Source: Ministeria vibrans ATCC 50519 (Eukaryota > Protista > Filasterea). From it: a DNA stretch of 64,000 nucleotides. The DNA is taken from positions 1-64,000 of the forward strand of contig CALSCP010000382.1 in the NCBI GenBank assembly GCA_943704425.1, given 5' to 3'. A program made the translations under genes and the position numbers. The notes below the pieces were generated by a model. It did no database searches, was not told where the DNA came from, and saw nothing but the letters and a program-made list of their open reading frames with translations. Below are positions 1-64,000 of this stretch, piece after piece (the first letter of the stretch is position 1; each line of letters opens with the position of its first letter).

Positions 1-25
1 GAGAGAGAGAGAGAGAGAGAGAGAG

Positions 26-113
<88 letters not shown>

Positions 114-128
114 GAGAGAGAGAGAGAG
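1..128. repeat. Compound (GA)n/(GT)n microsatellite
   Basis: Direct dinucleotide runs; they produce the spurious CV-repeat ORF 28..291. Confidence 0.95.
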
Positions 129-379
129 TCACACACCGATGTGTTATGTGTTGTGCATAGTACGTGTTTTGGGGGGCAATCGAAAGGGCGTTGAGGAGCG
201 GCGAGAGTGGGACACTGCAGAGATAAGACCGACAAAGAAAGAAGGCTCTGATTCGTTTGAGATCACGAGAGGAGCGAAGGGCATGAAGTAGAAGGAAAAA
301 GTTTTAGTCATTGTCCAATGTCCATTGCAAACTGAAATATTTTTACACAATACATTTTTATACTTTTCTCGTTTGCGTC

Positions 380-2735
380 ATGAGCGCCTTTGAAGGTTCG
401 CGTCTTCGTCGATGGACTCGTGTTTGCAATACTAATGATGCGTCCTTGGCTGCCTTCAGAGTTCGGCGTCATGCCTGAGATCATTCGCGCGGTCGAGGAC
501 CTGGACTGGCAGCTGCCGACGGACGTCCAGGCCGAGGCCATCCCGCTCATCCTGGGCGGCGGCGACGTCCTCATGGCTGCCGAAACGGGAAGTGGCAAGA
601 CTGGGGTAGGCACAGGTTTTTACAGCGGATTGCACAATTTCCCTCATTTTCCTTCTCTCCTCCTCCTCCTCCTCTTGCGCGCCAGGCATTCAGCTTGCCC
701 GTCCTTCAGATTGTCCACGAGACACTCCGAAGCGAGGCTGTGGCCAGCGCCAAGGCGGAGGCCGGCGCAGCCTCAGCATCGGCGAGTCAGTCGTTGTCGC
801 GCGAGCCGGTCGTTATGAATCTCGACGATCGCGACTCGCAGCTCGCCATCGACGCGACCGGGCTGCTCTGCCAGAGTCGCGACGGAAAAATGTGGCAAGG
901 AGCACGCGCGAGCCAAGGTCTCGTCAAGGGCAAGTACTACTACGAGGCGACCGTCACCGACGAAGGACTCTGTCGCGTTGGCTGGAGCGCGACAGTGGCC
1001 AAGTTGGACCTGGGCACCGACAAGTTTGTATGCAACTGCCGCTGTCATTGCCTCAATTCTCAAATTGTATACTCGTTTACCCCTCCTTTCTTAGGGTTAC
1101 GGCTTTGGGGGTACCGGCAAAAAGTCCAACGACCGTCAGTTTGTCGAGTACGGCGAGGCGTTTGGTCTCAACGATGTCATCTCGTGTGTGCTCGACTTGG
1201 ATAGTCGCATCCTGAGCTTTGCCAAGAATGGCAAGGATCTTGGCGCCGCCTTCTCTCTGCCCAACAACAACATGGCCTTGTACCCTGCGGTAGTCTTGAA
1301 AAACGCGGAAATGCGCTTCAACTTTGGCGCGTCGCCCTTCCTGCACGGCCCACCCGCTGGCTTCGCCGCCGTCAACGACTACGAGCTTGCCCACGCCGCC
1401 TCCGTCGACGCCGCTTCTTCATCGTCCGCCTCGTCAACCGCTCGCTCTCCCATTGCTCTTATTTTGGAGCCGTCTCAGGAACTCGCTCGTCAAACATACG
1501 AGCAGATTCGCATCTTCAAAAAGGTCTTCAAAAAGGCCATTAACTTTTTTTTTTTTTTTTTTTTTTTTTTTGCCCAGTCCTGTAATTTCTGTTCTGCACT
1601 TACGCATTATTGTTTTTTTGTTGTTGTTGTTAGTTCTTGCAATCGGACGTGCGAGTGTCACTGTTTACGGGCGGCGGAAAAGACAACACCAAGACGCAGT
1701 TCCGTGAGCTTGCGGGTGGCGTTGACATTGCTGTGGGTACGCCCGGGACAGTCAAGTCGCTCACGGAGACGAGCAAAATGAGTCTGAAGCGTGTGCGGTT
1801 TCTGGTGCTTGACGAAGCTGATGGGCTGCTAGCCAATGGCGAAAAGGACCTGATCCATAAGTTGTACCAGGGCTGTCCCAAGGCGAGTCCAGATGGGCGC
1901 CGACTGCAGATGATTGTGTGCTCGGCGACGCTGCACGCCAACGAGGTGCGCTCTCTTGCCGAGGCCCTTATGCACTTCCCCACCTGGATTGATTTGAAAG
2001 GGCGCGATGTGGTGCCCGAGACAGTTCACCAGGTGTGTGTGCGCATCGACCCGGCGGGCGTTCATGCCGAGACCAACAGTGCGCTCGAGGGCGCTCAAGT
2101 GCCCCCGCTCGATGGCGTCCACTCCCGCGACTCCTGCACCCCTAACTCCTCCGATGGGCTGAGCAATGCCGTCAAGCGGCTCAAGCCCGGCTTCATCAAG
2201 CGTCTCATTGATTCCTTCAACATGGATCAGGTATTGTTTTTTTTTTCACTGTCGTGTTTCTTTCACTCAATGTTTCTCTCTCTTCTTTTCACACTTTGTT
2301 TTTTTCTCCTATATCTATCTCTCCTTCTTACTTCCTCTCTGTTCAGGCAATCATTTTCTGTCGAACGCGACTCGACTGCGACAACCTGAAGACGTACCTG
2401 ATGCGCGAGGGAGGGGGTGACAGCATTACCGCCGCGTACCCCTGCTACTGCCTGCACTCGCGTGTGGGACCCGATCGCGAACGCAATCTGCAGGCGTTCA
2501 AGGATGGCGAGGTGCGTTTCCTCATCTGCACCGACGTGGCCGCGCGTGGCATTGATGTCCGCGGTCTCCCCTATGTCATCAACGCGACACTGCCTGACAA
2601 CCCCGCCGACTACATCCATCGCATTGGGCGCGTGGGGCGTGCCGACCGTATGGGCCTCGCCATCTCCCTTGTCGCCACGGTTTCCGAGAAGGTATTTGCT
2701 TCCCTTCTTCGCGTCTTTGTACCATAATTAGTGTT

Positions 2736-2807
<72 letters not shown>

Positions 2808-3275
2808 ATCATTTTTCTTTCTTTCTTTCACCACTCTTTTGTTTCTCTCTCCGTCACCGTTCTCTTTGCTATACCACTATGTTTCTTTCTCTCTCTCTCT
2901 TGATGGCTCTTTTTCTAATTATATTGTTCATTGTAGGTGTGGTACCACAAATGTCAGAACGACAAGAAGTGCCACAACACCAACGACATTTCACGTTCAG
3001 GCTGCACTATTATGTACGACGAGCCTGAGCTGTGGAGCGCCATCCAGACACACACGGGTGAGACTATCACGGAGCTCAACGACGACCTGACGGCCCCCAC
3101 TACGCTCGTCGATGGCAACGTCGTGTACGGCGGCAAGCGCAGTGCCGCGTCCGCCGAGCAGGCGTACGAGAACCATGTCGAGCTGCTCGCTCCGTCCGTC
3201 AAGGAGCTTGCCATGCTTGAGGCGACATCTCAGCATCACTTCTGGGACCTGAAGGCAAAGCAGTGGCAGATGTGA
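380..3275 (+). CDS. DDX1: ATP-dependent RNA helicase DDX1 (DEAD-box with SPRY insertion), multi-exon
   Basis: Spliced start MSAFE|[49 protein letters not shown]; SPRY segment ([20 protein letters not shown]); [39 protein letters not shown]; DDX1-type WYHKC tail; TGA at 3273-3275. Confidence 0.95.
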
Positions 3276-3465
3276 ACGATCTGCCTCCCTTTGTTCAGCC
3301 GTTCAACCCATTGATTGTAGAGGAACCTTTTTCAAATGCCTTTTTTTTACTTTAGATTGATAATAATCATTACGTCTTTTCATTTTGTTATTAGGAATTG
3401 ATATGGAACATCACACATAGAGGAAGGGGGGAGGGAGGAAAGAAAGAAAGACGAAGCGTATAGTC

Positions 3466-4354
3466 TCATCTCCGTCTGGATGATGAGCGTGACGAGTAAT
3501 GGTCATCATCGCGAGGTGGGCGGTCGCGGTCCCTGTCACGGTCACGCGAGTGCTCACGCTCGCGCTCCCGTCGCTCGTAGTCACGCTCTCGTTCTCGCGT
3601 GTGCTCTCGCTCTCGGTCCTTGCCGCTACTGGTTCGCTCACGGTCCCGCTCTGCCAATCTATATCGTTGTTCAAAATAGTGAGTTCCTTTGTTCTTCTCT
3701 CTCGCTTTGTCCCTTTCTCTCCATCTATCACTTGGTTCTTTTCTCTATCTATCGCTTTGTTTCTTTCTTCCTCCTCTATTTTTTTCTCTCTCTATGTGCT
3801 AACCTATCATCTGCGCGCCGTGATCGCTGCAAAAAAGAAAGATACATCACAAATGAGTACAAAGGAAAACCACAATGTAAAATAATACGATATACGATAC
3901 AACAAGGCGTACATCATCAAAAGGACGGTCTGTGTGAATGGAGGGGGAGGGGTGGTGCACAGCGGCAGCGGCAGCCGCAGAGGCCGCGTGTGCATTGACA
4001 GCGACGGCAAGCGACGCAGCGGCCGTCGCTGCTGCATTGCGCTGCCGCTGTAGTCGCTGCTTCTCCGAGTAGATGTGCCACGTGAGCTCATTAAAACCAT
4101 ACTGTAAAAAAAGTGGTTGACAATTTATATTAAGGGTTAAGAATGTGATGCACTAATTCTCAGGTTATTGTTATCCTCTCAATTTGTTTCTTTCTTCGTT
4201 TTTCTTAATTGTTTCTTCCTCTCTCTCTATCACTTTGTATCTTTCTCTCCCTCTCTATCACTTTGTATCTTTCTCTCTCTTTCTCTCTCGATCCTTTGTT
4301 TCTTTCTCCCTCCTTTCCCTCTCTTTATATCACTTTGTTTCTTTCTCTCTCCCT

Positions 4355-4393
<39 letters not shown>

Positions 4394-5215
4394 CCTCCCC
4401 AGTTTCTCTCTTACGTTGAAGTAGTCTGTGACATCAGCACCAGTCTGGCGCCATGGCTTGTCGCTGGTGTCAAAGTTGAACTCAAAGATGGACTTGCCTT
4501 GAAACAGGGGCACCGAGTCCATGCCAGAGATGGCCGCTGCGATGGCCTCGTTGCCGCCGGGAAGCGTCGACAGAGGCTGGTTGGTGGTCGGCGCCGTGCT
4601 GTTGGGCGCTGCCTGTGCGCCAGCAGCCGATGCGCCCGCACTGTTGTTGAATCCACCCAACAGGGCATTCTTCGCGTCGGTCGCAGCGACACCCGCAGTC
4701 GCCGTCGACGGCTGCGGCTGCCCGGGTGCCGTCGACGTGCTCGATGGAGTCACGGACGGCGCAATGTTGGTTGCCATCACGTTCGCCTGGTTCAGATCAA
4801 TGGCAAGTCCTTTGGAGATGTTGATTTGCACGTCGTCGTCCGAATCGTCGTCCGAATCGTCGTCCGAATCGTCCCCGCCGCCCCCGCCTTCGCCACTGCC
4901 GCCCTTCTCCGCGCCCTCCTCGTCTCCAAGGCCTGCACAGGCGATGCACACGGCGTGCGAGTGAGTGTATGACGAGACATGTTGCAAAAAGTGCCCAACG
5001 TTTTAAATCGTACCTGCTGCCGCCGCTACGTCCGCCGCCTCCTGTCCCTACGCTCACCCATCCATGTGTGAGATTCAAGCAGCGCAGAAGGCGAGATGAC
5101 GCCTGCAGGACAGTCTTTGCATTACCTGGTTTGCAGTCTGTCCCTCTGCGCTCTCAGCCGTCGCCTCGCTGTCGCCATACAGCATGGCGTCCACATCGTC
5201 CTCATCGTCAGCCAT
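3466..5215 (-). CDS. FIP1: Pre-mRNA 3'-end processing factor FIP1, multi-exon
   Basis: Acidic start MADDEDDVDAMLYGD; Fip1 motif FDTSDKPWRQTGADVTDYFN|YGFNELTWHIY split by an intron; RE/RD-rich C-terminus at 3466-3657. Confidence 0.9.
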
Positions 5216-5428
5216 GTTGAATAAAATAAAAATAAAAATGTGAGTGATCAGTGAACCAACGAGTGTCGTCGGACGAGTGTTAACGTTTCACTTCGATTCA
5301 GATCCATTGTTTGAATAAGTGTCCAGACACTACTCACTCAAGAGTCAACACTCAACACTAAGTCAGCTACATTCTGTTTCCTCGGTGCCTGTCCGCCATC
5401 CCCGTCAAATAGCACCCCCCCTTCAACC

Positions 5429-6970
5429 ATGTTAAACGTGCAAACAAAGGCTCGTGAGCTCCTCTCAAGTATTTTTTTTTTTTTTTTTTTTGAAAACACT
5501 CATCCGATTGTTCAATGGAAATGCTCGGCACAGCAATGAGCGTGCCGGTGCGTGCGCTTGTCCTCACAGTTGCGATCACGTCGAGCGTGTGTCTGGCGGT
5601 CCCCTCGGTGGCGTCGTTCCTCGTCATGACGCCGACGTATGTGCTGTCGCGCTTCTACATCCACACCATTGTGACGGGCTGCTTTGTGGAGGCCAATGCG
5701 GTCGCCGTGCTCGTCCACACCGCCGTGGTCGTCTTCTATGCCCCCTTCATCGAGCCGCTCTGGTCCCAGCGTGAGTTCCTGCGCTTCCTGTCCGTCACAG
5801 CACTCGTCTCAATGGTGCTCACTCTCTTCCTGTCCATCTTCATCTACGCTCTCTCCGCCACCGAATCCCTTCTGTACGAAATCTCCATTTCGAAGACTGT
5901 ATTTGTTTGTATATATCTGTCTGTGTATATTGTGTGTATGTGTGTGTGTGTGTGTTTGTCTGTGTGTGTATGTGTGTGTGTGTCCTACCTAAAAGGATAC
6001 TACTTCTCTTGGACAGGTTTCGCCCGCAAGGAGGTCTGTCCGCCGTGATTGCTGGCATCTTTGTTGCCATGAAACAGCTCGCGCCCGAGCGACAGCTCAG
6101 CATCCTTGGGTTGGTTCCGCTGCGTGCAAAGGTTTCGCAACATACTCACAGAACAAACATGGTCGCTGTACTGCTGTACTGATGCACCTCGCCAATACCC
6201 ACTGTAGAACCTCGGCTCGAGCGTGGCGGTACTGGTGATCATCTTGTGCATCGTGCAGCTGATTCCGCTGATGCAGTGCATGCTTTACTGCATTGGTCTG
6301 TTTGTCTCGTGGTGCTACTTGCGCTTCTACCAGGTACTCACCAAGATGATTGTATTTATTGGGAGTTGTGGTTTGTCCGTCCTTTAATCTCAACTCGTCG
6401 TTGTGCAGAAAAACGAGGCGGGTCTGCGTGGCGATCCCGCACCTTCATTTGCCTTTGCGACTTTCTTTGTGGAAGCACTACAGTAAGTGCCACAGGCGCG
6501 TTGTATTGCGGACAAGACAGACACACACTCTCACGCTCATTCACTTTTTCTTTCAATGGCGTAGGGCTCCCGTTGCCATGGCGTGCGATGTCGTGTACAA
6601 GGGGGCATGCCGCATTCGACTCGTGCCCGAGCTGCGAGCCGCGCAATCACTGCCCACGCATCAGCCCAGCTCAAGTAGTGTCAACAAGGCGCGTGCACTT
6701 CCACCCGCAACCGCAGCCAAGACCACCGACCGCATTGGCAACACTTCCTTCGCCGACGTGGGTCTGTCCGACGTGGCCGAGGACGGGAGACCCCTGAGCG
6801 ATGCAGAAAGACGTCGTCTGCTTGCCCTGCGTGCCCTCGATCGTCGCCTGGGCAACCTCCCCTCATCCACTGTCACCTCGCCGTCCTCCTCCTCCTCTGC
6901 CGCCTCGTCTCAACCAACTTCTATCTCTAACCCTTCTCCTCCTGCTCCCTCCTCGTCCTCAGACGCCTAG
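5429..6970 (+). CDS. TMEM115: Transmembrane protein 115 (rhomboid-like, DUF1751), multi-exon
   Basis: IEPLWSQREFLRFL, GIFVAMKQLAPE, VSWCYLRFYQ, GLRGDPAPSFAFATFF and C-terminal DAERRRLLALRALDRRL match TMEM115. Start codon uncertain (5429 via a short first exon, or 5515). Confidence 0.85.
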
Positions 6971-7146
6971 CGCTTCTCCTTTTGTTTTCGACTCTGTAGT
7001 TCATTAAATTATATCTTTTCTGTTCACAACTGAAGTTTTAACTGTTCGAGTTTCCCTGGCGAGCGTAATGATTTTTTTTTGTTTTTATTTCCATATAACG
7101 TAGAGATTGGTATTTGGAAGGAATCATCGCGCGTGCGAGCAGAGCT

Positions 7147-7195
7147 CTAACTAATAAAATAATAATAATTAATAATTAATAATAATAACAATAAT

Positions 7196-7248
<53 letters not shown>

Positions 7249-7269
7249 GAATAATAATAATAAGAATAA

Positions 7270-7324
<55 letters not shown>

Positions 7325-7330
7325 AATAAA
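7147..7330. repeat. (AAT)n intergenic microsatellite
   Basis: Imperfect AAT run; source of the poly-L and poly-Y ORFs. Confidence 0.95.
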
Positions 7331-7440
7331 GAAAAATAAATAGACAATCGAGAGCTGTACTCAATGTCAAAACGAGACAGTATGCAAACAAAGAGCTGCA
7401 CAATACTTCCTTTATTATATTTTATATTTTATTGTGTTTT

Positions 7441-9562
7441 TCATGTCCACAACTTCAAATTGAACGAATCGACGACCGTTCCATTGCCCGACACCACAAA
7501 GTCACACGAAAAGTCGGTTGCGTTCGCTGTGCACTGGTGGAACCCCGCAAGTGACATCTAAGTGCCACCACACAAGGTCAGTCCCCCCTGTCCAATCACT
7601 CAGTATAATGTGTTTTTCCTTACGCGCGCTCGCGACCACGCTGGCGCGGGATTCAAAAAATTGGTGTCCAGACGCTCCTTGTTTCCTCCAGCCTACAACA
7701 CCAAGTAAAGTTAGACATCCCGTGTCAGACACGCGCCTTGTCACTTTTTGATGAATACCCCCGACAGAATGTGGATGGTGCCCTTGGGCTGTGCAAGCGA
7801 ACCCGACAGAACTCCATTGCTAGTGAGGGGCAGTGTGCGTTCGCTGTGATGCACGTGCGCTCCAAAGAACACATTGACGTGGAACCGCTCAAAGAGCGGC
7901 TCCAGATTCTTGCGCAGACCGGCCGCCTCGGCCTCGCAGGCCTTCTGGTGAGAGGCACAGTAGAGCGGACGATGCGCCATGACGATGATCCAGGGCCGCA
8001 CAGCACGCGCGTGGGCCGTCGTTGCCTGCGTCAAATCACGCACAAGCCACTCGTACTGTTCAGAGGAGGGAGGGAAGTCTGAGAAGGAAGGGAGAAATAG
8101 ATACTAATGAGAGGCACCCACGAACAGGAATAACCGTTGGTTCGTACAAAAGGGATCAAGGCCATCGGGACCCTCGGAGCGCAGTGCAACAAAGTGGACG
8201 GGTCCTGAGTTCCACGAGTAGTACATGCCGGAGCTGTTGGCTTGTGCGGTGGGCATGACAAAGCGAGCGCGGTACGACGCAAAGTTGAAGAAGCCCTCAT
8301 GATTGCCGGGCAGTGTCATGTACGGTGTGAAGGCCACGGCAGTCGCCACCTTGCGCATCCACACGTCCCACAGCGGCTGAAATCCATCCGCATACGACAG
8401 ATCGCCGATATGGATGATCTTGTCGACCTGCCGTCCCTGCGACAGTGCCGCCAGGCGAAACGCCGTCATGTCGCCCATATCGGATGCACCCGCATCGCCC
8501 AGCAGCGCAAATGAAATGCTTCTTGTCGATTCTTCGTTGGGCCCAATGAAGTTCATGGCTTCGTTTTCAGACCTACGCACACCAACAAGAACACTCTAAA
8601 TGAAATGTTCCCTCACTACGCCGTCCTTTCTACCACTGTGGCTTGTTCCAGTATCCCACAGCCTGGGCACTGCCCACCCGGTAGTAGTACTTGACACCTG
8701 CCGTCAGGCCTGTCACAACCGCCTCGTGTAGCGACCCCAACCACCCGCCTTTGGTGTACGTCGACTGGCGTATACAATGCACAGCGAGATGCATGTGTCA
8801 ATCGAAAATGGACTGCACACCGCCGACACCCTCCCCTTAAAACTTACCTGCGTCCCTTCAACCGTGTGTTCCCACACGTCGTGGTTCTCCCAACCATTCG
8901 TTGTGCCCCACTGGACTGTTGAATCGGGTGTTTCCTGCAGCGTCGTCCACATAATGCGCATCTCTCCGTCGCGTCCTGTCAGTGCAATGTGCACTTGTTC
9001 GGGCGTATAAGGACTGAAAGAGAGTGAGCACAACAGCGAGCGGCCCTACGCCATGCGTGTCTCCTTACGTCATGCAGCACTCAAACGTACACATGCCGCC
9101 CATCATTCCGCACAGTGCGCGGGGACTGAACAAACCAAAACAGCAAAGAGAGAACAATAATGACATTGAGTACAGCTCCCGATTCATATTCCCACGTCTC
9201 ACCTGTACTTGACGAGAACTCCTGTGTCCTCTTGCACAATGAGGGGTCCTAGGGAGTCCACGCCCGAGCGGCACGCTTCCTTGAGCGCTCCAGGAAGGTC
9301 GTCACACACTTTGTTGAGCGCATCCTCAATCTACAGAAGCAGGTTACGCCCGCGCACGCTCGGCGGCGAACCACCTCCTCGTGCTGCTGCTGCAGCGCAC
9401 CTTGTGGATGGTAGAGTTCGATTCAAGCTCGGGCAGGAGTCGCGCGATCTCATCGACACACAGTGCACACGCCCAGCCGCCTTCGGAGAGACTGTGCGCG
9501 TCCACACGCGCGCCGATCACCGCCATTATACATACGCTGATGGCTAGTGGCGTCAACTGCAT
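7441..9562 (-). CDS. Secreted purple acid phosphatase with N-terminal saposin B-like domain, multi-exon
   Basis: Signal peptide MQLTPLAISVCIMAVIGARVDA; six-Cys saposin pattern; PEQVHIAL FN3-type PAP N-domain; metal motifs GDAG, GDLSY, GNHE, VMAH, AHVH; C-terminus GAGGNKE...VVDSFNLKLWT*. Confidence 0.85.
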
Positions 9563-9699
9563 CTTGACAATGATTAATTTTATTTTCATTTTCATTTTCA
9601 TTTTCATTGACACGAACTGATCACTACTAATTCGTCGAATCGTCTCCAGTCTCCTTCGCTCTACAATCTAAAATTCTAAATCTACTTTTTTTTTTTTAC

Positions 9700-12600
9700 A
9701 TGTTGCGCATTGCACTTGTGGCGTTGTTTGTGCTGGGGTCGCACGCGGCGCGATCGCAGTTTGCGGCGATGTCGGACGACGAGGTGGACAAGCTGGCGGA
9801 ACAGTGGCAAGACGAAGAGGAGAAGGCGGAGATTGCAGCGGAGCGCGAGAAGGTGCGTCGCCCCTTACCCTCCCGCCATGTGTTGCTGTCAACCCCCGTT
9901 GTGATGCGTGCTCAAGAAGCCCCTCTCGTGGACTGCTGAGCGTTTTCTGCCCGAAAATTCTCCCTGATTCTTTTTCTTCTTTTCTCTTTTTTTTTGCCTT
10001 TTCGCCGTAGATGATGAACAAGGCGCCTGGCGACAACGGCCTCATGATCATTTCGCTCGAGGGGCTGACCAAGGTGCCCTTTTTACGCGAGCCCGGCGAA
10101 CTGTTGTCTAATGACTGTTCTCTCTTTATCACTTTGTTTCTCTCTCTATCACTTTGTTTCTCTCTCTATCACTTTGTTTCTCTCTCTATCACTTTGTTTC
10201 TCTCTCTATCACTTTGTTTCTCTCTCTATCACTTTGNNNNNNNNNTTCTGACGCTCATGCTGGGTTGGGGCTGTGTAGCAAAGCACGAGAGTGTACTCTC
10301 TCTATCACTTTTGTTTCCTTTTCTCTTTCTTTCTCCAGGTTGCTTGCGCTGCTCTGGACGTGTTTGAAGAGGAGCCGCCCAAGAACCGTGCACTCATCAC
10401 GCACGCTAACCTCATTTCGACGCCCCATCTGGGCGCATCGACGCGCGAGGCACAGGTCAAGGTCGCCGAGGAGATTGCCGACCAGATCGTTGCCGCCAAG
10501 AAGGGCGAGGCCATCCAGGGCGTCGTTAACGCGCCGGCTCTTGTCAACGCCATGAAGGAGAGCCTTCAGCCGTGGGTAAGTTGTTGCCTTTTTTTTTTTG
10601 TTGCATTGTTGTTGTTTGTGCGCGCTCGCGCTCACTGTGCACACCACTCACTCATTGTTTGTGTGTGTCATTATCGTTACTAGGTCAACCTTGCCATGCG
10701 TCTGGGCATGCTTGCCGCACAACTGTTGGGCGGAGATGCCTTTGGCGAGCAGAGTGTGTCGCACTCGCTGAGTAAACTGACGGTGCGCGTGCAGGGCAAG
10801 TCTCTGCAAGCGGCGGCGTCGACGCTCGTCAACGCAGCACTTGTGGGCATGCTCAACACACTCCACAGCAACGACACCAACCTGGTCAACGCGCCGTCCG
10901 TCGCTGAGCAGGTCGGCCTCAATGTCGTCGAGGAGCGCAGCAACAACGTCCACTCCAGCTACGTCAACGCACTGGCGCTCGTCTACGAGACAGACGCGAA
11001 CACCAAGAGCGAGTACATTGGCACTGTCTTTGGCAGCGACCGTATCCGCCTCGTCACAGTCGACGGCCATGGCTTTGAGATCTTCCCTGCAGGCAACCTT
11101 GTCTTCTACTCCAACGAGGACAAGCCCGGTGTCCTCGCCGCCGTTTCATCGCTCTTTGCCAAGGCCAACGTCAATATCAGCGACTTCAACATGTCCCACC
11201 AGGACGATGGGGTAAGGGCCACACTCTACATATACAGCCACCTCTTTTCACACTCCTTCGTTCTGTTTTTCAGCCCTCCCTGACCATCCTCAACACCGAC
11301 GACTCTGTTCCTGACGAGACTCTCGAGAAGCTCCGTGCAATCAACTTTGTCAAGCACGTCCGTCGCGGTACGCCCAGACCTCTTTTTATATATACACTGT
11401 GATGCCGCTAAGTTATTGTTTCTTGTGTGTGTGTGTGTTTCATTATATTTTAGTCGTGTTGCCGCACAAGATCAAGCCAGCATTTTGAGGTGTGTGTTGT
11501 AAAATGAAGCTTTAAGAGCAACCCAGCCGCCAAAACGTTTGTCACAGTTATCCTGGTCATTGCGTTAAAGTCATGTCGTTGATTTTTCTTTTTTTTTTTC
11601 CTTTTCGGAAGTTGAGTATTGACTCATCAACTGCGAAAAAAAACTGATACAGTATTTCACTCACATTAGAGCAATAGTTAGTTCTTAGCATTCTTTTTTG
11701 TATGAGTCTTGCTGAGAAAGTTGAAGAATATGACACACGTGCGCGTGTTTTGCGAGAGCAGGGCGACACAAGAGGCGCCGAGGAGGCGCATCGTGCGGCG
11801 GCCTGTGCAATCTCCGAAATGGCCACACAAACTACCGATCGAACTGTACTGCGCGCCCTTCAAGTTCAGCGCGCCGACCACGAACGACGTGCCGACGACA
11901 TGAGACGTGCGTCCGCCGCCAAAGCCATCGCCCCACAGCCGCCTGCGAGTTCCGCGACAACTCGTTCGACCCGTCCGCGTTCCTCCGTCTTGGCAACGTC
12001 TCCTGCCAAGTCTGCTGCGCCCGCTTCCGCCCCACCCACGCGAGAGAAGACTGTGGTGGCCGAACAACCACCTGCACTTGCTGCGGACGAGACCACAGGC
12101 GTCTTTGAGGGAGTGTGGGAATCGTTTGAGGCACTTTTCAAAGCTGCGTTTGCCACAACGAAAACGACGGGTTCTGCCGCTACGACGACGACTTCTACTG
12201 CTGCTGGCGGCAGTAGGACCAGTAGCAGGAGTAGCCGCGGCGGTGGCGGCGGCGGTGGTGGTGGAGAGCGCATGAGTTTGCGCGAGCTGTATGCACACGG
12301 TGGACGTGGGCGTCTTTCGAGTGACGCGTTGCCAGCGCCACGCCAACTGTCGACGCGTGTCGAAGACGACTTTCTCGTCGTCAGCTCTATTGGAGGACCC
12401 TCTTCGACTGGTGTCGCCGCTACAACGGCCCCGTCGCCCACCAAACAACAACAACAACAACAGCGAAAGATGGACGATGTGGCAGAAGAGAATTTGATGC
12501 TCCGCGAGCAACTGCGTTTGGCGCAGGAGGAGCTAGTGCGACTACGCGAACAGGCAGAAGCATCCGATACACTACGACAGTCAATTGCAACCTTTCGACG

Positions 12601-13525
12601 GGGTCTGGTGCGGGCTTCGGAGCGCGTCAAGGGCGACCAGCGCCTCAAGGCATCGCTGGCACAGAGTTTTCTTGAGAAAGTGTCGGAGCGAGCAGGCGGC
12701 CAGAGAGAGCGTGATGCAGCGGAAGAGACCAGAAGGAAAGGAGGGCGTGCTCATGATGCTGATGATGATAATGATGGTGGTGATGAAAGCGACGAAACAC
12801 AGGTCATTGCTGAGTTGCGTCGGGAGAACACACGACTGCGCGAGGAGAACGCGAAGCAGAAGCGTCGGTGGGAGCAGCTCAAGCAGACAGCACGGCTGCG
12901 TCGCCAGCAGCATGAAACGAGCGTGGCGAAGAAGCAGGAAGCGCTCGCGCAACAGACTGAACACATCACTGAGTTGGAGAATTCCATTGATCTTGCAGGT
13001 AATAATACCATCTGTTCCGCCCTGCATCAAAGAAGTGACCTCGCTCATTCGTTTTCTTTTTTTTTTGTAGGTGAACCGCCCGTTCGAATGCCGTTTTGGG
13101 GCGACGCAGAGCGACGAACGCAGCAAGAATTACTGGACGACGGCGTCGAGCACTCGACTCGCTCTCTTTTCTACTCGTCTTCCAGCACTTCAAGCGTTGT
13201 TGAATAAAATAATAAGAACCCGTCATAACTTTTTTTTTGTACATCCACTGCGTGATCTCTTTCTCTTACGGCACTGTGAGCTGCATGTGGTTGGGCTGGA
13301 GACGACTGTCTCTCTGGCGGGGAACCGCCACACAAGTTCGATCTGTCTCGTTCACTCCCGCCCGTTTCAAGCGTCGTCCCGGCGCAGTTGTGGCGCGCGA
13401 GCCCACACCACCGACATCTAGCACGTCGGATTCCGTCGACGAGACGCCGCTGTGGATGCAAACGCAAACCAAAGACACAATGGGACACGGTAGGAATAAC
13501 GTTTCGTTCCCTGTCATTTCACCTG

Positions 13526-13602
<77 letters not shown>

Positions 13603-14216
13603 ATACAGCGCGAAGCAGAAGACCGCTCCAAGCTGTGGAACTCAATGCTGTCCAACATGCACATTGGCGCAAATCTGTTTGTTGCTGACGAGAAGACCAT
13701 CATTGTGATGAACCGCAAAGGTCTCCTGTTCCTCACACTGAGACTTGAGCACTCAGCAAACCCGCTCACCCTCTAATCCCTCCACAGGTGCTACCGCTGG
13801 CGAGATCACCAACCTGCTTCTGGAGCAGGACAATGTCGCGTCAATCAAGGTTAACGAGCAGATGTACTACCCAAAAGGTAAGCACACCGTTTCGTCACTT
13901 GGGTGGAAGAAGAGGACACGTTATACTTTTTTGCTGCGTGCAAACAAGTGACACGTCACCCATACTCCATCGTGTTTTCACGCCTTTCCTTCTACAATGC
14001 GTTTTGGTAGGCAAAGCACCGGCGGGCACAGCTAAGGCGGGCACAGGCATGGGAGGCAACCAGAACGTGGATCCGGCACTGTTGGCGCGCATCCAAAACG
14101 ACCCGGAGTTCCTGCAGAAAATGATGGCGGACCAAAAGACGAAGGAGGAGAAGAAGAAGAAGAAGAAGAAGAAGGGAGGCAAGAAGAAGAAGAGCAAGAC
14201 CAAGGCGGATTTGTAG
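9700..14216 (+). CDS. MESD: MESD-like ER chaperone (LDLR/LRP family); exons 9700-9852, 10011-10073, then 13609-14216, interrupted by an unrelated 3.3-kb block
   Basis: Signal peptide; MSDDEVDKLAEQWQDEE; phase-0 join GLMIISLEGLTK|REAEDRSKLWNSMLSN; AGEITNLLLEQDNVASIKVNEQMYYPKGK; Lys-rich tail ending KADL* (KDEL-like). Confidence 0.7.
10118..10236. repeat. Tandem 20-bp minisatellite (TCTCTCTATCACTTTGTTTC)n ending at an N-gap
   Basis: About six near-perfect consecutive copies visible. Confidence 0.95.
10339..11488 (+). CDS. PHGDH: D-3-phosphoglycerate dehydrogenase (type I, ASB+ACT domains), 5'-truncated at the N-gap
   Basis: AALDVFEEEPP, TPHLGASTREAQ, GVVNAP and ACT motif NEDKPGVLAAVSSLFAKANVNI; the N-terminal half is absent. 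Confidence 0.88.
11702..13207 (+). CDS. NRBF2/Atg38-like protein (MIT domain plus coiled coils)
   Basis: N-terminal MIT-like helices (AEEAHRAAACAISEMATQTTDRTVLRALQVQRADHERRA); C-terminal LREENAKQKRRWEQLKQTARLRR resembles fungal Atg38; probable in-frame 72-nt intron 12999-13070. Confidence 0.6.
   Translation: MSLAEKVEEYDTRARVLREQGDTRGAEEAHRAAACAISEMATQTTDRTVLRALQVQRADHERRADDMRRASAAKAIAPQPPASSATTRSTRPRSSVLATSPAKSAAPASAPPTREKTVVAEQPPALAADETTGVFEGVWESFEALFKAAFATTKTTGSAATTTTSTAAGGSRTSSRSSRGGGGGGGGGERMSLRELYAHGGRGRLSSDALPAPRQLSTRVEDDFLVVSSIGGPSSTGVAATTAPSPTKQQQQQQRKMDDVAEENLMLREQLRLAQEELVRLREQAEASDTLRQSIATFRRGLVRASERVKGDQRLKASLAQSFLEKVSERAGGQRERDAAEETRRKGGRAHDADDDNDGGDESDETQVIAELRRENTRLREENAKQKRRWEQLKQTARLRRQQHETSVAKKQEALAQQTEHITELENSIDLAGNNTICSALHQRSDLAHSFSFFFVGEPPVRMPFWGDAERRTQQELLDDGVEHSTRSLFYSSSSTSSVVE
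13266..13449 (-). CDS. Orphan terminal exon of an unidentified gene (upstream exons missing)
   Basis: Minus-strand acceptor (ttgcatccacag) followed by an open frame to TAA; upstream sequence runs into the (GA)n tract. Confidence 0.3.
13528..13598. repeat. (CT)n microsatellite at a suspected junction
   Basis: Perfect dinucleotide run immediately before MESD exon 3. Confidence 0.95.
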
Positions 14217-14605
14217 GACTACAATTAAATACACACACATTTTATTACATACACAATAATAATAAAAATAAAATTAATAATAATAATAATAATACTAATA
14301 ATATAATAATCAACAAAGGCGGTATTGACTAACAGAAGGAGACCGGTGGTAGAAGGAAGGTATAGGAGAGGAGATGTGCGCGGAGAGAGCAAGGAAGACG
14401 AGCGCACACCGCTGGAAAACTCTCAGAAAATGCCGAGCAAGCCACAGAGCAGAGCACCCTTGCCCGCGCTCATTCCAAAAAGTGAGCTGTAGTGTCACTA
14501 GTGACGTGACTCATTCTATTTTTTCAATTATATTTTAGTTTCGGTTGATATGCCCTATTCAGTGATGAGACAATAAAGATTCTACTTATTGGTTTCAGAG
14601 TTATT

Positions 14606-16709
14606 ATGAATTTCAAGAAACGGGTCGCGGCCGTGATAGGTCTGGTCATTGCCGCGATCGCCGCGTGTGCTTTTGTTTGGAAGCCTCCTGAGGAGATTGT
14701 TGTCGTGGTCCGCGGCGTTGATTACTCTCAATACGTCGAATGGCACGGTACACTGCACACGCAGCTGATGTCGTTCGCTCACCGTCCTGTCCTCTCGTGC
14801 AGTTCCCGCTCAAACCCATCTGTCTGCGCTCGATCTCTGGACCAAACTGCAGCTTGACGCAGAGGAGTCTCAGGTTGGCGCGGGGATGCTCAGCGACCTC
14901 GACAGCGACGTCAAAACCGTCAGCAACAACCCTAGAAGAGACGACGGCGATATTCCAGATTTGGACCTTGCAGAGCAGTGTGGCGTTGTGCCTGCGGGCG
15001 TTGCCCTTGCGCGTGACGCTGCCCATCCCTGCGACACCGAGGTGATTCGACCGCCCGACCATCGCATGCTCAACCCACACCTGGCACGCCTTCCGGGAGT
15101 CGCCGGGTACCTTCTGCTGATCTGGCGAGTGACGCGCGCCCATCGAGGCTACTGGCCCCACGACATTTCCATTGGTCTTGTGCGTGAGTCTACCTTGCTC
15201 CCCGTACCCCATGGATACAGTGGGAGCGACGTCGGCTATCGCCGTGTCCACCCGCCCTACCAGGCGGCAAACCAAACAAAGCGCCAGGCAGAGGCTCTGC
15301 ACCTGCGCTTCCAACGTTTCGATCTGCCATTTTGCATGCAAGTGCGCGATGTGCGCATTGTCGCGGTCCGCATGCGCCTGTACATCCTTACTACAAATAC
15401 ATGTGGTCCCGAGCGCGAGGTGCTCATTCCCTGCGAGTTTGCCATTGCGTTCGACGAAGCAAAACAAGTGCGGCGATGGCGTCTTTGGGTGTCGTACGAG
15501 ACGGAGCGTCTTGTGTTCGAGACACCCTCCCCCGACCCGGGACCCAGCATTAACGACTTTGTGGGCCGTCCACACGTGCCACCCCTGCCTAACATGCACA
15601 ATGAATTGGAGCGGGCCGAAAAGAACTGGGGAATCCTGCCCTTCCTCGACACCTTCATTATCATTCGCCACTTGTGCCCTCTCGTGGCTCTTCGTGTCAT
15701 TGGCGTGCACGAGCGTGGCAACACGACCGTACGAGACGAGACGCCGTCGTCGTTGCGTGTCCGCTACCTCGCCACGGTGCCCCTTGCGAGTGTCCATCCC
15801 ATACCGCTGTTGCGTCGTCAAGACGGTCTGTTTGCTCTCGATCAGTGCGGAGCGCGTGCCCCAGACAATGTTGCCGTCGCTCCGAGGCACGCACCCTTTG
15901 CTGATTTAGACCAACTCGACTCGGAGCTGTGGCCACGGCGTACGCGCACCGACATTGAGCGTGCACAACTTGCTGGCTATGTGTATCCTCCGTACGTGAA
16001 TATCGGTGCTGCGGCTCCCGCGTTGCGTAGCGTGAATGACACTGAACAGGAAATTGCTCGACAGCTGCACGACGAGCCATGTTCGGTGCCTGGCATTGAC
16101 GAACTGTCAAAGTCCCTGACGGATGAGCACTACGAGCTGGACACGGAAGACTGCTTGCGGCAGGCAATGTGGGGCCCACCATGGCGAGGTGGCAGCGACA
16201 TGATCCCTGTGGAGCTTGGCGCGGCTCTCGACGAGCGACTCGATGGCAGTCAGGGAGTGCTGCAGGTCAAGTACGTACTGGGCATTGCACACGTCAAGGT
16301 GTGGATGAACCAGCACACCGTTGCCTTCTACTATCACTTCTTCTACGTGATTCGTCTTGCCGGCAGCACGGCCGCGACAACACGCGTCACACTTGCAGCG
16401 CAATCGCGTCTTTTTCGATTCCGACCGCGCAATTTCCCAGTACGCGAGTTCTGCATCAACATGGTCGTGTCGGGCAACCGCCTGCTCCTCACATACGGAC
16501 AGGGCATGAAGGGCCAGCGTGCCTTCACGGCCACCGTGCCCCTGAGCACGGTGGAGCAGATGCTCTACCATCGCATCCGCATCCCTCCGTCACATGAGTC
16601 TCTCTCGGCCGAGCGCCAATGGGCCGCTCGTTCACCCAGTGTTCATCTTGACTGGCCTCACTACAGTGAGCACTTTCGCCAGCGACGACAGTATAAAGGG
16701 AAGCCATAA
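14606..16709 (+). CDS. Type II membrane protein; putative beta-propeller glycosyltransferase/glycosidase-like
   Basis: Signal-anchor exon joined in frame by one short intron to ORF 14886..16709; motifs EKNWGILPF, WRGGSDMIP, YYHFFY, EFCINMVVSGNRLLLTYG. Confidence 0.5.
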
Positions 16710-16972
16710 TACCCCTTTGCGTCTGTAAATAGTAATGATTATCAATGTATACTAAAGTAATAATATTATTATTGTTGATGATTGTTTTAAAGCTCTCTTC
16801 TGAAAAAATGACAGTAGCTCCTGAAATAGTTAAATTTTAGAAAAGAATGAGAGAAACCCCTGCCGTGATAAATATAATTAGTATTATTATTATTATTTTT
16901 TAATTTTTTTTTTCTCTTTTATATTGTATTTGTCTGTACAGTCGTGTGTACCGCTGCTCTCGCAGTGGCCAC

Positions 16973-18056
16973 TCACTCGTCGGGCTTGAGCTGACGGTCG
17001 GAGAGCGAGACCTTCTCGCCCGGCTTGAAGGCTGGCATGCCCAGATAGGGACAGGATGAACAGCGGAATGCGTCGCCCAGGAAGCAGCTGCCGCACGATG
17101 ACTTGGCGTTGGAAGTGGAGACAGGCGCGGGCGCACCGGCCGCTTCGAGCTCAGCCCGGCCGCACGAACAGTTCTTGCACGCACGCTTCTTGGTAGAACA
17201 GTCTTCGGCAACGAGAGACTCCGCCGTTGGCTTGGCCAGGTCGTCGGCGCCCAGCAATTCGGCATCTTCGTCGATAAAGTCCATCATGTCGTCGTCGGTG
17301 GTCGTCGTCAGTTGCCAGACACCCGGCTTGGACGTGACAATTTGGACCGGCTCAGGCGCACCCGCAATTCGTCGTTGCGTTCCAATTTCATAGCCGGGCT
17401 TACGCGTCTCCACCACCACATAGCGTACGTGTTTGAGCAGCGATTCGACTGTCACATCGCGACGCCCCAAGTGTTTCTCCAACGCAGACGCGTCGGACTC
17501 GGGCAGCGCCTCTTCACGCACCACAGTGGCCCCACCTCCGCTTGAAACATCGCCACTGGCAACACACCCGGCCATGAGAAACGCGTCCGAGATCTCGTCG
17601 CCCGACAGCCGCAGTGGGTTGAACACGTCGACCGGATGGCCCGGAATCGACGACACCAGCGGCTCACGCACCACAGCCCGTCCTCCGGGGCGCAGCAGAC
17701 GCGCAAATTCCTCCAACAGCTCGTCGTCGTGAGTGAAGGCTGCGGGAGGCAGCACGCCGCTGAGAATGACGTCAAACGACGATGCTGGAAGGTTGACTGA
17801 AGAGCAGTGCACAGAAAAGACAAAAAAAAAAAAAAAAGGAGAAAAAGGCGGCGCGTTCAATCAACTCGTATCGGCGCTCACTCGGCACGGGCGGCGTACC
17901 ATCGAGAATGCGGTCGTACTGCTCCAACGAGACGGCGCCCGCTGCACCGACGGCACAGCGCAAGTCGGCCAGCGCCGCCTCGACTGGCTGTGCCAGCAGC
18001 GCCGGCGTGCCCAGCAGCAGCACACGCTCGCCCGCCCTCACCTTTGCAATGTCCAT
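16973..18056 (-). CDS. CIAPIN1: Anamorsin / Dre2 Fe-S assembly protein
   Basis: Methyltransferase-like N-domain; [14 protein letters not shown] and [32 protein letters not shown] Fe-S motifs; one intron. Confidence 0.95.
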
Positions 18057-18239
18057 TCTATGGTAAATATATACGCTTCACCAAACAGATCAACAAAAGA
18101 ATTGAGTATTTGAGTTATCAAATGACAAATCGGTGAATCAGTTGTGAGTTATGACTTAGTTGAGCTCGAAATCGTTAGCGATTTACTATTCTAACCCCTA
18201 TTATTAATTTATTATTATTTTATTCGATTCCATTGCAAG

Positions 18240-19442
18240 ATGGAGACCGCCTTAGAAATGCTGCGCGAAGATCTCTTGGAGGAGAATTCGCTGGACTTCT
18301 GCGACAAGCTGGCGCTCTTGCGCGAGGCCCTGCAGCCGCTGCAGGGCGAGGTGGAGAAGGACCGGCCGGCGATGAAGAAGCTGGCCACTGCTGTGCGCGC
18401 CCACATGAAGGTCCCTGCCCCTCCCTTCCCAACCCCACCAACCCTGCTTTTCCTTCTTTTCTTTTTTCTTTCCCATAACAAAATAATCTTTTTTTTTCTT
18501 TTTTTTTCTCTCATTTTTTTTCGCACCCGAATTTTGTAGACTGGTCCTGAAATCAACAAGACGTCCATTGCGCTGAGCGATAGCTTGGAAGGCGTTGCGG
18601 ACTGTGACGAGAGCGATGAAGCGGTGTGTCTTGGATTGCGGAAGTTCTCGTCGATGTACCGCGACGTAAGGCCAAACATCAACAGTCGCATTGCGTTCCG
18701 CTCACACTCGCCCCCACGCGCCTCTGTGCGTTGCCTTTCGACCCTGCAGATGGCCCAGATGCACAAGGATATGAATGCCGAGCTGACGCAAGTGATGCAG
18801 ATGCCGCTGGACGAGTACATGCGAGGCGACACTCCGCACGACATTCGCAAGGCCATGGACAAGGCTGTGAGCCACTTTGAGTCGCAGCGCTCCAAGACGG
18901 AGAAGAAAAAGTACCCGTCCGAGGCGGAGCGCGACATGGCCTTTGAAGATTTGGATACGGACAAGCGCCGTATGCAGGCGGCCATTGCCGAGTACTGCGT
19001 GAAGATTTTGGGAGTGCGTGCGGCGCGTCGCATCGATCTCTTGAGAAGGTGACGCGTTTGTTTGCTTTTTGTTGTATTTACCTCTATTTGTCGTTGCAGT
19101 CTCACGCTGGCTTTTAAGAAGCAAAAGGCGTACCATGCACAGGCGATGGAGGAGCTCACCAGCATGGAGGAGCTGGTTGACGCACTCGACGAGGATGTCA
19201 CACAGGTGAATGAATCGTGACCAAATTATATGTGACTGTCCTTCTCTGACATTTTCTTCCCCACTTGCGCTCAGATGGAAGGGGACCACGCGTTGGAGGC
19301 TGGCCAGTACATTGAGCTGCTCACGGAGCTGCGCGGACTCAGTGGCATGTCAGCACCCTCTAAGGTACACGCACATGCACACACACATACACACACACAC
19401 ACACCGTTTCCCTATTCCTTCTCCCCCCTCCCCCCATACACA

Positions 19443-19537
<95 letters not shown>

Positions 19538-21242
19538 TGTTCTTCCTTCTTCCCCACGTTGTTTAACCCCTCCCCCTCCCGCTCTCTCTCTCTCTCTTTT
19601 TTTTATGTGCAGTCGGTTGCGACACCTTCTCGATCCAACGTGTCGTCGCGGCGGACTACTCGCAGTGGCTGGCTTATGAAGTATAGCGAGAAGAGTCTCG
19701 AGGGACGTCTCAACAAGTTCATCAAGAAAAGCCAATGGAACAAACGTTGGGGTGTCATCAGTAGCTCAAACTTCTCCCTGTCACACTCTCCCGTAAAAAC
19801 CGATTCCATGTCTCTTCGTTTTCTCTCACGCACTTTTTCTCCGCCTCTTTGTATTTGTAGGAACTTAATCCAACCAATGTGATTTCGCTCAAGACTGCCG
19901 TGATCCGCGAAGACGACACGCTTGGCAAGTTTGCTTTTGTCATCTCCTCCGCCGACAAGACGGTCACTCTGCAGGTGATGCCTTCTCTTATAATTTGCCT
20001 TTGCTTTACTCTTTCTAACTCACATTCCCTCTTTCTTTTTTTAAATGCGTTGAACATAGGCGGATACGGAGAGTGATCTTGCGGCGTGGATGGCGGCGCT
20101 GAATGAAGCGGCCAATGTGGAGGATGATGACGACGAAGCTGAACCTGCGCCGGTCGCAGCCAAGCCCGCTCGCCCTCCGCCCACCGGTCGTCCCCCGCCT
20201 CCACGCACTGCCGCCAGCAGTGGTGCCGACCGCCCTGCGCCATCAAAGCCACGCACAGCACCTGGTAGACCCGCCGAGGCTGCCACTGGTGCCCCGAAGC
20301 GCCCAACACCTCCGCGCACTGCCAACAATGGGGCGGCACCTCCACGCGCAAGACCCCCACCCGCTCGTGTCTCGCGTAACCCATCTGGCACCAGCGATCA
20401 CTCACCTAGTGCGACCCAGTCCACGTCTGAGACAACGAAAGAAGGCGACACGGAGGAGCAGGCTGATGCGGAAAAGACAGCCGAGAGCAGTCGTGTGGCG
20501 TCCGATGACGAAGACAACAGCAACGACGACATTAACAACGAGGACGGCGACAGAGGCGACACCGAACCGGCCAAGACGACCACCACCACTGCTCCACCCC
20601 CACCCACAGCAGTGAAAAAACCGGCACCTCGCCCTACTGGTAAATCCGCGGGCTCTGGACCCGCACCTGCACCTCGACGTAAGCACGCAGGAGAAGCTGA
20701 CAAGCCAAAGGCCGAGCGACCTCCTGCCCCCAAGCTCAAAACTGAGCGACCCTCTCCTGCACCAGCACCAGCACCAGCAGCAGCAGCAGCAGAGGAGAAC
20801 ACGTCTGTGTCCGCTCCCGAGCCCAAAACAAGCAAAAAGCCCGCTCCGCGTCCGGCTCCAGCCCCGCGACCAGGCAGCAGTGTATCGTTGAATAAGCCTG
20901 CCTCTCCCGCTGCCTCTTCGCCTGCACCTGCTCCAACACCAAAGGCAAGGCCACGTCCTGCATCGATTGTTGCCACCCCCGAAAAAGTGAAAGAGGTAAA
21001 GGCGACGAAATTAATTTATTATTATAATTATTATTATTAATTTATTGAAACACAACTGGTAGACACCACCTGCGGTTGAGTATGCAGAGGCGCTGTACGA
21101 CTGTGTGGGCGAGGCGGACAACGAGCTGTCGTTCGAAGCGGGTCAGAAGATTGAAATTCTGAAGAAGGCGGGAGAATGGTGGACGGGCCGGCTGGAGGGC
21201 AAGGAAGGGATTATCCCGGCGGTGTACTTGAAGGAATTGTGA
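18240..21242 (+). CDS. ASAP-like BAR-PH-proline-rich-SH3 protein lacking ArfGAP/ankyrin domains, multi-exon
   Basis: BAR helices resembling ASAP1 ([45 protein letters not shown]); PH (RSGWLMK...WNKRWGVI...[16 protein letters not shown]); SH3 ([20 protein letters not shown]...[18 protein letters not shown]). Confidence 0.8.
19440..19536. repeat. Intronic (CA)n microsatellite
   Basis: Direct dinucleotide run. Confidence 0.95.
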
Positions 21243-21344
21243 AAGTCCATGCGCCAAACTTTTCCTTTGCGTTTCTTTTTTTAGACACTCATCCAAAAGA
21301 GTCAGAAACAAAAAAATGAAAATGAAAAAGTCTAGTAAGTATGA

Positions 21345-22491
21345 TCAGTTCTTTTTGTTCATTAATTGCTCTGGTTTGAGGCAACAGTCGGGAGAGACGC
21401 TGTGTTGAGAGCCATAGGCATTCTCACAGGAGAATCCTTTGGTATACCGGGCAACGTCAACCGAGTCAAACGTGATGTGGTGGCACGGCGAGTCGTCGAG
21501 ACAGACAATCTCGCCTGCGGTTTGGCTTTTGTGCGCACTAACATTGCGCACCGTGATGTTGCGAAAGACGGGTGTTGCCGTGGCGTTGGTTGGAGGGATG
21601 CTGCCCGAGTACTCCTGAGAAGGGATACCGGGGAGGGGGGTGAACACGATAGGAAGAAAAAGAAAAAGTTATGGATGTTGTATACGTGGTTATGTCGGGT
21701 CCTACCATGGTGATGCTGACAACCTCGCTGACTTCCGTAATGGTCAGGTTTGAGTACAAAATGTTCTCAACAACACCGCCGCGTCCACGCTGGCTCTTGA
21801 TGCGTACCTGTGGGTGTGGAGTAGAGGGTGAAAAAAAGAGTAACAAAGAGGGAGAAAGAGAGACTCTCTCTAATTCCTTCTGTCTCGCCCTCCATCTCTC
21901 GTACTGCCTTGTCAGTTCCACTGCAAACACTGTCACGAATGGTCACGTTGCGCACCGAGCCACTGGTTTCGCTTCCGATTGCAACGCCATGGCCGTGAAG
22001 GAATGTCATTCGCTATAATAATTATAATTTGTTACATCTTTTGAGTGTGTATGATGTAGTGCGACACGCACCTCAACGAGAATGTTCTCAGTGCTGATGT
22101 TGACCTGGCGCCCTGACCAGTCTTTGCCCGACTTGATTGCAATGCAGTCGTCGCCGGTGTCGATTGTCGAGTCGTGAATGTGTACATTCTTAGTGCTATC
22201 TGGATCAATGCCGCTGTGCAAGGACAGAGAAGGGTGTGAGCGCTCATACATTGATGGTGCATACGACTGCATCGTGGCCCATACTCGGTGTTATGTGAGT
22301 TGGAGGGTGCGTAGATGTTGACATTCTCAACGACGACTCCGTCGCAAAATGTGGGGTGCACTGTCCAGAAAGGCGAATTCTGCAGGCGAATGTTTCGAAT
22401 GCGCAGGTCGTGAATCCAGAGTAGCTGCAAGAGAGACGGTCGTTGGTCCGCGTCCCTAGAAAGATTGAGTATAGATTTGGGGAGGGAAATT

Positions 22492-22588
<97 letters not shown>

Positions 22589-23261
22589 GCAAATTATTAT
22601 TATTAGAAGAAGACATTTCCAATAATTAGTAATATGTTCGGGTTGTTTACGTTCCGTCCGGACATGTTGGCCTGCATTTCTCCCACCAACCAGCGCCTTG
22701 ACCATCAATCACACCCGGACCCTCGATAGTGATGTTTTTCAATGAGCCCCATTGGTCGCACTGATCGGCATCGGCCGAGTCCACCTTCATTTTGAGGCAC
22801 TGTGCGCCGTTCAAGAGTCCGGCGTGCGCCTCGCGCATCAGACCAGCCGTACGCGTGTATCGCATGTCGTACGCCTTCCACTCTGTCGATCCAAGGAGTG
22901 TGGCGTTTCCTCCGACCGACAGCGTCTGGTGGCTCCTCAGAGTCAGGGCGCCGGAGAGGTAGACGCCTGCAAACGAGCGAACGAGCGGTCAGGGCAGCAG
23001 ACGCAAACGAATTCCCTGTACCGGGACCCGGAAGAAAGAGCGTCTCGCACGAATCCAGGCATGTTTGTAGCTCCTTTGTGGTGTCGGTCTTTCCGTCGCT
23101 GTGCGCACCTGTAACAGCATCACGGGGGAAGCAAACGTTGCGAAAGGGAAACACCACAACTCACCGCAATCAGAAACAGCGTTACAAAACCGCCCCTCTC
23201 GCTGTGCCGTCAGACCGTGCCCAAGCGATAGCGATACAACAAGCAGAGAGAGCGCCAGCAT
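21345..23261 (-). CDS. Secreted glycoside hydrolase family 28 (polygalacturonase-like), multi-exon
   Basis: Signal peptide; GVIDGQGAGWW; NSPFWTVHP; catalytic NTD (split GA|C by an intron), GDDCIAIKSG, GHGVAIGSETSG, RIKS. Confidence 0.92.
22493..22584. repeat. Intronic (GT)n microsatellite
   Basis: Direct dinucleotide run. Confidence 0.95.
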
Positions 23262-23348
23262 TCTCAAGAAAAAAAAAGTTATTTATCAATGACTGTAATC
23301 AGCTTTTTGTGATTTCAGTCATTTTATTTTTTGAGTCTCTCTCTCCTC

Positions 23349-24874
<1,526 letters not shown>

Positions 24875-25044
24875 ATTTCAAAAGAAGAAAATTTTAATTG
24901 ATTGCTTGGTTGATTTGCACTGCGGTTACAATAGAGAGAGAGAGAGTAAAAAAAAAAAAAAAAAAACAGAGTGATAAATAAAGAGTGAGAGAGAGCTAAA
25001 AACAAAGTGATAAGAGACAAAAGTACGAAGTTGTTTTCCTTCTA

Positions 25045-26401
25045 TTAGGTGGTTGTGATTCGTTCCACTTGAAGGGATGCAGACGGAGGGGATGAGCGCT
25101 CCTTGATCTTGACGTAGTTGTAGAGGGCAACGCCAAGAAGAGCAAGGGTCATGCCGCAGGCGTTGGCAAGGGAAACGGGGTTGCGGAAGACAAGGATACC
25201 GGCAACAATGACCACAATGCGCTTGGTGGTGTTGCCGACCGAGTACGAAACGGGGCTGACCATGAACAGGAAGGTCATGGCCGTCACGTTCTGGCAGTGA
25301 TTGAAGAAACCGTCGCCAAGCAATCGCAGAACAATGTCCATGAGCTGCGTCGAGTTGAGGCGCAGCGACAGATCCGCACTGAAGAGCATCGTGTTCCAAA
25401 AGGATCCCTCGAGGTAGAGCCAGACGGGAAACATAAGAAGGGTGGAGAGGCGCGCTGTCTGGAACAACAGGTTCATATGGTCAACTAGCTGCTCACGCAT
25501 CAACTTTTTCGAGTAAATGTTCTGCAGTGTAAAGAGAAGGCAGGCGGTGAGAGCCATGACCAGACCCAGCAGGTCGAAACGCAGTTCTGTGAGTGATGCC
25601 ATTGACACGCCAAAAATAATGGGCATCAGCGATAGATACACAGCCATGCTTTGTTTCTCTTTGAGCATGACGCGCGACAGCGCAACAGCAAACAATGGAG
25701 ACATGCCCTTGACTAAGTAGGAGGACAAAAAAAAAAGACAACAAGAGATATAAAAAATTAACATAAAAACAGCTGTTAGTACAACTTTGGGGTCAGACAA
25801 TCCTCCCTTCGTTCTTACTTGTGTGCACATAAGAAATGGGTATTCTCGAGACGGCGATGGCAGAGGTGGCGGTGGAGAGAAACTTGCCAAAGGCAAGGGG
25901 GAGCACGAGACGGGTGGACTCGGACATGGAGATGGGCTGGTACGGATGAAGCTTGAAGACGCGAATGATGAGGAACTGGTAGAGTGTGATGGAGCCGATT
26001 TGCGAAAGGGCGACGGTCAGCGGAATGGGATAAAGGTTGAGCACACTCTTGCTGATGGTGTTGGCGGCCGCACTAAACGCATACCACCCAAAACACATCA
26101 GAATGACGCGAATCACGGTGCCCCGGCCAGGTCCGCCGGCAGGCGTGCGGTTGGGCATGAAAAAGGAGCGCTGTTCCTTGCGGGTTTGCGCAGGAGACGT
26201 GGCGGGCAGGGGCAAGAAGTGGCTCTCGTCGCGGATACTCTTGATGCCGTTTGCGCCGTACGCAGCAGCACTCGAGGCTGCATGTGTCGACGATTGGGTA
26301 GGCGACATCCATCCCTGTCGCCACAAATGCTCCGTGGCCGAGCTGCCTTCCAGCGAAGCTCGTGGTGATGCCGGCATGCTCTTGCTATTTTTGTTCGTCA
26401 T
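25045..26401 (-). CDS. SLC35E1: Triose-phosphate/nucleotide-sugar transporter family, SLC35E1-like
   Basis: CFGWYAFSAAANTISKSVL, PLAFGKFL, IPISYVHT|VKGMSPLFAV, YLSLMPIIFGV, LQNIYSKK, VSPVSYSVGNTTKRIVVI; one intron. Confidence 0.85.
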
Positions 26402-26630
26402 GCCGTTCCCTTGAAAATGTCGTGCGCCACGCTAATCGAGACGAGACAGGCGCAGTTCAACACAGTCGTGTGGCCAATGCAATGATTCGTCAAGGGGACA
26501 CCAAGCAGAATGATAAGGAGAGGCTCGATGGGCTGAAAGCCAAAATAATTGATGAGATAAAATTACAATAATATGAAAATTTCAAAAATTTAGTCATAAA
26601 ACTGTTATTTTCCTCTTGTTTGCGCTATAG

Positions 26631-28081
26631 ATGGACAGTGAACGAGACGACTTTCCGTCGTCATCGTCAGCGTCGGCGAGGTTATTAGAGCCGGACGGAG
26701 CGGGCGAGGAAATCTCCTGCTGCTCACGGCACTGCATTTGCGTCGAAACTCCTGTAAGATGCGTTGGCGGTCGTCTTGCGGACCCTCGGCATACCGTGTA
26801 TGCACAGTGTGGTTGGTTGACAGTGTTCCCGTGGCTCTGCGACTGCCACGACAGTGCAAAAATCGCATTTTTTTTTTCTCGGGCAACACAAAACTGATGT
26901 TTCGTTGGTCACGCAGGGAATCCAACGACGGCACGGCGCGTCCATCGACCACGCCATGGTGGTGATCTTTCTTGAGTTCTTCTCCATTGGTCTGCTCATG
27001 ACCATCATGCCCAACGTGCTGCACATCTTCTTCAAGGACAATGTGTTTCTTGTGAATGGCGTCGCGCAGGGCATCAAGGGCTTCCTGTCCTTTCTCTGCT
27101 CGCCTCTCATTGGAGTTCTTGCAGACGTGTATGGACGCAAGTGGTTTCTCTTTTTGACCGTCCTCTTCACCACGGCACCCGTTGCACTCCTCTTCGTCTC
27201 CAACCTGTGGCTCTACACGTTTGCTCTCGCTATCTCCGGCATCTTTTCCGTCACCTTCTCCGTTGTCTTTGCCTATGCTGCCGACATTACGAACGACACT
27301 GAGAGAAGTGTTGCCTACGGAAAGGTGAAGAGGCGCACTATTTTTGTTGGGTGCATGCTGCATGGCCATCTCTGTTTGCGTCTTTGTTTGTGAATGTGTG
27401 TCTTTGGTATGTGTGTATACTTATTATCATATTATGACGTAGTATATACGCTCTTGATTCTCTATTTAATTTCTTGTTAATATAATTATATATATATATG
27501 TGCGTGTGTATTCGTCATTGTTCTGGCTTTTGGACTGAAAAACTTCCCACGTCCGTGGAATAGGTCACCGCCATGTTTGCTGCATCGCTCATTACAAGCC
27601 CGGCTATTGGCTACTTTGTCACGGAGTTCTATGGCACATCGGCAACCTTTGCGCTGAGCTGCGCCATTGCCCTGCTGGACTTGCTCTACATTGTGCTTGT
27701 GGTGCCCGAGTCGTTGCCCGAGCGACTGCGCTCCCGCTCGGTCTCTTGGAAGCAGACGGATCCCTTTGCCTTCTTGCGCACCACCATGCGGAACAAGGTG
27801 CTTGTCCGTCTCGCCCTTATGGTGTTTCTAAGGTATCCATCGTCCTCGTTTTCCTTTGTCTCTTGCTCTCTTTAGCTCATTCTCACTTCTCTCTCTCTCT
27901 CTATCACTTTGTTTCTTTCTCCTCTCTCTCTCTCTATCACTTTGTTTCTTTCTCCTCTCTCTATCACTTTGTTTCTTTCTCCATTCTCTCTCTCTCTCTC
28001 TCTATCACTTTGTTTCTTTCTCCTTTCTCTCTCTCTATCCCTTTGTTTCTTTCTCCTCTCTCTCTCTCTATCACTTTGTTT

Positions 28082-28123
<42 letters not shown>

Positions 28124-29007
28124 NNNNNNNCTTTTTTTTTTTTTTCAGCTACCTTCCGGAAGCAGGCGAGACACTGATGATCTTGCAGTACCTTGAAGCG
28201 CGTCTCGGGTTCACACCGTCGCAACTGGCCGTGTACATTGCACTGATGGGTGTGCTGAGCATCTTCTCGCAGACGTGGCTGCTGTCGCGCCTATTGCGAC
28301 GTCTGGGCGACCTTCATGTGATCCGCATTGGTCTTGCGCTCGGGTGCATTCAGATGTTTCTCTTTAGCGTCGTGTCGCATCCCTGGATGTCATACTTTTC
28401 AGGATGCATTGCGGCCTTGGCGACACTCACCTACCCGGCTATCAGTGCGCTCATTTCCAAGCTGTCGAATGCAGACCAGCAGGGTGCGTCGCTAGGCATG
28501 GTCACGGGCATCCGCATGCTCTGCAACGGGATGGGGCCTGCCCTCTTTGGCGTACTCTTTCAGGCCGTCGGCTTCCAGATGGGCGACGGCAGCACCGACG
28601 CCAACGGCGGTGTTGCCTCTGACACAACCTTGTCTTCCTCTGCCGCTGTCACTGTTCTTGCTCCCATCGTCACCACCGCTTTTGCCAATCTTACCGACAT
28701 CGCAAGCTCACCATCGGCCGTTGCCGACACTCGACACGTCTCCGCCTTGGCCGGCCTCCCATTTTTCGTGGGCGGCCTCCTTACCCTGGCGGCCTTCCTC
28801 ACCACCCTCACCATCAAAGACTCAGATCTGCGTCACGGCCTTAGCGCTGCCGCTGATGCCTCACATCACAACCACCACCACCACAACCGCCGTCACAGCG
28901 AAGACGACGCGACCCACACCATCACGTCCGCTGATCTTGTCGTCCACACCTCGCTGCCCCACTCGCCACTCATCGTGTCCTCTACATCCGCCTCCAAGGA
29001 TGAGTGA
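26631..29007 (+). CDS. MFSD14: MFS transporter HIAT1/MFSD14-like, multi-exon (N-gap inside an intron)
   Basis: HAMVVIFLEFFSIGLL, NGVAQGIKGFLSFLCSPLIGVLADVYGRK, SVTFSVVFAYAAD, VPESLP, SYLPEAG, TYPAISAL, QQGASLGMVTGIRMLCNGMGPALFG. Confidence 0.92.
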
Positions 29008-29165
29008 CCGCACCAATAGTGCAGCTGTACACACTCCATTTTGTACATAACACAACAATAACAATAATTATTATGACTGTATCATATAAACTTAACAATT
29101 AATAATAATTGATATCACAAAATGAAATAATATACAAGGGTGTACTAACCATACTGAGGTTCGGT

Positions 29166-29232
<67 letters not shown>

Positions 29233-29241
29233 AACTCATGA

Positions 29242-29872
29242 TTACATACAATAAGGAAGGGTGGTCACAGCGTGCGCTTGTTGCTGTGGCGTTGGCAGTT
29301 GTCTTGCGAGCATAAAGGAGACTTCATCGACGTCTTCGTCTGATTGCTGCGTCGTCGGGGCCTCGTAGCCTCCGTCGCTCGTCATAGCCCGTCCATGCGA
29401 CTCCACAACTGGCACCGTCATAACGACGGGGAGCGCCTCCTGGAGCTTTTCCGTGGAGAACTTGTCAACCGCCATCCTTGAATGTTCGCCGTCCTTCTTC
29501 TCCTCGCCACGGTCCCCTCTCGTCGAATTCGCCGCTGCGGCCATCGCCACGCTACTGCCACTGCATGTTGTTGCCCACAGTGGCGTCGCACTCGCGTCTG
29601 CCTCGTCGTGGCGCCACAGTTGTGAGAATTTCACGTCGAGCTGTGTCATCGCAGCTTCTGTGACTCATCGCCTTGTCGAAACGGAGGCACTTGTTTTTCT
29701 TCTGGAGGAGCCGCAATNNNNNNNNNNCGAAAAAAAAAAAAAAAAAAGGCAGGAGGGAGCAAGGCCAGCGAGCGTAGAGGGAACAAGGAGTCGATGTGAT
29801 CTGATGTGGCGTGCGTAGAGTAGAGAGCTGCGGAGACGAAATAATTTTAATCGGAATTAGGTTATTACTCAT
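29242..29872 (-). CDS. Hypothetical gene fragment interrupted by N-gap (29718-29727)
   Basis: GC-rich open frame 29242..29649 with no recognisable motif; exon structure unresolved. Confidence 0.25.
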
Positions 29873-29907
29873 TTTTAATTGATCAGTTTTTCTTTTGGTG
29901 TCGTCGG

Positions 29908-31420
29908 ATGACGGACGTTGCCTACAACGCGGCGCTGGCGGCGTTAAAGGACGCTAATCACGTGATTATAGAATGCGGCGATAGAGTGGTAATCATAATG
30001 GACAAAAAATAACGGATAAAACCGAATATTTAATAATAATGGTGATAAAAAAAAATTAATAGGCATTGTTGTCGCGTTGGACTTGCACAACGAGACACAG
30101 CATTGGGATCACGACATTCTGCTCGGCTACGGGCCAGCCAACTGCGGCGGGCGTGCGAGCGACTCCCGCGGACGCCATTGCGGCCCTTGTGGCACTGTAC
30201 GGCAAAGTTCGCGACTCGATCGGCGCCGAGGCGGTCGTGGGCATCGCCAAGACGGGAGTCTGTGCGCGCCTCCTCATTGTCACCAGGGTACGCGGCTGGG
30301 CCAGCCACCCGCACACACGCATCTGTGCATGCACACGCATCGAGAGGGAGAGAGAGGGAGACGCAGTGTGTGTGTGCGTGTGTGTGTGTGTGTGTGTATG
30401 TGTGTGGATTGCACAAGAGAGAAACACCCCAATTTTGTTTGTCGCAACAAAACTCACCACGATTGCTTTGGCAGGTTCTTTCGACGGCCCACTGCGGGCG
30501 TCATGGCAGCGTACATCAAGTGTTGGACTCGGCGTGGATCCGCATTCCTCTGGTGCACGCCATCGTGGACGGAACAGAGGGACTGTGGACAGAGCTGCGT
30601 CAAACCAAACTGGGTGGTCGTTTCTTCTATGGCTCGGGTGACGTGGACGTCACCAGGGCGTACAGCGATGAGGGCATTGCGATGGGCATCACGCAACGTC
30701 TCAGGGCTGCCGGTCCGCATGCCGATGAATTTTGGTGGAATCAACGCCTGTCACAGCCTTTTGCTGTAGCCGGTCTCGCTCATCTTTGTTGTGTCCTTGT
30801 GGCCGGCACCGTTACTGCGCGCACCGTCACCGTTGATAATACCGTTCCCGTTTCAATGATGCTTCTGTGTCGTCGCAGTCGCGCCCGTCTCGGCGGCTGG
30901 CTCGTCGAGCGTGGTCTCGACGATAAACGCGCTGCAACCGCCAACGATCGTGAGTGTGAATTTCTCGCCTCCATTGCCTCTCCTCCACAACAGTCTAGTA
31001 GCACCACCAGCACCTCTTCTCCCTCCGAAGCCGATACCACATCGTCCAGTGCGCCCTGGGTGTCGTTTGTCTGGCGTTGCGCTGCGGCACCCGTGCCCTT
31101 TGTGTCCGCCACAGACTCGGCTCGGGTCGCGTCGCGTGTCCACTTTGCTGCCACACCCTCAGCGTCTGCCGAGTGCCCCGACCGTCAAACAGCCTATCTC
31201 CAACGCATTGCAGCGCACACCGATACACATCATTTGCTATGTGTCTCCTTTTTGGGCGGGGGTTCCGACAACGCGATCGACCACAACTGCGACAATGGCG
31301 TGCTCGAGGCACACGTTGAACGACAACTCGACTCGCTTTTTCGCGACTTGACCGACCGCTTTGGTGAGTCTTTTCGCCTGTGGAAGGCTGCACACCTGGT
31401 CCAGCAGCAGCAGCAGCAGC

Positions 31421-31468
<48 letters not shown>

Positions 31469-34400
31469 CGGGCGAGGGGGAGGGAAGGGAAGATGCGGTG
31501 AACGCGACACTGACACACGATTCGGCGCTCTCCTCCATGACGCCACCGTCGACTACGATCGACCGCGACAATGTTCTGTGGAAGGTTGCCGCGTCGCTCA
31601 TTGACACCGTTGGAATGTCGTCGTCGGGTACACGTCCAAGGGACTCAGAGAACCCCATAAGCCGGCGACAGTCGGCAAGTGTGCTGCTCACCTGTCTCAC
31701 TGGCTGTAGCGACGAGCTGCTTACCTTCAGTCGACATATCTCTATCCAGGTGGCTCTGCGCGCCTGTCAGCACCTGGTCGACACGTCTCACGCCTCACTC
31801 CAGTCACAGCCCTTGGCCACTGTTGGCTCGCCGTGCAACACTCCTTCTCCCGCTCCCACGACTGGCGTCGGTTCCCACGTCGAACAACTTGCCGCTCAGT
31901 TTGGCACGCGTGGCTGGTCTACAACTCACTGGTCTGCGTCGACCGTCGAACATGCTCGCACGCTCCTTCCCGACGGCGTTTGGCGCACTCTTGTCGACTT
32001 TGCCGTCACCAACCGTCAGCTGACGCGCGACTGGTACGGCGTTAGCGATATCAACAACAACAACAACAACACCGCTAACAACAACAGCACCGACAACAAG
32101 AACAACAACACGGCCATTGTGTGTCCCGTCGTGGGCCTCGATGGCTTCATTGGTAGTACTATTGAGGCACCGCTGAGGCCGTCGGCACTCAATAAATCGG
32201 CGTCGACCATGTCCGTCACCAACAGCGAGGTGTACTCGGTGGCACGCTTGGTTGCCGCACAGCAGCGACAGATGCACACACGGCTCGCATTAGTCGGTCC
32301 ATGGCGTGCTTTTTCGCTAGGCACGCAATCGGTCGTTGACACTGTTCTGCCCTTTAGCGTTGTCGACTATCGAGGTCCCTCGCTGCTTCTCATTGACGGT
32401 TCGCCTGCGCCCGTTCCCCCGCCCGTGACCCTGGGCGCCGACTGTCCTATGCTCGTCTGTGACGCCTCAGATCTCAATGGCACCACCCGTCCGAGCCATG
32501 ATACGAACGACAACGACGATTACTTTTGCAGCGACGACGATGATGTGAGCCGCGTCGAGTTCCTTCTTGCCGTCAACGAGCCCATGGCACACGTTGCGTC
32601 GGTGGGCCTGTGGATTCGCCACGGCGTCAGTCCCGAGACACCGCCTCGCCACATGCACATCCTTGCTGGGGTGTATCCCGACCGTGACAGCATGTCTTCC
32701 GTGTGGGCATCGGCTCCGTCACGCCCACTGCACTCGCGAACTCCGCTTGCCCCTGTGCAGCGGGCCGTCGACACGTCTTCTCAGCTGCCTTTTGCCGCCG
32801 ACGGCACTCTCTTGGTGTTTCCCGTGCGCCCTACCTGTGAACCCGTGGGCGTGCGCGACCTCGTGTGCGCCCCTCTTGTGGATGCTGTGCGCGATGTTGG
32901 CGAGTGTCTTCCAACGCGCTTTGTCCGTCTGGTGCTTTCCGGTTCGCCCGACATGACGCTCGGCGGTGTTCTCTTGATGGGCCAGCGGCCCTCGGCTCTC
33001 GAAATGGAGGCGACTCACGCGGCGCTTGCCCGTGCGTCGCACGCTCGCACCTCCTCTATTGTCGAACGCCTGGCACGCCTTGCACGTCCACTGACACCCA
33101 TTGCGTCGTCTGATGATGGCAGAAGGAGGGGACGGCAAGCGCAAGGCGTCAACACCGTGGATGACACCGCGAAGGTGAAAGATGAGGCTGATGTGGGGGG
33201 TGTCAAGTCTATCGCCAAGAGCGGTCGCAGCGGTAGCCGGAGCAAGCCATTGGCCAAGTACCGCGCTACCGTGGAACAGGCGATTGCCGATGGATCGGTG
33301 GGCACGTTCATTGGGACACTGCGTTTGGAGCGACGTCGCTGGGAACTGGGACTGTCGGGTCGCGAGCGCGACAGCATTGTGACCGCACTGGGTTTGCCGT
33401 CGTCCATTATGGATCCCAATTTGTTCGTGCAGCCCCACTTGCGCAACATCCTGCCGGATACAGTGCTCAGCGACAATCGTACGCGTGGCAACAGCATCAT
33501 CAATGGACTCGTGGTGCGTTTGTCGGGTACTGGTGGAAACGGCGCTGGTGGCAGTGGCAGTGGCGGCAACAAGGCTCAAGGTGGCTCATCGAATGTGTCC
33601 GTGTTGTCGTCGTCGTCGTCGTCGTCGTCCAGTGCTTCACAGCATCGCATCGACTTTTGCGGCCAATGCCGCACTCAGCTCACGCCCATTTCGCCAACGT
33701 GTGAGTTGTGCTGGCGTCGCTTTTGCGTGATGTGCATTTACCGCGAGGCCATTCGCGCTGCACAGTACCGCGGTGCGCCCCCCGTCCCGGTCTGCGTCAA
33801 GTGCCATTCGCAGGCAATTGGTGAGCGTGACGAAGTCGAAGTGTTGCGTTCCCTTGTGAGTGTTCATGCTGCTGAGGGTGTGCGAGTGCGTGCCGCCGCC
33901 GCCCAAGCGCATCACCTCTTTAACGCATCGCTCTGTCGTCGCTCGTTTGCCCACATTAGTGTGCCCGAGTCATCTTTGGGCTATTTTCCCGCCGCTCAGC
34001 TCCTCGACCGTTTGCCCAGCACACACGACAGTGCTCCACCCGAGTGCCTTCTGGCGGCGCCCGGTGTGCTTCCTCGTGGTGTTGTCTGGCACTCGGGCGT
34101 CAACTCGGTCACGGTGCGCATTCGTCTGGCACGTCCCGCTCGTCTCGAGCACCTTCAAGTGCTCTTGACCCAGTCCAACTCCCTTGCGTCGTGCGTCGTT
34201 TCGGGAGGCATGCTTCTCGGCGAACTTGCACCCCTTGCGGAATTCTCGCCTGTGGTGCCAAAGGGACGGCTAGTCACACTGCCCGTCTCGGCCGACGTTC
34301 ACCTTGTCGCCCTAACCCTCACTGCGCCCGCCACCAAGACCGTCTCGGTGGCACGCATCGCCGTGCGAGGCACACCATTGCCCCATGTGCTCACGCAGTG

Positions 34401-34990
34401 GGGTGCACCCTTGCTATTTGCCGAGCAGCGCCGACGAGTGCGCGCCGACAGTGCGGCGAGTGACAGCAGCGTGGGCGACGGCCGCGCCATTGCCGCCCTC
34501 GCCTCCGCCTCGTCCTCGCGTGCCCCGACGCCCCTCAAAGCAAACCTGTCTCGTGATGGAAATCGTCGTCTCCACTTTGCTCTTGACCCTCCTGCCACCG
34601 TCTCCGGTGTCTGTGTGCTCCCGCGTCGTCGTGCTCACTCCAACCCGGCCACGCAGGTAAAAAAAACATGACCGTCGTGTTTTCTATTCACTCATCTTTT
34701 TTTTAATATTGATTGTTGATCATTTTCAGGCGCACAAGTTTCACGTGTACGTGATGCATGCACTACCCGGGCACCTTGGGGTGCAGCAGCAACCGAAGTT
34801 GCACGCCGAGCACGTTGTACCGCTGGCAAGTGCCGTCCTGCGACCCACCGACGACAGCCCTGCACCCCCACCCCTTTACTACGAGCTTCCTCGGGGGCCC
34901 CTCGCCTCCGTCAGCGGCGTCACCCTGCTCTGTCTTGATGCGCACGGCGCTGCAGATGCCGATGTTGTCTTTGACGCTTCCCTCTATTAA
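29908..34990 (+). CDS. SAC9-like phosphoinositide phosphatase homologue, apparently catalytically dead, with FYVE-like Zn finger
   Basis: SAC motifs EFWWNQRLSQPF, LLCRRSRARLGG..ERGLDD, ANDRECEF, WVSFVWR; SAC9-type blocks VEFLLAVNEPMAHV...IRHG, LPFAADGTLLVFPV, LRLERRRWELGLSGRERDSIVTALG...DPN; CxxC-rich finger at about 33655-33805; poly-Q at 31402-31467. Confidence 0.7.
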
Positions 34991-35080
34991 TCCTAATAAT
35001 CATTCTTATTTTTATTATTATTATACTCTTTATTAATTTTGTAGTGTACATACAGAATCCTATACAATAAATTAAAACAA

Positions 35081-35941
35081 TCACCATGTTGGTCTTCTAC
35101 AGGGGGCACAGAGCACCCGTCTCGTTCTCGTATGCGTTGCCCGTGATAATCAGCTGTATGTTAGACGGGAAAGAAACGGAGGAAGAGTACAGAAAAAGAA
35201 AAGAAAAAAAGGTGAGTGAAAGGTGAGTTAAGGACAATTCTCATTCGCGTACCTCCTCCACTGCGGCGGTCCCCAGGGGGCCGACAAATTCAGGCGGGAG
35301 CTCACTGCGGTGCACTCCCGCGCTATGCTCTCTGAGGTGCGCCAACAAATCCATGGCCGTGTCCGACGGCTTTTGGAGGTAGGCTTGGGAAAAGGCACTC
35401 GCAGTCTGTGTTGTTTCCGTCTGGGTGGCAGTGGGCGAGCCAGCAGGGCATTCAGCGTCGGGTCCGGACGGCGGCTCGCGCGCAATGCTGAAATACACTC
35501 GTTCGTGGTCCACTTGCTCGACGAAATGAAGGGGTTCGGTCACTGTGCTCGACGCAGCCAAAGAGCAAGAGAGGGGTTGAAGAGGAACGAACGACGAGAG
35601 AGGTTTTGCCGTCTTGTCTTACTTGCGTCGTTTTCGTACACCCAGCCGTTTCCGCGAATGTATGTTTGCGTTGGAGTGTTGTCTGGCGACGACGTGGCCA
35701 TGCGCTCGCCGACCACGGAGACGTACGTGCCCACAGCGGGGCAGGTGATGTCGAATTCGTGTGCAAAGCGTGTCGAAATGGTCGCCGTGCCATCGTCAAT
35801 GACGACGTCCGTGTCGCCGTCTGCCGTGTCCACCGACTGCACGACCACACCGACAAGTCGCACCAGGGTGAAGCAGCGAGGCGGGTTCCCATACAGGCTG
35901 TCAATACTTCGTATGTGGATGAATCGGTGGATTGAGTCCAT
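35081..35941 (-). CDS. OB-fold ssDNA-binding protein, STN1/RPA2 family, three exons
   Basis: VRLVGVVV...VVIDDGTATI...VGTYVSVVG OB fold; EPLHFVEQVDHERVYF helix; short winged-helix-like tail (GVHRSEL...EELIITGNAY). Confidence 0.55.
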
Positions 35942-36078
35942 CAAGAAAGAACGGAAACTGTGTGGAAGTTGAAACACATTGCGATCATTCGTATCGAAGT
36001 TTCACCAACAAATTACCACAAATTTCCAATTTCAATTTATTTCTACTCTACTCGGAAGAAACATCCGCTCGGGTTGTT

Positions 36079-37265
36079 ATGGCAACAATGGAGAAAGGAC
36101 GCAGACGAAAGGAGAGTCGGAGTCGCGAAAACATTCCGGCGCCAGTTTTGAAACGCCATCGACACAAAGACAAGTTGATTGTGCCGCCGTCACACGAGAA
36201 CTACACGGTGCGTCTGCACGACGACGTTCTCCTGATGATATTTCAACTACTGGATGTCAGCGAGCGTCTGTGCGCATCGTCCGTGTGTCGCCGTTGGCAC
36301 TCTCTCGTTGCAAGCCACGCCGCCTGGCACACCCTCGCTTTGTCGCGCTTTCCCGCCGCTCTTGTGCGAGGCACTCACGTCTCGCTTCCGCCGATCATTC
36401 GACCACACGTTGCGTGCGTTCGCAAGATTGTCGTGAGGTCCAAGGGGGTGGCGGTACGAGCGAACGTCGAGGAGAACTGCAAAGTGTGGCTCGCCCGAAC
36501 ATTTCCCAATCTACACACTCTTCACATGGACGTCGCCACCTCACGCCTCCACATCAGTGCACAGTGGCGGTCCACTCTCACTGACCTGTCGCTTTCTCCG
36601 TCGCTGTCCACACACACGCCTGTTCTCGACTGCAGTCGCATAGGGCAGCTGACACATTTGAAATGTCTCTGTTTCAAACGTCTCCAAACAACCTTGGAGT
36701 GGTCTCGACCGCCCTTTTCGTTCTCGGGCGACCTCTCCGTGCTGGCTCAACTTACTCTCTTGCGTCACTTCCACGCCGAATGCTGGCCCGCGGACGAGGT
36801 GGCTCCCTTACTCGCACACCTCTCGCCGCTACTCCGTTCCCTTCATCTCTCCTCATCAGCCACCTTCGACACCACCGCACTTTTCGATCTTCTCTCGCGC
36901 TTCACCGCACTTCGCAGTCTCGTTCTCGACCTTGTCTTGACCGGAGACGCCGACCTTCTCGCGTGCATGCGTCGTCTCTTGCAAGCACTCCCAAAGTATG
37001 TCGTGTGACTCTACACAAGGAGCCCACTCACACGCTGTGTTTTGTTTCTTGTTCTTCTGTATACAGTCTCCAATCACTGACGATCGCGATAGTACCAGTG
37101 CGACTCCTTCCCGACGTGTCGGCGTCCAGCGTGCAGACACACGCGGCCCTTGCGCGCGCCACCATTGTTGTTTGTGACCCCGACAACGCTCCCACCACCC
37201 CCCAGCGCATTGCCTTGCTCTTCCCTCCCTCCACCTCAATCGCCCACAGCATTTTGCATACGTAA
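36079..37265 (+). CDS. F-box/leucine-rich repeat protein
   Basis: F-box LHDDVLLMIFQLLDVSERLCASSVCRRW followed by LxxLxL repeats; one intron. Confidence 0.85.
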
Positions 37266-37290
37266 CCAATGCATACACTCTTATTTGTAC

Positions 37291-37338
<48 letters not shown>

Positions 37339-37347
37339 ACATAATGG

Positions 37348-38601
37348 TTACTTATTCCGCGTGAGGATGTCTCGCGTAAGCAGAACGAGTGCGTCGCGCT
37401 CGGGGCCCTCCGGCAGAGGCTCAAGCGCCGCACACGCACGTGCTGCATAGTCAGCTGCAAGAGCCCGAGTGCGCTCCAGTCCACTGCTCTCCAGCACATA
37501 CTGTCGTGCCTACACACAATCCCCCTCCCCCAACCATTAGTCATTAAATAGATATATCAAAGCACATGTGCGTACGAGCTCGACATCGCCGTCACCCTGG
37601 AAGCGGCGTACGATGAGCTGATGGAGGGCGTCGTGGTCAACACTTGCGTAGAGAACGGGCGCCGTGGCGAGCCCCAGCTTAAGGTCCGCCGCCACAGGCT
37701 TGCCCATGTCTTCGGCGGATGCAACAAAGTCAAGCAGATCGTCGACCAGCTGGAAGGCAATGCCTGCGTTGCGCCCATACTCAAAGGCAGCGTCGTGAAC
37801 GTGCGTCGCGTCGGTTGCCAGCACCGCCACCGCACGGCACGAGCACGCAATCAGCGACGCTGTTTTTTTGTACGTTTTCACGAGGTACCGCTCAAAGCGT
37901 TCCCCGGGCTCTAGTGACGTCTGCAGCTGCATGAACTCGCCACACACGAGCTCGTCCAGCACCTGACTCAGGATCTCAATCACGCGAACGTTGCCGAGTC
38001 GCGCTAGCTCGAGCGACGCCTTGCCCAGGATAAAGTTGCCGGCCAGTACTGACTGACGCACGCCGTAGAGGGTGTTGACAGAGGGGGCGGCGCGGCGCGT
38101 GTCGGCCTCGTCGATGACGTCGTCGTGCACGAGCGACGCCGTGTGGATCATTTCGGCGACCATGGCGACAACGAACTGCGCCTCGGCCGGCGGGATGGAC
38201 GACGACTCGTACACGCTGCTGGCGTGTGGCACGCCGTCGGCGTGGACTAATGGCGAGGATTGGCGGCACAGAGCGCCCATGAGCAGGGCGATGAGAGGGC
38301 GCACTCGCTTGCCCTCCTGCAGCATGTACAACGCGGCGGCGTCGACAAGCGGAGAGTGTGTTGCGCCGTTGCACGCGAGGCGCGACGTCGCCTGTTCGCC
38401 AAGCGTCTTGAGCTGCGTGGTGACGGCGGCGCGGGCCTGGCGCGCTGCCTCGATTCGAGGCGGTGACAGCATGTACGACGGCAGCGCGACCGTCGCTGTG
38501 TCATGCGCCGCCGTCGACGCCCACCGTAATAATCGGCCTCGCTGTATTACCGCGTGTGGGCGTAGAGGGCTCCGCTGCAGCGCCCGTGTGAAGGTGATCA
38601 T
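37348..38601 (-). CDS. PDSS1: Polyprenyl (decaprenyl) diphosphate synthase subunit 1 / Coq1
   Basis: GKRVRP, EMIHTASLVHDDVIDEADTRR, KTYKKTASLIA, AFQLVDDLLD, DLKLGLATAPVL; Arg-rich N-terminal presequence-like segment; final exon ending ILTRNK*. Confidence 0.92.
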
Positions 38602-38864
38602 GGGGAGGAAGAGGGCGACGAACCAATGAAACAAAAAAAATGAATCACATCATATCAGATTTCAGAACGAGGAATGATTACGATAACACAAAAATAAAGG
38701 GTGTGCTTCTGGGCGTCTGGCGAGTGCCGACTGACTGGTTTGACTGTATTTCTTACAATCATTGCCTCCACTTTCCCTTTTACCAGCTCAACTTCGATCA
38801 TTTTTTTCAATTATTTTTTCAAATTTTTTTTCGTATTCTCAGATTTTGACACCTTTTTCGATTG

Positions 38865-41800
38865 ATGCGCTCCACTGCCGCGCTCGGGGCTAAGCAGCTG
38901 AAGCGGCTGCGCAAGACGCTGGCGGGCCGCTGGAAGCACTCCAACGTCCCCGTCAACGGAGTAATCTCGACGTCGTTGGAGCTGTCCGACGAAGTGATCA
39001 AGGTGAGAAGAAGACGGCCCGTTGCCCCAGCAGCGATACCGGCGCCCCTGCTGCCCGCTCCGCCGCTCTGTTGCCCTCCCCCGCCCATCTATGAACTCCT
39101 CGTCCGTGCAGATCCTCCGCGGACGCCCCTTTTTCTCCATCTCCATTCGCTTTGCTCAACTTGTCTTTTTTTTTTTCGTCGTCGTTTGTGCAGGAAACTG
39201 CCTTGTTTCGCAGTGTTGTGCAGCCGCCGCCGCGCGGCAGCCTGCGGGAATGGATCACAATCAACACCATCGACTTCTACAACCAGGTAAGACACGGAGT
39301 AGTCTGATGAGTTCGCAGACGGACCGCTTTTTTTTCTTCTTTTGCTTCCGTAAAACGTTCAAAATTCACTTTTGGCCCGTTTTGTAGGCGAACACACTGT
39401 ACACAGCGCTTGCAGACCACTGCACGAACGACACGTGTCCCATCATGACGGCGGGCGACATGTTTGAAGTGTACTGGGCGGACGGCAGTGCGACGGACGC
39501 ATCGATGGAGCCATCGCCAACCCACTCAGTGCGTGCCTGTCCTTCACACTGCCCTTGCTGACTCTCCCCTTGTTCTTTCTCTCTCTTTGTTCTTTGTTTT
39601 CTTCTCTCTCTCTATCTCTTTGTTCTTTCACTCTATCATTTTGTTCTCTATCACTTTGTTCTCTCTGNNNNNNTTTTGTTCTCTATCACTTTGTTCTCTC
39701 TGACTATCACAATGTTCTATCACTTTTGTTTCTTTCTCCCTCCTTTTTCTCTCTCTCTATCACTTTGTTTCTTTCTCCCTCCTCTCTCTCTCTCTTTATC
39801 ACTTTGTTTCTTTCTCCCTCCTCTCTCTCTCTCTTTATCACTTTGTTTCTTTCTCCCTCCTCTCTCTCTCTCCTCCGATATTTCAGGTATCAGCACCCGA
39901 TTACATTACACATCTGTTCGACTGGGCCTACACCCAGTTGGCGGCTTTCCCCACCGACGGCACCTTCCCCGATGACTTTGATCTGCGTCTCGAGACGATA
40001 CATCGACGGCTCCTTCGTGTTTACATCCACATGTACCGCTTTCACTCAGACTCTGCCGAACTCCTTGACGGTCTGGACATTCTGCGATTGCGCGTGCGTC
40101 ACTACCTCTGCTTTGTGACCGAGTACAATCTCATTGGAGCCGATCAACTGCTGCCCATGCGCAGCTTCTTCCTGCGCACCCTTGGCATTGACGTGACCGG
40201 CAGCACGGGGACACCCGACAATTCAGTGGGAGCCAATGTATTGCAAGGTGGCGGCTCAAAGAGTGGTGGCAAGGGGAAAGGTGGAGTGGCGGGAGCGGGG
40301 GAGCGAGATGCACGAGTGTTTGGGGTGCCTCTGGTGCAGATTGTAGAGTATGAGCGGGCAGAATTGGAGCGCGTTGGGTCGAGTGGAGCGCGCCGAGGCG
40401 CCATCAACTCGGCGAGCACTGGAAATTTAGCTGATGCCGAGCTGTACAACTCGTCAGGCAAGGGTCTTTCGACGACACAGCCCCCGGCGTCCAAGCATGG
40501 ACTGTCGCATGAGTTGCACACGACCGTGTCCGATGGCAATGTTGGTGCGGTGACGTCGCTGGATGACACGTACGTGCCGCAGATTGTGCAGAAGTGTATT
40601 CGGGCGCTTGAAGGGGCAGTGGATCGTGAAGGCATCTTCCGCATCTCCGGCTCGGTGCGGATGGTCAAGGAGCTCACCAGTGCGTTTGACAACGACTCAA
40701 TGGGACTGCAGGTGAACATTGACGACCACCCCAACGGCGAGCATGTCATTGCCGGCGCTCTCAAGCAGTTCTTCCGTGAACTTCCCGAGCCTCTTCTCTC
40801 CTTCTCTCTCTACGACCAGTGGATTGCCACCGCCTCTGGTCAGTATCTACTACATTGTGTGTTCTTTAGTTTTGACCCTTCTTTTTCTCATACTTTGTGT
40901 TTGTTTCTCTTTCTATCACGTTGTCTCTATTACTTTTTTGTCTCTCTCTCTATCACTGTGTTTCTCTCTCTCTCCATCACTTTCTTTCTCTCTCTCTGCA
41001 TTAGAACCCAATGCGGTTGAGCGGATGGCACTGACCAAGCGACTGCTGCACAAGCTGTCGTTGCCGGCCCAAGCGACGCTTGCCATGCTTCTGCGCTTCC
41101 TGTGCTTTGTGGGCTCGAACGCCGAGAAGAATCTCATGAGTGCCGACAACCTGGCTGTCGTGTTTGCGCCGGGTCTCCTCCGACCCCCCGAGGTCAATAT
41201 TCTCTCTCTCTCTATCACTTTGTTTGTTTTTTTCTCTCTCTATCAATTTGTTTCTCTCTCTGTATCACTTTGTTTCTCTCTCTCTCTATCACTTTGTTTT
41301 TCTCTCTCTCTTCTCTCTCTGTCTCTCTCTGTCACTTTATCTATTTTTGTTTTTTTTTTCAATATGAATCAGTGTGTCGTATTATCGTGTACTTAAATTT
41401 TCCTACGTCTTGTGTTGCAGGGGACGGATGCGCGGCAGTTGTTCTCCGATGCGGCGGTGCAACAGCAGGTTGTCGTGTTTCTCATTAACCACTCGGACCG
41501 GCTCTTTCCCGGAAGCACTGTCCAATGTGAGTCTGTTTCTTATTGTGTTGAGTTGAGTGATTTTGTATGTGTGTACGTGTGTGTGTGTGTGCTTCGTTTA
41601 GTACTTTTTGTGCATTAGGTGGATGTTGTTGTCGTGTTGGTCTCATGTGTTTCATCCCGTAGCATGCACTTCTCCCCGCTCTCGAACGCGTACCATTATT
41701 CGTGTGCGACCCGAAGGAAAGGTAGTGGGGAACGCATGTCACGCAATCACAGACACCACCGGCACTCACTCACTCACTTCTTTATCTATTTTTTTTTTCG

Positions 41801-42665
41801 TATTGTGTTTTACAATATAGGAATTACTACATGCGAATGTGGCGGGAGACAGTCCTGAAGATTCGGCGCGACGGCGGGAGCGACTGAGACGGCGGGCAGC
41901 GGGACGGTCCTCGTCGGATGTTGGGGTGCGACGGCCCATGCAGGGTCTGACGGTGTCGGGGGTGCTGGCTGCAAGCGAGTCACCGGTGGAGGAGGAGGAG
42001 GAGGGTAGGGAAGACGAGGGGGGGGGGACGACGGGAATCGATGTAGGGGAGCGGACCATGCCCGTAGCGGAGAAGGAAGGGGACTACGGGGAGACGGATG
42101 GGAGTACGGTGGAGCCGCATCCGCCTGCACGACGCATCGCGAGTGACTATGCTCAGTTGTCCACCTTTGATGTGGCGTCCCTGCCTAGTGGGGACCTGCG
42201 CATGGCCTTTGCGCTGCCACGACTTTCCAAACCAAAGTGTATGATTTATGATTTGGTTGTGTGTGTATGTGTGTGTGTACTCATGACTTTTGCTCTCTTG
42301 CAGTTGCGTTTGTGGAGGATGCTATGGAAGAAGAAGAGGAGAAGGAAGAGGAAGCAGCAGTCGCAGAGGAGGGCGAAAAGGAAAAGGAGAAAGAAGGGTC
42401 GGAAGGGGGTGGTGCAATAGAGCAAGAGAAGAAAAAGGAGGAGGAAGAGGATGAGGATGTGATTGTGGTGGACGAGTCGTGGTTTCCCGGTGTTAGTGTG
42501 GCGTTGGCCGACACAGACACGTTCAACCGAGTGCCTGAGCGGTCATTCAGCCTTGTAGGGGAGCTGAATGGGCCCGACGAGGGCGGTGCACATGTCCCGA
42601 CAGTCGGTCTCGACGGTACTGTGCTTGATCTACACGACGAACGCTTCACCGAGAGCTGTGTGTAG
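38865..42665 (+). CDS. MOB1/phocein domain - RhoGAP fusion protein, multi-exon
   Basis: MOB motifs EWITINTIDFYNQ, HCTNDTCPIMTAG, VSAPDYITHLFDW, RRLLRVYIHMYRFH, HYLCFVTEYNLI; RhoGAP motifs VFGVPL, VPQIVQKCI, EGIFRISGS, LKQFFRELPEPLL, NLMSADNLAVVFAPGLL; acidic C-terminal exons less certain. Confidence 0.85.
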
Positions 42666-42822
42666 CCCATCGAGTGCTGCTTCTTGCTTGTTCTCCCTTA
42701 TTTTTATTAATATTATTTTTATGAGTCGAATAGCACGTCGCTTTAAACTATTTAATACACGCCATTATCGTAACGGACAAAACAAATGAAAAACAAAAAC
42801 CAAACAGTACGAAAGCCAACAA

Positions 42823-43845
42823 TTAGGCACTTCCGAGGACATGTCCCTTTCCAGGAAAGGCAGATGGGGCAGTGGGGGGTACGGGAGCAGAGGGGGGCGA
42901 GGTGTTGGGAGTAGAAGAGGGCGGAGTGGAGGAGAAGAGGTCGCGAAGACGGGCGAGGAGAGAGGTGGCAAGGGAGGAGAGGGAGGCCACCTGAGAGGAT
43001 GTCGATGATGGCGGAAGGGGCGGAACGTACTGCGCGGCGGACGCGTGCGTGACAAAGGACGGGAGCGACGTGATGGGCCCGAGTATCGCAAGGTTTTCGA
43101 TGCGCGTGATGAGCCAAGCTGGACACACCAGTGTGGTGAGTGACGGGAATAGACCAACTACAATCATAGAGGCGCATTAAACTTGAATAAGACGTGATAG
43201 AATGTCTTCTTACACACGACTCCTGTGATGAGACCAGCCAGATGGCCAAGGAAAGAGATGTTGGGGAGGAAGAGTTGGAACATGACGAGAAGCAGGAGCG
43301 GATAGACCTTGGTGGGCACATCAAAGACGCCAAAGACGGAGGAGACAGCGGGGGCATTGGGAGCAACGCACGCCTCTGCGATCACCGTGAAGAGAACGCC
43401 GCTGAAGCCAATGCTGCATGTCGAAAGAGACGCGGGAAAGCCGACCCGGCCGAGGGCGTACGCAACAGCGAGCTGGACAATGGCGTTGCAGACGACAAAG
43501 ACGGCGACGAGCAGGAGCAGCGCGACAGAGCCGCTTCGTCGCTCGTACGGGCCGCCCCGGTGAATCCACGTCGCCATGTTGAAGTACAGGTGAAGAATGC
43601 CGCCGTGCACAAAGGCATGGGTGACCAGGCGGTACGCTACGAGTCCAATCGTTGAGAGGAGGAGGGCGAGAGTGGGGTGATGATCAATGAGTACGCTGTC
43701 GCCAGAAGGTTGAGCAGGACAAACATGTCGCGCGCCAAAGCGTATAGTCCACCAAGCTGTACAGATAGATGAGGATACAGAGGGCCACAATGGCCGCTGT
43801 AGTGACCGGGACTCTTCGGCAGAACGCAAGCACCTGTCCCAGCAT
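42823..43845 (-). CDS. Rhomboid protease (RHBDD1/RHBDL4-like) with C-terminal SHP box
   Basis: YRLVTHAFVHGGILHLYFNM, catalytic GFSG, SFLGHLAG; C-terminal FPGKGHVLG; two introns. Confidence 0.85.
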
Positions 43846-44057
43846 GCAAAGTGAACTTCAATCAAAACAATTGAATTGTTTGGAAAGGAATTCATTGTCT
43901 GGAAGTGTCGAAGTGAAAAGTCTATGGGCAAAGCATTGTGCTGCTCTTGCCTCTTTCATCTTTGTTTTGTAATAGTCTTGTTTTGACATTGAGTACAGCT
44001 ATCGATTCTGAGGCGGATTCTCTCATTTTTCTTAATTTCATGTGCATTACAATAGAG

Positions 44058-46151
44058 TTACAAATCTTGACGAAGTATGGACAAGGTGGCGGGATCGAGT
44101 GTACCGTGGCGACGGATCGCGCGGAGGGCAGCACGGCGGACAAGTCCCGCGAGGGTGCTTCCGGTGGCGCCTTGAGGCGCCTTGGAGGCAATGAGGCGCG
44201 GCGTGACGTCGTGGTGGAGCGGCAAGCGACGCGTGAGCACCTGCGCAATGTCGACGAGGTCGAGTGGAGGAGGCGCCCCAATAAGGATGTGCTGCTCGAG
44301 ACGGCCCGGTCGCAGAATGGCACTATCTAGCTGATCGGGTGGGCGATTGGTGCACGCGAGCACAAAGACCCCGGTACTGCGCTGGACACCGTCCATTTCG
44401 TTGAGGAGTTGACTGAGCGCACGCTGTTCGACCGAGGTCGCCTCGCCACTGTCGCAGAGGGCGCGCGACCCACATAGCACGTCAATCTCGTCAATGAAGA
44501 CGATACAGGGGGCAACGGCCCGTGCAGCCGCAAACAAACGGCGAACACACGCCTCGGTGTCGCCAACATAGCGCGAGAAGAGCGACGGGGCAGCGACGGG
44601 CAAAAAAGCAGCGCCGCTCTCGGCTGCCGCCGCGTGAGCCATGAGCGTCTTGCCGCAGCCCGATGGCCCGTGCAGCAGGACCCCCGACGGAGGACGCACG
44701 CCGAGACGGCTGTACGCATCGGGTCGCTGCACAGGCCACACGACCAGACGACGCAGTGTCTGCTGGACACTTGCATAGCCCCCGACATCGCTCCAGCTGT
44801 GACGCGGCCGCTCAAAGTCAAATTCAACCAGCTGTGACGGAAGCACTCGTCTGAGCGCCGACTCAACGTAGCACGGGGCGAGCACAGCTTCATTGTCGAG
44901 AAGCGCATCGAGGCGGGCACAACGCACAAGGCGGACCAAGTCGGACGCGACAAAGCCTGATGTGCGCGTGGCAGTCCACGAGACAAGTGACGACAACGAC
45001 GAACACGGTGGTGCTGATGCGTCCGTCTGCACTCCCTCGGTATCCTCAGCGGTGGCGCGTTGAAATAGAGCTGAAAGCATCGTCGCTCGCTGCTGTGTCG
45101 AAGGGGCATGCACGGTGACGGTGGCGTCCAGCGCACCACGCGCACGCAGCGTGCGCGGCAGACGCACAAGCGCATCACCGTCGCAGCTGGCAATGAGGCA
45201 CCAGCGACGCTGGAGCTGCTCGAGCGCTTGTGAAAGCAACTTGAATGCGTCGGGGGACGACTCGACGAGGCGCTCAATGTGGTGTACGAGTAGCAGTGAC
45301 ACGAGCTGTTGGTCGGCGGCGCGACTCACCCGTTTGAGGCACTGTTGCATGCTGTCGACCGAGCAGGGACCCGCCTTGAGCGTTGTCACCGATACATCCG
45401 TGTCATTGTTGCGAGACCGTGCCGCAAGGACATGCTCAATGACTGAGGATTTGCCGGCACCCGGTGGACCAGTCACAAGGATGCCACCTATCGTGAGAGA
45501 CTGGAACGAATGCTTCTCGCCCGCATCGTCCTGCTGCATTGATTGTTGTTGTCGCAGGGCAATGGCCGACTCGAGCATCCCTTGAAACTCTTCACACGGC
45601 CCCTCCAATCCGGCGCGTAATACAGGCGGCGTGGCGGCCGACAGCGACAGCGACGCAAACGACCGCGCCAAGCGTGCGTCGTCGCGCTCCGCCCGCGGCT
45701 CCACGTCGAATCGGGTGTCTTCGTTTGCAAAGGCAATGCGTACCGCAGGCCCGTCGGGGTCGCTTTGAATAGATACTACTTCGATAGGAGGGTGCGGCGG
45801 GCGCAAGATGGTGTGTCCTTGAACAAGGTGCTTGGACGCGAGAAACCGGCGCGTTGCGTCGTCGACGGGCGCCCGTACGACCACCGACGTCGCTGTGGGC
45901 ACGGTCGCGGGGTCCATGTCAAGCACGTCCACGTCCACCGTGCGGCTCGGCACGGCCCCAAGCAGCGACGGGTGGCACAGGGCGTCGGTGCTCGCCAGCA
46001 GTGCACCGCGCCATCGCGGCCACAGAACAAACCGCTGGGCAACGCAGCAGACATAGTCGCGCTCGCCGTCATCTGGCTCGCCTCCAATGCACAACCTCCA
46101 TGGTTCGGTTTCAGTTGAGGGGTCCGCAAAGAGCGAAAGTTTTAAATTCAT
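44058..46151 (-). CDS. Two-domain AAA+ ATPase, CDC48/AFG2 (SPATA5L1-like) family
   Basis: D1 GPPGAGKS with degenerate Walker B; D2 WSDVGG, GVLLHGPSGCGKT, VFIDEID, LLNEMDG, ILRPGRLE; start codon uncertain. Confidence 0.75.
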   Translation of the reverse strand: MNLKLSLFADPSTETEPWRLCIGGEPDDGERDYVCCVAQRFVLWPRWRGALLASTDALCHPSLLGAVPSRTVDVDVLDMDPATVPTATSVVVRAPVDDATRRFLASKHLVQGHTILRPPHPPIEVVSIQSDPDGPAVRIAFANEDTRFDVEPRAERDDARLARSFASLSLSAATPPVLRAGLEGPCEEFQGMLESAIALRQQQSMQQDDAGEKHSFQSLTIGGILVTGPPGAGKSSVIEHVLAARSRNNDTDVSVTTLKAGPCSVDSMQQCLKRVSRAADQQLVSLLLVHHIERLVESSPDAFKLLSQALEQLQRRWCLIASCDGDALVRLPRTLRARGALDATVTVHAPSTQQRATMLSALFQRATAEDTEGVQTDASAPPCSSLSSLVSWTATRTSGFVASDLVRLVRCARLDALLDNEAVLAPCYVESALRRVLPSQLVEFDFERPRHSWSDVGGYASVQQTLRRLVVWPVQRPDAYSRLGVRPPSGVLLHGPSGCGKTLMAHAAAAESGAAFLPVAAPSLFSRYVGDTEACVRRLFAAARAVAPCIVFIDEIDVLCGSRALCDSGEATSVEQRALSQLLNEMDGVQRSTGVFVLACTNRPPDQLDSAILRPGRLEQHILIGAPPPLDLVDIAQVLTRRLPLHHDVTPRLIASKAPQGATGSTLAGLVRRAALRAIRRHGTLDPATLSILRQDL

Positions 46152-46388
46152 ACGAATAAGATTGATCTTTTCTTTACGTAGGCTTGAACGCCTTTTGCCC
46201 TTTTTATTATAACTTAAGATCAATGGGTACTCATTGGGTAGTCACCATGTGTCGTATAAAAATGAATACTACCTGTGCGGATCTAAAAGAACCGTTCTAT
46301 CGTACAGTCTCGACAGTCTGTCGTTTTACAGACCGAAACAGTTTTAAAGTATAATGGAACTAATGGTTAATTTATATCTGTACTTCAT

Positions 46389-46706
46389 TCAGCCGCTCGT
46401 AATGGCCTTGACAAACTTCTCGTAGTTGAGGTTCCCCTCTTTGTCGACTTCGGCCGCTTGCAGCAGCATGTCGACGTCCTCATCGCTGAGACGCTCGCCC
46501 AGACTCGTCAGTACATGACGCAGTTCACCGACATTCATAAAGCCATTGCCGTCCTTGTCAAATACACGCAGTCCCTCAATGAAGTCCTCCAGCTTGCCTT
46601 GGTCCGCCGGCGGCGACGACAGAATCGGGATGATCTCCTCAAACGAGATCCTCTTGTCGCCTACACAGAGAACATGAAGGGAATGAGGGACAGACAGCGA
46701 GCCGTC

Positions 46707-46746
<40 letters not shown>

Positions 46747-47432
46747 GACAGACAGACACACACACACACACACACACACACACAGCAACGGCGTGCACGC
46801 GTGGGCACACTGCACGCATGCGGGGTGGCGTACCCTTGGGACACAGCTCGGCAACCATCTTCTTGACTTCGTTATCGGTGGGATTGAGCCCCAGCGAGCG
46901 CAGACATCGCCCCAGGTCGCTCGAGTTGATCTTGCCGTCGCCCAGCCGATCAAACAGCGCAAATGCCTCCCGGTAGTCTACAGCGAGCAAAGGGCGCCGC
47001 AACGCCCCGCAGGTGGTTTAGCGACGATGTTTGAAACGGCGAAGAAAGGAAAAAAAAAAAAGAAAAAATGAGGAAAATCAAAGGATCTCGTCTGATAGGA
47101 GAGTTGGTAGGAGCAGGGCCACGCAGTGAGGCCCAATCAGGTCCACGGCACACCCCGGGCGTGTGGGAAAGTGGGCGCAATAGGCAAATGGGTTAAAAAG
47201 CGGTGACGTAGCAGTCGTCAGAAAGGCAGTTCTGTCGCTGTGGCGCGAAATGCAAGCGGTGCAGACGCACGCAACGCCGGCCGATACCTTCGATTTTGTC
47301 GTCTGAAGCCTACAGCATCGGCAGGGCCAAAAGGACAAGAGGAACGTCAGTCAAATTGCTTTTTTTGGGGGGTTTCGGGGTTTGAAAAAAAAAACCACAA
47401 ATAACACGCTAGAACCGCCAGGCACGTACCAT
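46389..47432 (-). CDS. Myosin essential light chain (MYL6/Mlc-c-like EF-hand protein), four exons
   Basis: M|ASDDKIE|DYREAFALFDRLGDGKI...LRSLGLNPT...EDFIEGLRVFDKDGNGFMNVGELRHVLTSLGERL...NYEKFVKAITSG*. Confidence 0.9.
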
Positions 47433-47873
47433 ATTGAGTATAAACTGTAAAGTGTGATGAATGAAAGAGAAAAGCGCAAAATAAATTATACTTTTAAGTT
47501 TTATTGAGTCTCTAAGATCTTACATGAGTCAAGGCAGATCTTCGAAAGAGTCTCACCTCTAAAAGTTCGTTCACGTTCGCTTATGACGCATCGCCCATTC
47601 CAATCGATGGGTTGAACGGGTTTCTTCAAGTTCGTTTCAGCGTGATGCCGCGTGTGATCAGACATATCGGCGTTTGGTTCCGACTTTTGTGGTGGACTTT
47701 TTTTTTTAATCAAAACTATTAATTTTCAAAAACCAAAAAAAAAAAAATTAATCAAACTTTTTTTTTGTCGTCGCCACACAGTTCCGGTGTACCGCGACGC
47801 CAAGTTGTACGGGAGTGTATAGGGCTTGAGTGGACGTCGACGTGCGCCGCTGCTGCTCCCTGTGACGCGCAAT

Positions 47874-50800
47874 ATGAATCCCAGCGATGAGTACATTCGC
47901 ATGTGTACGACACCCCCTCACCGCCCTTGTCTTGTGCCATCCACCCCTGCCATTCAAGCACACCCCATGGATGTTGTTGTTTTTATTATTTCTTCTCTTT
48001 TGTGTCTTTCTTATGTCTTTTCCGTTTTTTTTTTTTTCGTTCCTCTTTTTCCCTCGTTTTTCTGACTCGTTTCTTGTCTTTCTGCGTGTGGTGGCACAGT
48101 CGCAAACGCTGGCGCTCGCGACCCCTCAAAGCGGGCGGTGAAGCCCAAGCTGTCGGTGGAAGAGGCGCGTCTCCTGGACGGGTGCGCGGGCGGGGCGGTG
48201 GCGGGCTCGCTGTCGGCGGTGCTGGACGGTGCGCGGACGGGCGGGGCGACGGCTGCCGGGCTCTCCCTTGCACAGGCGCACCAGCAGGCGCTGCTGCATG
48301 GCGCGCCGGCTGTGGAGGTCGCCACCAGCATGGATGTCTTTGATGATGCCGATGAGGAGTTTGATTGGCGCAAGGAGAGGCGGAAGGTGCGCCGAGAGGA
48401 TCGGAAGGCACAGCGAAGAAGACGACGACGCGCAGAGAATGGAGAGAGCGACATCGACGAAGACGACGCTGGTGAAGATGGTGACGGTGATGAAGAGGAC
48501 GACGAGGAGGATGGGGATGATGATGATGATATCGAGATCAGCGATGACGCTGACGAAGACGAGAGTGATTCCGACGAGGACGAGAGCGATGATGAGGACA
48601 GTCGTTTGACCACTGCCGCACAGCTGTTGGCCGCCTGTCCACCAGTGGATGTACGAGGCAATCCTGGCGAACTTAACGGGAAGGAGGAGGAGGAAGAGGA
48701 CGAGGAGGATTTTGATTACGATCCGGGACTCGACGAGGAATTCAAACGACGGAAGCGAGTCCAACGCCATCGACGACGCAAGCGACGACGCGTCAACGGA
48801 AGCGATGCCAACGACAGCGATAGCGACGCCGATGATGACGATATTGAGAGTGACTGGGCCTCAGACGATTCCGACAGGTCGTCATCGAGTTCGTCGTCGA
48901 GTGCCTCGTCCGGGTCGTCTGGGTCGTCGCGTCCGCCGTCGCCTGGCTCTGATCCGGCCTTCCTGGCGCGCGCCCCATCGATGCCTGTGCCACCCATGCG
49001 CACGTGTAGCGTATGTCTGGGTGCAGACCAGACACACATGTTGGTGTGTGACTCGTGTGGCATGGCGGCGCACGAGGAGTGCTACGGCATGGTGGACACG
49101 GAGACGGAGTCGGAGGACGAGTCGGACGACGACAACAACGACGGAGGTCCTTCTGACGACAATGCGGTCGACCACGAGGAAGACATGGTCATGGTGCCGT
49201 CGCCAGTGACGACGCGACGACGCAGACGCCACTCGTTGACGGGCGGACGGCAGGAACTCCAACAACAATCGCAACAGTTGCAGGCTGTGGAAGAGGAGCA
49301 GAAGCGAACGAAGAAGAAGAGCGCTGCAAAGGAGAAGAGGCCACCCTTCAAGAACGTCCTGTGGATTTGCAATATGTGTCTGTCGCCGCAGGAGGCCAAG
49401 TGTGTGCTGTGTCCCGTCGACGGGCGCGTGCCCCTTAAGGAGACAGACACGGGCGACTTTAGCCACGTCATCTGCTCGCTCTACACCACCACCTTTGGCG
49501 ACAACATGCGCATGTTGCCTGCCCTCATCACGGCTATGGCGCCGCGCGTCTTTGGTCTGCACCTTTGTGCCGACTGCCACGACCCGGCCGGTGCCCACTC
49601 GGGCGTGTGCATTCGCTGCGAGGCCTTTGGCTGCCGTCGCTACTACCACGCAACGTGTGCGCAACGTCTCGGTCTGCTCTGTGACGACCTTGCGTCCGCC
49701 CACGACGAGATTGTGTACGTGCTGCGCTGTCCCGAGCACATCGAGGATGACGCTCGTGAGACTGCTCGGCAAATGTACAACCGCATGCGTCGAGAGCAGA
49801 TTGTCGTTCAGGCACACCTGCCGCCCGTCGACCTCGCTGCCCAGCGCAAAATTCACCAGCAGTTTCTCGACCGCAATCCCGATTTGCGCGATCTCCGTGT
49901 GCCGCGAGGCGTCGTCCCAGGACTGCCCCCACCACCACCCGAGCCCGCCTACGAGCGTCTTACTACGCGCGCCCGTCGCTCCGTTTCGTCAACGACTGTG
50001 GCGCGGCCGCGAAAACAGCAGCAGACAAAAGCAGTGGAGCAACAAGAGAAAACGAGGGAGTCGCAAAAAGACGAGGATGAGGAGGAACAGGCTGTGGGCG
50101 CACAAGAGGCCAGCATAACGACAACGGCCGAGTCGACGCGCATTTTGCAATTACGCTCACCTGCAGGTGGACCGGCACACGACACAGTCCGTCGACGCGT
50201 TTCGTCCACACGCGGCACGACGGCCGCGCCCCCGTCGCCTGCTCTTGTCAATGGAGGCTCTACCTCATCCCGCACTCTTCGCAGTGGACGCATCTTGACC
50301 GGTGGCCACAGCACAGCCAAGAGCGTCGCAACGCCCGTCGGCAATCCCAGCCTGACTGCCAATTTTGTCGAGCAGTATCATGCACGCGAGTCGCATCTCG
50401 ATCACCTGCTTCCCGAGCAACTGTCGCTCGTGATGAGACGTGTTGACGAACTGCACGCACGCAAGCGTCAATTGACAGTGCTGTTGGAACGGACCACTCA
50501 ACGGCAGCTCATTACCAGCAGTGGACTTGTGCGTGTGTGTCAGAGTGGTACGGCACTCGTGGCGGCCGCGAATGCCGTGCTCGAGGCTGGCAATCTGTGC
50601 GCGCACCGCATCCCACTCGAGATGTTTGAACTGCCGCGCGACGGGCGGTCGCGACCTACTGTGGCCCTGAGCGACATGCGTGCCCGTTTTGAGGCAATGG
50701 TGTCGTCTATGAGTGAGGCGGCGGCAGCAGCAGCGGCAGCAGCAACAGCGCGACACAGACTGTATCGCCATGTGGTGGACGGCAATGGGGAGGGGGACGA

Positions 50801-52076
50801 CGGCGACGACGGCGACGACGACGACGATGATGATGCCGACGACGATGATGACGACGATGACGACGATGACGATGACGACGATGGCGACGACGACGACGAC
50901 AACGACGACAACGACGAGCTGGACGGCGACGACGAGCGCACGAGGGTCGCACGTGGTGGCAAGGGACGCGGCGCATCGCACTCGACGCAGCAGCAACAGC
51001 AGCAGCGTCGTGGGTCGTCGTCGTCGTGGCGTGACAAGACTGCGGGAGTGAGCAGTGCACTGGAGCGCACCTGTTCCATTTGCAGTGAGCGTCGCTGGCA
51101 ACATTTGTTGGTCAAGTGTTCGCGCTGTTCGCGTCACTACCACATTGGGTGTCTGGAGCCACCACTGGACCGGAGTAAACCAGGGTCGTCATGGGAGTGT
51201 CCCAAGTGCCACGACACGTCGAGCGACGACGACGTGCCCTCGGCCGTGCTCGGCTCGCCGTCTCTCGCTGTGCGACGTCCAAAGCGTTTTGTACAGGAGT
51301 CGTGGCGCGACACTGTGCTTCCCGTTGGCTCGCGCACACGCCGACAACGCACCGATGAACAACAGAAGCAGCAGCAGCAGCAGCAGCAACAACAACAACA
51401 ACAGAACAAGCGGAAGCGAGGCAAGGTGGGCCGGCCGCCCAAGGAGAAGAAAACGACAAGTAACGGTGCAAGCACCGTCGACGGTGAAGGTGGTGGTATG
51501 GGACGCAGTGCAATTGGAATGGGGCCTTTGCGCAGCACTAACATGGCGCAGGCGCGTCTTCAGGGCGCGTCGTCGGCGCTCAAGCCGTCGGTGTATATGC
51601 TGGACCTGGATTCGGGTGAGGAGGCCAACCTGGACAAGGGAGTGGTGGCGGAGCGCGAGCACTGGCGAGTCATGGCCAATGGCGAGCCGCTACCGACGAC
51701 GCTGCGTTCGGCAGTCAATGCCACGCTTGCTACGACCTCGTCAGCGCGCGACGCTGCACTTGCGGCAGTGCAGGAGTCGCTGAGTCAAGTGGCGGAGATG
51801 GTGCGCCAGGCGACGGGGCTCGATGGGAGCCGTGGAGGAGGAGGGGACAACGAGTCGACGGGTGGTGTACGTCGTCGCAAGGTGTACAGCAGCAAGGTGA
51901 TTGGTGAGTCGTGCGGCACGTGCAGCCGCACAACGTCGTGGAAGGAGCCTGGGGTTAGTTGCGACAAGTGCAACCGATGCTTTCACTGGGGCTGTCTGCA
52001 GCGACCCGCCAAGAAGAACCCCAAGCCGCGTGGCTTTGAGTGGTATTGTCTTGACTGTGGGATCATAGACCAATGA
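47874..52076 (+). CDS. PHF14: PHD finger protein 14-like (PZP module plus two PHD fingers)
   Basis: N-terminal RDPSKRAVKP; acidic tract; PZP (CDSCGMAAHEECYG...CVLCP...KETDTG..SHVICSLY...GVCIRCEAFGCRRYYHATCAQRLGLL); PHD3 (HIGCLEPPL) and PHD4 (FHWGCLQRP...WYCLDC). Confidence 0.85.
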
Positions 52077-52308
52077 GAAAGGAGAGAAGGGAGCAGAGCG
52101 AAAAAGTAGAGTGTATTTTTTGAAGAAAAACAACCTGAAACCCAGTATTCACCACTATTCACTATTCACTACCCACTATTTACACTGAGCACTAATAACT
52201 ATTATAATTAATAATAATAATAATTATTATTATTGTTGTCGCGTTTTTGTTTGTGATATAATAATTAATTCTTATTGGTCGTCAATCGTCAATTATTTTT
52301 TATTATTT

Positions 52309-53341
52309 ATGCACAGATTGGTGTTTGTGGTCTGCGTTGTATTGGTGATCGTCGAGGGCGGCTGGAGTGCTCCATGTGACTTTGAGCAATCACTTCATGT
52401 TGACCAACTTCGCCAAGAGGTATTTTGCTCTTTGTCATTGTCACGTTTCATGGCATCTCTTTATTAGATCTTTGGCGAGCAGTTTGCGGACCAGTGCCCC
52501 TTACTGCGCACCACAACGCGGTTTTCGTCGTTGATTAAGCTTGCGAAGCGACAAGAGGAGCGGTAACTGCAATTTGTCTCGCGCAGTCATTGTGTGATTC
52601 GCGTCGCCTTACACACGCGTTTCTGCTTTAGAGAGGCATGTAGGGCATGTGGCAAGATGTTTCGAACAAAGCATTTTCTTCTGAAGCACTTGGTGAATCG
52701 TCACAGCGATCGACTGAATGAGGTGCGATTTTCAAGAACAACCTCCAACTTGTTTTGACTTGTCTCAGGAGAGTGTCTGCTTGGCCGACTTCTGTGACGT
52801 ATTCCAGTGCACCCCCGCACCCCCTACCGAGAGCTGCGATGCTGAAGCGATGGCTCGAGCACGACTCAAGTGTAATGTACGCAACCACACTCAAACAGCC
52901 TTTGCACCATTCTCACGTTTGCTTTTGTCACAGAGACTGTTACACGAGTGCTTTCCCGCGACCGACGACGAAGATTCCATTTTTTGTACGTCGTATCATA
53001 ACTACACCATTCATTGTGATATTAATACTCATCTAGTTGGCTATTCGTCACGTCTGTGCCGTCGTCTGAGCTGCGACCCGCCCCGCTCCGACGCGACACC
53101 CGTCGTCTCTCGCCTCCGCACTGTCCTCTCTGTCTGCGCCCTTTTTGCTCTCTTTGCCACCCTCCCGCTTCTCTTTCGCCGCTTGCGTGGCTACCTTGCC
53201 GCCCGCCACAACCGCCCGCCTGCCCGCCGTCGCTTCGTCACTCGCTCTCACCCCCCTCCCTCTCCGTCTCCCTCTTTCTCTTCGTCTCTTCGCCTCCGCC
53301 ATCCCTCCCCGCATCCCGTTGATCCCATTTCTTCCTTTTAA
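52309..53341 (+). CDS. Cys-rich membrane protein with signal peptide and single C2H2 finger, about six exons
   Basis: Spliced: MHRLVFVVCVVLVIVEGGWSAPC...CRACGKMFRTKHFLLKHLVNRH...CLADFCDVFQC...CFP...LCRRLSC, then TM segment VLSVCALFALFATLPLLF. Confidence 0.6.
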
Positions 53342-53491
53342 TATTGACTTCTCCCGAAATGTATAGTGTATTTCAAAAAAAACATAATATTGAACTAACT
53401 GTATTGAAACAAAGAGCAAAAGAAATATTTTAATAATAGTTATTGTAATAATAATTGTTAAAATGTTAATGATGCGCAAAACCAAACACAC

Positions 53492-55236
53492 TTAGAGAAT
53501 GTGTTTTTCCTTCAGCTCACCCTCAGAGGGACGTTCTCTACAGAACGAGAAAGAAAGCCAGCAAGTGAGTGAGTGCGGAGGGGTGAATGAAGGAATATGT
53601 GTGACAGTGTGGAACATTGTATATCAATGGGTAAAGAGAAAGTGCTTACTCAAGTTTGTGGTTGAGTTTGTCAGCAATCATCTGATGTTCCAGGTGCTCG
53701 GCTGTGGCGGCATTCGGACCCTTCAGGATGTTTTGCTGCTTGAGCTCCTCGGCGGTCGGGCGGTGTTCCAGACCATGCTGCACCGCAGCCTTGGTCAGCT
53801 CGGTCTTCAGCACATCCTCACGCGCCGCAAGAGGACCTTCTCCGTGCATAATGTTCTTCTGCTTAAGGTCTTCTTTGGAGGGTCGCGATCTAAAGAGAAA
53901 ATGAATCTATCGTGAGAAACAAAAATCAAATTTCTCACACTACACTTACTCAAGCTTGTGGTGTAGCTTATCAGCAATCATCTGATGTTCCAGGTGCTCG
54001 GCTGTGGCGGCATTCGGACCCTTCAGGATGTTTTGCTGCTTGAGCTCCTCGGCGGTCGGGCGGTGCTCCAGACCATGTTGCACCGCAGCCTTGGTCAGCT
54101 CGGTCTTCAGCACATCCTCACGCGCCGCAAGAGGACCTTCTCCGTGCAGGATGTTCTTCTGCTTAAGGTCTTCCTTCGAGGGTCGCTGTCTGCAAAACAC
54201 AAGCCTCACTCAGCAAACAAAAAGAAACAAAGTGATAGAGAGAGAGAGAGACAACAACAGCCCAACACGAACAGAGACAAATACACGCAACGAACATAAA
54301 GAAAACCTACTCAAGCTTGTGATGAAGCTTATCAGCGACCATTTGGTGCTCGAGATGCTCGGCCACAGCAGCATTGGGCCCCTTGAGGATGTTCTACAAA
54401 CAAACAGCGACAAGTCAATAAACCAATAAACGTTTTGGGTTTGATTGACTGTTTTCGGTGTGATACCTGTTGCTTGAGCTCTTCGGGTGTGTGGCGGTGC
54501 TCGAGGCCATGCTGGACGGCCGCCTACAGTGAGGGAGTGCGGTGAGAAGGACGAAGCAAGACAACGCAAGAAGAGCCGTAGAGAACGCACCTTTGTGAGC
54601 TCTGTCTTCAGGACATCCTCGCGGGCCGCAAGAGGGCCGTCTCCGTGCAGAATGTTCTTGTCTTTCAGCTCCTCCTGCGAAAAAACCAAATTTGCCGGTA
54701 AGATTTTTTGTTCTCTTGTTTTTTTTTTTCATCGTGGCAAAAGCGAGAGAGAGAGCGCAGAGGTGCGAATGGGACATCGCCCGTCGACCAACCACACATG
54801 TGTGCCGTGCGATACAGCCGAGGCGGCGCACCCACACACTCAGCATATCGTCAGAGCAAAGCGCGAAGTTTTTTCGACAAAGTTTGCGCAAACATCTGAA
54901 AACGACACTAAGCTTCTCCGCGAACTGCGTATCGCAATATAAGGCAGATATATGGACATCATCGAAAGAACGCAGTCGATCCTGACCGCACACTCTTTTT
55001 TAAGGCGTTTTTTTTTTTTTTTTTTTTTTTTTTGCGCAATGTGTGACGTTTGTGGAAATACAGAACATGCTCGAGGGAAAGGATAGGTGAGATGATGATA
55101 GGAGGCATAAGGGAGAGTTTTAGGGTGAAGCGGGCCAGGAATCGCGTGTAATACGGCGGGATGACTTGGAAAGAAGAAGGGGCTCGTGTACCTTGGAGGG
55201 ACGCTCGGCAAGCTTGGCAGCAAGTTGATCAGACAT
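53492..55236 (-). CDS. RPEL-repeat (G-actin-binding) protein with seven RPEL-like motifs
   Basis: MSDQLAAKLAERPSK|EELKDKNIL; repeated RPSKEDLKQKNI / RPTAEELKQQNIL; last exon ERPSEGELKEKHIL*. Confidence 0.8.
53645..54186. repeat. Near-identical tandem duplication of a ~240-nt exon (300-bp period)
   Basis: 53645-53886 and 53945-54186 align almost base for base; the flanking introns differ. Confidence 0.92.
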
Positions 55237-55526
55237 GTGTTAGTGTATGTGAAGGGGTGGAAAGTTGTTCAAGTGGAAAACGAGAAAAAATGTGAAATTG
55301 ACATCCAACTCGTGAACTTGGAATTACCTCTTTCTTTCGCAAGCGACGCACACGTCGAAAACCGAAACAAGAGATGTCAAATGGGTGAAGTGAGAGGGGA
55401 GACAGTTAGGTGACAGGCGTGGGAGTCATCGGCTTAGGAATGGCGATGACTTGGTCGAAGGAACGCACTTGGAACGCTCAACCCTTCACATTCAGACGGC
55501 CAAATCATAAAAAGGAATTGATTGAT

Positions 55527-58500
55527 TTATTTAACCGAACATGTAATTGCACCGTCAACAAAGGAGAGCAGAAGGGTCTTGCCCTTCATGTTAGGCTGAA
55601 CAATCACACGTGACAGCACATTGACACAGTCTTGCTGGACCTTGCGCTTGAGCTGGCGCGCACCAAAACGTGGGTCAAACCCATCGGTGCAAATGTGCAC
55701 AAGTAGCGACTCGTCCCAGTCGAGGCTGAGCGATCGCGCCACAAACGCCTGTGTCTTGGCCACACGTCGCAGTTGAATCTCAACAATCTTCTTGAGCACC
55801 TTCCCACCCAGGGGCAGGAAGGGCACTACAGCATCAAGTCGCTCGACAAACTCGGCACGGAAAAACTTGCGCACCTGCGGCAGCAACAATTGCTCGAGTT
55901 CCTCACGATCGAGATCAACTTCCTGATCCACGTCCAACGACGACGACGACAACGACGAAGAGGAGGACGTCTTCGTCGTAGTAGTAGTTGAGGTGGTGGC
56001 CTTTTTCGCAACTGGCTTGTCGTTGTCGTCGCTATTGACACGCACCAATCGCTCAACAAGAGCCATGTCGGCACCCACCACCGAATCGACAGCAGTGCCT
56101 TCGCGAAACAACACAAAGGTGGGCACTGACGTGACACCGGCCGTGGCTGCCAGCACGTCGCATTTATCAATGTCCGCCCGGGCATACACCACATTGCCTA
56201 GCTGAGACTCGGCAAGTGCATCAAACGCAGGCGCAACACGCTCACATGGCCCACACCACGACGCACAAAAGTCAACAAGCATCAGACGCGAGCCGGCCTG
56301 ACGTGCACACTCGCGAAAGTCATCCAACGAGTGGATCACCCGCACCGTCTCTTTCACAGCCTTCTTGTCCTTGGAACTGCCGCTCTTCTTCGACGCACTC
56401 GCACCACGACCACCGCCGGCAGCGGATGCGCTGGCAAACTTGGACGTGTCCTTGAGTAGCGCGTCCATGGAGCTCTTGGCGGCACGACGATGGCGCCCTT
56501 CCTCAATGCGCTTGTACAGCACATCCGCACCTAGATTGGACGTCATGAAGAAGATGCCGTTGCGACAGTTGACCCGTCGCCCCGTCGCATCCGACACGTG
56601 ACCTATCACAAAAAACAATGAATACAAGTCCAACAACACCATTGATGCGCTGCAGCGCAACCAAAGTCATTCGTACCTTCATCAAAGACCTGCAAGAGAA
56701 TATCAAAAACACGCGGGTGGGCCTTCTCCACTTCGTCGAAAAGCACCGCCGAGTACGCTCGCTTGCGTAGCGCCTCTGTCAGCTGGCCACCGTCGTCAGA
56801 GCCCACATAACCCGGAGGACTAAACACAGGGAAATTTATAAAGAGTACAAAAACAAAAAAAAGTAATATTTGTTACCTTCCAATCATACGCGAGATACTC
56901 TGTTGCTCTTGATACTCACTCATGTCCAGCCGGATAAACGCCTGATCCGTGTCAAACAGCTGCTCCGCCACTGCCTTGACCAGCTGTACACAACCAAGCA
57001 CAAGCACAACAGGTAAAAATAAAGCAAAACAATCATATTAATAATTACTACGTTCGTCTTATATTATACTATTTAAATTATCACTATACCTCGGTCTTTC
57101 CAACGCCAGTGGGACCAACCAGCAAGAAGGAGCCAATGGGACGGTCGGGGTCGCCGAGGCCACAACGGTTGCGGCGGATTGCATCGACGACGGTCTGAAC
57201 GGCAAAAGGTTGGCCCACAACACGCTGCTCGAGGACATCGCCCAGACTCGCAAGACGCTCTAGATCACTCTGCTGCATCTTATTGAGCGGAATTTTGGCG
57301 CGACGCGACACCTCGGCAGCCACATCATCCTCATCGACCTCCGTCTTGCCGTCAATCTCAGCCTTACTCGCCGCCTTGCCCAGTACGTCAATCGCCTTGT
57401 CAGGTAGACGAAGCTCCGTCATATAGCGCGATGTAAGCTCACACGCTGCCAGAATGGCGCCCTGCGTGAAGGAAACGCCATGGCGACGCTGAAAGTGCTC
57501 GCGACGCGCCACCAGAATGTCCACCGTCATGGCCACACTGGGCTCCTCAACAATCACCTCTGCAAACCGCCGCACCATCGCCGCGTCCTTCTCGATATTC
57601 TTCTTGAACTCCTTGTGCGTCGTCGCACCAATCACTCGGAACTCCCCTCGCGACAGCGCGGGCCTGAACAAGTATAGAAAAATAAGTTAAAAAGAAAAAA
57701 AGGAAAAAAAAGGAAAAAAAAAAAGACAATTCAAAATGACGTACTTGAGAATGTTTCCGGCGTCCATGGAGCCCCCACCAGCACCCGCGCCCATCATGGT
57801 GTGCATCTCGTCCAAGAACAAAATGTCACCGTCGCTCTCGCTCATCTCCGCCACAATCTTCTTCATGCGCTCCTCAAACTGTCCGCGATACTGCGTGCCC
57901 GCCACGACTGAACTCATGTCCAGACTGTACACTCGCTTGTGTCGTAGGAACTCAGGCACACGCGCCTGTACAATCCGTACCGCCAGCCCTTCCACCACAT
58001 TCGTCTTGCCAACACCCTACACGGAAACAAAATAAACCGTATTAAATTTCCAAGTGAAGTCGTTGTCTGTTTTTTTATTATTATTAAACGTACCGCCTCA
58101 CCAAGAAGAATGACATTGCTCTTGCCGGCGCGATTAAGCGTCTCAATGATCATCTGCAGCTCAGCGTCGCGTCCAATGGCGTCGTGAATTTTGCTGTCGC
58201 GCGCCAGTTCCGTCAGGTCACGTCCGTGTTCCTTCATCATCTTCATGCGATCGTTTCCCTTGGGCTTCCACGCACCGCTATCCTTGATCGTTTTCTTCAC
58301 CGCTTCATTCAGGGTGACTCCATCAATCGCAAGCGCAGTCAAACTGCCGCCGCCGCCCGACACTGCTGCTGCAGCTCCAATCACACTCGTTGACGCGTCC
58401 TTGTTGTCACCGTCCACTGCACGACCACTCACCGACTGCATGGCGCTCGAGACGGCACTGCGAATCTCATCCGAGGTTAACTTGCGGCTGGCAATGTCGT

Positions 58501-61500
58501 CACCAAGCGCATCGTCCATGTCCGCGCACTCACACGCGAGTCGCTCGAGTTCCTCTTGAAGTCCCTTGAGGTTGAACGAACGATAGTACTGGCCGCGCAG
58601 TGTCGCCAGCGAGCCCTTAAACTCGGCCGTTTTGCGTCGGTCATCCTTGGGCGGATCGAGTTTGACCGTGGCAAACGCTTCGCGCAATCGCTCCACCGGC
58701 GTCTTGTCCTTCTTTCCCTTGCCAAAGCCTCCGCATCCTGAGTCTGCCTCGTCCTCGACAACCTCATCAGGGTACACCAATGAGAAGACAGCCATGGTAC
58801 GCGGTGATTTGCGCATCTGCGTGCGAAACGCATCGAAGAGCTCCTTCGACTTGAAGAGCGTCTCCTCAGCCGCCTCAACATAGATGATGACGGGTTGTGC
58901 ACGGCCAATGCGCTGCCGAAAAACCGACTCAAGCAGCGTCACATACTTGCTAGGCTCACTCTTAAACAGATCGGCCACCAACACAATGGTCTGTGCGCCA
59001 AAGCGGTTGGCCAGTCCCTGGCCAACCGCACGATGGTACAAGTGCGTGCCGTCGTCGGGCGGGCCCTCCAGCAGCAGGAATCGGTCGTACGTCTGCATGC
59101 GCTCCGAGTGTTCACTCACCAAGAACAGCGAACCGGTTCCTGTGAATCAAAGAAAAAGAGAGAGGAAAGAGAGGAAAGAGAGGAAAGAGAGGAAAGAGAG
59201 GAAAGAGAGGAAAGAGAGAGTGATAAAAAGTTAAAAAAAAACATAATAATAATAATAATAAAAATAATAAAAATAATAATAATAATAATACCAATAAGAG
59301 TGTTGTGAGACTCGGCGGAAATGTAGTAGGGAAAGTCGGGACCAAGGGTGATGGTTTCTGCCTCGTCGAGAAGCGAGCTCCACCACTCGTGCTGCTTCTC
59401 GCTTGCTTCGCGGTCAAGAGCCTCCTGCACGCGTTCCATCACTTGCTTGAGCGCACTCGTCGTCAGGACGATCTTGTTGTTGTCGGTGTCGCAATCTGAA
59501 CCACTGGCACCCTCGGGTTGCACGGGGGTCGACGAGGCCGATACCACAGCAGTACCGACAGCGGAGGCGGCGGTCGTAGTCGTAAGTGTCGAAGAGTCAC
59601 TGTTGAGATCACCATGGATGGCAGCGGCCACAGCAGCAACCGCCGCTTGTTCGCTATCCACCTGACTCATGGCGGACTCTTGAAGGCGAACAGTGGTGCG
59701 GATGATTTCGGGAAGTCGCGAGGCAAAGCGCGTGTCGCAGGCCATTCGATTGACGAGCTCGTCCTCAGTGGCGTGCTCCTCGATAATCATGTGATGGGAC
59801 AGAGCCAAGCGCAACTGGACGCGTGCAACTCGTTTGTCCCATATCTTAGCATCGGCCACCATGCGATCGCTCCACGCCGCAAACGCGCTCACGTTCACAT
59901 CGGCTGAGGGTGCGGTGAGCTTGAGCTTGCGACAGGCGGCCGTCGACGAGTCGCCCGCATCCTCGTCTTCCGACACCTCTTCCTCCTCAGCCTGACCAAA
60001 CATGCCAAAGGGACGTCCACGATTACGCATTTTGCCTTTGCCACGACGCACATTTCGACGTCCACCAAACGCCCCGTCGTCGTCGTTGTCGTCGTCGCTC
60101 TTGGACTCGTCCGAGACAGTCGACGAGAAGACAATGGGAACGCCGGTGGGAAGGGTCGCCCAGGCACGCAGCGCGTCGATGTAGCCCTTGAAAGTCGATG
60201 CGTTCTCGTGGAGTTGAGGCACATGGACAACACATGGCGCAATCTCATGATCGTTGAGCACCTCACGGAGTGCATTGAACACGGTGCGTTCGGGACTCGA
60301 TGTCCTCGGCTTCGTCTCCTGCTGCTGGTTGAACATGCCGTTGTTGCTGGAGATGCACTCGGGGCGAACACGGCTGCGCGGACGAATGCCCGGCAAGGTG
60401 AGATTGTAGGTACCGTCGTCGTTGACCTTAGACACGCTCCCCGACATGCCGTCTGTAGTGCGGATCTGGTCGCCGACGGCAAAGGCGTTGCGGCCCTTAA
60501 AGCCAGGCTTGACAAGCGCAAGCAGTTCGGCAATATTGAGACGGAGAAGACGACGGGTGCTTCGCTGGGCGGCAATGGCATCGACAATCTTCTCGTGGCA
60601 CAGAGCTGAGCCTACGGGTCCCTCAAGGCGCAGTACGGCAACGTCAAAGCCGGCAAGATGTTGAAAGCGATCTTGTGTGGTCGTTGCGGTGTCGTCGGTG
60701 GAGTCGCTATTTTTCTTAGACAAGCCTTGCAAGCATGCCGTAGTCCACGCATCAAGCTGATTCGCCAGCTCGGCCTTGATGGGGTAGGCAAACGTAGAGT
60801 CGCGAAGCACAGCCGATATGAGTGCACTGCTGTCCTCCTTGGAAGTGGCGTCGTCGCTGTCGTCGTCCGATGACACGACGTCGGTGATGGCCGCGCGAAT
60901 GACCTTGACAAGACGATTGTGCAGTTCCTTCTTGGAGCTTGCCACACTGGTGCTGGTACTTGAGGATCCCAGAGAATCGCGCAACAGCTCGGCATCAAGC
61001 AGGAGATTGCCTTCGTCGTCGTACTCGACTGCGTCCTTGTCGCGCTCGTGCTGGCTGCTCAAGGCCATATTGAGAACGCGACGGAGCTCGTGCACCGACA
61101 GCTTCTTGTGGGTGATGCAAAATGGAAGCGGTGCATCATGCTCAGCATCATCGTCATTGCTGTGCGTCACCGCGCAGGGCTTAAGAGCCACCTTGGTCAA
61201 CATAAGAATGTCACGCAAACGACGGCAGTTACCCACGCGTTGCATGCGACGCTTCTCCTCTTCGCAAAAGCTCTTCCACGCGCGCTGATCCTCCTTCTTC
61301 TTGGCCGCCAGCACCGTTACGATGTCTGCCAGTGGCTCTACGGACGTGTCTACACTGGACGAGACGGGTTCCTCGGCCTTTTTCTGATCCGAGCCCTCTT
61401 CGTCGCTGTGGTCGATGCTCTTCCCATCGCCCTTGTCATCGCTCTTGTCCCCCTCTGCTTCGTCTTTCTCTTTCTGCTTCTTCTTCTCCTCCTCCTCGTT

Positions 61501-63651
61501 GTCGTCCTTCTTCTCGGTCGGTGCTGCACCAAAACTGAATCCAGAAGACACGGAAGCGCTAGGTGCTCCAAAACCGCCGCCACTCGTGCTTGATGCTGGT
61601 GTACCAAACATTGATGGAGCCCCGAATCCGCCACCTCCAGCACTGCCAAACGGACTGGGTTTGGCCGCACCAAAAGTGCCGTTCATGGAGTTGTTGCTGC
61701 TGGGTGCGCCAAAGGAAGATGTACCGGCATCAACACTAGAAGTGCCTGAGAGCGTCTTGAGCAGCGATGTAACCCATGACACACTGGAAAGAGTGTGTGA
61801 CGCAAACGGAATGCACATGTTGCGCGCATTGAGCTGCTCGCCGAGTGTGGTGCGGAAGCCGTCGTGGCGGAGGAGTGCCGTAAAGGTTGGTGGTAGGTAA
61901 AGCACAAAGACGTGTTTGTCGACAATGTCGGAGTTGTTCTGAAGCGACAGATCGACGGAGCGCATGAGGGCACGGGCACACGCACGCACATACTTGTCGT
62001 CGGCATTGGCCGAGCCCAGTCCCTCAGTCTCGGCCTTGTCAGGTGCCGTCGCAGCGCCACTGACGCCTGCGTCGTCGTCCGAGTCGTCCGAGTCACTGTC
62101 TTCGTCGTCGTCGTCGTCGTTGTTGTTGCCCAGCATGCCGAATCCACCAGCATTGTTGTTCTTTTTGCCCTTCTTTTTGTTTGCCATCGTTCCAAAGCCA
62201 CCTCCACCACCAAATGGAGCGCCAAAGGAAAACGCGTTATTGTTGTTATTATTGTTGTCGTTGTCATTGCTGTTGTCAGTGTCTGCGGCCGTCGAGTTGT
62301 CCGCCACGGCGTCTTCGGCGTTGGTAGCGCGCGCGAGACGACGTCGACGCGCCGACTTGAGGACCTTTGCGTCGAGTGTGCCCTCGAGCAGTGAAAAGAG
62401 AGTCTCGGATGCAGTGGACGCGACAGTGACAAAGGCAGCGTGAGCATGGGTGGCGGCTGCCTCGGCGAGGGAACAAAGATATACGTCGGCGTAGGCGGGT
62501 CCCTTGAGCACGCACACGCGTGGGTTTTTGACTGTGAGATCGCTAAATTGGCGCGCCAAGTGACGACCGTGCGCCGTGGTGCGGTACAGCGTCACATCAC
62601 TCACAAAGGTGGAGATTTGCTCGACAACCTTGTCCGAGGGAGCTGATGGAGTGAGTTTGGCAAAGACGGCGGTAGGTTTACTCGTGAGCGTGATGGCGTG
62701 AGACTCACCAAGCGCGTCGACGACCTTTTGTTCAAAGTCTTCTGTGTCCGACGCAGGCCTGGCGCCCGTTGACGAGGGGGTGAGCGAAGAAGCATCCGAT
62801 GCTGTTGCGAGTGAGGTCGACAGTGGGGCGTCGTCAGGGATCGCCTGGCTTGACACGACGACCACTTCGGGCGTTGGAGCTGCGCTCGCAGCTTTAAAAA
62901 CGTTTGCAGCGGCAACGGCGGCGTCGCTATCGGCCTGAATATGGTTGATACTGGCCATATCGAGGGCAGTGGCGGTAGTGTCGGTGATTGCGGCGGCGGC
63001 CATATCCAAAGGATTGGCTGACACTTGACGGACAGCCGGCGAGTTGGACTGAGACGCGATTGCGGCGGCGGCCATATCCAAAGGATTGGCTGACACTTGA
63101 CGGACAGCCGGCGAGTTGGACTGAGACGCGGTTGCGGCGGCGGCCACTTTGGCGGCCATCGAGATGGACGTGGGGCGTTTGCGCAGGCCGTCCTTTTCGC
63201 CAGGAGTCTCAAGCAGATGGAACTCGGCGACGTCGACGGACGGTGGTGCGAAGTGCTTGGCTTTCAGCAGAGGCTCCTGGCGTTTGGCGACGCGCCAGTA
63301 CTCGCCGTTGATCAGACGCAGGAAGGCAAACGAGACTGGCACATCCTCTTCGTCCATCTGCTCGGCGAGGCGAGTGCGCACTTCGAGAAGAGTGTCCTGC
63401 AAACGTTTGCCAAACGCGATAAAAAAAAAACATTTTTTTTTTCGGGTGTCAAGCAAGAAAAAGGGGGAAAGAAAATGGCGATCTACCTGAGCCATGCATC
63501 GAACAAAGGCAATGTTGGCGTTGGCGACCTTGAGGACAGTCTCAGCGGGGGCGGCACGTCCAGGAAATTGGGCGGCCGGCACAATGTGAACCTTGAAGTC
63601 GCTGAGTTGCTCGCTCAGCTGTCTCTGCAGCGACGTGGGTCGGTTCGACAT
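55527..63651 (-). CDS. Giant Clp/Hsp100 AAA+ protein (~2,500 aa): SPATA1-like N-domain, three degenerate AAA modules, ClpA-like NBD1-NBD2 with inserted thioredoxin
   Basis: NBD1: IGRDAE, GEA|[45 protein letters not shown]2: [51 protein letters not shown] thioredoxin. Upstream ORF 59116..63651 joins in frame through GT-AG intron 59140-59291. Confidence 0.8.
59157..59220. repeat. Intronic 9-bp tandem repeat (GAGAGGAAA)n
   Basis: About six direct copies. Confidence 0.9.
62987..63143. repeat. 72-bp coding tandem duplication ([24 protein letters not shown] x2)
   Basis: Two near-identical in-frame copies. Confidence 0.9.
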
Positions 63652-63780
63652 GATGATGCTTGATCTGTCGAAACTGCTTCAACAAACAAAATATTTATTA
63701 TTTACTAAGGTTATGCCACGATCACTTTTGAACTCACAAGTTCGTATAAAAATTGGATCAGTTCTGCTTCACATTTTATT

Positions 63781-64000
63781 TTATTTTGTTCTTGTGAAAT
63801 GGAACTGCTCGTTTGTGGATACGAGACGAAACTCACGCAAGTCACGCAACAGCGCCAACATGCCAATACTGATCGTGATATTGTCCTTGCAATAAAATTC
63901 CGGCTCCAATAAAAGGTGCTGTTGTTGATTCCGCGCCAAAATCCTGTTCTTTAACCACTTGTTCAAAGGTGGAAGAGACGGGTCGTTTTACACTTTCATG
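63781..64000 (-). CDS. Possible 3' end of a gene running off the window
   Basis: Open frame from the window edge to TAA at 63781; no recognisable motif. Confidence 0.25.

Follow-up and report, generated by a model that had tools for sequence, protein, structure and literature searches.

MOB proteins are textbook stand-alone adaptors, and a MOB fold joined to an enzyme is unusual. A locus in the genome of Ministeria vibrans ATCC 50519, located in the 64,000-nt stretch of DNA analyzed here (the window; GCA_943704425.1, CALSCP010000382.1:1-64000), was predicted to encode a MOB kinase-activator domain fused to a RhoGAP domain, and raises the question of whether the two domains truly belong to one gene, whether such a fusion is new, and what the resulting protein could do. 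The premise of the original prediction, that MOBs normally occur alone, agrees with the published description of Mobs as generally single-domain proteins of 210–240 aa (PMC7096357); the Ministeria gene departs from this description in that a RhoGAP domain follows the MOB domain in the same exon.

Splice-site landmarks, comprising GC-rich exons, short CT-rich introns and GT...AG borders, define a single spliced gene on the plus strand that encodes both domains and is located between genes for a polyprenyl synthase and a rhomboid protein (Table 1). Intron 1 is 191 nt long, and exon 2 is in frame only once this intron is removed. A basic RRL/RKR start similar to that encoded by exon 1 is also present in the homologues described below, the similarity to the exon 1 segment being weak. 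Two donor candidates were found for exon 6, GTCCAA at 41520 (phase 0) and GTGAGT at 41527 (phase 1), and in alignments this exon corresponds to the last part of the GAP domain of two homologues (P0012 and L011). Exons 7 and 8 consist of open frames with coding-like GC periodicity; no Pfam match was found for them, and the tails of the homologues show no similarity to them. They probably belong to the MOB-RhoGAP gene, since the space left ahead of the rhomboid gene is too small for a further gene. All searches with the Ministeria gene were run exon by exon.

Table 1. Features of the MOB-RhoGAP locus of M. vibrans in window coordinates, with related loci elsewhere in the genome (MOB residues in human MOB1A numbering).
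Feature	Position or locus	Strand	Content
Polyprenyl synthase gene	37537-38634	minus	Flanks the MOB-RhoGAP gene
Exon 1	38865..39002	+	Start codon, basic N-terminal segment (KQLKRLRKTLAGRWKH); donor GTGAGA
Exon 2	39194..39286	+	MOB helix: E55/W56 (39248-39253), D63 (39272-39274)
Exon 3	39388..39528	+	Zn-ligand cysteines C79 (39421-39423), C84 (39436-39438)
Exon 3 loop			MOB1 K104/K105 site; longer, acidic/neutral, without lysines
Intron 3	39529..39886	+	CT-rich, 40% GC; contains a minisatellite, with a 6-N assembly gap (39668-39673) inside it
Exon 4 (fusion exon)	39887..40838	+	MOB C-terminal half 39887-40168
Exon 4, MOB residues			R153/R154 40004-40009, R157 40016-40018, H161 40028-40030, H166 40043-40045
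Exon 4, after MOB half			Gly/Ser-rich linker, then RhoGAP start VFGVPL 40316-40333
Exon 4, RhoGAP residues			Arginine finger R 40640-40642; conserved Lys 40763-40765
Exon 5	41005..41192	+	RhoGAP C-terminal half, conserved Asn 41148-41150
Exon 6	41421..41519 or 41526	+	Last RhoGAP helix (QQQVVVFLINHSDRLFPGS)
Probable exon 7	41821-42238	+	Acidic, low-complexity tail without domain
Probable exon 8	42304-42665	+	Acidic, low-complexity tail without domain; TAG stop
Rhomboid gene	43164-43931	minus	Flanks the MOB-RhoGAP gene on the other side
Canonical MOB1	C1922		Separate gene, highly conserved
MOB2-like gene	C2613
Phocein/MOB4-like gene	C2675
Furry	C2682		MOR2-PAG1_N, MOR2-PAG1_C, Fry_C; no RhoGAP

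Exon-wise comparison with Pfam assigned exons 2, 3, and 4 to Mob1_phocein (PF03637) positions 9–35 (21 bits), 37–71 (29.8 bits), and 75–169 of 170 (60.6 bits, E 2.5e-16), respectively; together they cover the domain colinearly, exon 2 alone being below the cut-off of 27 bits. RhoGAP (PF00620, cut-off 24.5 bits) is covered by exons 4 and 5, which match positions 1–84 of 148 (73.3 bits, E 2.4e-20) and 89–147 (53.1 bits). The prediction that the C-terminal half of the MOB domain and the first half of the RhoGAP domain lie in one exon is thus borne out, with the exon starting at 39887 rather than at 39888. Exon 4 forms one open frame of 317 codons without a stop or a gap and, because halves of both domains are encoded in this single frame, the fusion is independent of any splice or N gap; the assembly gap, which had been expected to be immaterial, indeed sits in intron 3. 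The joining of a MOB domain and a RhoGAP domain in one spliced gene is thereby confirmed.

Since any claim of novelty would rest on absence, exon 4 served as query in an exhaustive HMMER search covering 1.84 billion representative proteins, which returned 4003 matches at E <= 0.001. Both domains occur in only two of the best 150 matches: P0011, a 511-aa protein of Pigoraptor vietnamica (EukProt EP01136) with the fused architecture, and P0012, a 547-aa ORF that runs without interruption on a Logan contig of 1734 nt. Those of the 150 that scored higher contain several RhoGAP domains in tandem. A follow-up profile search with P0011 and P0012 revealed a third protein, P0164, the 652-aa “Mob1” of Capsaspora owczarzaki (PF03637+PF00620; UniProt E9C5Q2, entry E9C5Q2_CAPO3; XP_004340838.1, XP_004364159.1, KJE92333.1, KJE98383.1), which is colinear with the Ministeria gene at 31–39% identity over the aligned parts; P0012 is 70% identical to it.

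Two genomic contigs carry further loci with the same order of parts. In L011 (Logan SRR33270664) the gene is split into several called pieces; the MOB C-terminal half, the linker and the first GAP helix are encoded by one exon, and the EGIFRVS arginine finger follows after a short intron. L025 (GCA_025491055.1, JAOQFC010109645.1) is a close orthologue with about 75% nucleotide identity and has an intron site in common with the Ministeria gene, before exon 5 (after the ...ASG/TEG codons). Unlike the Ministeria gene, L025 has lost the arginine-finger codons through a deletion of 28 nt, which also shifts the frame; if this deletion is real, GAP activity would be dispensable in the organism that carries it.

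Other searches added no member. A word-index search with exon 4 yielded weak RhoGAP matches and no fused protein, because of its length window of 0.55–1.75x and the shortness of the half-domains, and the ESM Atlas returned only generic RhoGAP clusters, below 0.8. Outside filastereans the fusion was not detected in the searches made, which could miss highly divergent fusions as well as fusions that gene callers break up where introns are numerous. No paper discussing a MOB-RhoGAP fusion was found in the literature, including under the Capsaspora accessions, and in the 2026 Ministeria paper MOB1 and RhoGAP appear only in separate lists. Searching for the combination of Mob1_phocein and RhoGAP, as the original prediction had proposed, thus uncovered further fused proteins in Capsaspora and Pigoraptor, unicellular organisms closely related to animals. 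Its caveat that the architecture could already be widely annotated holds as far as public databases contain it (E9C5Q2/XP_004340838.1 and the Pigoraptor entry of EukProt), and fails in that it is not widespread. The MOB-RhoGAP architecture is rare and already catalogued, and is not new; the Ministeria gene is apparently an orthologue or close paralogue in a family that seems to be restricted to filastereans, and its homologues suggest that the organism itself is probably a filasterean.

These homologues also bear on the trivial explanation of the locus, according to which neighboring MOB and RhoGAP genes merely appear fused owing to an artefact of annotation or assembly. An assembly gap does lie within the gene, and the homologous loci L011 and L025 are broken into pieces by prokaryote-style gene callers. 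However, the two half-domains share the 317-codon open frame, neither half a MOB domain nor half a RhoGAP domain would be able to fold by itself, and the fused ORFs of P0011, P0012, and P0164 are uninterrupted. The chance that the fusion is artefactual is therefore practically negligible.

The origin of the fused MOB domains was addressed with a maximum-likelihood tree of MOB domains, in which the Ministeria gene was represented by its exon 4 half only and the fused homologues by P0011, P0012, P0164, and L011. The five fused MOB domains group with one another (98% ultrafast bootstrap, 96% SH-aLRT) and not with the stand-alone MOBs. In this tree without MOB3, the group branches within the class-I-like MOBs, apart from the MOB4-like sequence of the Ministeria genome. 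Labelled MOB2, MOB3, and MOB4 sequences were sought by a MOB profile search, the best 120 matches of which were all MOB1 orthologues, and no solved MOB3 structure was present among the PDB matches. All five fused MOB domains are on long branches, so the grouping is possibly inflated by attraction. The tree agrees with features that the fused proteins have in common, namely the order of the domains, a GAP domain beginning with VFG..L, and the losses of E51 and K104/K105 (see below). The data are consistent with a single ancient fusion of a class-I-like MOB.

Among PDB structures, the best matches to the GAP part were ARHGAP15, ARHGAP12, and the chimaerins (51–54.6 bits). The arginine finger, predicted to be intact, is found in the motif GIFRISG, and the catalytic set is completed by a lysine in ALKQFFRELPEPLL and an asparagine in SADNLAVVF. 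The roles of these Arg, Lys, and Asn residues are well established from p50RhoGAP. The GTPase-activating domain of the Ministeria gene is apparently active, as judged from these residues. Between the first GAP helix (VFGVPL) and the VPQIV helix lies a loop of about 65 aa (40373–40573). Its interpretation as an unspliced intron was rejected, since it has the GC content of an exon, no acceptor that could be used precedes the conserved VP codons, and the loop at the same position in L025 is open as well.

The MOB part is closest to human MOB1A/B (46.7 bits), far ahead of yeast Mob2 (18 bits) and of phocein/MOB4 (20 bits) in the same PDB comparison; exon 3 matched PDB MOB1B with 35.2 bits. Its residues were mapped to human MOB1A numbering and compared among the five fused members, their roles being taken from PMC5612953. 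The zinc ligands C79 and C84 (the two Cys of CTNDTC) and H161 and H166 (the two His of HMYRFH), reported as intact by the original prediction, are present in the Ministeria gene and in all four fused homologues. The basic phospho-binding pocket, formed by K153, R154, and R157 in MOB1, is also conserved and consists of three arginines in the Ministeria gene; all five members have R153 and R154, and four have R157, which is Cys in P0011. K153/R154 of MOB1 have been described as the center of a site that binds phospho-Ser/Thr in general (PMC5612953). On the NDR/LATS-binding face, the Ministeria gene retains E55, W56, and D63, of which W56 and D63 occur in 5/5 fused members and E55 in 4/5, replaced by Asp in the fifth; D63 of MOB1 contacts His646 of LATS1 (PMC5612953). 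E51 is absent from every member: the Ministeria gene has Gly at this position, whereas S, R, C, or M is found in the other fused proteins. The MOB1(E51K) variant was reported to be deficient in NDR1/2 binding, yet its behavior is inconsistent (PMC5612953; Kulaberoglu et al., 2017).

K104/K105, which MOB1 requires for MST/Hpo binding (PMC5612953), are missing from all fused members, and no counterpart of T12/T35 aligns in any of them; K135 is lost too. The absence of E51, K104/K105, and the T12/T35 sites makes canonical Hippo/MST control doubtful and an input of the MOB1 type improbable; the loss of K104/K105 and T12/T35 leaves the “Hippo” half of the original prediction weaker than the “NDR” half. 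Judging from the retained residues, the domain may plausibly dock on an NDR/LATS kinase or bind a phosphopeptide.

We consider it probable, with some reserve, that the GAP domain is the effector of this spliced gene and the MOB domain its targeting or regulatory module, coupling NDR-type signaling to inactivation of Rho-family GTPases. Against this explanation stand the E51 replacement shared by all members, the losses of K104/K105 and K135, and, if it is real, the deletion in L025. The E51 replacement would also suit a protein whose MOB domain no longer serves NDR/LATS and acts as a phospho-Ser/Thr module, recruiting the GAP domain to a phosphorylated scaffold or a Ste20-type kinase. The same holds for the phosphate pocket, which corresponds to the phospho-Ser/Thr site of MOB1 and is better conserved in the family than any other functional surface. 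The retention of W56 and the LATS1-contacting D63 in all five members and of E55 in four, however, argues against such a change of partner, and a Ste20-type kinase would have to bind in a different way, since the MST/Hpo-binding lysines are lost. On balance, this alternative appears rather unlikely, although it is the most serious competitor of NDR-linked targeting.

The genome (29.7 Mb, 2860 contigs) was found to contain four MOB loci. It also encodes a canonical Furry, in which no RhoGAP was found, and a kinase of the NDR/Cbk1 type (C673) with the hydrophobic motif FINYTYKRFEG, which scored 79.8 bits with Cbk1 and 66.7 bits with STK38. The kinase gene was found by a shorter DNA pattern, the first degenerate pattern having given nothing. 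The presence of an NDR/Cbk1-type kinase in the same genome provides a plausible partner for the fused protein. Pkinase_C and DNA pattern searches of the genome revealed no LATS/Warts gene; the ten Pkinase_C matches are S6K/Akt/PKC-like and ROCK/MRCK-like kinases rather than NDR. A search of the genome for SARAH domains gave no match, and neither did its controls.

Under the preferred explanation, coupling of NDR-type signaling to Rho-family inactivation, the RhoGAP domain would turn off a GTPase of the Rac/Cdc42/Rho type; among solved structures, its closest relatives are the Rac GAPs ARHGAP15, ARHGAP12, and chimaerins. The MOB domain may serve as an address label or switch that brings the GAP domain beside its partner. 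The address could be the N-terminal regulatory helices of an NDR/LATS-family kinase, recognized through the conserved W56, D63, and E55, or a phosphorylated partner bound in the R153/R154/R157 pocket, and both options may be combined. Loading and release by Hippo/MST, as in MOB1, are improbable for a domain that lacks E51, K104/K105, and the T12/T35 sites. The expected outcome would be that NDR-type morphogenesis signaling leads to local Rho-family inactivation and thus to control of cortical actomyosin. It is in this restricted form that we infer the “hard-wired Hippo/NDR to Rho link” of the original prediction.

The regulation could also be intramolecular, with the MOB domain masking or positioning the GAP domain until the basic, Ser-rich N-terminus is phosphorylated and binds the MOB pocket, causing release in a manner similar to the MOB1 switch. 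All members carry a basic segment upstream of the MOB core, the pocket is conserved, and the interdomain linker is short in Capsaspora and Pigoraptor. The N-terminal segments, however, align poorly, and we regard this arrangement with considerable skepticism; it would in any case be compatible with NDR-linked targeting rather than exclusive of it.

Reconstructions of the pre-animal Hippo pathway draw on filastereans, the only lineage in which the searches made revealed the fusion. In Capsaspora this pathway controls the actin/myosin cytoskeleton and not proliferation, and the loss of coHpo or coWts results in actomyosin-dependent contractility (PMC10959527), which fits a Rho-side output in this lineage. 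With a MOB domain joined to a Rho-family off-switch, and given this cytoskeletal role, MOB-RhoGAP is a genetically testable candidate link between NDR/Hippo-type kinases and the cytoskeleton. A bolder reading takes the fusion as a Rosetta stone, recording that NDR/LATS signaling acts on Rho-family GTPases directly and independently of transcription, and the protein as the missing effector behind the contractility of Capsaspora. Although we consider this speculative and unlikely to hold in full, it would, if true, reveal a direct NDR/LATS-to-Rho output in the closest amoeboid relatives of animals. The value of the finding lies in an overlooked gene family rather than in a new architecture, the Capsaspora orthologue having been catalogued under the uninformative name “Mob1.”

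Among the closest known proteins is Capsaspora “Mob1.” It and the Ministeria protein both comprise a basic N-terminus, Mob1_phocein, a short linker, a RhoGAP domain with a VFG..L start, and an acidic tail; they share the zinc ligands, the RR..R pocket, D63, and the arginine finger, and both have lost E51 and K104/K105. The Ministeria protein differs in its GAP loop and in its unrelated tail, besides the low identity over the aligned parts. P0011 of Pigoraptor and the Logan ORF P0012 have the same fused architecture, and their MOB domains group with it in the tree at only about 40% identity. MOB1/Mats (MOB1A; PDB 5TWF, 1PI1), the best-scoring solved relative of the MOB part, has the zinc site, the pocket, E55, W56, and D63 in common with it. 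MOB1 is, however, a stand-alone protein of about 216 aa, whereas the Ministeria domain is tied to a GAP domain and is devoid of E51, K104/K105, K135, and T12/T35.

The GAP domains of ARHGAP15, ARHGAP12, and chimaerin (PDB 3BYI, 6GVC, 2OSA) share with the Ministeria protein the GxFRxSG finger and the KxFFRELPEPL motif, but are targeted via PH, WW, SH3, C1, or SH2 domains and not via MOB. Links between MOBs and Rho-family regulation exist elsewhere in non-covalent form: the Mst1-Mob1-Dock8 axis of lymphocytes connects a MOB to a Rho-family regulator, and fungal Orb6/Cbk1-Mob2 controls regulators of Cdc42. These systems operate through interactions or phosphorylation, often of GEFs, whereas in Ministeria the MOB domain and a GAP are parts of one polypeptide.

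Splicing at the 3' end of the MOB-RhoGAP gene could proceed in two ways. Exon 6 carries two candidate donors: GTCCAA at 41520, which preserves the reading frame into the acidic tail exons, and the stronger GTGAGT at 41527, which with the acceptor at 41820 leads immediately to a TGA, so that, judging from these sites, the protein may occur in forms both with and without the acidic tail. At the other end of the gene, about 230 bp (38635-38864) lie between its start codon and the start of the polyprenyl synthase gene on the minus strand. This interval is probably a divergent promoter common to both genes.

A close orthologue, with about 75% DNA identity to the MOB-RhoGAP gene, is present on genomic contig JAOQFC010109645.1 (L025) of NCBI assembly GCA_025491055.1. 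Comparison of L025:490-600 with window positions 40570-40700 revealed a deletion of 28 nt that falls exactly on the GAVDREGIFR codons, resulting in loss of the catalytic arginine finger and a shift of the frame. The deletion could be a real inactivation or an error of a very fragmented assembly.

Among the best 150 of 4003 matches in an exhaustive HMMER search with exon 4 (1.84 billion representative proteins), the top scorers were P0007 (1771 aa), P0009 (1352 aa), P0008, P0010, P0013, and P0016. These proteins contain 3 to 10 tandem RhoGAP stretches each, and every stretch covers only part of the domain profile, which is an odd repeat architecture.

Three introns of the MOB-RhoGAP gene are filled by a minisatellite with a 22-24-nt unit of approximately TCTCTCTCTCTATCACTTTGTTT. 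The 20-mer TATCACTTTGTTYCTCTCTC has 1086 exact copies genome-wide (532 forward and 554 reverse) and none in the control. Many copies are located no more than 200 bases from the beginning of a contig. Of the four N gaps in the window, three border the minisatellite. The minisatellite is probably a main cause of assembly fragmentation.

Locations of the minisatellite in the window and of MOB, NDR kinase and Furry genes in the M. vibrans assembly (G000)
Feature	Location	Motifs or remarks
Minisatellite, intron copies	window 39598-39872, 40900-40997, 41203-41338	sense to MOB-RhoGAP gene
Minisatellite, further sites	window, about 4328, 10127-10207, 27902-28069	
NDR/Tricornered/Cbk1-type kinase	G000:C673:1-2814 (L026)	DFGLCTG; hydrophobic motif FINYTYKRFEG
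Canonical Furry/MOR2	G000:C2682:26000-35999 (L014)	ORFs 4400-9955 and 1604-4399, minus strand
Canonical MOB1	G000:C1922:3378-4048	
MOB2-like	G000:C2613:20579-21319	FFHHINLYYG..., RRIFKMLFHILAHLYHSHY
Phocein/MOB4-like	G000:C2675:45633-45890	WQYEQLR, ATEEWSFLCAAHK

In the MOB-binding N-terminal region of the NDR-type kinase only the second helix was found; the contig begins close upstream. The N- and C-terminal parts of Furry/MOR2 are in the same frame, separated by one stop codon that may reflect either a genuine interruption or a short intron, and no RhoGAP is present within this gene. Besides MOB-RhoGAP, the genome contains three more MOB genes. The MOB2-like and phocein/MOB4-like genes are presumably of these classes, judging from their motifs. 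The motifs of the canonical MOB1 are almost identical to those of animal MOB1.

Follow-up and report, generated by a model that had tools for sequence, protein, structure and literature searches.

The question raised by this locus is whether positions 63651-55527 on the minus strand of the window, i.e. the whole stretch of 64,000 nucleotides that was analyzed and that stems from a marine protist, encode a single protein in which a Clp/Hsp100 motor is joined to a thioredoxin and a long N-terminal region, and, if so, how such a protein might work. The open reading frames named in the preliminary description are all present on this strand and join in frame, without an N-gap, into seven exons separated by six GT..AG introns (splice sites read by eye; Table 1), as all four N runs of the window lie outside the gene. 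The joined exons E1-E7 add up to 7,578 nt, which gives 2,525 codons followed by a stop, in line with the frame of about 2,500 aa claimed earlier; the protein would probably measure about 2,495 aa if a further in-frame intron of 90 nt, which E1 probably holds at 63486-63397, is removed. This candidate is the part of E1 lowest in GC (0.32-0.37 in 60-nt windows) and translates into poly-F/K junk. The split codons at the exon joins read GGA, AAG, AGT and GGT, so that no stop is created there. All six introns begin with GTA and end with AG, are 57-152 nt long and have a GC content of 0.22-0.42 versus 0.52-0.60 in the exons, while GC3 is even over all exons (0.60-0.71) and of coding type in each 150-codon block of exon 1b (0.58-0.74).

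Table 1. Positions of the gene parts and predicted protein features in the window.
Feature	Positions	Strand	Remarks
Exon 1 (E1)	63651-59292	-	splits into 1a and 1b if the extra intron is real
Exon 1a	63487..63651	-	55 codons; ATG 63651-63649; upstream, stops and AT-rich DNA; ends CAG/GTAGAT
Probable extra intron	63397..63486	-	90 nt, in frame, stop-free; boundaries GTAGAT...TTTGCAG
Exon 1b	59292..63396	-	open frame; orphan N-terminal region with low-complexity tracts
N-terminal globular domain ('SPATA1-like' in the preliminary description)	63202..63651	-	interrupted by the probable intron
Ala/Ser-rich tandem repeat	62986..63138	-	two copies of about 26 residues each; read from translation
Module 1	61732..62664	-	weak AAA-like P-loop remnant, split by Asn/Asp- and FG-rich insert
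FG-repeat tract	61519..61719	-	7 FG dipeptides in 67 residues; E1 residues 647-707
Module 2	60067..60819	-	11-residue motif, then ..LRLEGPVGS..; beta-rich insert 60352-60516
Module 3 start	59293..59340	-	11-residue motif at far end of exon 1; matches module 2 motif (25/500 shuffles)
Intron 1	59140..59291	-	152 nt; GTATTA...CACAG; GC 0.25; G/GA splice keeps frame
Exon 2 (E2)	58094..59139	-	module 3 core 58748-59137, helical linker, NBD1 start from about 58252
Intron 2	58017..58093	-	77 nt; GTACGT..GTGTAG; joins LLGEA/GVGKT; ClpB profile 202 to 204
Exon 3 (E3)	57745..58016	-	NBD1 core; Walker A GVGKT, pore loop YRG, Walker B LDE
Intron 3	57664..57744	-	81 nt; split codon AA/G; ClpB profile 294 to 296
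Exon 4 (E4)	57090..57663	-	NBD1 end (GATT, RRF), AAA_lid_9, LPDKAID, NBD2 Walker A; M-domain absent
Intron 4	56984..57089	-	106 nt; GTATAG..GTACAG; phase 0
Exon 5 (E5)	56877..56983	-	NBD2; ClpB profile 611-645
Intron 5	56820..56876	-	57 nt; splicing confirmed by cDNA contig
Exon 6 (E6)	56677..56819	-	NBD2 pore loop GYVG, Walker B FDEVEKAH; Pfam AAA_2; ClpB profile 647-693
Intron 6	56603..56676	-	74 nt; splicing confirmed by cDNA contig
Exon 7 (E7)	55527..56602	-	sensor-1 TSN, thioredoxin insert, Arg finger ERLD, D2-small with GAR 55584-55808, TAA stop
Insertion relative to ClpB	55941..56498	-	186 residues: linker, thioredoxin, linker
Thioredoxin domain	56037..56345	-	WCGPC active site, cis-Pro motif VPT

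Introns 2 to 6 are confirmed at the level of profile alignment by unbroken ClpB coordinates, which continue from exon to exon (151-202, 204-294, 296 onwards, 611-645, 647-693) and drop a single position wherever a codon is split. Introns 5 and 6 are furthermore missing from an independent environmental cDNA contig, 99.8-100% identical to the gene, which starts with the final 8 nt of E5 spliced to E6 and lacks exactly the bases of intron 6, showing that spliced transcripts of the gene occur in the environmental sample; intron 5 is also missing from the genomic DNA of a relative. In each of five RNA-type runs from two studies, 0.85-0.88 of the 31-mers sampled from 55401-61400 were present, equal to the share expected with six introns removed and both halves expressed (0.857-0.878), a measure that would come out alike for a single transcript and for two expressed together. 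The unusual size of the gene and its orphan low-complexity N-terminal region might suggest that the assembly is chimeric here or that the gene is a pseudogene in decay. Either origin appears most improbable given that there is no N gap, that the sampled words are held contiguously in two DNA runs (0.98-0.99 present), that the frame stays open over 2,525 codons, with an even GC3 and every catalytic motif intact, and that expression and splicing were seen in the environmental sample.

The C-terminal ~750 residues are predicted to make up a double-ring AAA+ motor that derives from ClpB and is catalytically competent. All motifs listed in the preliminary description are present, as is WCGPC, and the catalytic motifs of both ATPase rings of the proposed Clp/Hsp100 motor are intact. 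As in ClpB, Hsp104 and Hsp78, there are two AAA+ rings with the motifs GVGKT, YRG, RRF, GYVG and GAR, together with AAA_lid_9 and D2-small; exon 3 gives a Pfam AAA match and 132 bits with the ClpB profile (204-294), and E2 residues 264-348 correspond to profile positions 119-203. The earlier term 'ClpA-type' holds for the layout, in which NBD1 is directly joined to NBD2 as in ClpA, the unfoldase of the protease ClpAP, but not for the sequence: for each of the six exon pieces, the ClpB profile TIGR03346 gives the higher score (595 bits in sum, far under the 1,232-bit cut-off) and the ClpA profile the lower (491 bits in sum), the reverse of a genuine ClpA used as control (976 bits for ClpA, 706 bits for ClpB). 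The proposed loss of the M-domain was borne out, since a single continuous alignment (309-503) connects E4 with E. coli ClpA, while its alignments with ClpB and ClpC each break in two, jumping 110 and 55 residues, respectively; the 110 residues are missing relative to T. thermophilus ClpB. Likewise, the small N-domain (Clp_N) of ClpB and ClpA, also thought to be missing, was found neither in the gene nor anywhere in the 29.7-Mb genome assembly.

The M-domain is a coiled coil that serves as the Hsp70 docking and repression arm of ClpB-type motors. Because it is missing here, independence of Hsp70 is a fair inference, and the motor is likely to be an active unfoldase without this domain; the cytosolic or nuclear location suggested in the preliminary description is putative. 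Disaggregation by ClpB/Hsp104 relies on the M-domain for its coupling to Hsp70. It might be proposed that the protein is instead the sole general disaggregase, a diverged and possibly organellar replacement of Hsp104/Hsp78, with the thioredoxin and the N-terminal region being lineage-specific decoration of little mechanistic meaning. Each exon is indeed nearest to ClpB, and no other ClpB-like gene or Clp_N was found in the 29.7-Mb assembly, in which ClpX, ClpP and HslU are present. However, the M-domain needed for Hsp70 coupling is absent (for family features see PMC5540906), the thioredoxin insert is kept in two species though the introns have moved, and early acidic residues at the N-terminus are, in our reading, untypical of a presequence, which renders this proposal quite unlikely.

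Unlike ClpB, Hsp104 and Hsp78, the protein carries a 186-residue thioredoxin insert within NBD2 and about 1,750 extra residues before the motor. The thioredoxin had previously been assigned to the end of the protein; it is, however, located inside NBD2, between AAA_2 and ClpB_D2-small, which is the Pfam order in exon 7 (AAA_2, Thioredoxin, ClpB_D2-small). In E. coli ClpB, positions 699-731 are the counterpart of E7 residues 2-34 and positions 723-847 that of residues 221-346, and the insert sits between the NBD2 sensor-1 Asn and position 629 of the ClpA profile, where the match to E7 picks up again. The domain (Pfam PF00085, 72 bits at a cut-off of 23.5) spans full-length eukaryotic Trx1-type structures (E 5e-22) and, judged from these matches, WCGPC and the cis-Pro, it is complete and looks active. 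It is flanked by two low-complexity linkers of about 40-50 residues each. In ClpA, the ClpP-docking IGL helix-loop-helix occupies this same site at the D2 ring base, so that both proteins have an extra element at this position; in contrast to ClpA, the thioredoxin here replaces the IGL/F tripeptide together with its helix-loop-helix, and docking of ClpP is thus not expected. A second species, the relative mentioned above, has retained AAA_2, linker and WCGPC thioredoxin with 70% protein identity, with intron positions that differ from those here and a linker whose length varies, from about 25 residues in that species to about 50 in the present protein. Of 1.84 billion representative proteins, this one and the relative's fragment are the only two that combine Clp-D2 and thioredoxin. 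The architecture, which the preliminary description did not recognize, did not turn up in any other protein, and no equivalent design was found in the databases and literature searched. It is probably an Hsp100 variant new to these sources, predicted to act as an Hsp70-independent unfoldase-reductase.

The approximately 1,750 residues that precede the motor are mostly orphan sequence with no Pfam family, and since no homologue was found, the domains suggested for this region are putative and derive from weak profile matches. Two AlphaFold models were unusable (pLDDT 39 and 36). For the N-terminal globular domain, there is no family match in Pfam and no paralogue in the genome, and Atlas searches returned weak ubiquitin-like leads (0.76-0.82). 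Further downstream, smaller FG clusters (E1 residues 476-504 and 1195-1218) accompany the FG-repeat tract. The three proposed pseudo-AAA modules were compared by hhalign with a profile built from the genome's own classic AAA domains, with shuffles as control. Module 3 resembles classic AAA weakly, with a score of 32 (shuffles up to 17.5), in register and with 40% identity over 62 columns, E2 residues 19-88 aligning to classic AAA from the P-loop through Walker B, and module 1 does so more weakly still (25-26, in register; shuffles up to 17.8). Module 2, which is colinear with both halves of module 3, scored no better than shuffles. Plant AAA ATPases of the At1g02890 type have a degenerate N-terminal AAA-like domain starting FPYY[LI]S before a classic AAA domain. 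The present protein displays FPYYIS, followed about 35 residues on by a P-loop remnant (..LL.GP..) without the GK[ST] lysine, a possible parallel; here, however, the degenerate modules precede a Clp double ring and not a classic AAA domain.

In-silico evidence points to intron 1 (59291-59140) as the place where the orphan region and the Clp part are fused. Three codons upstream of the intron 1 acceptor, a stop closes the E2 frame, and within E2 module 3 and the start of NBD1 share one open frame. The motif with which E1 ends and the sequence with which E2 begins (..DRFLLLEGP..) correspond, in the same order, to the two elements of module 2, at scores that were reached by 25 and 10 of 500 shuffles, respectively. 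An in-frame Met exists at E2 residue 13, the first of this exon, and a separate Clp motor with thioredoxin of ~1,060 residues could start from it, with E1 encoding an orphan low-complexity protein that ends in a retained 'intron' at the stop 59116-59118; intron 1 was called from the sequence, and E1, being without homologue, is tied to no Clp protein. However, the second protein would begin in the midst of an AAA-like module whose upstream motif lies at the end of E1, the gap of 152 nt is too small for a terminator and a promoter, intron 1 resembles the other five introns in composition and boundaries, splicing keeps the frame, and both gene halves reach full exon coverage in five of five RNA-type runs. 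Two genes are thus improbable, and 63651-55527 very probably encode a single protein, presumably from one transcript that runs across intron 1.

The explanation of the whole that we consider best, and to which we give even chances, is one protein of ~2,500 residues with an M-less, ClpB-derived motor and an exit-face thioredoxin acting on substrates. The motor would form a hexamer that threads substrates through its axial pore without need of Hsp70, and six tethered thioredoxins would hang round the exit face, in the place that ClpP takes in ClpAP. There they might act on cysteines of the threaded chain, by reduction or through mixed disulfides, by which disulfide cross-links that stall translocation or hold oxidized aggregates could be resolved, resulting in an unfoldase-reductase instead of an unfoldase-protease. 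The N-terminal region, which contains a small domain at its N-terminus, at most three degenerate classic-AAA-like modules devoid of the Walker A lysine, and FG-type and charged low-complexity tracts, may replace Clp_N as a platform for substrate, localization or assembly. Both this role and the thioredoxin chemistry are inferred, and action on threaded substrates, taken by itself, is put forward tentatively. The thioredoxin would sit at the exit face, but it is at the entry that a disulfide block is expected, and linkers of ~40-50 residues may not reach the entry side.

Within the same single protein, the thioredoxin might alternatively leave substrates untouched and serve as a redox switch, with ATPase, hexamer stability or pore exit gated by the redox state of CGPC or by a mixed disulfide formed to the D2 ring, so that the motor would be on under oxidative stress. 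The insert separates the large subdomain of NBD2 from the small one and neighbours sensor-1 and the Arg finger, a place in which movement could influence ATP hydrolysis, and another control element is plausible because the regulatory M-domain is gone. Nevertheless, the long low-complexity linkers, variable between the two species, suggest a free tether rather than rigid allostery, and all catalytic hallmarks of a general reductase are retained in the thioredoxin; we regard a switch as unlikely.

The protein has partial counterparts. Skd3 is a eukaryotic Hsp100 relative with a single AAA+ ring, ankyrin repeats and a non-Clp N-terminal module, and with neither M-domain nor thioredoxin. Skd3/human CLPB matches the D2 part (E about 1e-8) and shares with the present protein the lack of the M-domain and the non-Clp N-terminal module, but not the double ring or the thioredoxin. 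In the Plasmodium PTEX, the translocon is driven by HSP101, and its accessory subunit TRX2 has been proposed to remove disulfides that block unfolding, so that, as proposed here, an Hsp100 threading motor is combined with a thioredoxin (PMC7355975). TRX2 is, however, separate, sub-stoichiometric and dispensable, whereas the thioredoxin here is covalently built in with one copy per subunit, and HSP101 keeps the N- and M-domains that this motor lacks. Similarly, TXNL1 binds the actively degrading 26S proteasome, providing a working AAA+ unfolding machine with a redox-active thioredoxin-like partner (PMC12700817), but it does so in trans and at the entry side, on Rpn11, and the proteasome motor is a single-ring hetero-hexamer with a protease. 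We count TRX2 and TXNL1 as in-trans precedents for a thioredoxin coupled to an unfoldase.

The 1,511-codon open reading frame that starts with an ATG at 63651 and the five shorter ones that follow it on the minus strand (55527-63651) can be joined through short GT-AG introns into one continuous frame, as the preliminary description of this DNA had proposed (~2,500 aa, without an N gap). The resulting gene model comprises seven exons with a total of 7,578 nt, or 2,525 codons plus TAA, and all four N runs of the window lie outside it. The six introns (57-152 nt) start with GTA and end with AG in all cases and have a GC content of 0.22-0.42, compared to 0.52-0.60 in the exons, and GC3 is even across all exons and across each 150-codon block of E1. 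Four codons are split (Gly, Lys, Ser, Gly). At introns 2-6, the coordinates of the ClpB profile TIGR03346 are continuous between exons (151-202, 204-294, 296-399 ... 611-645, 647-693), skipping exactly one position at each split codon. Introns 5 and 6 are confirmed by an independent environmental contig (L001; JGI sample, 1,231 nt, 99.8-100% identical), in which E6 follows directly on the final eight bases of E5, with which the contig opens, and intron 6 (56676-56603) is absent. An additional, in-frame intron of 90 nt is probably located within E1 at 63486-63397 (minus strand), a stretch with the boundaries CAG/GTAGAT and TTTGCAG/ which is the lowest-GC part of E1 and translates into poly-Phe/Lys junk. 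Its removal would leave a protein of ~2,495 residues, with an N-terminal domain 30 residues shorter than assumed in the preliminary description, which had included this translation. The DNA 5' of the ATG is AT-rich and contains in-frame stops, the nearest coding-looking piece on the same strand being ~1 kb away. In genomic DNA from a related species (L002; GCA_025491055.1, contig JAOQFC010095629.1), the Clp-thioredoxin arrangement is shared, introns are present after FDEV and after CGPCTKV, and the positions of E5/E6 and E6/E7 are free of introns; the differing positions indicate that introns have moved within the gene between close relatives.

Exons of the Clp-thioredoxin gene
Exon	Position	Strand	Basis
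E1	63651-59292	minus	splice sites read from DNA
E2	59139-58094	minus	splice sites read from DNA
E3	58016-57745	minus	splice sites read from DNA
E4	57663-57090	minus	splice sites read from DNA
E5	56983-56877	minus	splice sites read from DNA
E6	56819-56677	minus	splice sites read from DNA
E7	56602-55527	minus	splice sites read from DNA

Intron 1 (59291-59140) is the junction at which the orphan N-terminal region would be fused to the Clp part. Its composition and boundaries resemble those of the other introns, and splicing preserves the frame. The alternative, that two separate genes meet here, has to be weighed against the frame of E2, which is closed by a stop three codons 5' of the acceptor and has its first Met inside a domain. 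Two elements which module 2 of the N-terminal region (60067-60819) holds in one exon have counterparts on either side of the junction, in unchanged order, one in an 11-residue motif at the end of E1 and the other at the beginning of E2 (DRFLLLEGP...), with scores that were reached by 25 of 500 and 10 of 500 shuffles, respectively. Among the words sampled from 55401-61400, a share of 0.85-0.88 was present in RNA-type runs (n=5, two studies) and of 0.98-0.99 in DNA runs (n=2), the calculated share being 0.857-0.878 if both halves of the gene are expressed and fully spliced. Based on the composition, boundaries and frame of intron 1, the closure of the E2 frame, the colinear motifs and the run shares, we consider it likely that 63651-55527 is one gene, fused across intron 1. 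The intron itself contains a CT-rich heptamer-like repeat at 59153-59222.

With regard to the motor, Pfam identifies AAA in E3, AAA_lid_9 in E4, AAA_2 in E6 and E7 and ClpB_D2-small in E7. The first nucleotide-binding domain (NBD1) is of the Clp/Hsp100 class I type, with Walker A and B (GVGKT, LDE), the pore-loop Tyr (YRG), sensor-1 (GATT) and the Arg fingers (RRF) present and matches to Pfam AAA and to positions 204-399 of the ClpB profile, and NBD2 is of the AAA_2 type (PF07724, 69 and 34 bits; PF10431, 49.7 bits), with GYVG, the sensor-1 Asn, the Arg finger, the sensor-2 GAR and D2-small all present. The catalytic and pore motifs are complete in both rings, and a motif check recovered all of those that had been ascribed to them earlier (Walker A/B, the pore loops YRG and GYVG, RRF and GAR). 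The earlier claims that the M-domain and the usual N-terminal domain are missing were similarly borne out. E4 aligns as one stretch with E. coli ClpA 309-503 and as two stretches with ClpB (293-406 and 517-603, with nothing between) and ClpC, the ClpB and ClpC alignments skipping 110 and 55 residues that represent the M-domain; Clp_N (PF02861) gave no match at E <=10 in any exon and none genome-wide, and the ClpB profile match begins only at position 119. The proposed ClpA-type motor holds for the layout, as freedom from the M-domain is common to ClpA and the motor described here, but not for the sequence. TIGR03346 is the best-scoring Hsp100 profile and the top profile for all six exon pieces (summed scores of 595 bits for ClpB and 491 bits for ClpA), whereas the order is reversed (ClpA 976 bits, ClpB 706 bits) in a genuine ClpA that served as control (L041, from a Defluviitaleaceae MAG, the sole ClpA from a contig scan with E4 as query). 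Since the summed TIGR03346 score is well under the equivalog cut-off, the motor is, judged from its sequence, a relative of ClpB/Hsp104/Hsp78 and not an equivalog. The ClpA-like layout together with the ClpB-like sequence would be read most simply as a ClpB-type protein that has lost its M- and N-domains, both features of ClpB/Hsp104/Hsp78, in which the M-domain is a coiled coil within the small subdomain of NBD1.

The thioredoxin that had been noted together with the motor is clearly present (PF00085, 72 bits at a cut-off of 23.5), but it is not C-terminal: in E7, Pfam places it after the end of AAA_2 and before ClpB_D2-small. As residues 2-34 of E7 align with E. coli ClpB 699-731 and residues 221-346 with ClpB 723-847, ~186 residues appear to be inserted. 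Residues 86-188 span entire 105-residue Trx1-type structures from end to end (E 5e-22), with WCGPC at residue 115 and the cis-Pro motif VPT at residue 159, and the domain is flanked by Ala/Ser/Gly/Lys-rich and Thr/Ser-rich linkers. The thioredoxin looks active and is predicted to be a disulfide reductase; alternatively, the same domain might serve as a redox switch. In the database fragment of a relative (P0088), the domain order is the same at 70% identity, with a shorter linker and WCGPC kept. Along the E. coli ClpA profile, the E6 match stops at 582 and the E7 match restarts at 629. The insert begins directly 3' of the sensor-1 Asn, and linker, thioredoxin and linker fill the segment up to ClpA position 629, which, on this alignment, places the thioredoxin at the ClpP-docking site at the base of D2. 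ClpA carries its IGL/F ClpP-docking loop there, whereas no IGL/IGF tripeptide is present at that site in the protein described here.

A comparison of E7 with 1.84 billion representative proteins (HMMER) reveals only two that pair Clp-D2 with thioredoxin, P0001, a fragment of the protein itself, and P0088, both of which form singleton clusters. Those of the other top matches that were checked were rejected as orthologues, being multi-thioredoxin PDI-like proteins without AAA_2. An Hsp100 with a built-in thioredoxin was not found in targeted literature searches either, two surveys of eukaryotic Hsp100 being silent on thioredoxin, in agreement with the architecture not having been recognised in the preliminary description. 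No second ClpB-like gene was detected in the 29.7-Mb host genome assembly (G000), and the protein might accordingly also be regarded as a plain, sole disaggregase. The other AAA_2 matches of the assembly are HslU (384 bits to TIGR00390) and ClpX, and ClpP is encoded as well (contigs C2232, C2677 and C2433 for HslU, ClpX and ClpP). HslU is uncommon in eukaryotes.

For the N-terminal ~1,750 residues, we found no Pfam family, PDB relative, genome paralogue or database homologue in searches run exon by exon (queries 59293-63651 and 58094-59137 for E1 and E2), a procedure with lower sensitivity for the intron-split domains, namely module 3, the N-terminal domain and NBD2. No real homologue of the 1,511-aa ORF, of E2 or of E1 residues 1225-1453 was seen among the 8,000 candidates listed for each, in which low-complexity words probably dominate and from which the length window may leave out relatives. 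Scanning of metagenomes for E2 and for the 60 C-terminal residues of E1 yielded no homologue; the sole match, L034, is a bacterial Nuo operon and was rejected as a chance match. Neither module 3 nor the N-terminal domain has a paralogue in the host genome, PDB sequence searches with the modules yielded chance matches only, and none of the three modules matches classic AAA (PF00004) in Pfam at E <=10. For the N-terminal domain, putatively SPATA1-like according to the preliminary description, the Atlas leads were ubiquitin-like and weak (scores <=0.82) and Pfam returned nothing, and AlphaFold single-sequence models were too poor for use (pLDDT 39 for E2, 36 for module 2).

Three pseudo-AAA modules had been proposed for this region, and they were compared by hhalign with a profile that combines ten of the host genome's own classic AAA domains. 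The alignment of module 3, which is split by intron 1, stays in register between the P-loop strand and Walker B (E2 residues 19-88; 40% identity over 62 columns) and scores 32 (probability 46%), compared to <=17.5 for shuffles. Module 1 (61732-62664) is more weakly supported at 25 (probability 14%; shuffles <=17.8), also in register, while module 2 scored 16 and thus no better than its shuffles (<=17.8). Module against module, hhalign did not rise above shuffles, short colinear motifs apart. The Walker A motif GK[ST] is absent from all three, the sites including GPAYADVY where GPPGxGKT is expected, and module 3 has ..IIYVE.. instead of DE, leaving neither a Walker B aspartate nor a Walker A lysine. 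If the modules are AAA folds, they are degenerate. FG dipeptides number 17 in the protein, with seven clustered in a stretch of 67 residues. It does not qualify as an FG nucleoporin, since Pfam finds no Nup family, and with it no nucleoporin anchoring domain, in any exon. As judged by eye, modules 2 and 3 each have an acidic run, then a short GFG/FG motif and then a run rich in Lys/Arg in a comparable position past their last core strand, and in module 1 a patch of this kind with FG and Lys is arranged differently (at about 62140-62240, 60000-60075 and 58720-58760, minus strand). Within module 2, a beta-rich insert of ~55 residues with predicted short strands (60352-60516, minus strand) shows a weak YajC-like Pfam match (E 0.0096) and may be a small SH3/Tudor-like barrel.

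In summary of its parts, the protein is a real, unusual member of the Clp/Hsp100 kind, for which a single transcript and the thioredoxin chemistry are proposed. The intact motor without an Hsp70-coupling arm, together with the active-looking thioredoxin at the exit face, leads us to infer an Hsp70-independent unfoldase that acts on cysteines. The double-ring motor would thread substrates as an ATP-driven hexamer without Hsp70, and six thioredoxins tethered at the exit face would act on the chain as it is threaded, reducing or trapping its cysteines. Two modes are known for Hsp100 motors: ClpA, ClpC and ClpX pass what they have threaded on to a protease, and ClpB and Hsp104 release it for Hsp70-aided refolding. 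To our knowledge, the pairing of an Hsp100 or other unfoldase with thioredoxin has so far been limited to loose partnerships in trans, PTEX-TRX2 and proteasome-TXNL1. In PTEX, TRX2 works with HSP101 in trans (PMC7355975), and TXNL1 acts in trans on the working proteasome (PMC12700817); these are the nearest functional precedents, from which the present protein differs in that its thioredoxin is covalent. It might be speculated, although we regard this as rather unlikely, that the protein represents a new AAA+ class in which six covalent thioredoxins replace the Clp peptidase chamber, so that the chain is unfolded, threaded and reduced at the exit but not degraded, while up to three degenerate AAA tiers and FG-type tracts on top set substrate choice or target the machine to condensates or nuclear pores, all this in the organism's only Hsp100 and without Hsp70. 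A natural protein whose protease-docking site is taken up by an active thioredoxin would constitute a third Hsp100 mode, the coupling of unfolding to disulfide chemistry, and offer a ready-made system for studying how threading copes with disulfide cross-links. It would also reveal that evolution can use the ClpP-loop site as a port for other enzymes, and how a eukaryote might cope with one Hsp100 without an M-domain. Motor targeting is a separate puzzle, posed by the orphan extension of 1,750 residues, in which degenerate AAA-like modules and FG tracts are found.

In the intergenic DNA upstream of the Clp gene, a (TG)n microsatellite is located at about 2700-2790 of L013, corresponding to about 64,350-64,450 of contig C382 and thus outside the window. 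A separate gene for a classic AAA ATPase (44058-46223, minus strand; 721-aa ORF) lies ~9 kb from the Clp gene, with a PF00004 match of 134.6 bits at 44277-44681.

Follow-up and report, generated by a model that had tools for sequence, protein, structure and literature searches.

A natural thioredoxin insertion at the predicted equivalent of the ClpP-docking loop in a two-ring Hsp100 protein of Ministeria vibrans

In E. coli ClpA, a class I Hsp100 and the unfoldase of ClpAP, the loop region that carries the IGL tripeptide lies at the base of the D2 ring and contacts ClpP (10.1101/820209). ClpB and Hsp104 have no such tripeptide, and grafting the ClpA loop into them at this site, as in the engineered proteins BAP and HAP, led to ClpP docking (PMC5540906). 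The site is the natural partner-docking site in ClpA, ClpC and ClpX (PMC5540906; 10.1101/820209), and the BAP/HAP proteins indicate that it accepts a graft that works at the exit face (PMC5540906).

Thioredoxins have also been found in the company of AAA+ unfoldases. On the 26S proteasome, the redox-active thioredoxin domain of TXNL1 is flexibly held near the entrance of the motor, where it 'more likely' reduces substrates during unfolding and translocation (PMC12700817). TXNL1 is a separate protein, which binds reversibly and docks through its PITH domain on Rpn11. In the Plasmodium translocon PTEX, the ClpB-type Hsp100 unfoldase HSP101 works with the thioredoxin TRX2, whose proposed task is to remove disulfides that hinder export (PMC7355975). 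TRX2 is again a separate protein, sub-stoichiometric and of a position that was not resolved, and PTEX is a secreted membrane translocon (PMC7355975). For the proteasome with TXNL1 and the malaria export translocon with TRX2 alike, it is an open question if an AAA+ unfoldase requires a reductase of its own and at which place such an enzyme would act.

Here we describe a gene that bears on this question. By analogy, it reads as a covalent version of the TXNL1- or TRX2-type pairing: a thioredoxin domain of predicted activity is flexibly held at an AAA+ unfoldase as TXNL1 is, but it is covalently inserted, would be present six per ring and, from homology, would be anchored at the exit face. Unlike the docking peptide of BAP and HAP, the graft is natural and is an enzyme. 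Its link to the motor is stoichiometric and lies where other Clp ATPases pass substrate to a protease. By comparing PTEX with this protein, we imply no homology other than that of the shared families. The domains are known and the architecture is new, at a functionally loaded site. The best explanation, which we hold tentatively, is a genuine, lineage-restricted insertion that would act as a cis-tethered disulfide reductase on clients threaded by the motor.

The DNA analyzed, referred to below as the window, comprises 64,000 nucleotides (positions 1-64,000, forward strand) of contig CALSCP010000382.1 in assembly GCA_943704425.1 of the filasterean Ministeria vibrans ATCC 50519, a marine, single-celled eukaryote. 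The host gene lies on the minus strand and has multiple exons, and its introns, as read directly at the exon borders, are short, AT-rich and of the GT-AG type (Table 1). A giant reading frame upstream (59332..63651) is apparently part of the gene that includes exon A; it matched no Pfam family. A simple repeat was seen at 59153-59222, in an upstream intron. Homology searches were performed exon by exon, separately, and the whole-protein cut-offs of NCBIfam are therefore inapplicable.

Table 1. Exons of the host gene and parts of the insert, in window coordinates.
Feature	Window position	Strand	Content or basis
Exon A (3' part)	58094..59122	-	Degenerate AAA-like stretch and lead-in to NBD1
Exon B	57745..58016	-	NBD1 Walker A lysine (GVGKT), pore-loop Tyr (QYRGQFEER), Walker B (FLDEMH)
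Exon C	57090..57663	-	End of NBD1, NBD1 lid, short ClpA-type linker (no M-domain), NBD2 Walker A (GPTGVGKTE)
Exon D	56877..56983	-	NBD2 after Walker A (Pfam, alignment to ClpA/ClpB)
Exon E	56677..56819	-	NBD2 pore loop GYVG and Walker B (FDEVEKAH); Pfam AAA_2 1e-17
Exon F (last)	55527..56602	-	End of NBD2 large domain, insert, D2-small domain
MTSNLG, NBD2 sensor-1 strand, directly upstream of the insert	56529..56546	-	Aligns to ClpB MTSNLG and ClpA MTTNAG
N-side tether, exon residues 35-85	56346..56498	-	Basic, Ser/Ala/Gly-rich; without counterpart in ClpA/ClpB
Thioredoxin domain, exon residues 86-194	56019..56345	-	Pfam, PDB search, AlphaFold2, Foldseek
WCGPC active-site motif	56244..56258	-	Read directly; kept in the relative's P0088
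C-side tether, exon residues 195-228	55917..56018	-	Thr/Ser run, then acidic stretch; without counterpart in ClpA/ClpB
NBD2 resumption	55809..55916	-	Helix before FRAEF, then arginine-finger motif ERLD; blastp
D2-small (lid) domain	55584..55808	-	Sensor-2 GAR motif; PF10431

Two AAA+ modules are present, represented by the Pfam families AAA, AAA_lid_9, AAA_2 and ClpB_D2-small found in the separate exons. According to blastp alignments, NBD1 has Walker A (GEAGVGKT, split by an intron), Walker B (FLDEMH), the pore loop QYRG and RRF. NBD2 has Walker A (GPTGVGKTE), the pore loop GYVG, Walker B (FDEVEKAH), the sensor-1 Asn, ERLD and GAR. Both rings retain the Walker A and B motifs, the pore-loop Tyr, the Arg fingers and the sensor motifs and look active; as judged from these motifs, the motor is catalytically intact. 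ClpB/Hsp104 is the best overall sequence match (NCBIfam TIGR03346): positions 119-203 of the ClpB model match exon A at 58094-58348, and exon E is 70% identical to ClpB 650-696. P0157, which belongs to a cluster among those nearest to this NBD2, is labelled Verrucomicrobiota.

In its layout, the motor resembles ClpA, with which it shares two AAA+ rings, a collinear NBD1-NBD2 linker and the absence of an M-domain. Exon C is collinear with ClpA 309-503 (43% identity), whereas its alignment to ClpB splits in two, skipping approximately 410-520, and the ClpB model covers only positions 293-398 and 525-612. Thus, both the ClpA/ClpB alignments and the ClpB model show that the coiled-coil M-domain, which ClpB carries in its NBD1 small domain (~410-520), is absent from exon C, and Hsp70-coupled disaggregation in the manner of ClpB is not expected because this domain is missing. 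Unlike ClpA, the Ministeria motor lacks the IGL and Clp_N, the repeat domain Clp_N giving no match in exon A or the upstream reading frame; its NBD2 sequence is nearer to ClpB, and it is embedded in a very large eukaryotic protein. The sequence evidence therefore points to an M-domain-less, ClpA-like two-ring Hsp100 that is predicted to be unable to dock ClpP. No signal peptide was evident at the predicted start, which makes a cytosolic or nuclear location of the host protein probable. In the 29.7-Mb assembly, the ClpB model detected no other two-ring Hsp100 gene, and the organism may therefore rely on this unusual motor for its Hsp100-type function. The same assembly has one ClpP locus, and a ClpX-like locus on another contig.

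The last exon holds the insert. Exon F is in frame from 56600, downstream of an acceptor AG at 56604-56603, and encodes 357 aa up to a stop codon at 55529-55527; it is a single open frame in which an AT-rich intron-like stretch is absent. Pfam assigned AAA_2 to its residues 2-50, Thioredoxin (PF00085) to residues 93-179 (E 4.1e-20; 72 bits, with the cut-off at 23.5) and ClpB_D2-small (PF10431) to residues 265-339. Similarly, NCBIfam placed thioredoxin TIGR01068 (7e-21) between stretches of the ClpB model on both sides. A PDB sequence search returned free thioredoxins (E 5e-22, ~40% identity across the whole domain) and, for residues 229-346, ClpB chains at 2e-17. A preliminary description of this DNA had reported a complete thioredoxin with its active-site motif within a single exon, and the Pfam, PDB and NCBIfam searches and the open frame bear this out; the positions that it gave for MTSNLG (56546..56529) and WCGPC (56258..56244), on the minus strand, are both exact.

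E. coli ClpA and ClpB served as alignment references for the insertion point. By blastp, exon F residues 2-34 align to ClpB 699-731 and residues 229 onward to ClpB 731 onward, leaving an insert of 194 residues (exon residues 35-228, window 56498..55917) between ClpB 731 and 732. Relative to ClpA, this tether-thioredoxin-tether segment takes the place of the tip of the segment between MTTNAG and FTPEF, which holds the IGL tripeptide. In both proteins, the helix-loop-helix that follows D2 sensor-1 harbours an inserted functional element. No ClpP-docking tripeptide of the form (I/L/V)G(F/L) was found in the D2 helix-loop-helix in the ClpA/ClpB alignment, the thioredoxin insert being there instead. 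Judged by these alignments, the insert enters at a position topologically equivalent to the ClpA IGL loop, on the tip of the helix-loop-helix found at the D2 base; from homology, it follows that this position would lie on the exit side of the ring. The earlier placement of the insert where ClpA carries its ClpP-docking loop was therefore correct.

An apparent insertion of this kind could arise when an assembly is chimeric or mis-joined or when a pseudogene decays, but we give such an artefact hardly any credence. An exhaustive protein search yielded P0001 (401 aa), which starts in exon E and runs on into exon F. It is encoded by an environmental contig, L001 (JGI sample 3300040761), that matches the window at 56821-56675 (100%) and 56604-55523 (99.8%). 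Since L001 passes from exon E directly to exon F, the intron 56676-56603 was precisely spliced out, exactly at the predicted borders, and the thioredoxin is unbroken to the stop codon. This supports the continuity of the exon, as had been claimed. The two mismatches between L001 and the window, one of which changes Val to Leu, indicate that L001 derives from another sample or strain. We also sampled words of 55400-57700 in sequencing runs. Runs X1-X5 contain 0.80-0.82 of them, against a prediction of ~0.84 for the mature mRNA; the fraction is 1.00 in runs X19/X20 and 0.41 in a polyA RNA-seq run. The complete coverage in X19/X20 and the independent spliced contig both contradict an artefact, as do an orthologous insertion in a second genome and the purifying selection on its open frame described below. 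The Clp-thioredoxin insertion is genuine, spliced, expressed and lineage-restricted, and the Clp-thioredoxin-Clp architecture is far beyond chance.

The orthologous insertion was found in P0088, encoded on a contig (L002) of assembly GCA_025491055.1 from a second species. At the same junction, NBD2 is followed by a shorter linker and then by a thioredoxin with WCGPC; LVDF is kept as well. The introns of L002 are at other positions: one interrupts the Walker B motif, and another directly follows WCGPCTK. Between the two genes, synonymous sites are saturated (pS 0.6-0.74), and dN/dS was 0.11 for the Clp part, 0.15 for the thioredoxin part (32 codons only) and 0.32 for the linker. The N-side linker of the relative is approximately 28 residues shorter (48 aligned gap columns compared to 20 in the linker), and identity over its 29 aligned codons is 31%. 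Given the saturated pS, the low dN/dS and the higher dN/dS and differing length of the linker, selection has preserved the thioredoxin across a long divergence, and the tethers have drifted. The insert is thus conserved under purifying selection, as estimated from two species and 32 thioredoxin codons.

The conserved domain carries readable hallmarks of thioredoxins: WCGPC with its catalytic Cys pair, a buried Asp in LVDF, a cis-Pro before Thr in VPTF and, behind CGPC, a Pro in ERVAP. Thioredoxins that act as reductants have WCGPC as their motif, in contrast to the oxidising PDI or DsbA types. The thioredoxin in the Clp motor is complete and apparently redox-active. Similar to human Trx1 and plant or algal Trx h, it has ~36-40% identity to these proteins, WCGPC and the full fold (TM 0.92-0.93), and sequence comparison classifies it as a cytosolic-type (Trx1/h-type) thioredoxin; those proteins are free and of 12 kDa, whereas here the domain is internal to an AAA+ module.

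It is conceivable that six such domains serve as redox-independent holdases, which would bind the emerging unfolded chain and block its re-aggregation with no chemistry. TXNL1 does have an ATP- and redox-independent chaperone activity (PMC10570131). Nevertheless, the catalytic motif of the insert is conserved, and holding a chain is compatible with reducing it and may be an additional function only; we regard a holdase by itself as quite improbable. A docking role is somewhat less improbable, though we still doubt it. In this case, the thioredoxin fold, in replacing the ClpP-docking loop, would serve as a handle that links the exit face with a partner, for instance a pore, another ring, a peroxiredoxin or a methionine sulfoxide reductase, by affinity or through a mixed disulfide. 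The site is where ClpA, ClpC and ClpX naturally dock their partners (PMC5540906; 10.1101/820209), and thioredoxin is known elsewhere as a stable subunit or ligand, in complexes with NLRP1, SlrP and Mxr1. However, no candidate partner is known, and a structural role alone would not demand that WCGPC, the buried Asp and the cis-Pro be kept in both species.

We used AlphaFold2 to model P0001, a natural partial product, from an alignment of 89 rows. The thioredoxin (P0001 residues 130-238) was predicted with a pLDDT of 95-97 and the strand-helix pattern typical of thioredoxin. In contrast, the flanks 106-123 and 241-274 had a pLDDT of <50, with values of 30-48 in the C-side tether. The helix after MTSNLG extends to approximately P0001 residue 103 in the model, which may be an over-prediction; the start of the N-side tether may prolong the preceding helix. 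Foldseek superimposed the insert on human Trx1 with a target-normalised TM of 0.92-0.93 and an rmsd of 1.0-1.2 A over 103-105 of the 105 Trx1 residues. In the predicted structure, then, the thioredoxin fold is complete, with all strands and helices, and is carried on disordered tethers. Because these tethers are long (~51 residues on the N side, ~34 on the C side) and have a pLDDT of <50, the thioredoxin would not be fixed at the exit. The Foldseek matches also include the catalytic domain of TXNL1 (1gh2), and among those listed are solved thioredoxin complexes with NLRP1, SlrP and Mxr1.

The tethers bear on whether the insert is a built-in redox switch, in which the thioredoxin would not act on clients but would sense the cellular redox state, or relay it to the motor, by way of cysteines in NBD2 or the giant N-terminal region, toggling the ATPase or hexamer assembly. 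Another AAA+ protein, Rubisco activase, is regulated by thioredoxin. The insert adjoins the arginine-finger helix and the sensor-1 strand, and movement there could affect the ATPase; for the proteasome, reduction by TXNL1 of cysteines of the machine itself has been considered possible (PMC12700817). Long disordered tethers nevertheless fit a roaming enzyme better than an allosteric element, and no lineage-specific cysteine pair was identified in the motor: the Cys of VNC(R/K)N occurs in bacterial relatives too, and P0088 does not share the Cys that precedes WCGPC. We therefore consider a switch unlikely, while ranking it above a docking module.

If the preferred reading of a cis-tethered reductase is right, six thioredoxins would hang from the C-terminal (exit) face of the hexamer, as expected from homology to the ClpA and ClpB hexamers, on tethers that may let them reach round the ring. 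They would reduce the disulfides of clients threaded by the motor, acting perhaps as reductase and holdase together, and the motor would release chains fully reduced and unfolded rather than feed them to a protease. The oxidised domain would then be recycled by the thioredoxin reductase of the cell. Of the proposal in the preliminary description, that unfolding is coupled to disulfide reduction in place of proteolysis, the analysis supports the site and geometry, and the chemistry would be a prediction. The main weakness of this reading is the exit-face anchor, since a disulfide that blocks unfolding needs to be broken at the entrance, and TXNL1 sits near the entrance. Moreover, stable disulfides are scarce in the cytosol and nucleus, the probable location of the protein. 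The proteasome, however, can thread disulfide-linked unstructured chains (PMC12700817), which makes reduction after passage conceivable.

It is possible, though we would not count on it, that the protein goes further and is a self-contained 'unfoldase-reductase', with an Hsp100 hexamer that threads oxidatively cross-linked or disulfide-locked proteins and six built-in thioredoxins that reduce them at the channel exit. If true, oxidised proteins would have a repair machine of a new class, and the gene would be a natural 'Rosetta stone' fusion that backs TXNL1 on the proteasome and TRX2 in PTEX as truly co-translocational reductases. As one polypeptide, the protein offers a simple, genetically defined system in which to study how threading is coupled to disulfide reduction. 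The gene also marks the ClpP-loop site as a natural hot-spot of insertion with room for a whole enzyme, which is useful for the engineering of Hsp100 proteins.

Natural Clp-thioredoxin insertions are very rare, one other species having been found in these searches. Among the best 150 of 1.84 billion representatives, the other high scorers were all multi-thioredoxin proteins or ordinary Clp. In a word-indexed search of 5.8 billion clusters, P0088 retrieved nothing beyond itself, P0001 retrieved ordinary Clp fragments and P0160 only, and nothing orthologous to exon C exceeded 60% identity over a part of it or 53% over its full length. The ESM Atlas gave generic Clp clusters only (score 0.75). 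A DNA pattern of a 14-residue peptide had 0 matches in JGI metagenome contigs; an alignment of P0001 and P0088 matched 39 loci in JGI metagenomes, where full-query matches span approximately 200 codons and none had an insertion between the Clp parts. A literature search for a thioredoxin-ClpB fusion found nothing relevant. Across the 269 retrieved proteins, phmmer detected both Clp and thioredoxin parts only in P0001, P0088 and P0160.

P0160 was considered as a second Clp-thioredoxin fusion and rejected. In this bacterial ClpB, a truncated thioredoxin stands at the C-terminus rather than being inserted, and the protein's own Walker A stretch reads as unrelated and rich in Ser/Arg, as after a frameshift. 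The gene order around it on its contig is grpE-dnaJ-MerR-clpB.

The motor of the Clp gene, judged from its sequence, is a mosaic, with a ClpA-like architecture and a ClpB-like sequence. In exon C (57090-57663), the M-domain of ClpB was absent from the motor, and the linker between NBD1 and NBD2 was found to be collinear with that of ClpA. In contrast, the sequences nearest to its NBD2 were bacterial ClpB fragments, and P0157, a protein in one of the clusters nearest to this domain, bears the label Verrucomicrobiota. Three database Clp relatives (P0152, P0097 and P0143) were observed, in Pfam tables and alignment only, to carry a tandem pair of AAA_2-type (NBD2-like) modules, not NBD1 followed by NBD2.

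A profile search of the 29.7-Mb assembly placed all strong matches to the full ClpB model in one gene, that at 55527-63651 of the window, and a further match, C1890, reached only 25 bits with the same model. Judged from this assembly, a canonical ClpB, Hsp104 or Hsp78 may be absent from the organism, in which case the thioredoxin-bearing protein would be its sole two-ring Hsp100.

The orthologous gene of the relative species (L002:361-560 and L002:899-1071) has introns at positions that differ from those of the window gene, one lying within the Walker B motif, between FDEV and EKAH, and another right behind WCGPCTK. The two lineages are deeply diverged, as this turnover of introns shows. Near the start of the last exon (56597-56595), the window has GHVSD, whereas GHLSD stands at this place in the independent transcript contig L001 as well as in the relative species; the Val/Leu difference is a strain-level polymorphism.

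A bacterial candidate for a ClpB-thioredoxin fusion, P0160, was also considered. It is a clpB gene call ending in a truncated thioredoxin (L051:3001-4650), on a bacterial contig with the neighbourhood grpE-dnaJ-MerR-clpB. Because its Walker A stretch has the look of an unrelated, Ser/Arg-rich sequence such as a frameshift would give, P0160 was set aside as probably a run-on into a neighbouring trx gene, not a true fusion.

Upstream of the Clp exons lies a long reading frame (59332-63651), in which Pfam gave no match at an E-value of 0.05. This frame apparently belongs to the Clp gene, to which it would be joined across an intron at approximately 59125-59330.

Coordinates of the upstream and neighbouring features
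Feature	Position	Strand	Remark
Upstream reading frame, ~1440 aa	59332-63651		Rich in low-complexity and FG-type repeats
Simple repeat, KERKE in one frame	59153-59222		Within the intron upstream of exon A
Single-exon reading frame, 721 aa, two AAA modules	44058-46223	minus	Pfam

The second AAA module of the 721-aa frame was a strong match to PF00004 (1e-44) and was accompanied by AAA_lid_3; its predicted product is a Cdc48/NVL/AFG2-type ATPase. This frame lies 9 kb from the Clp gene.
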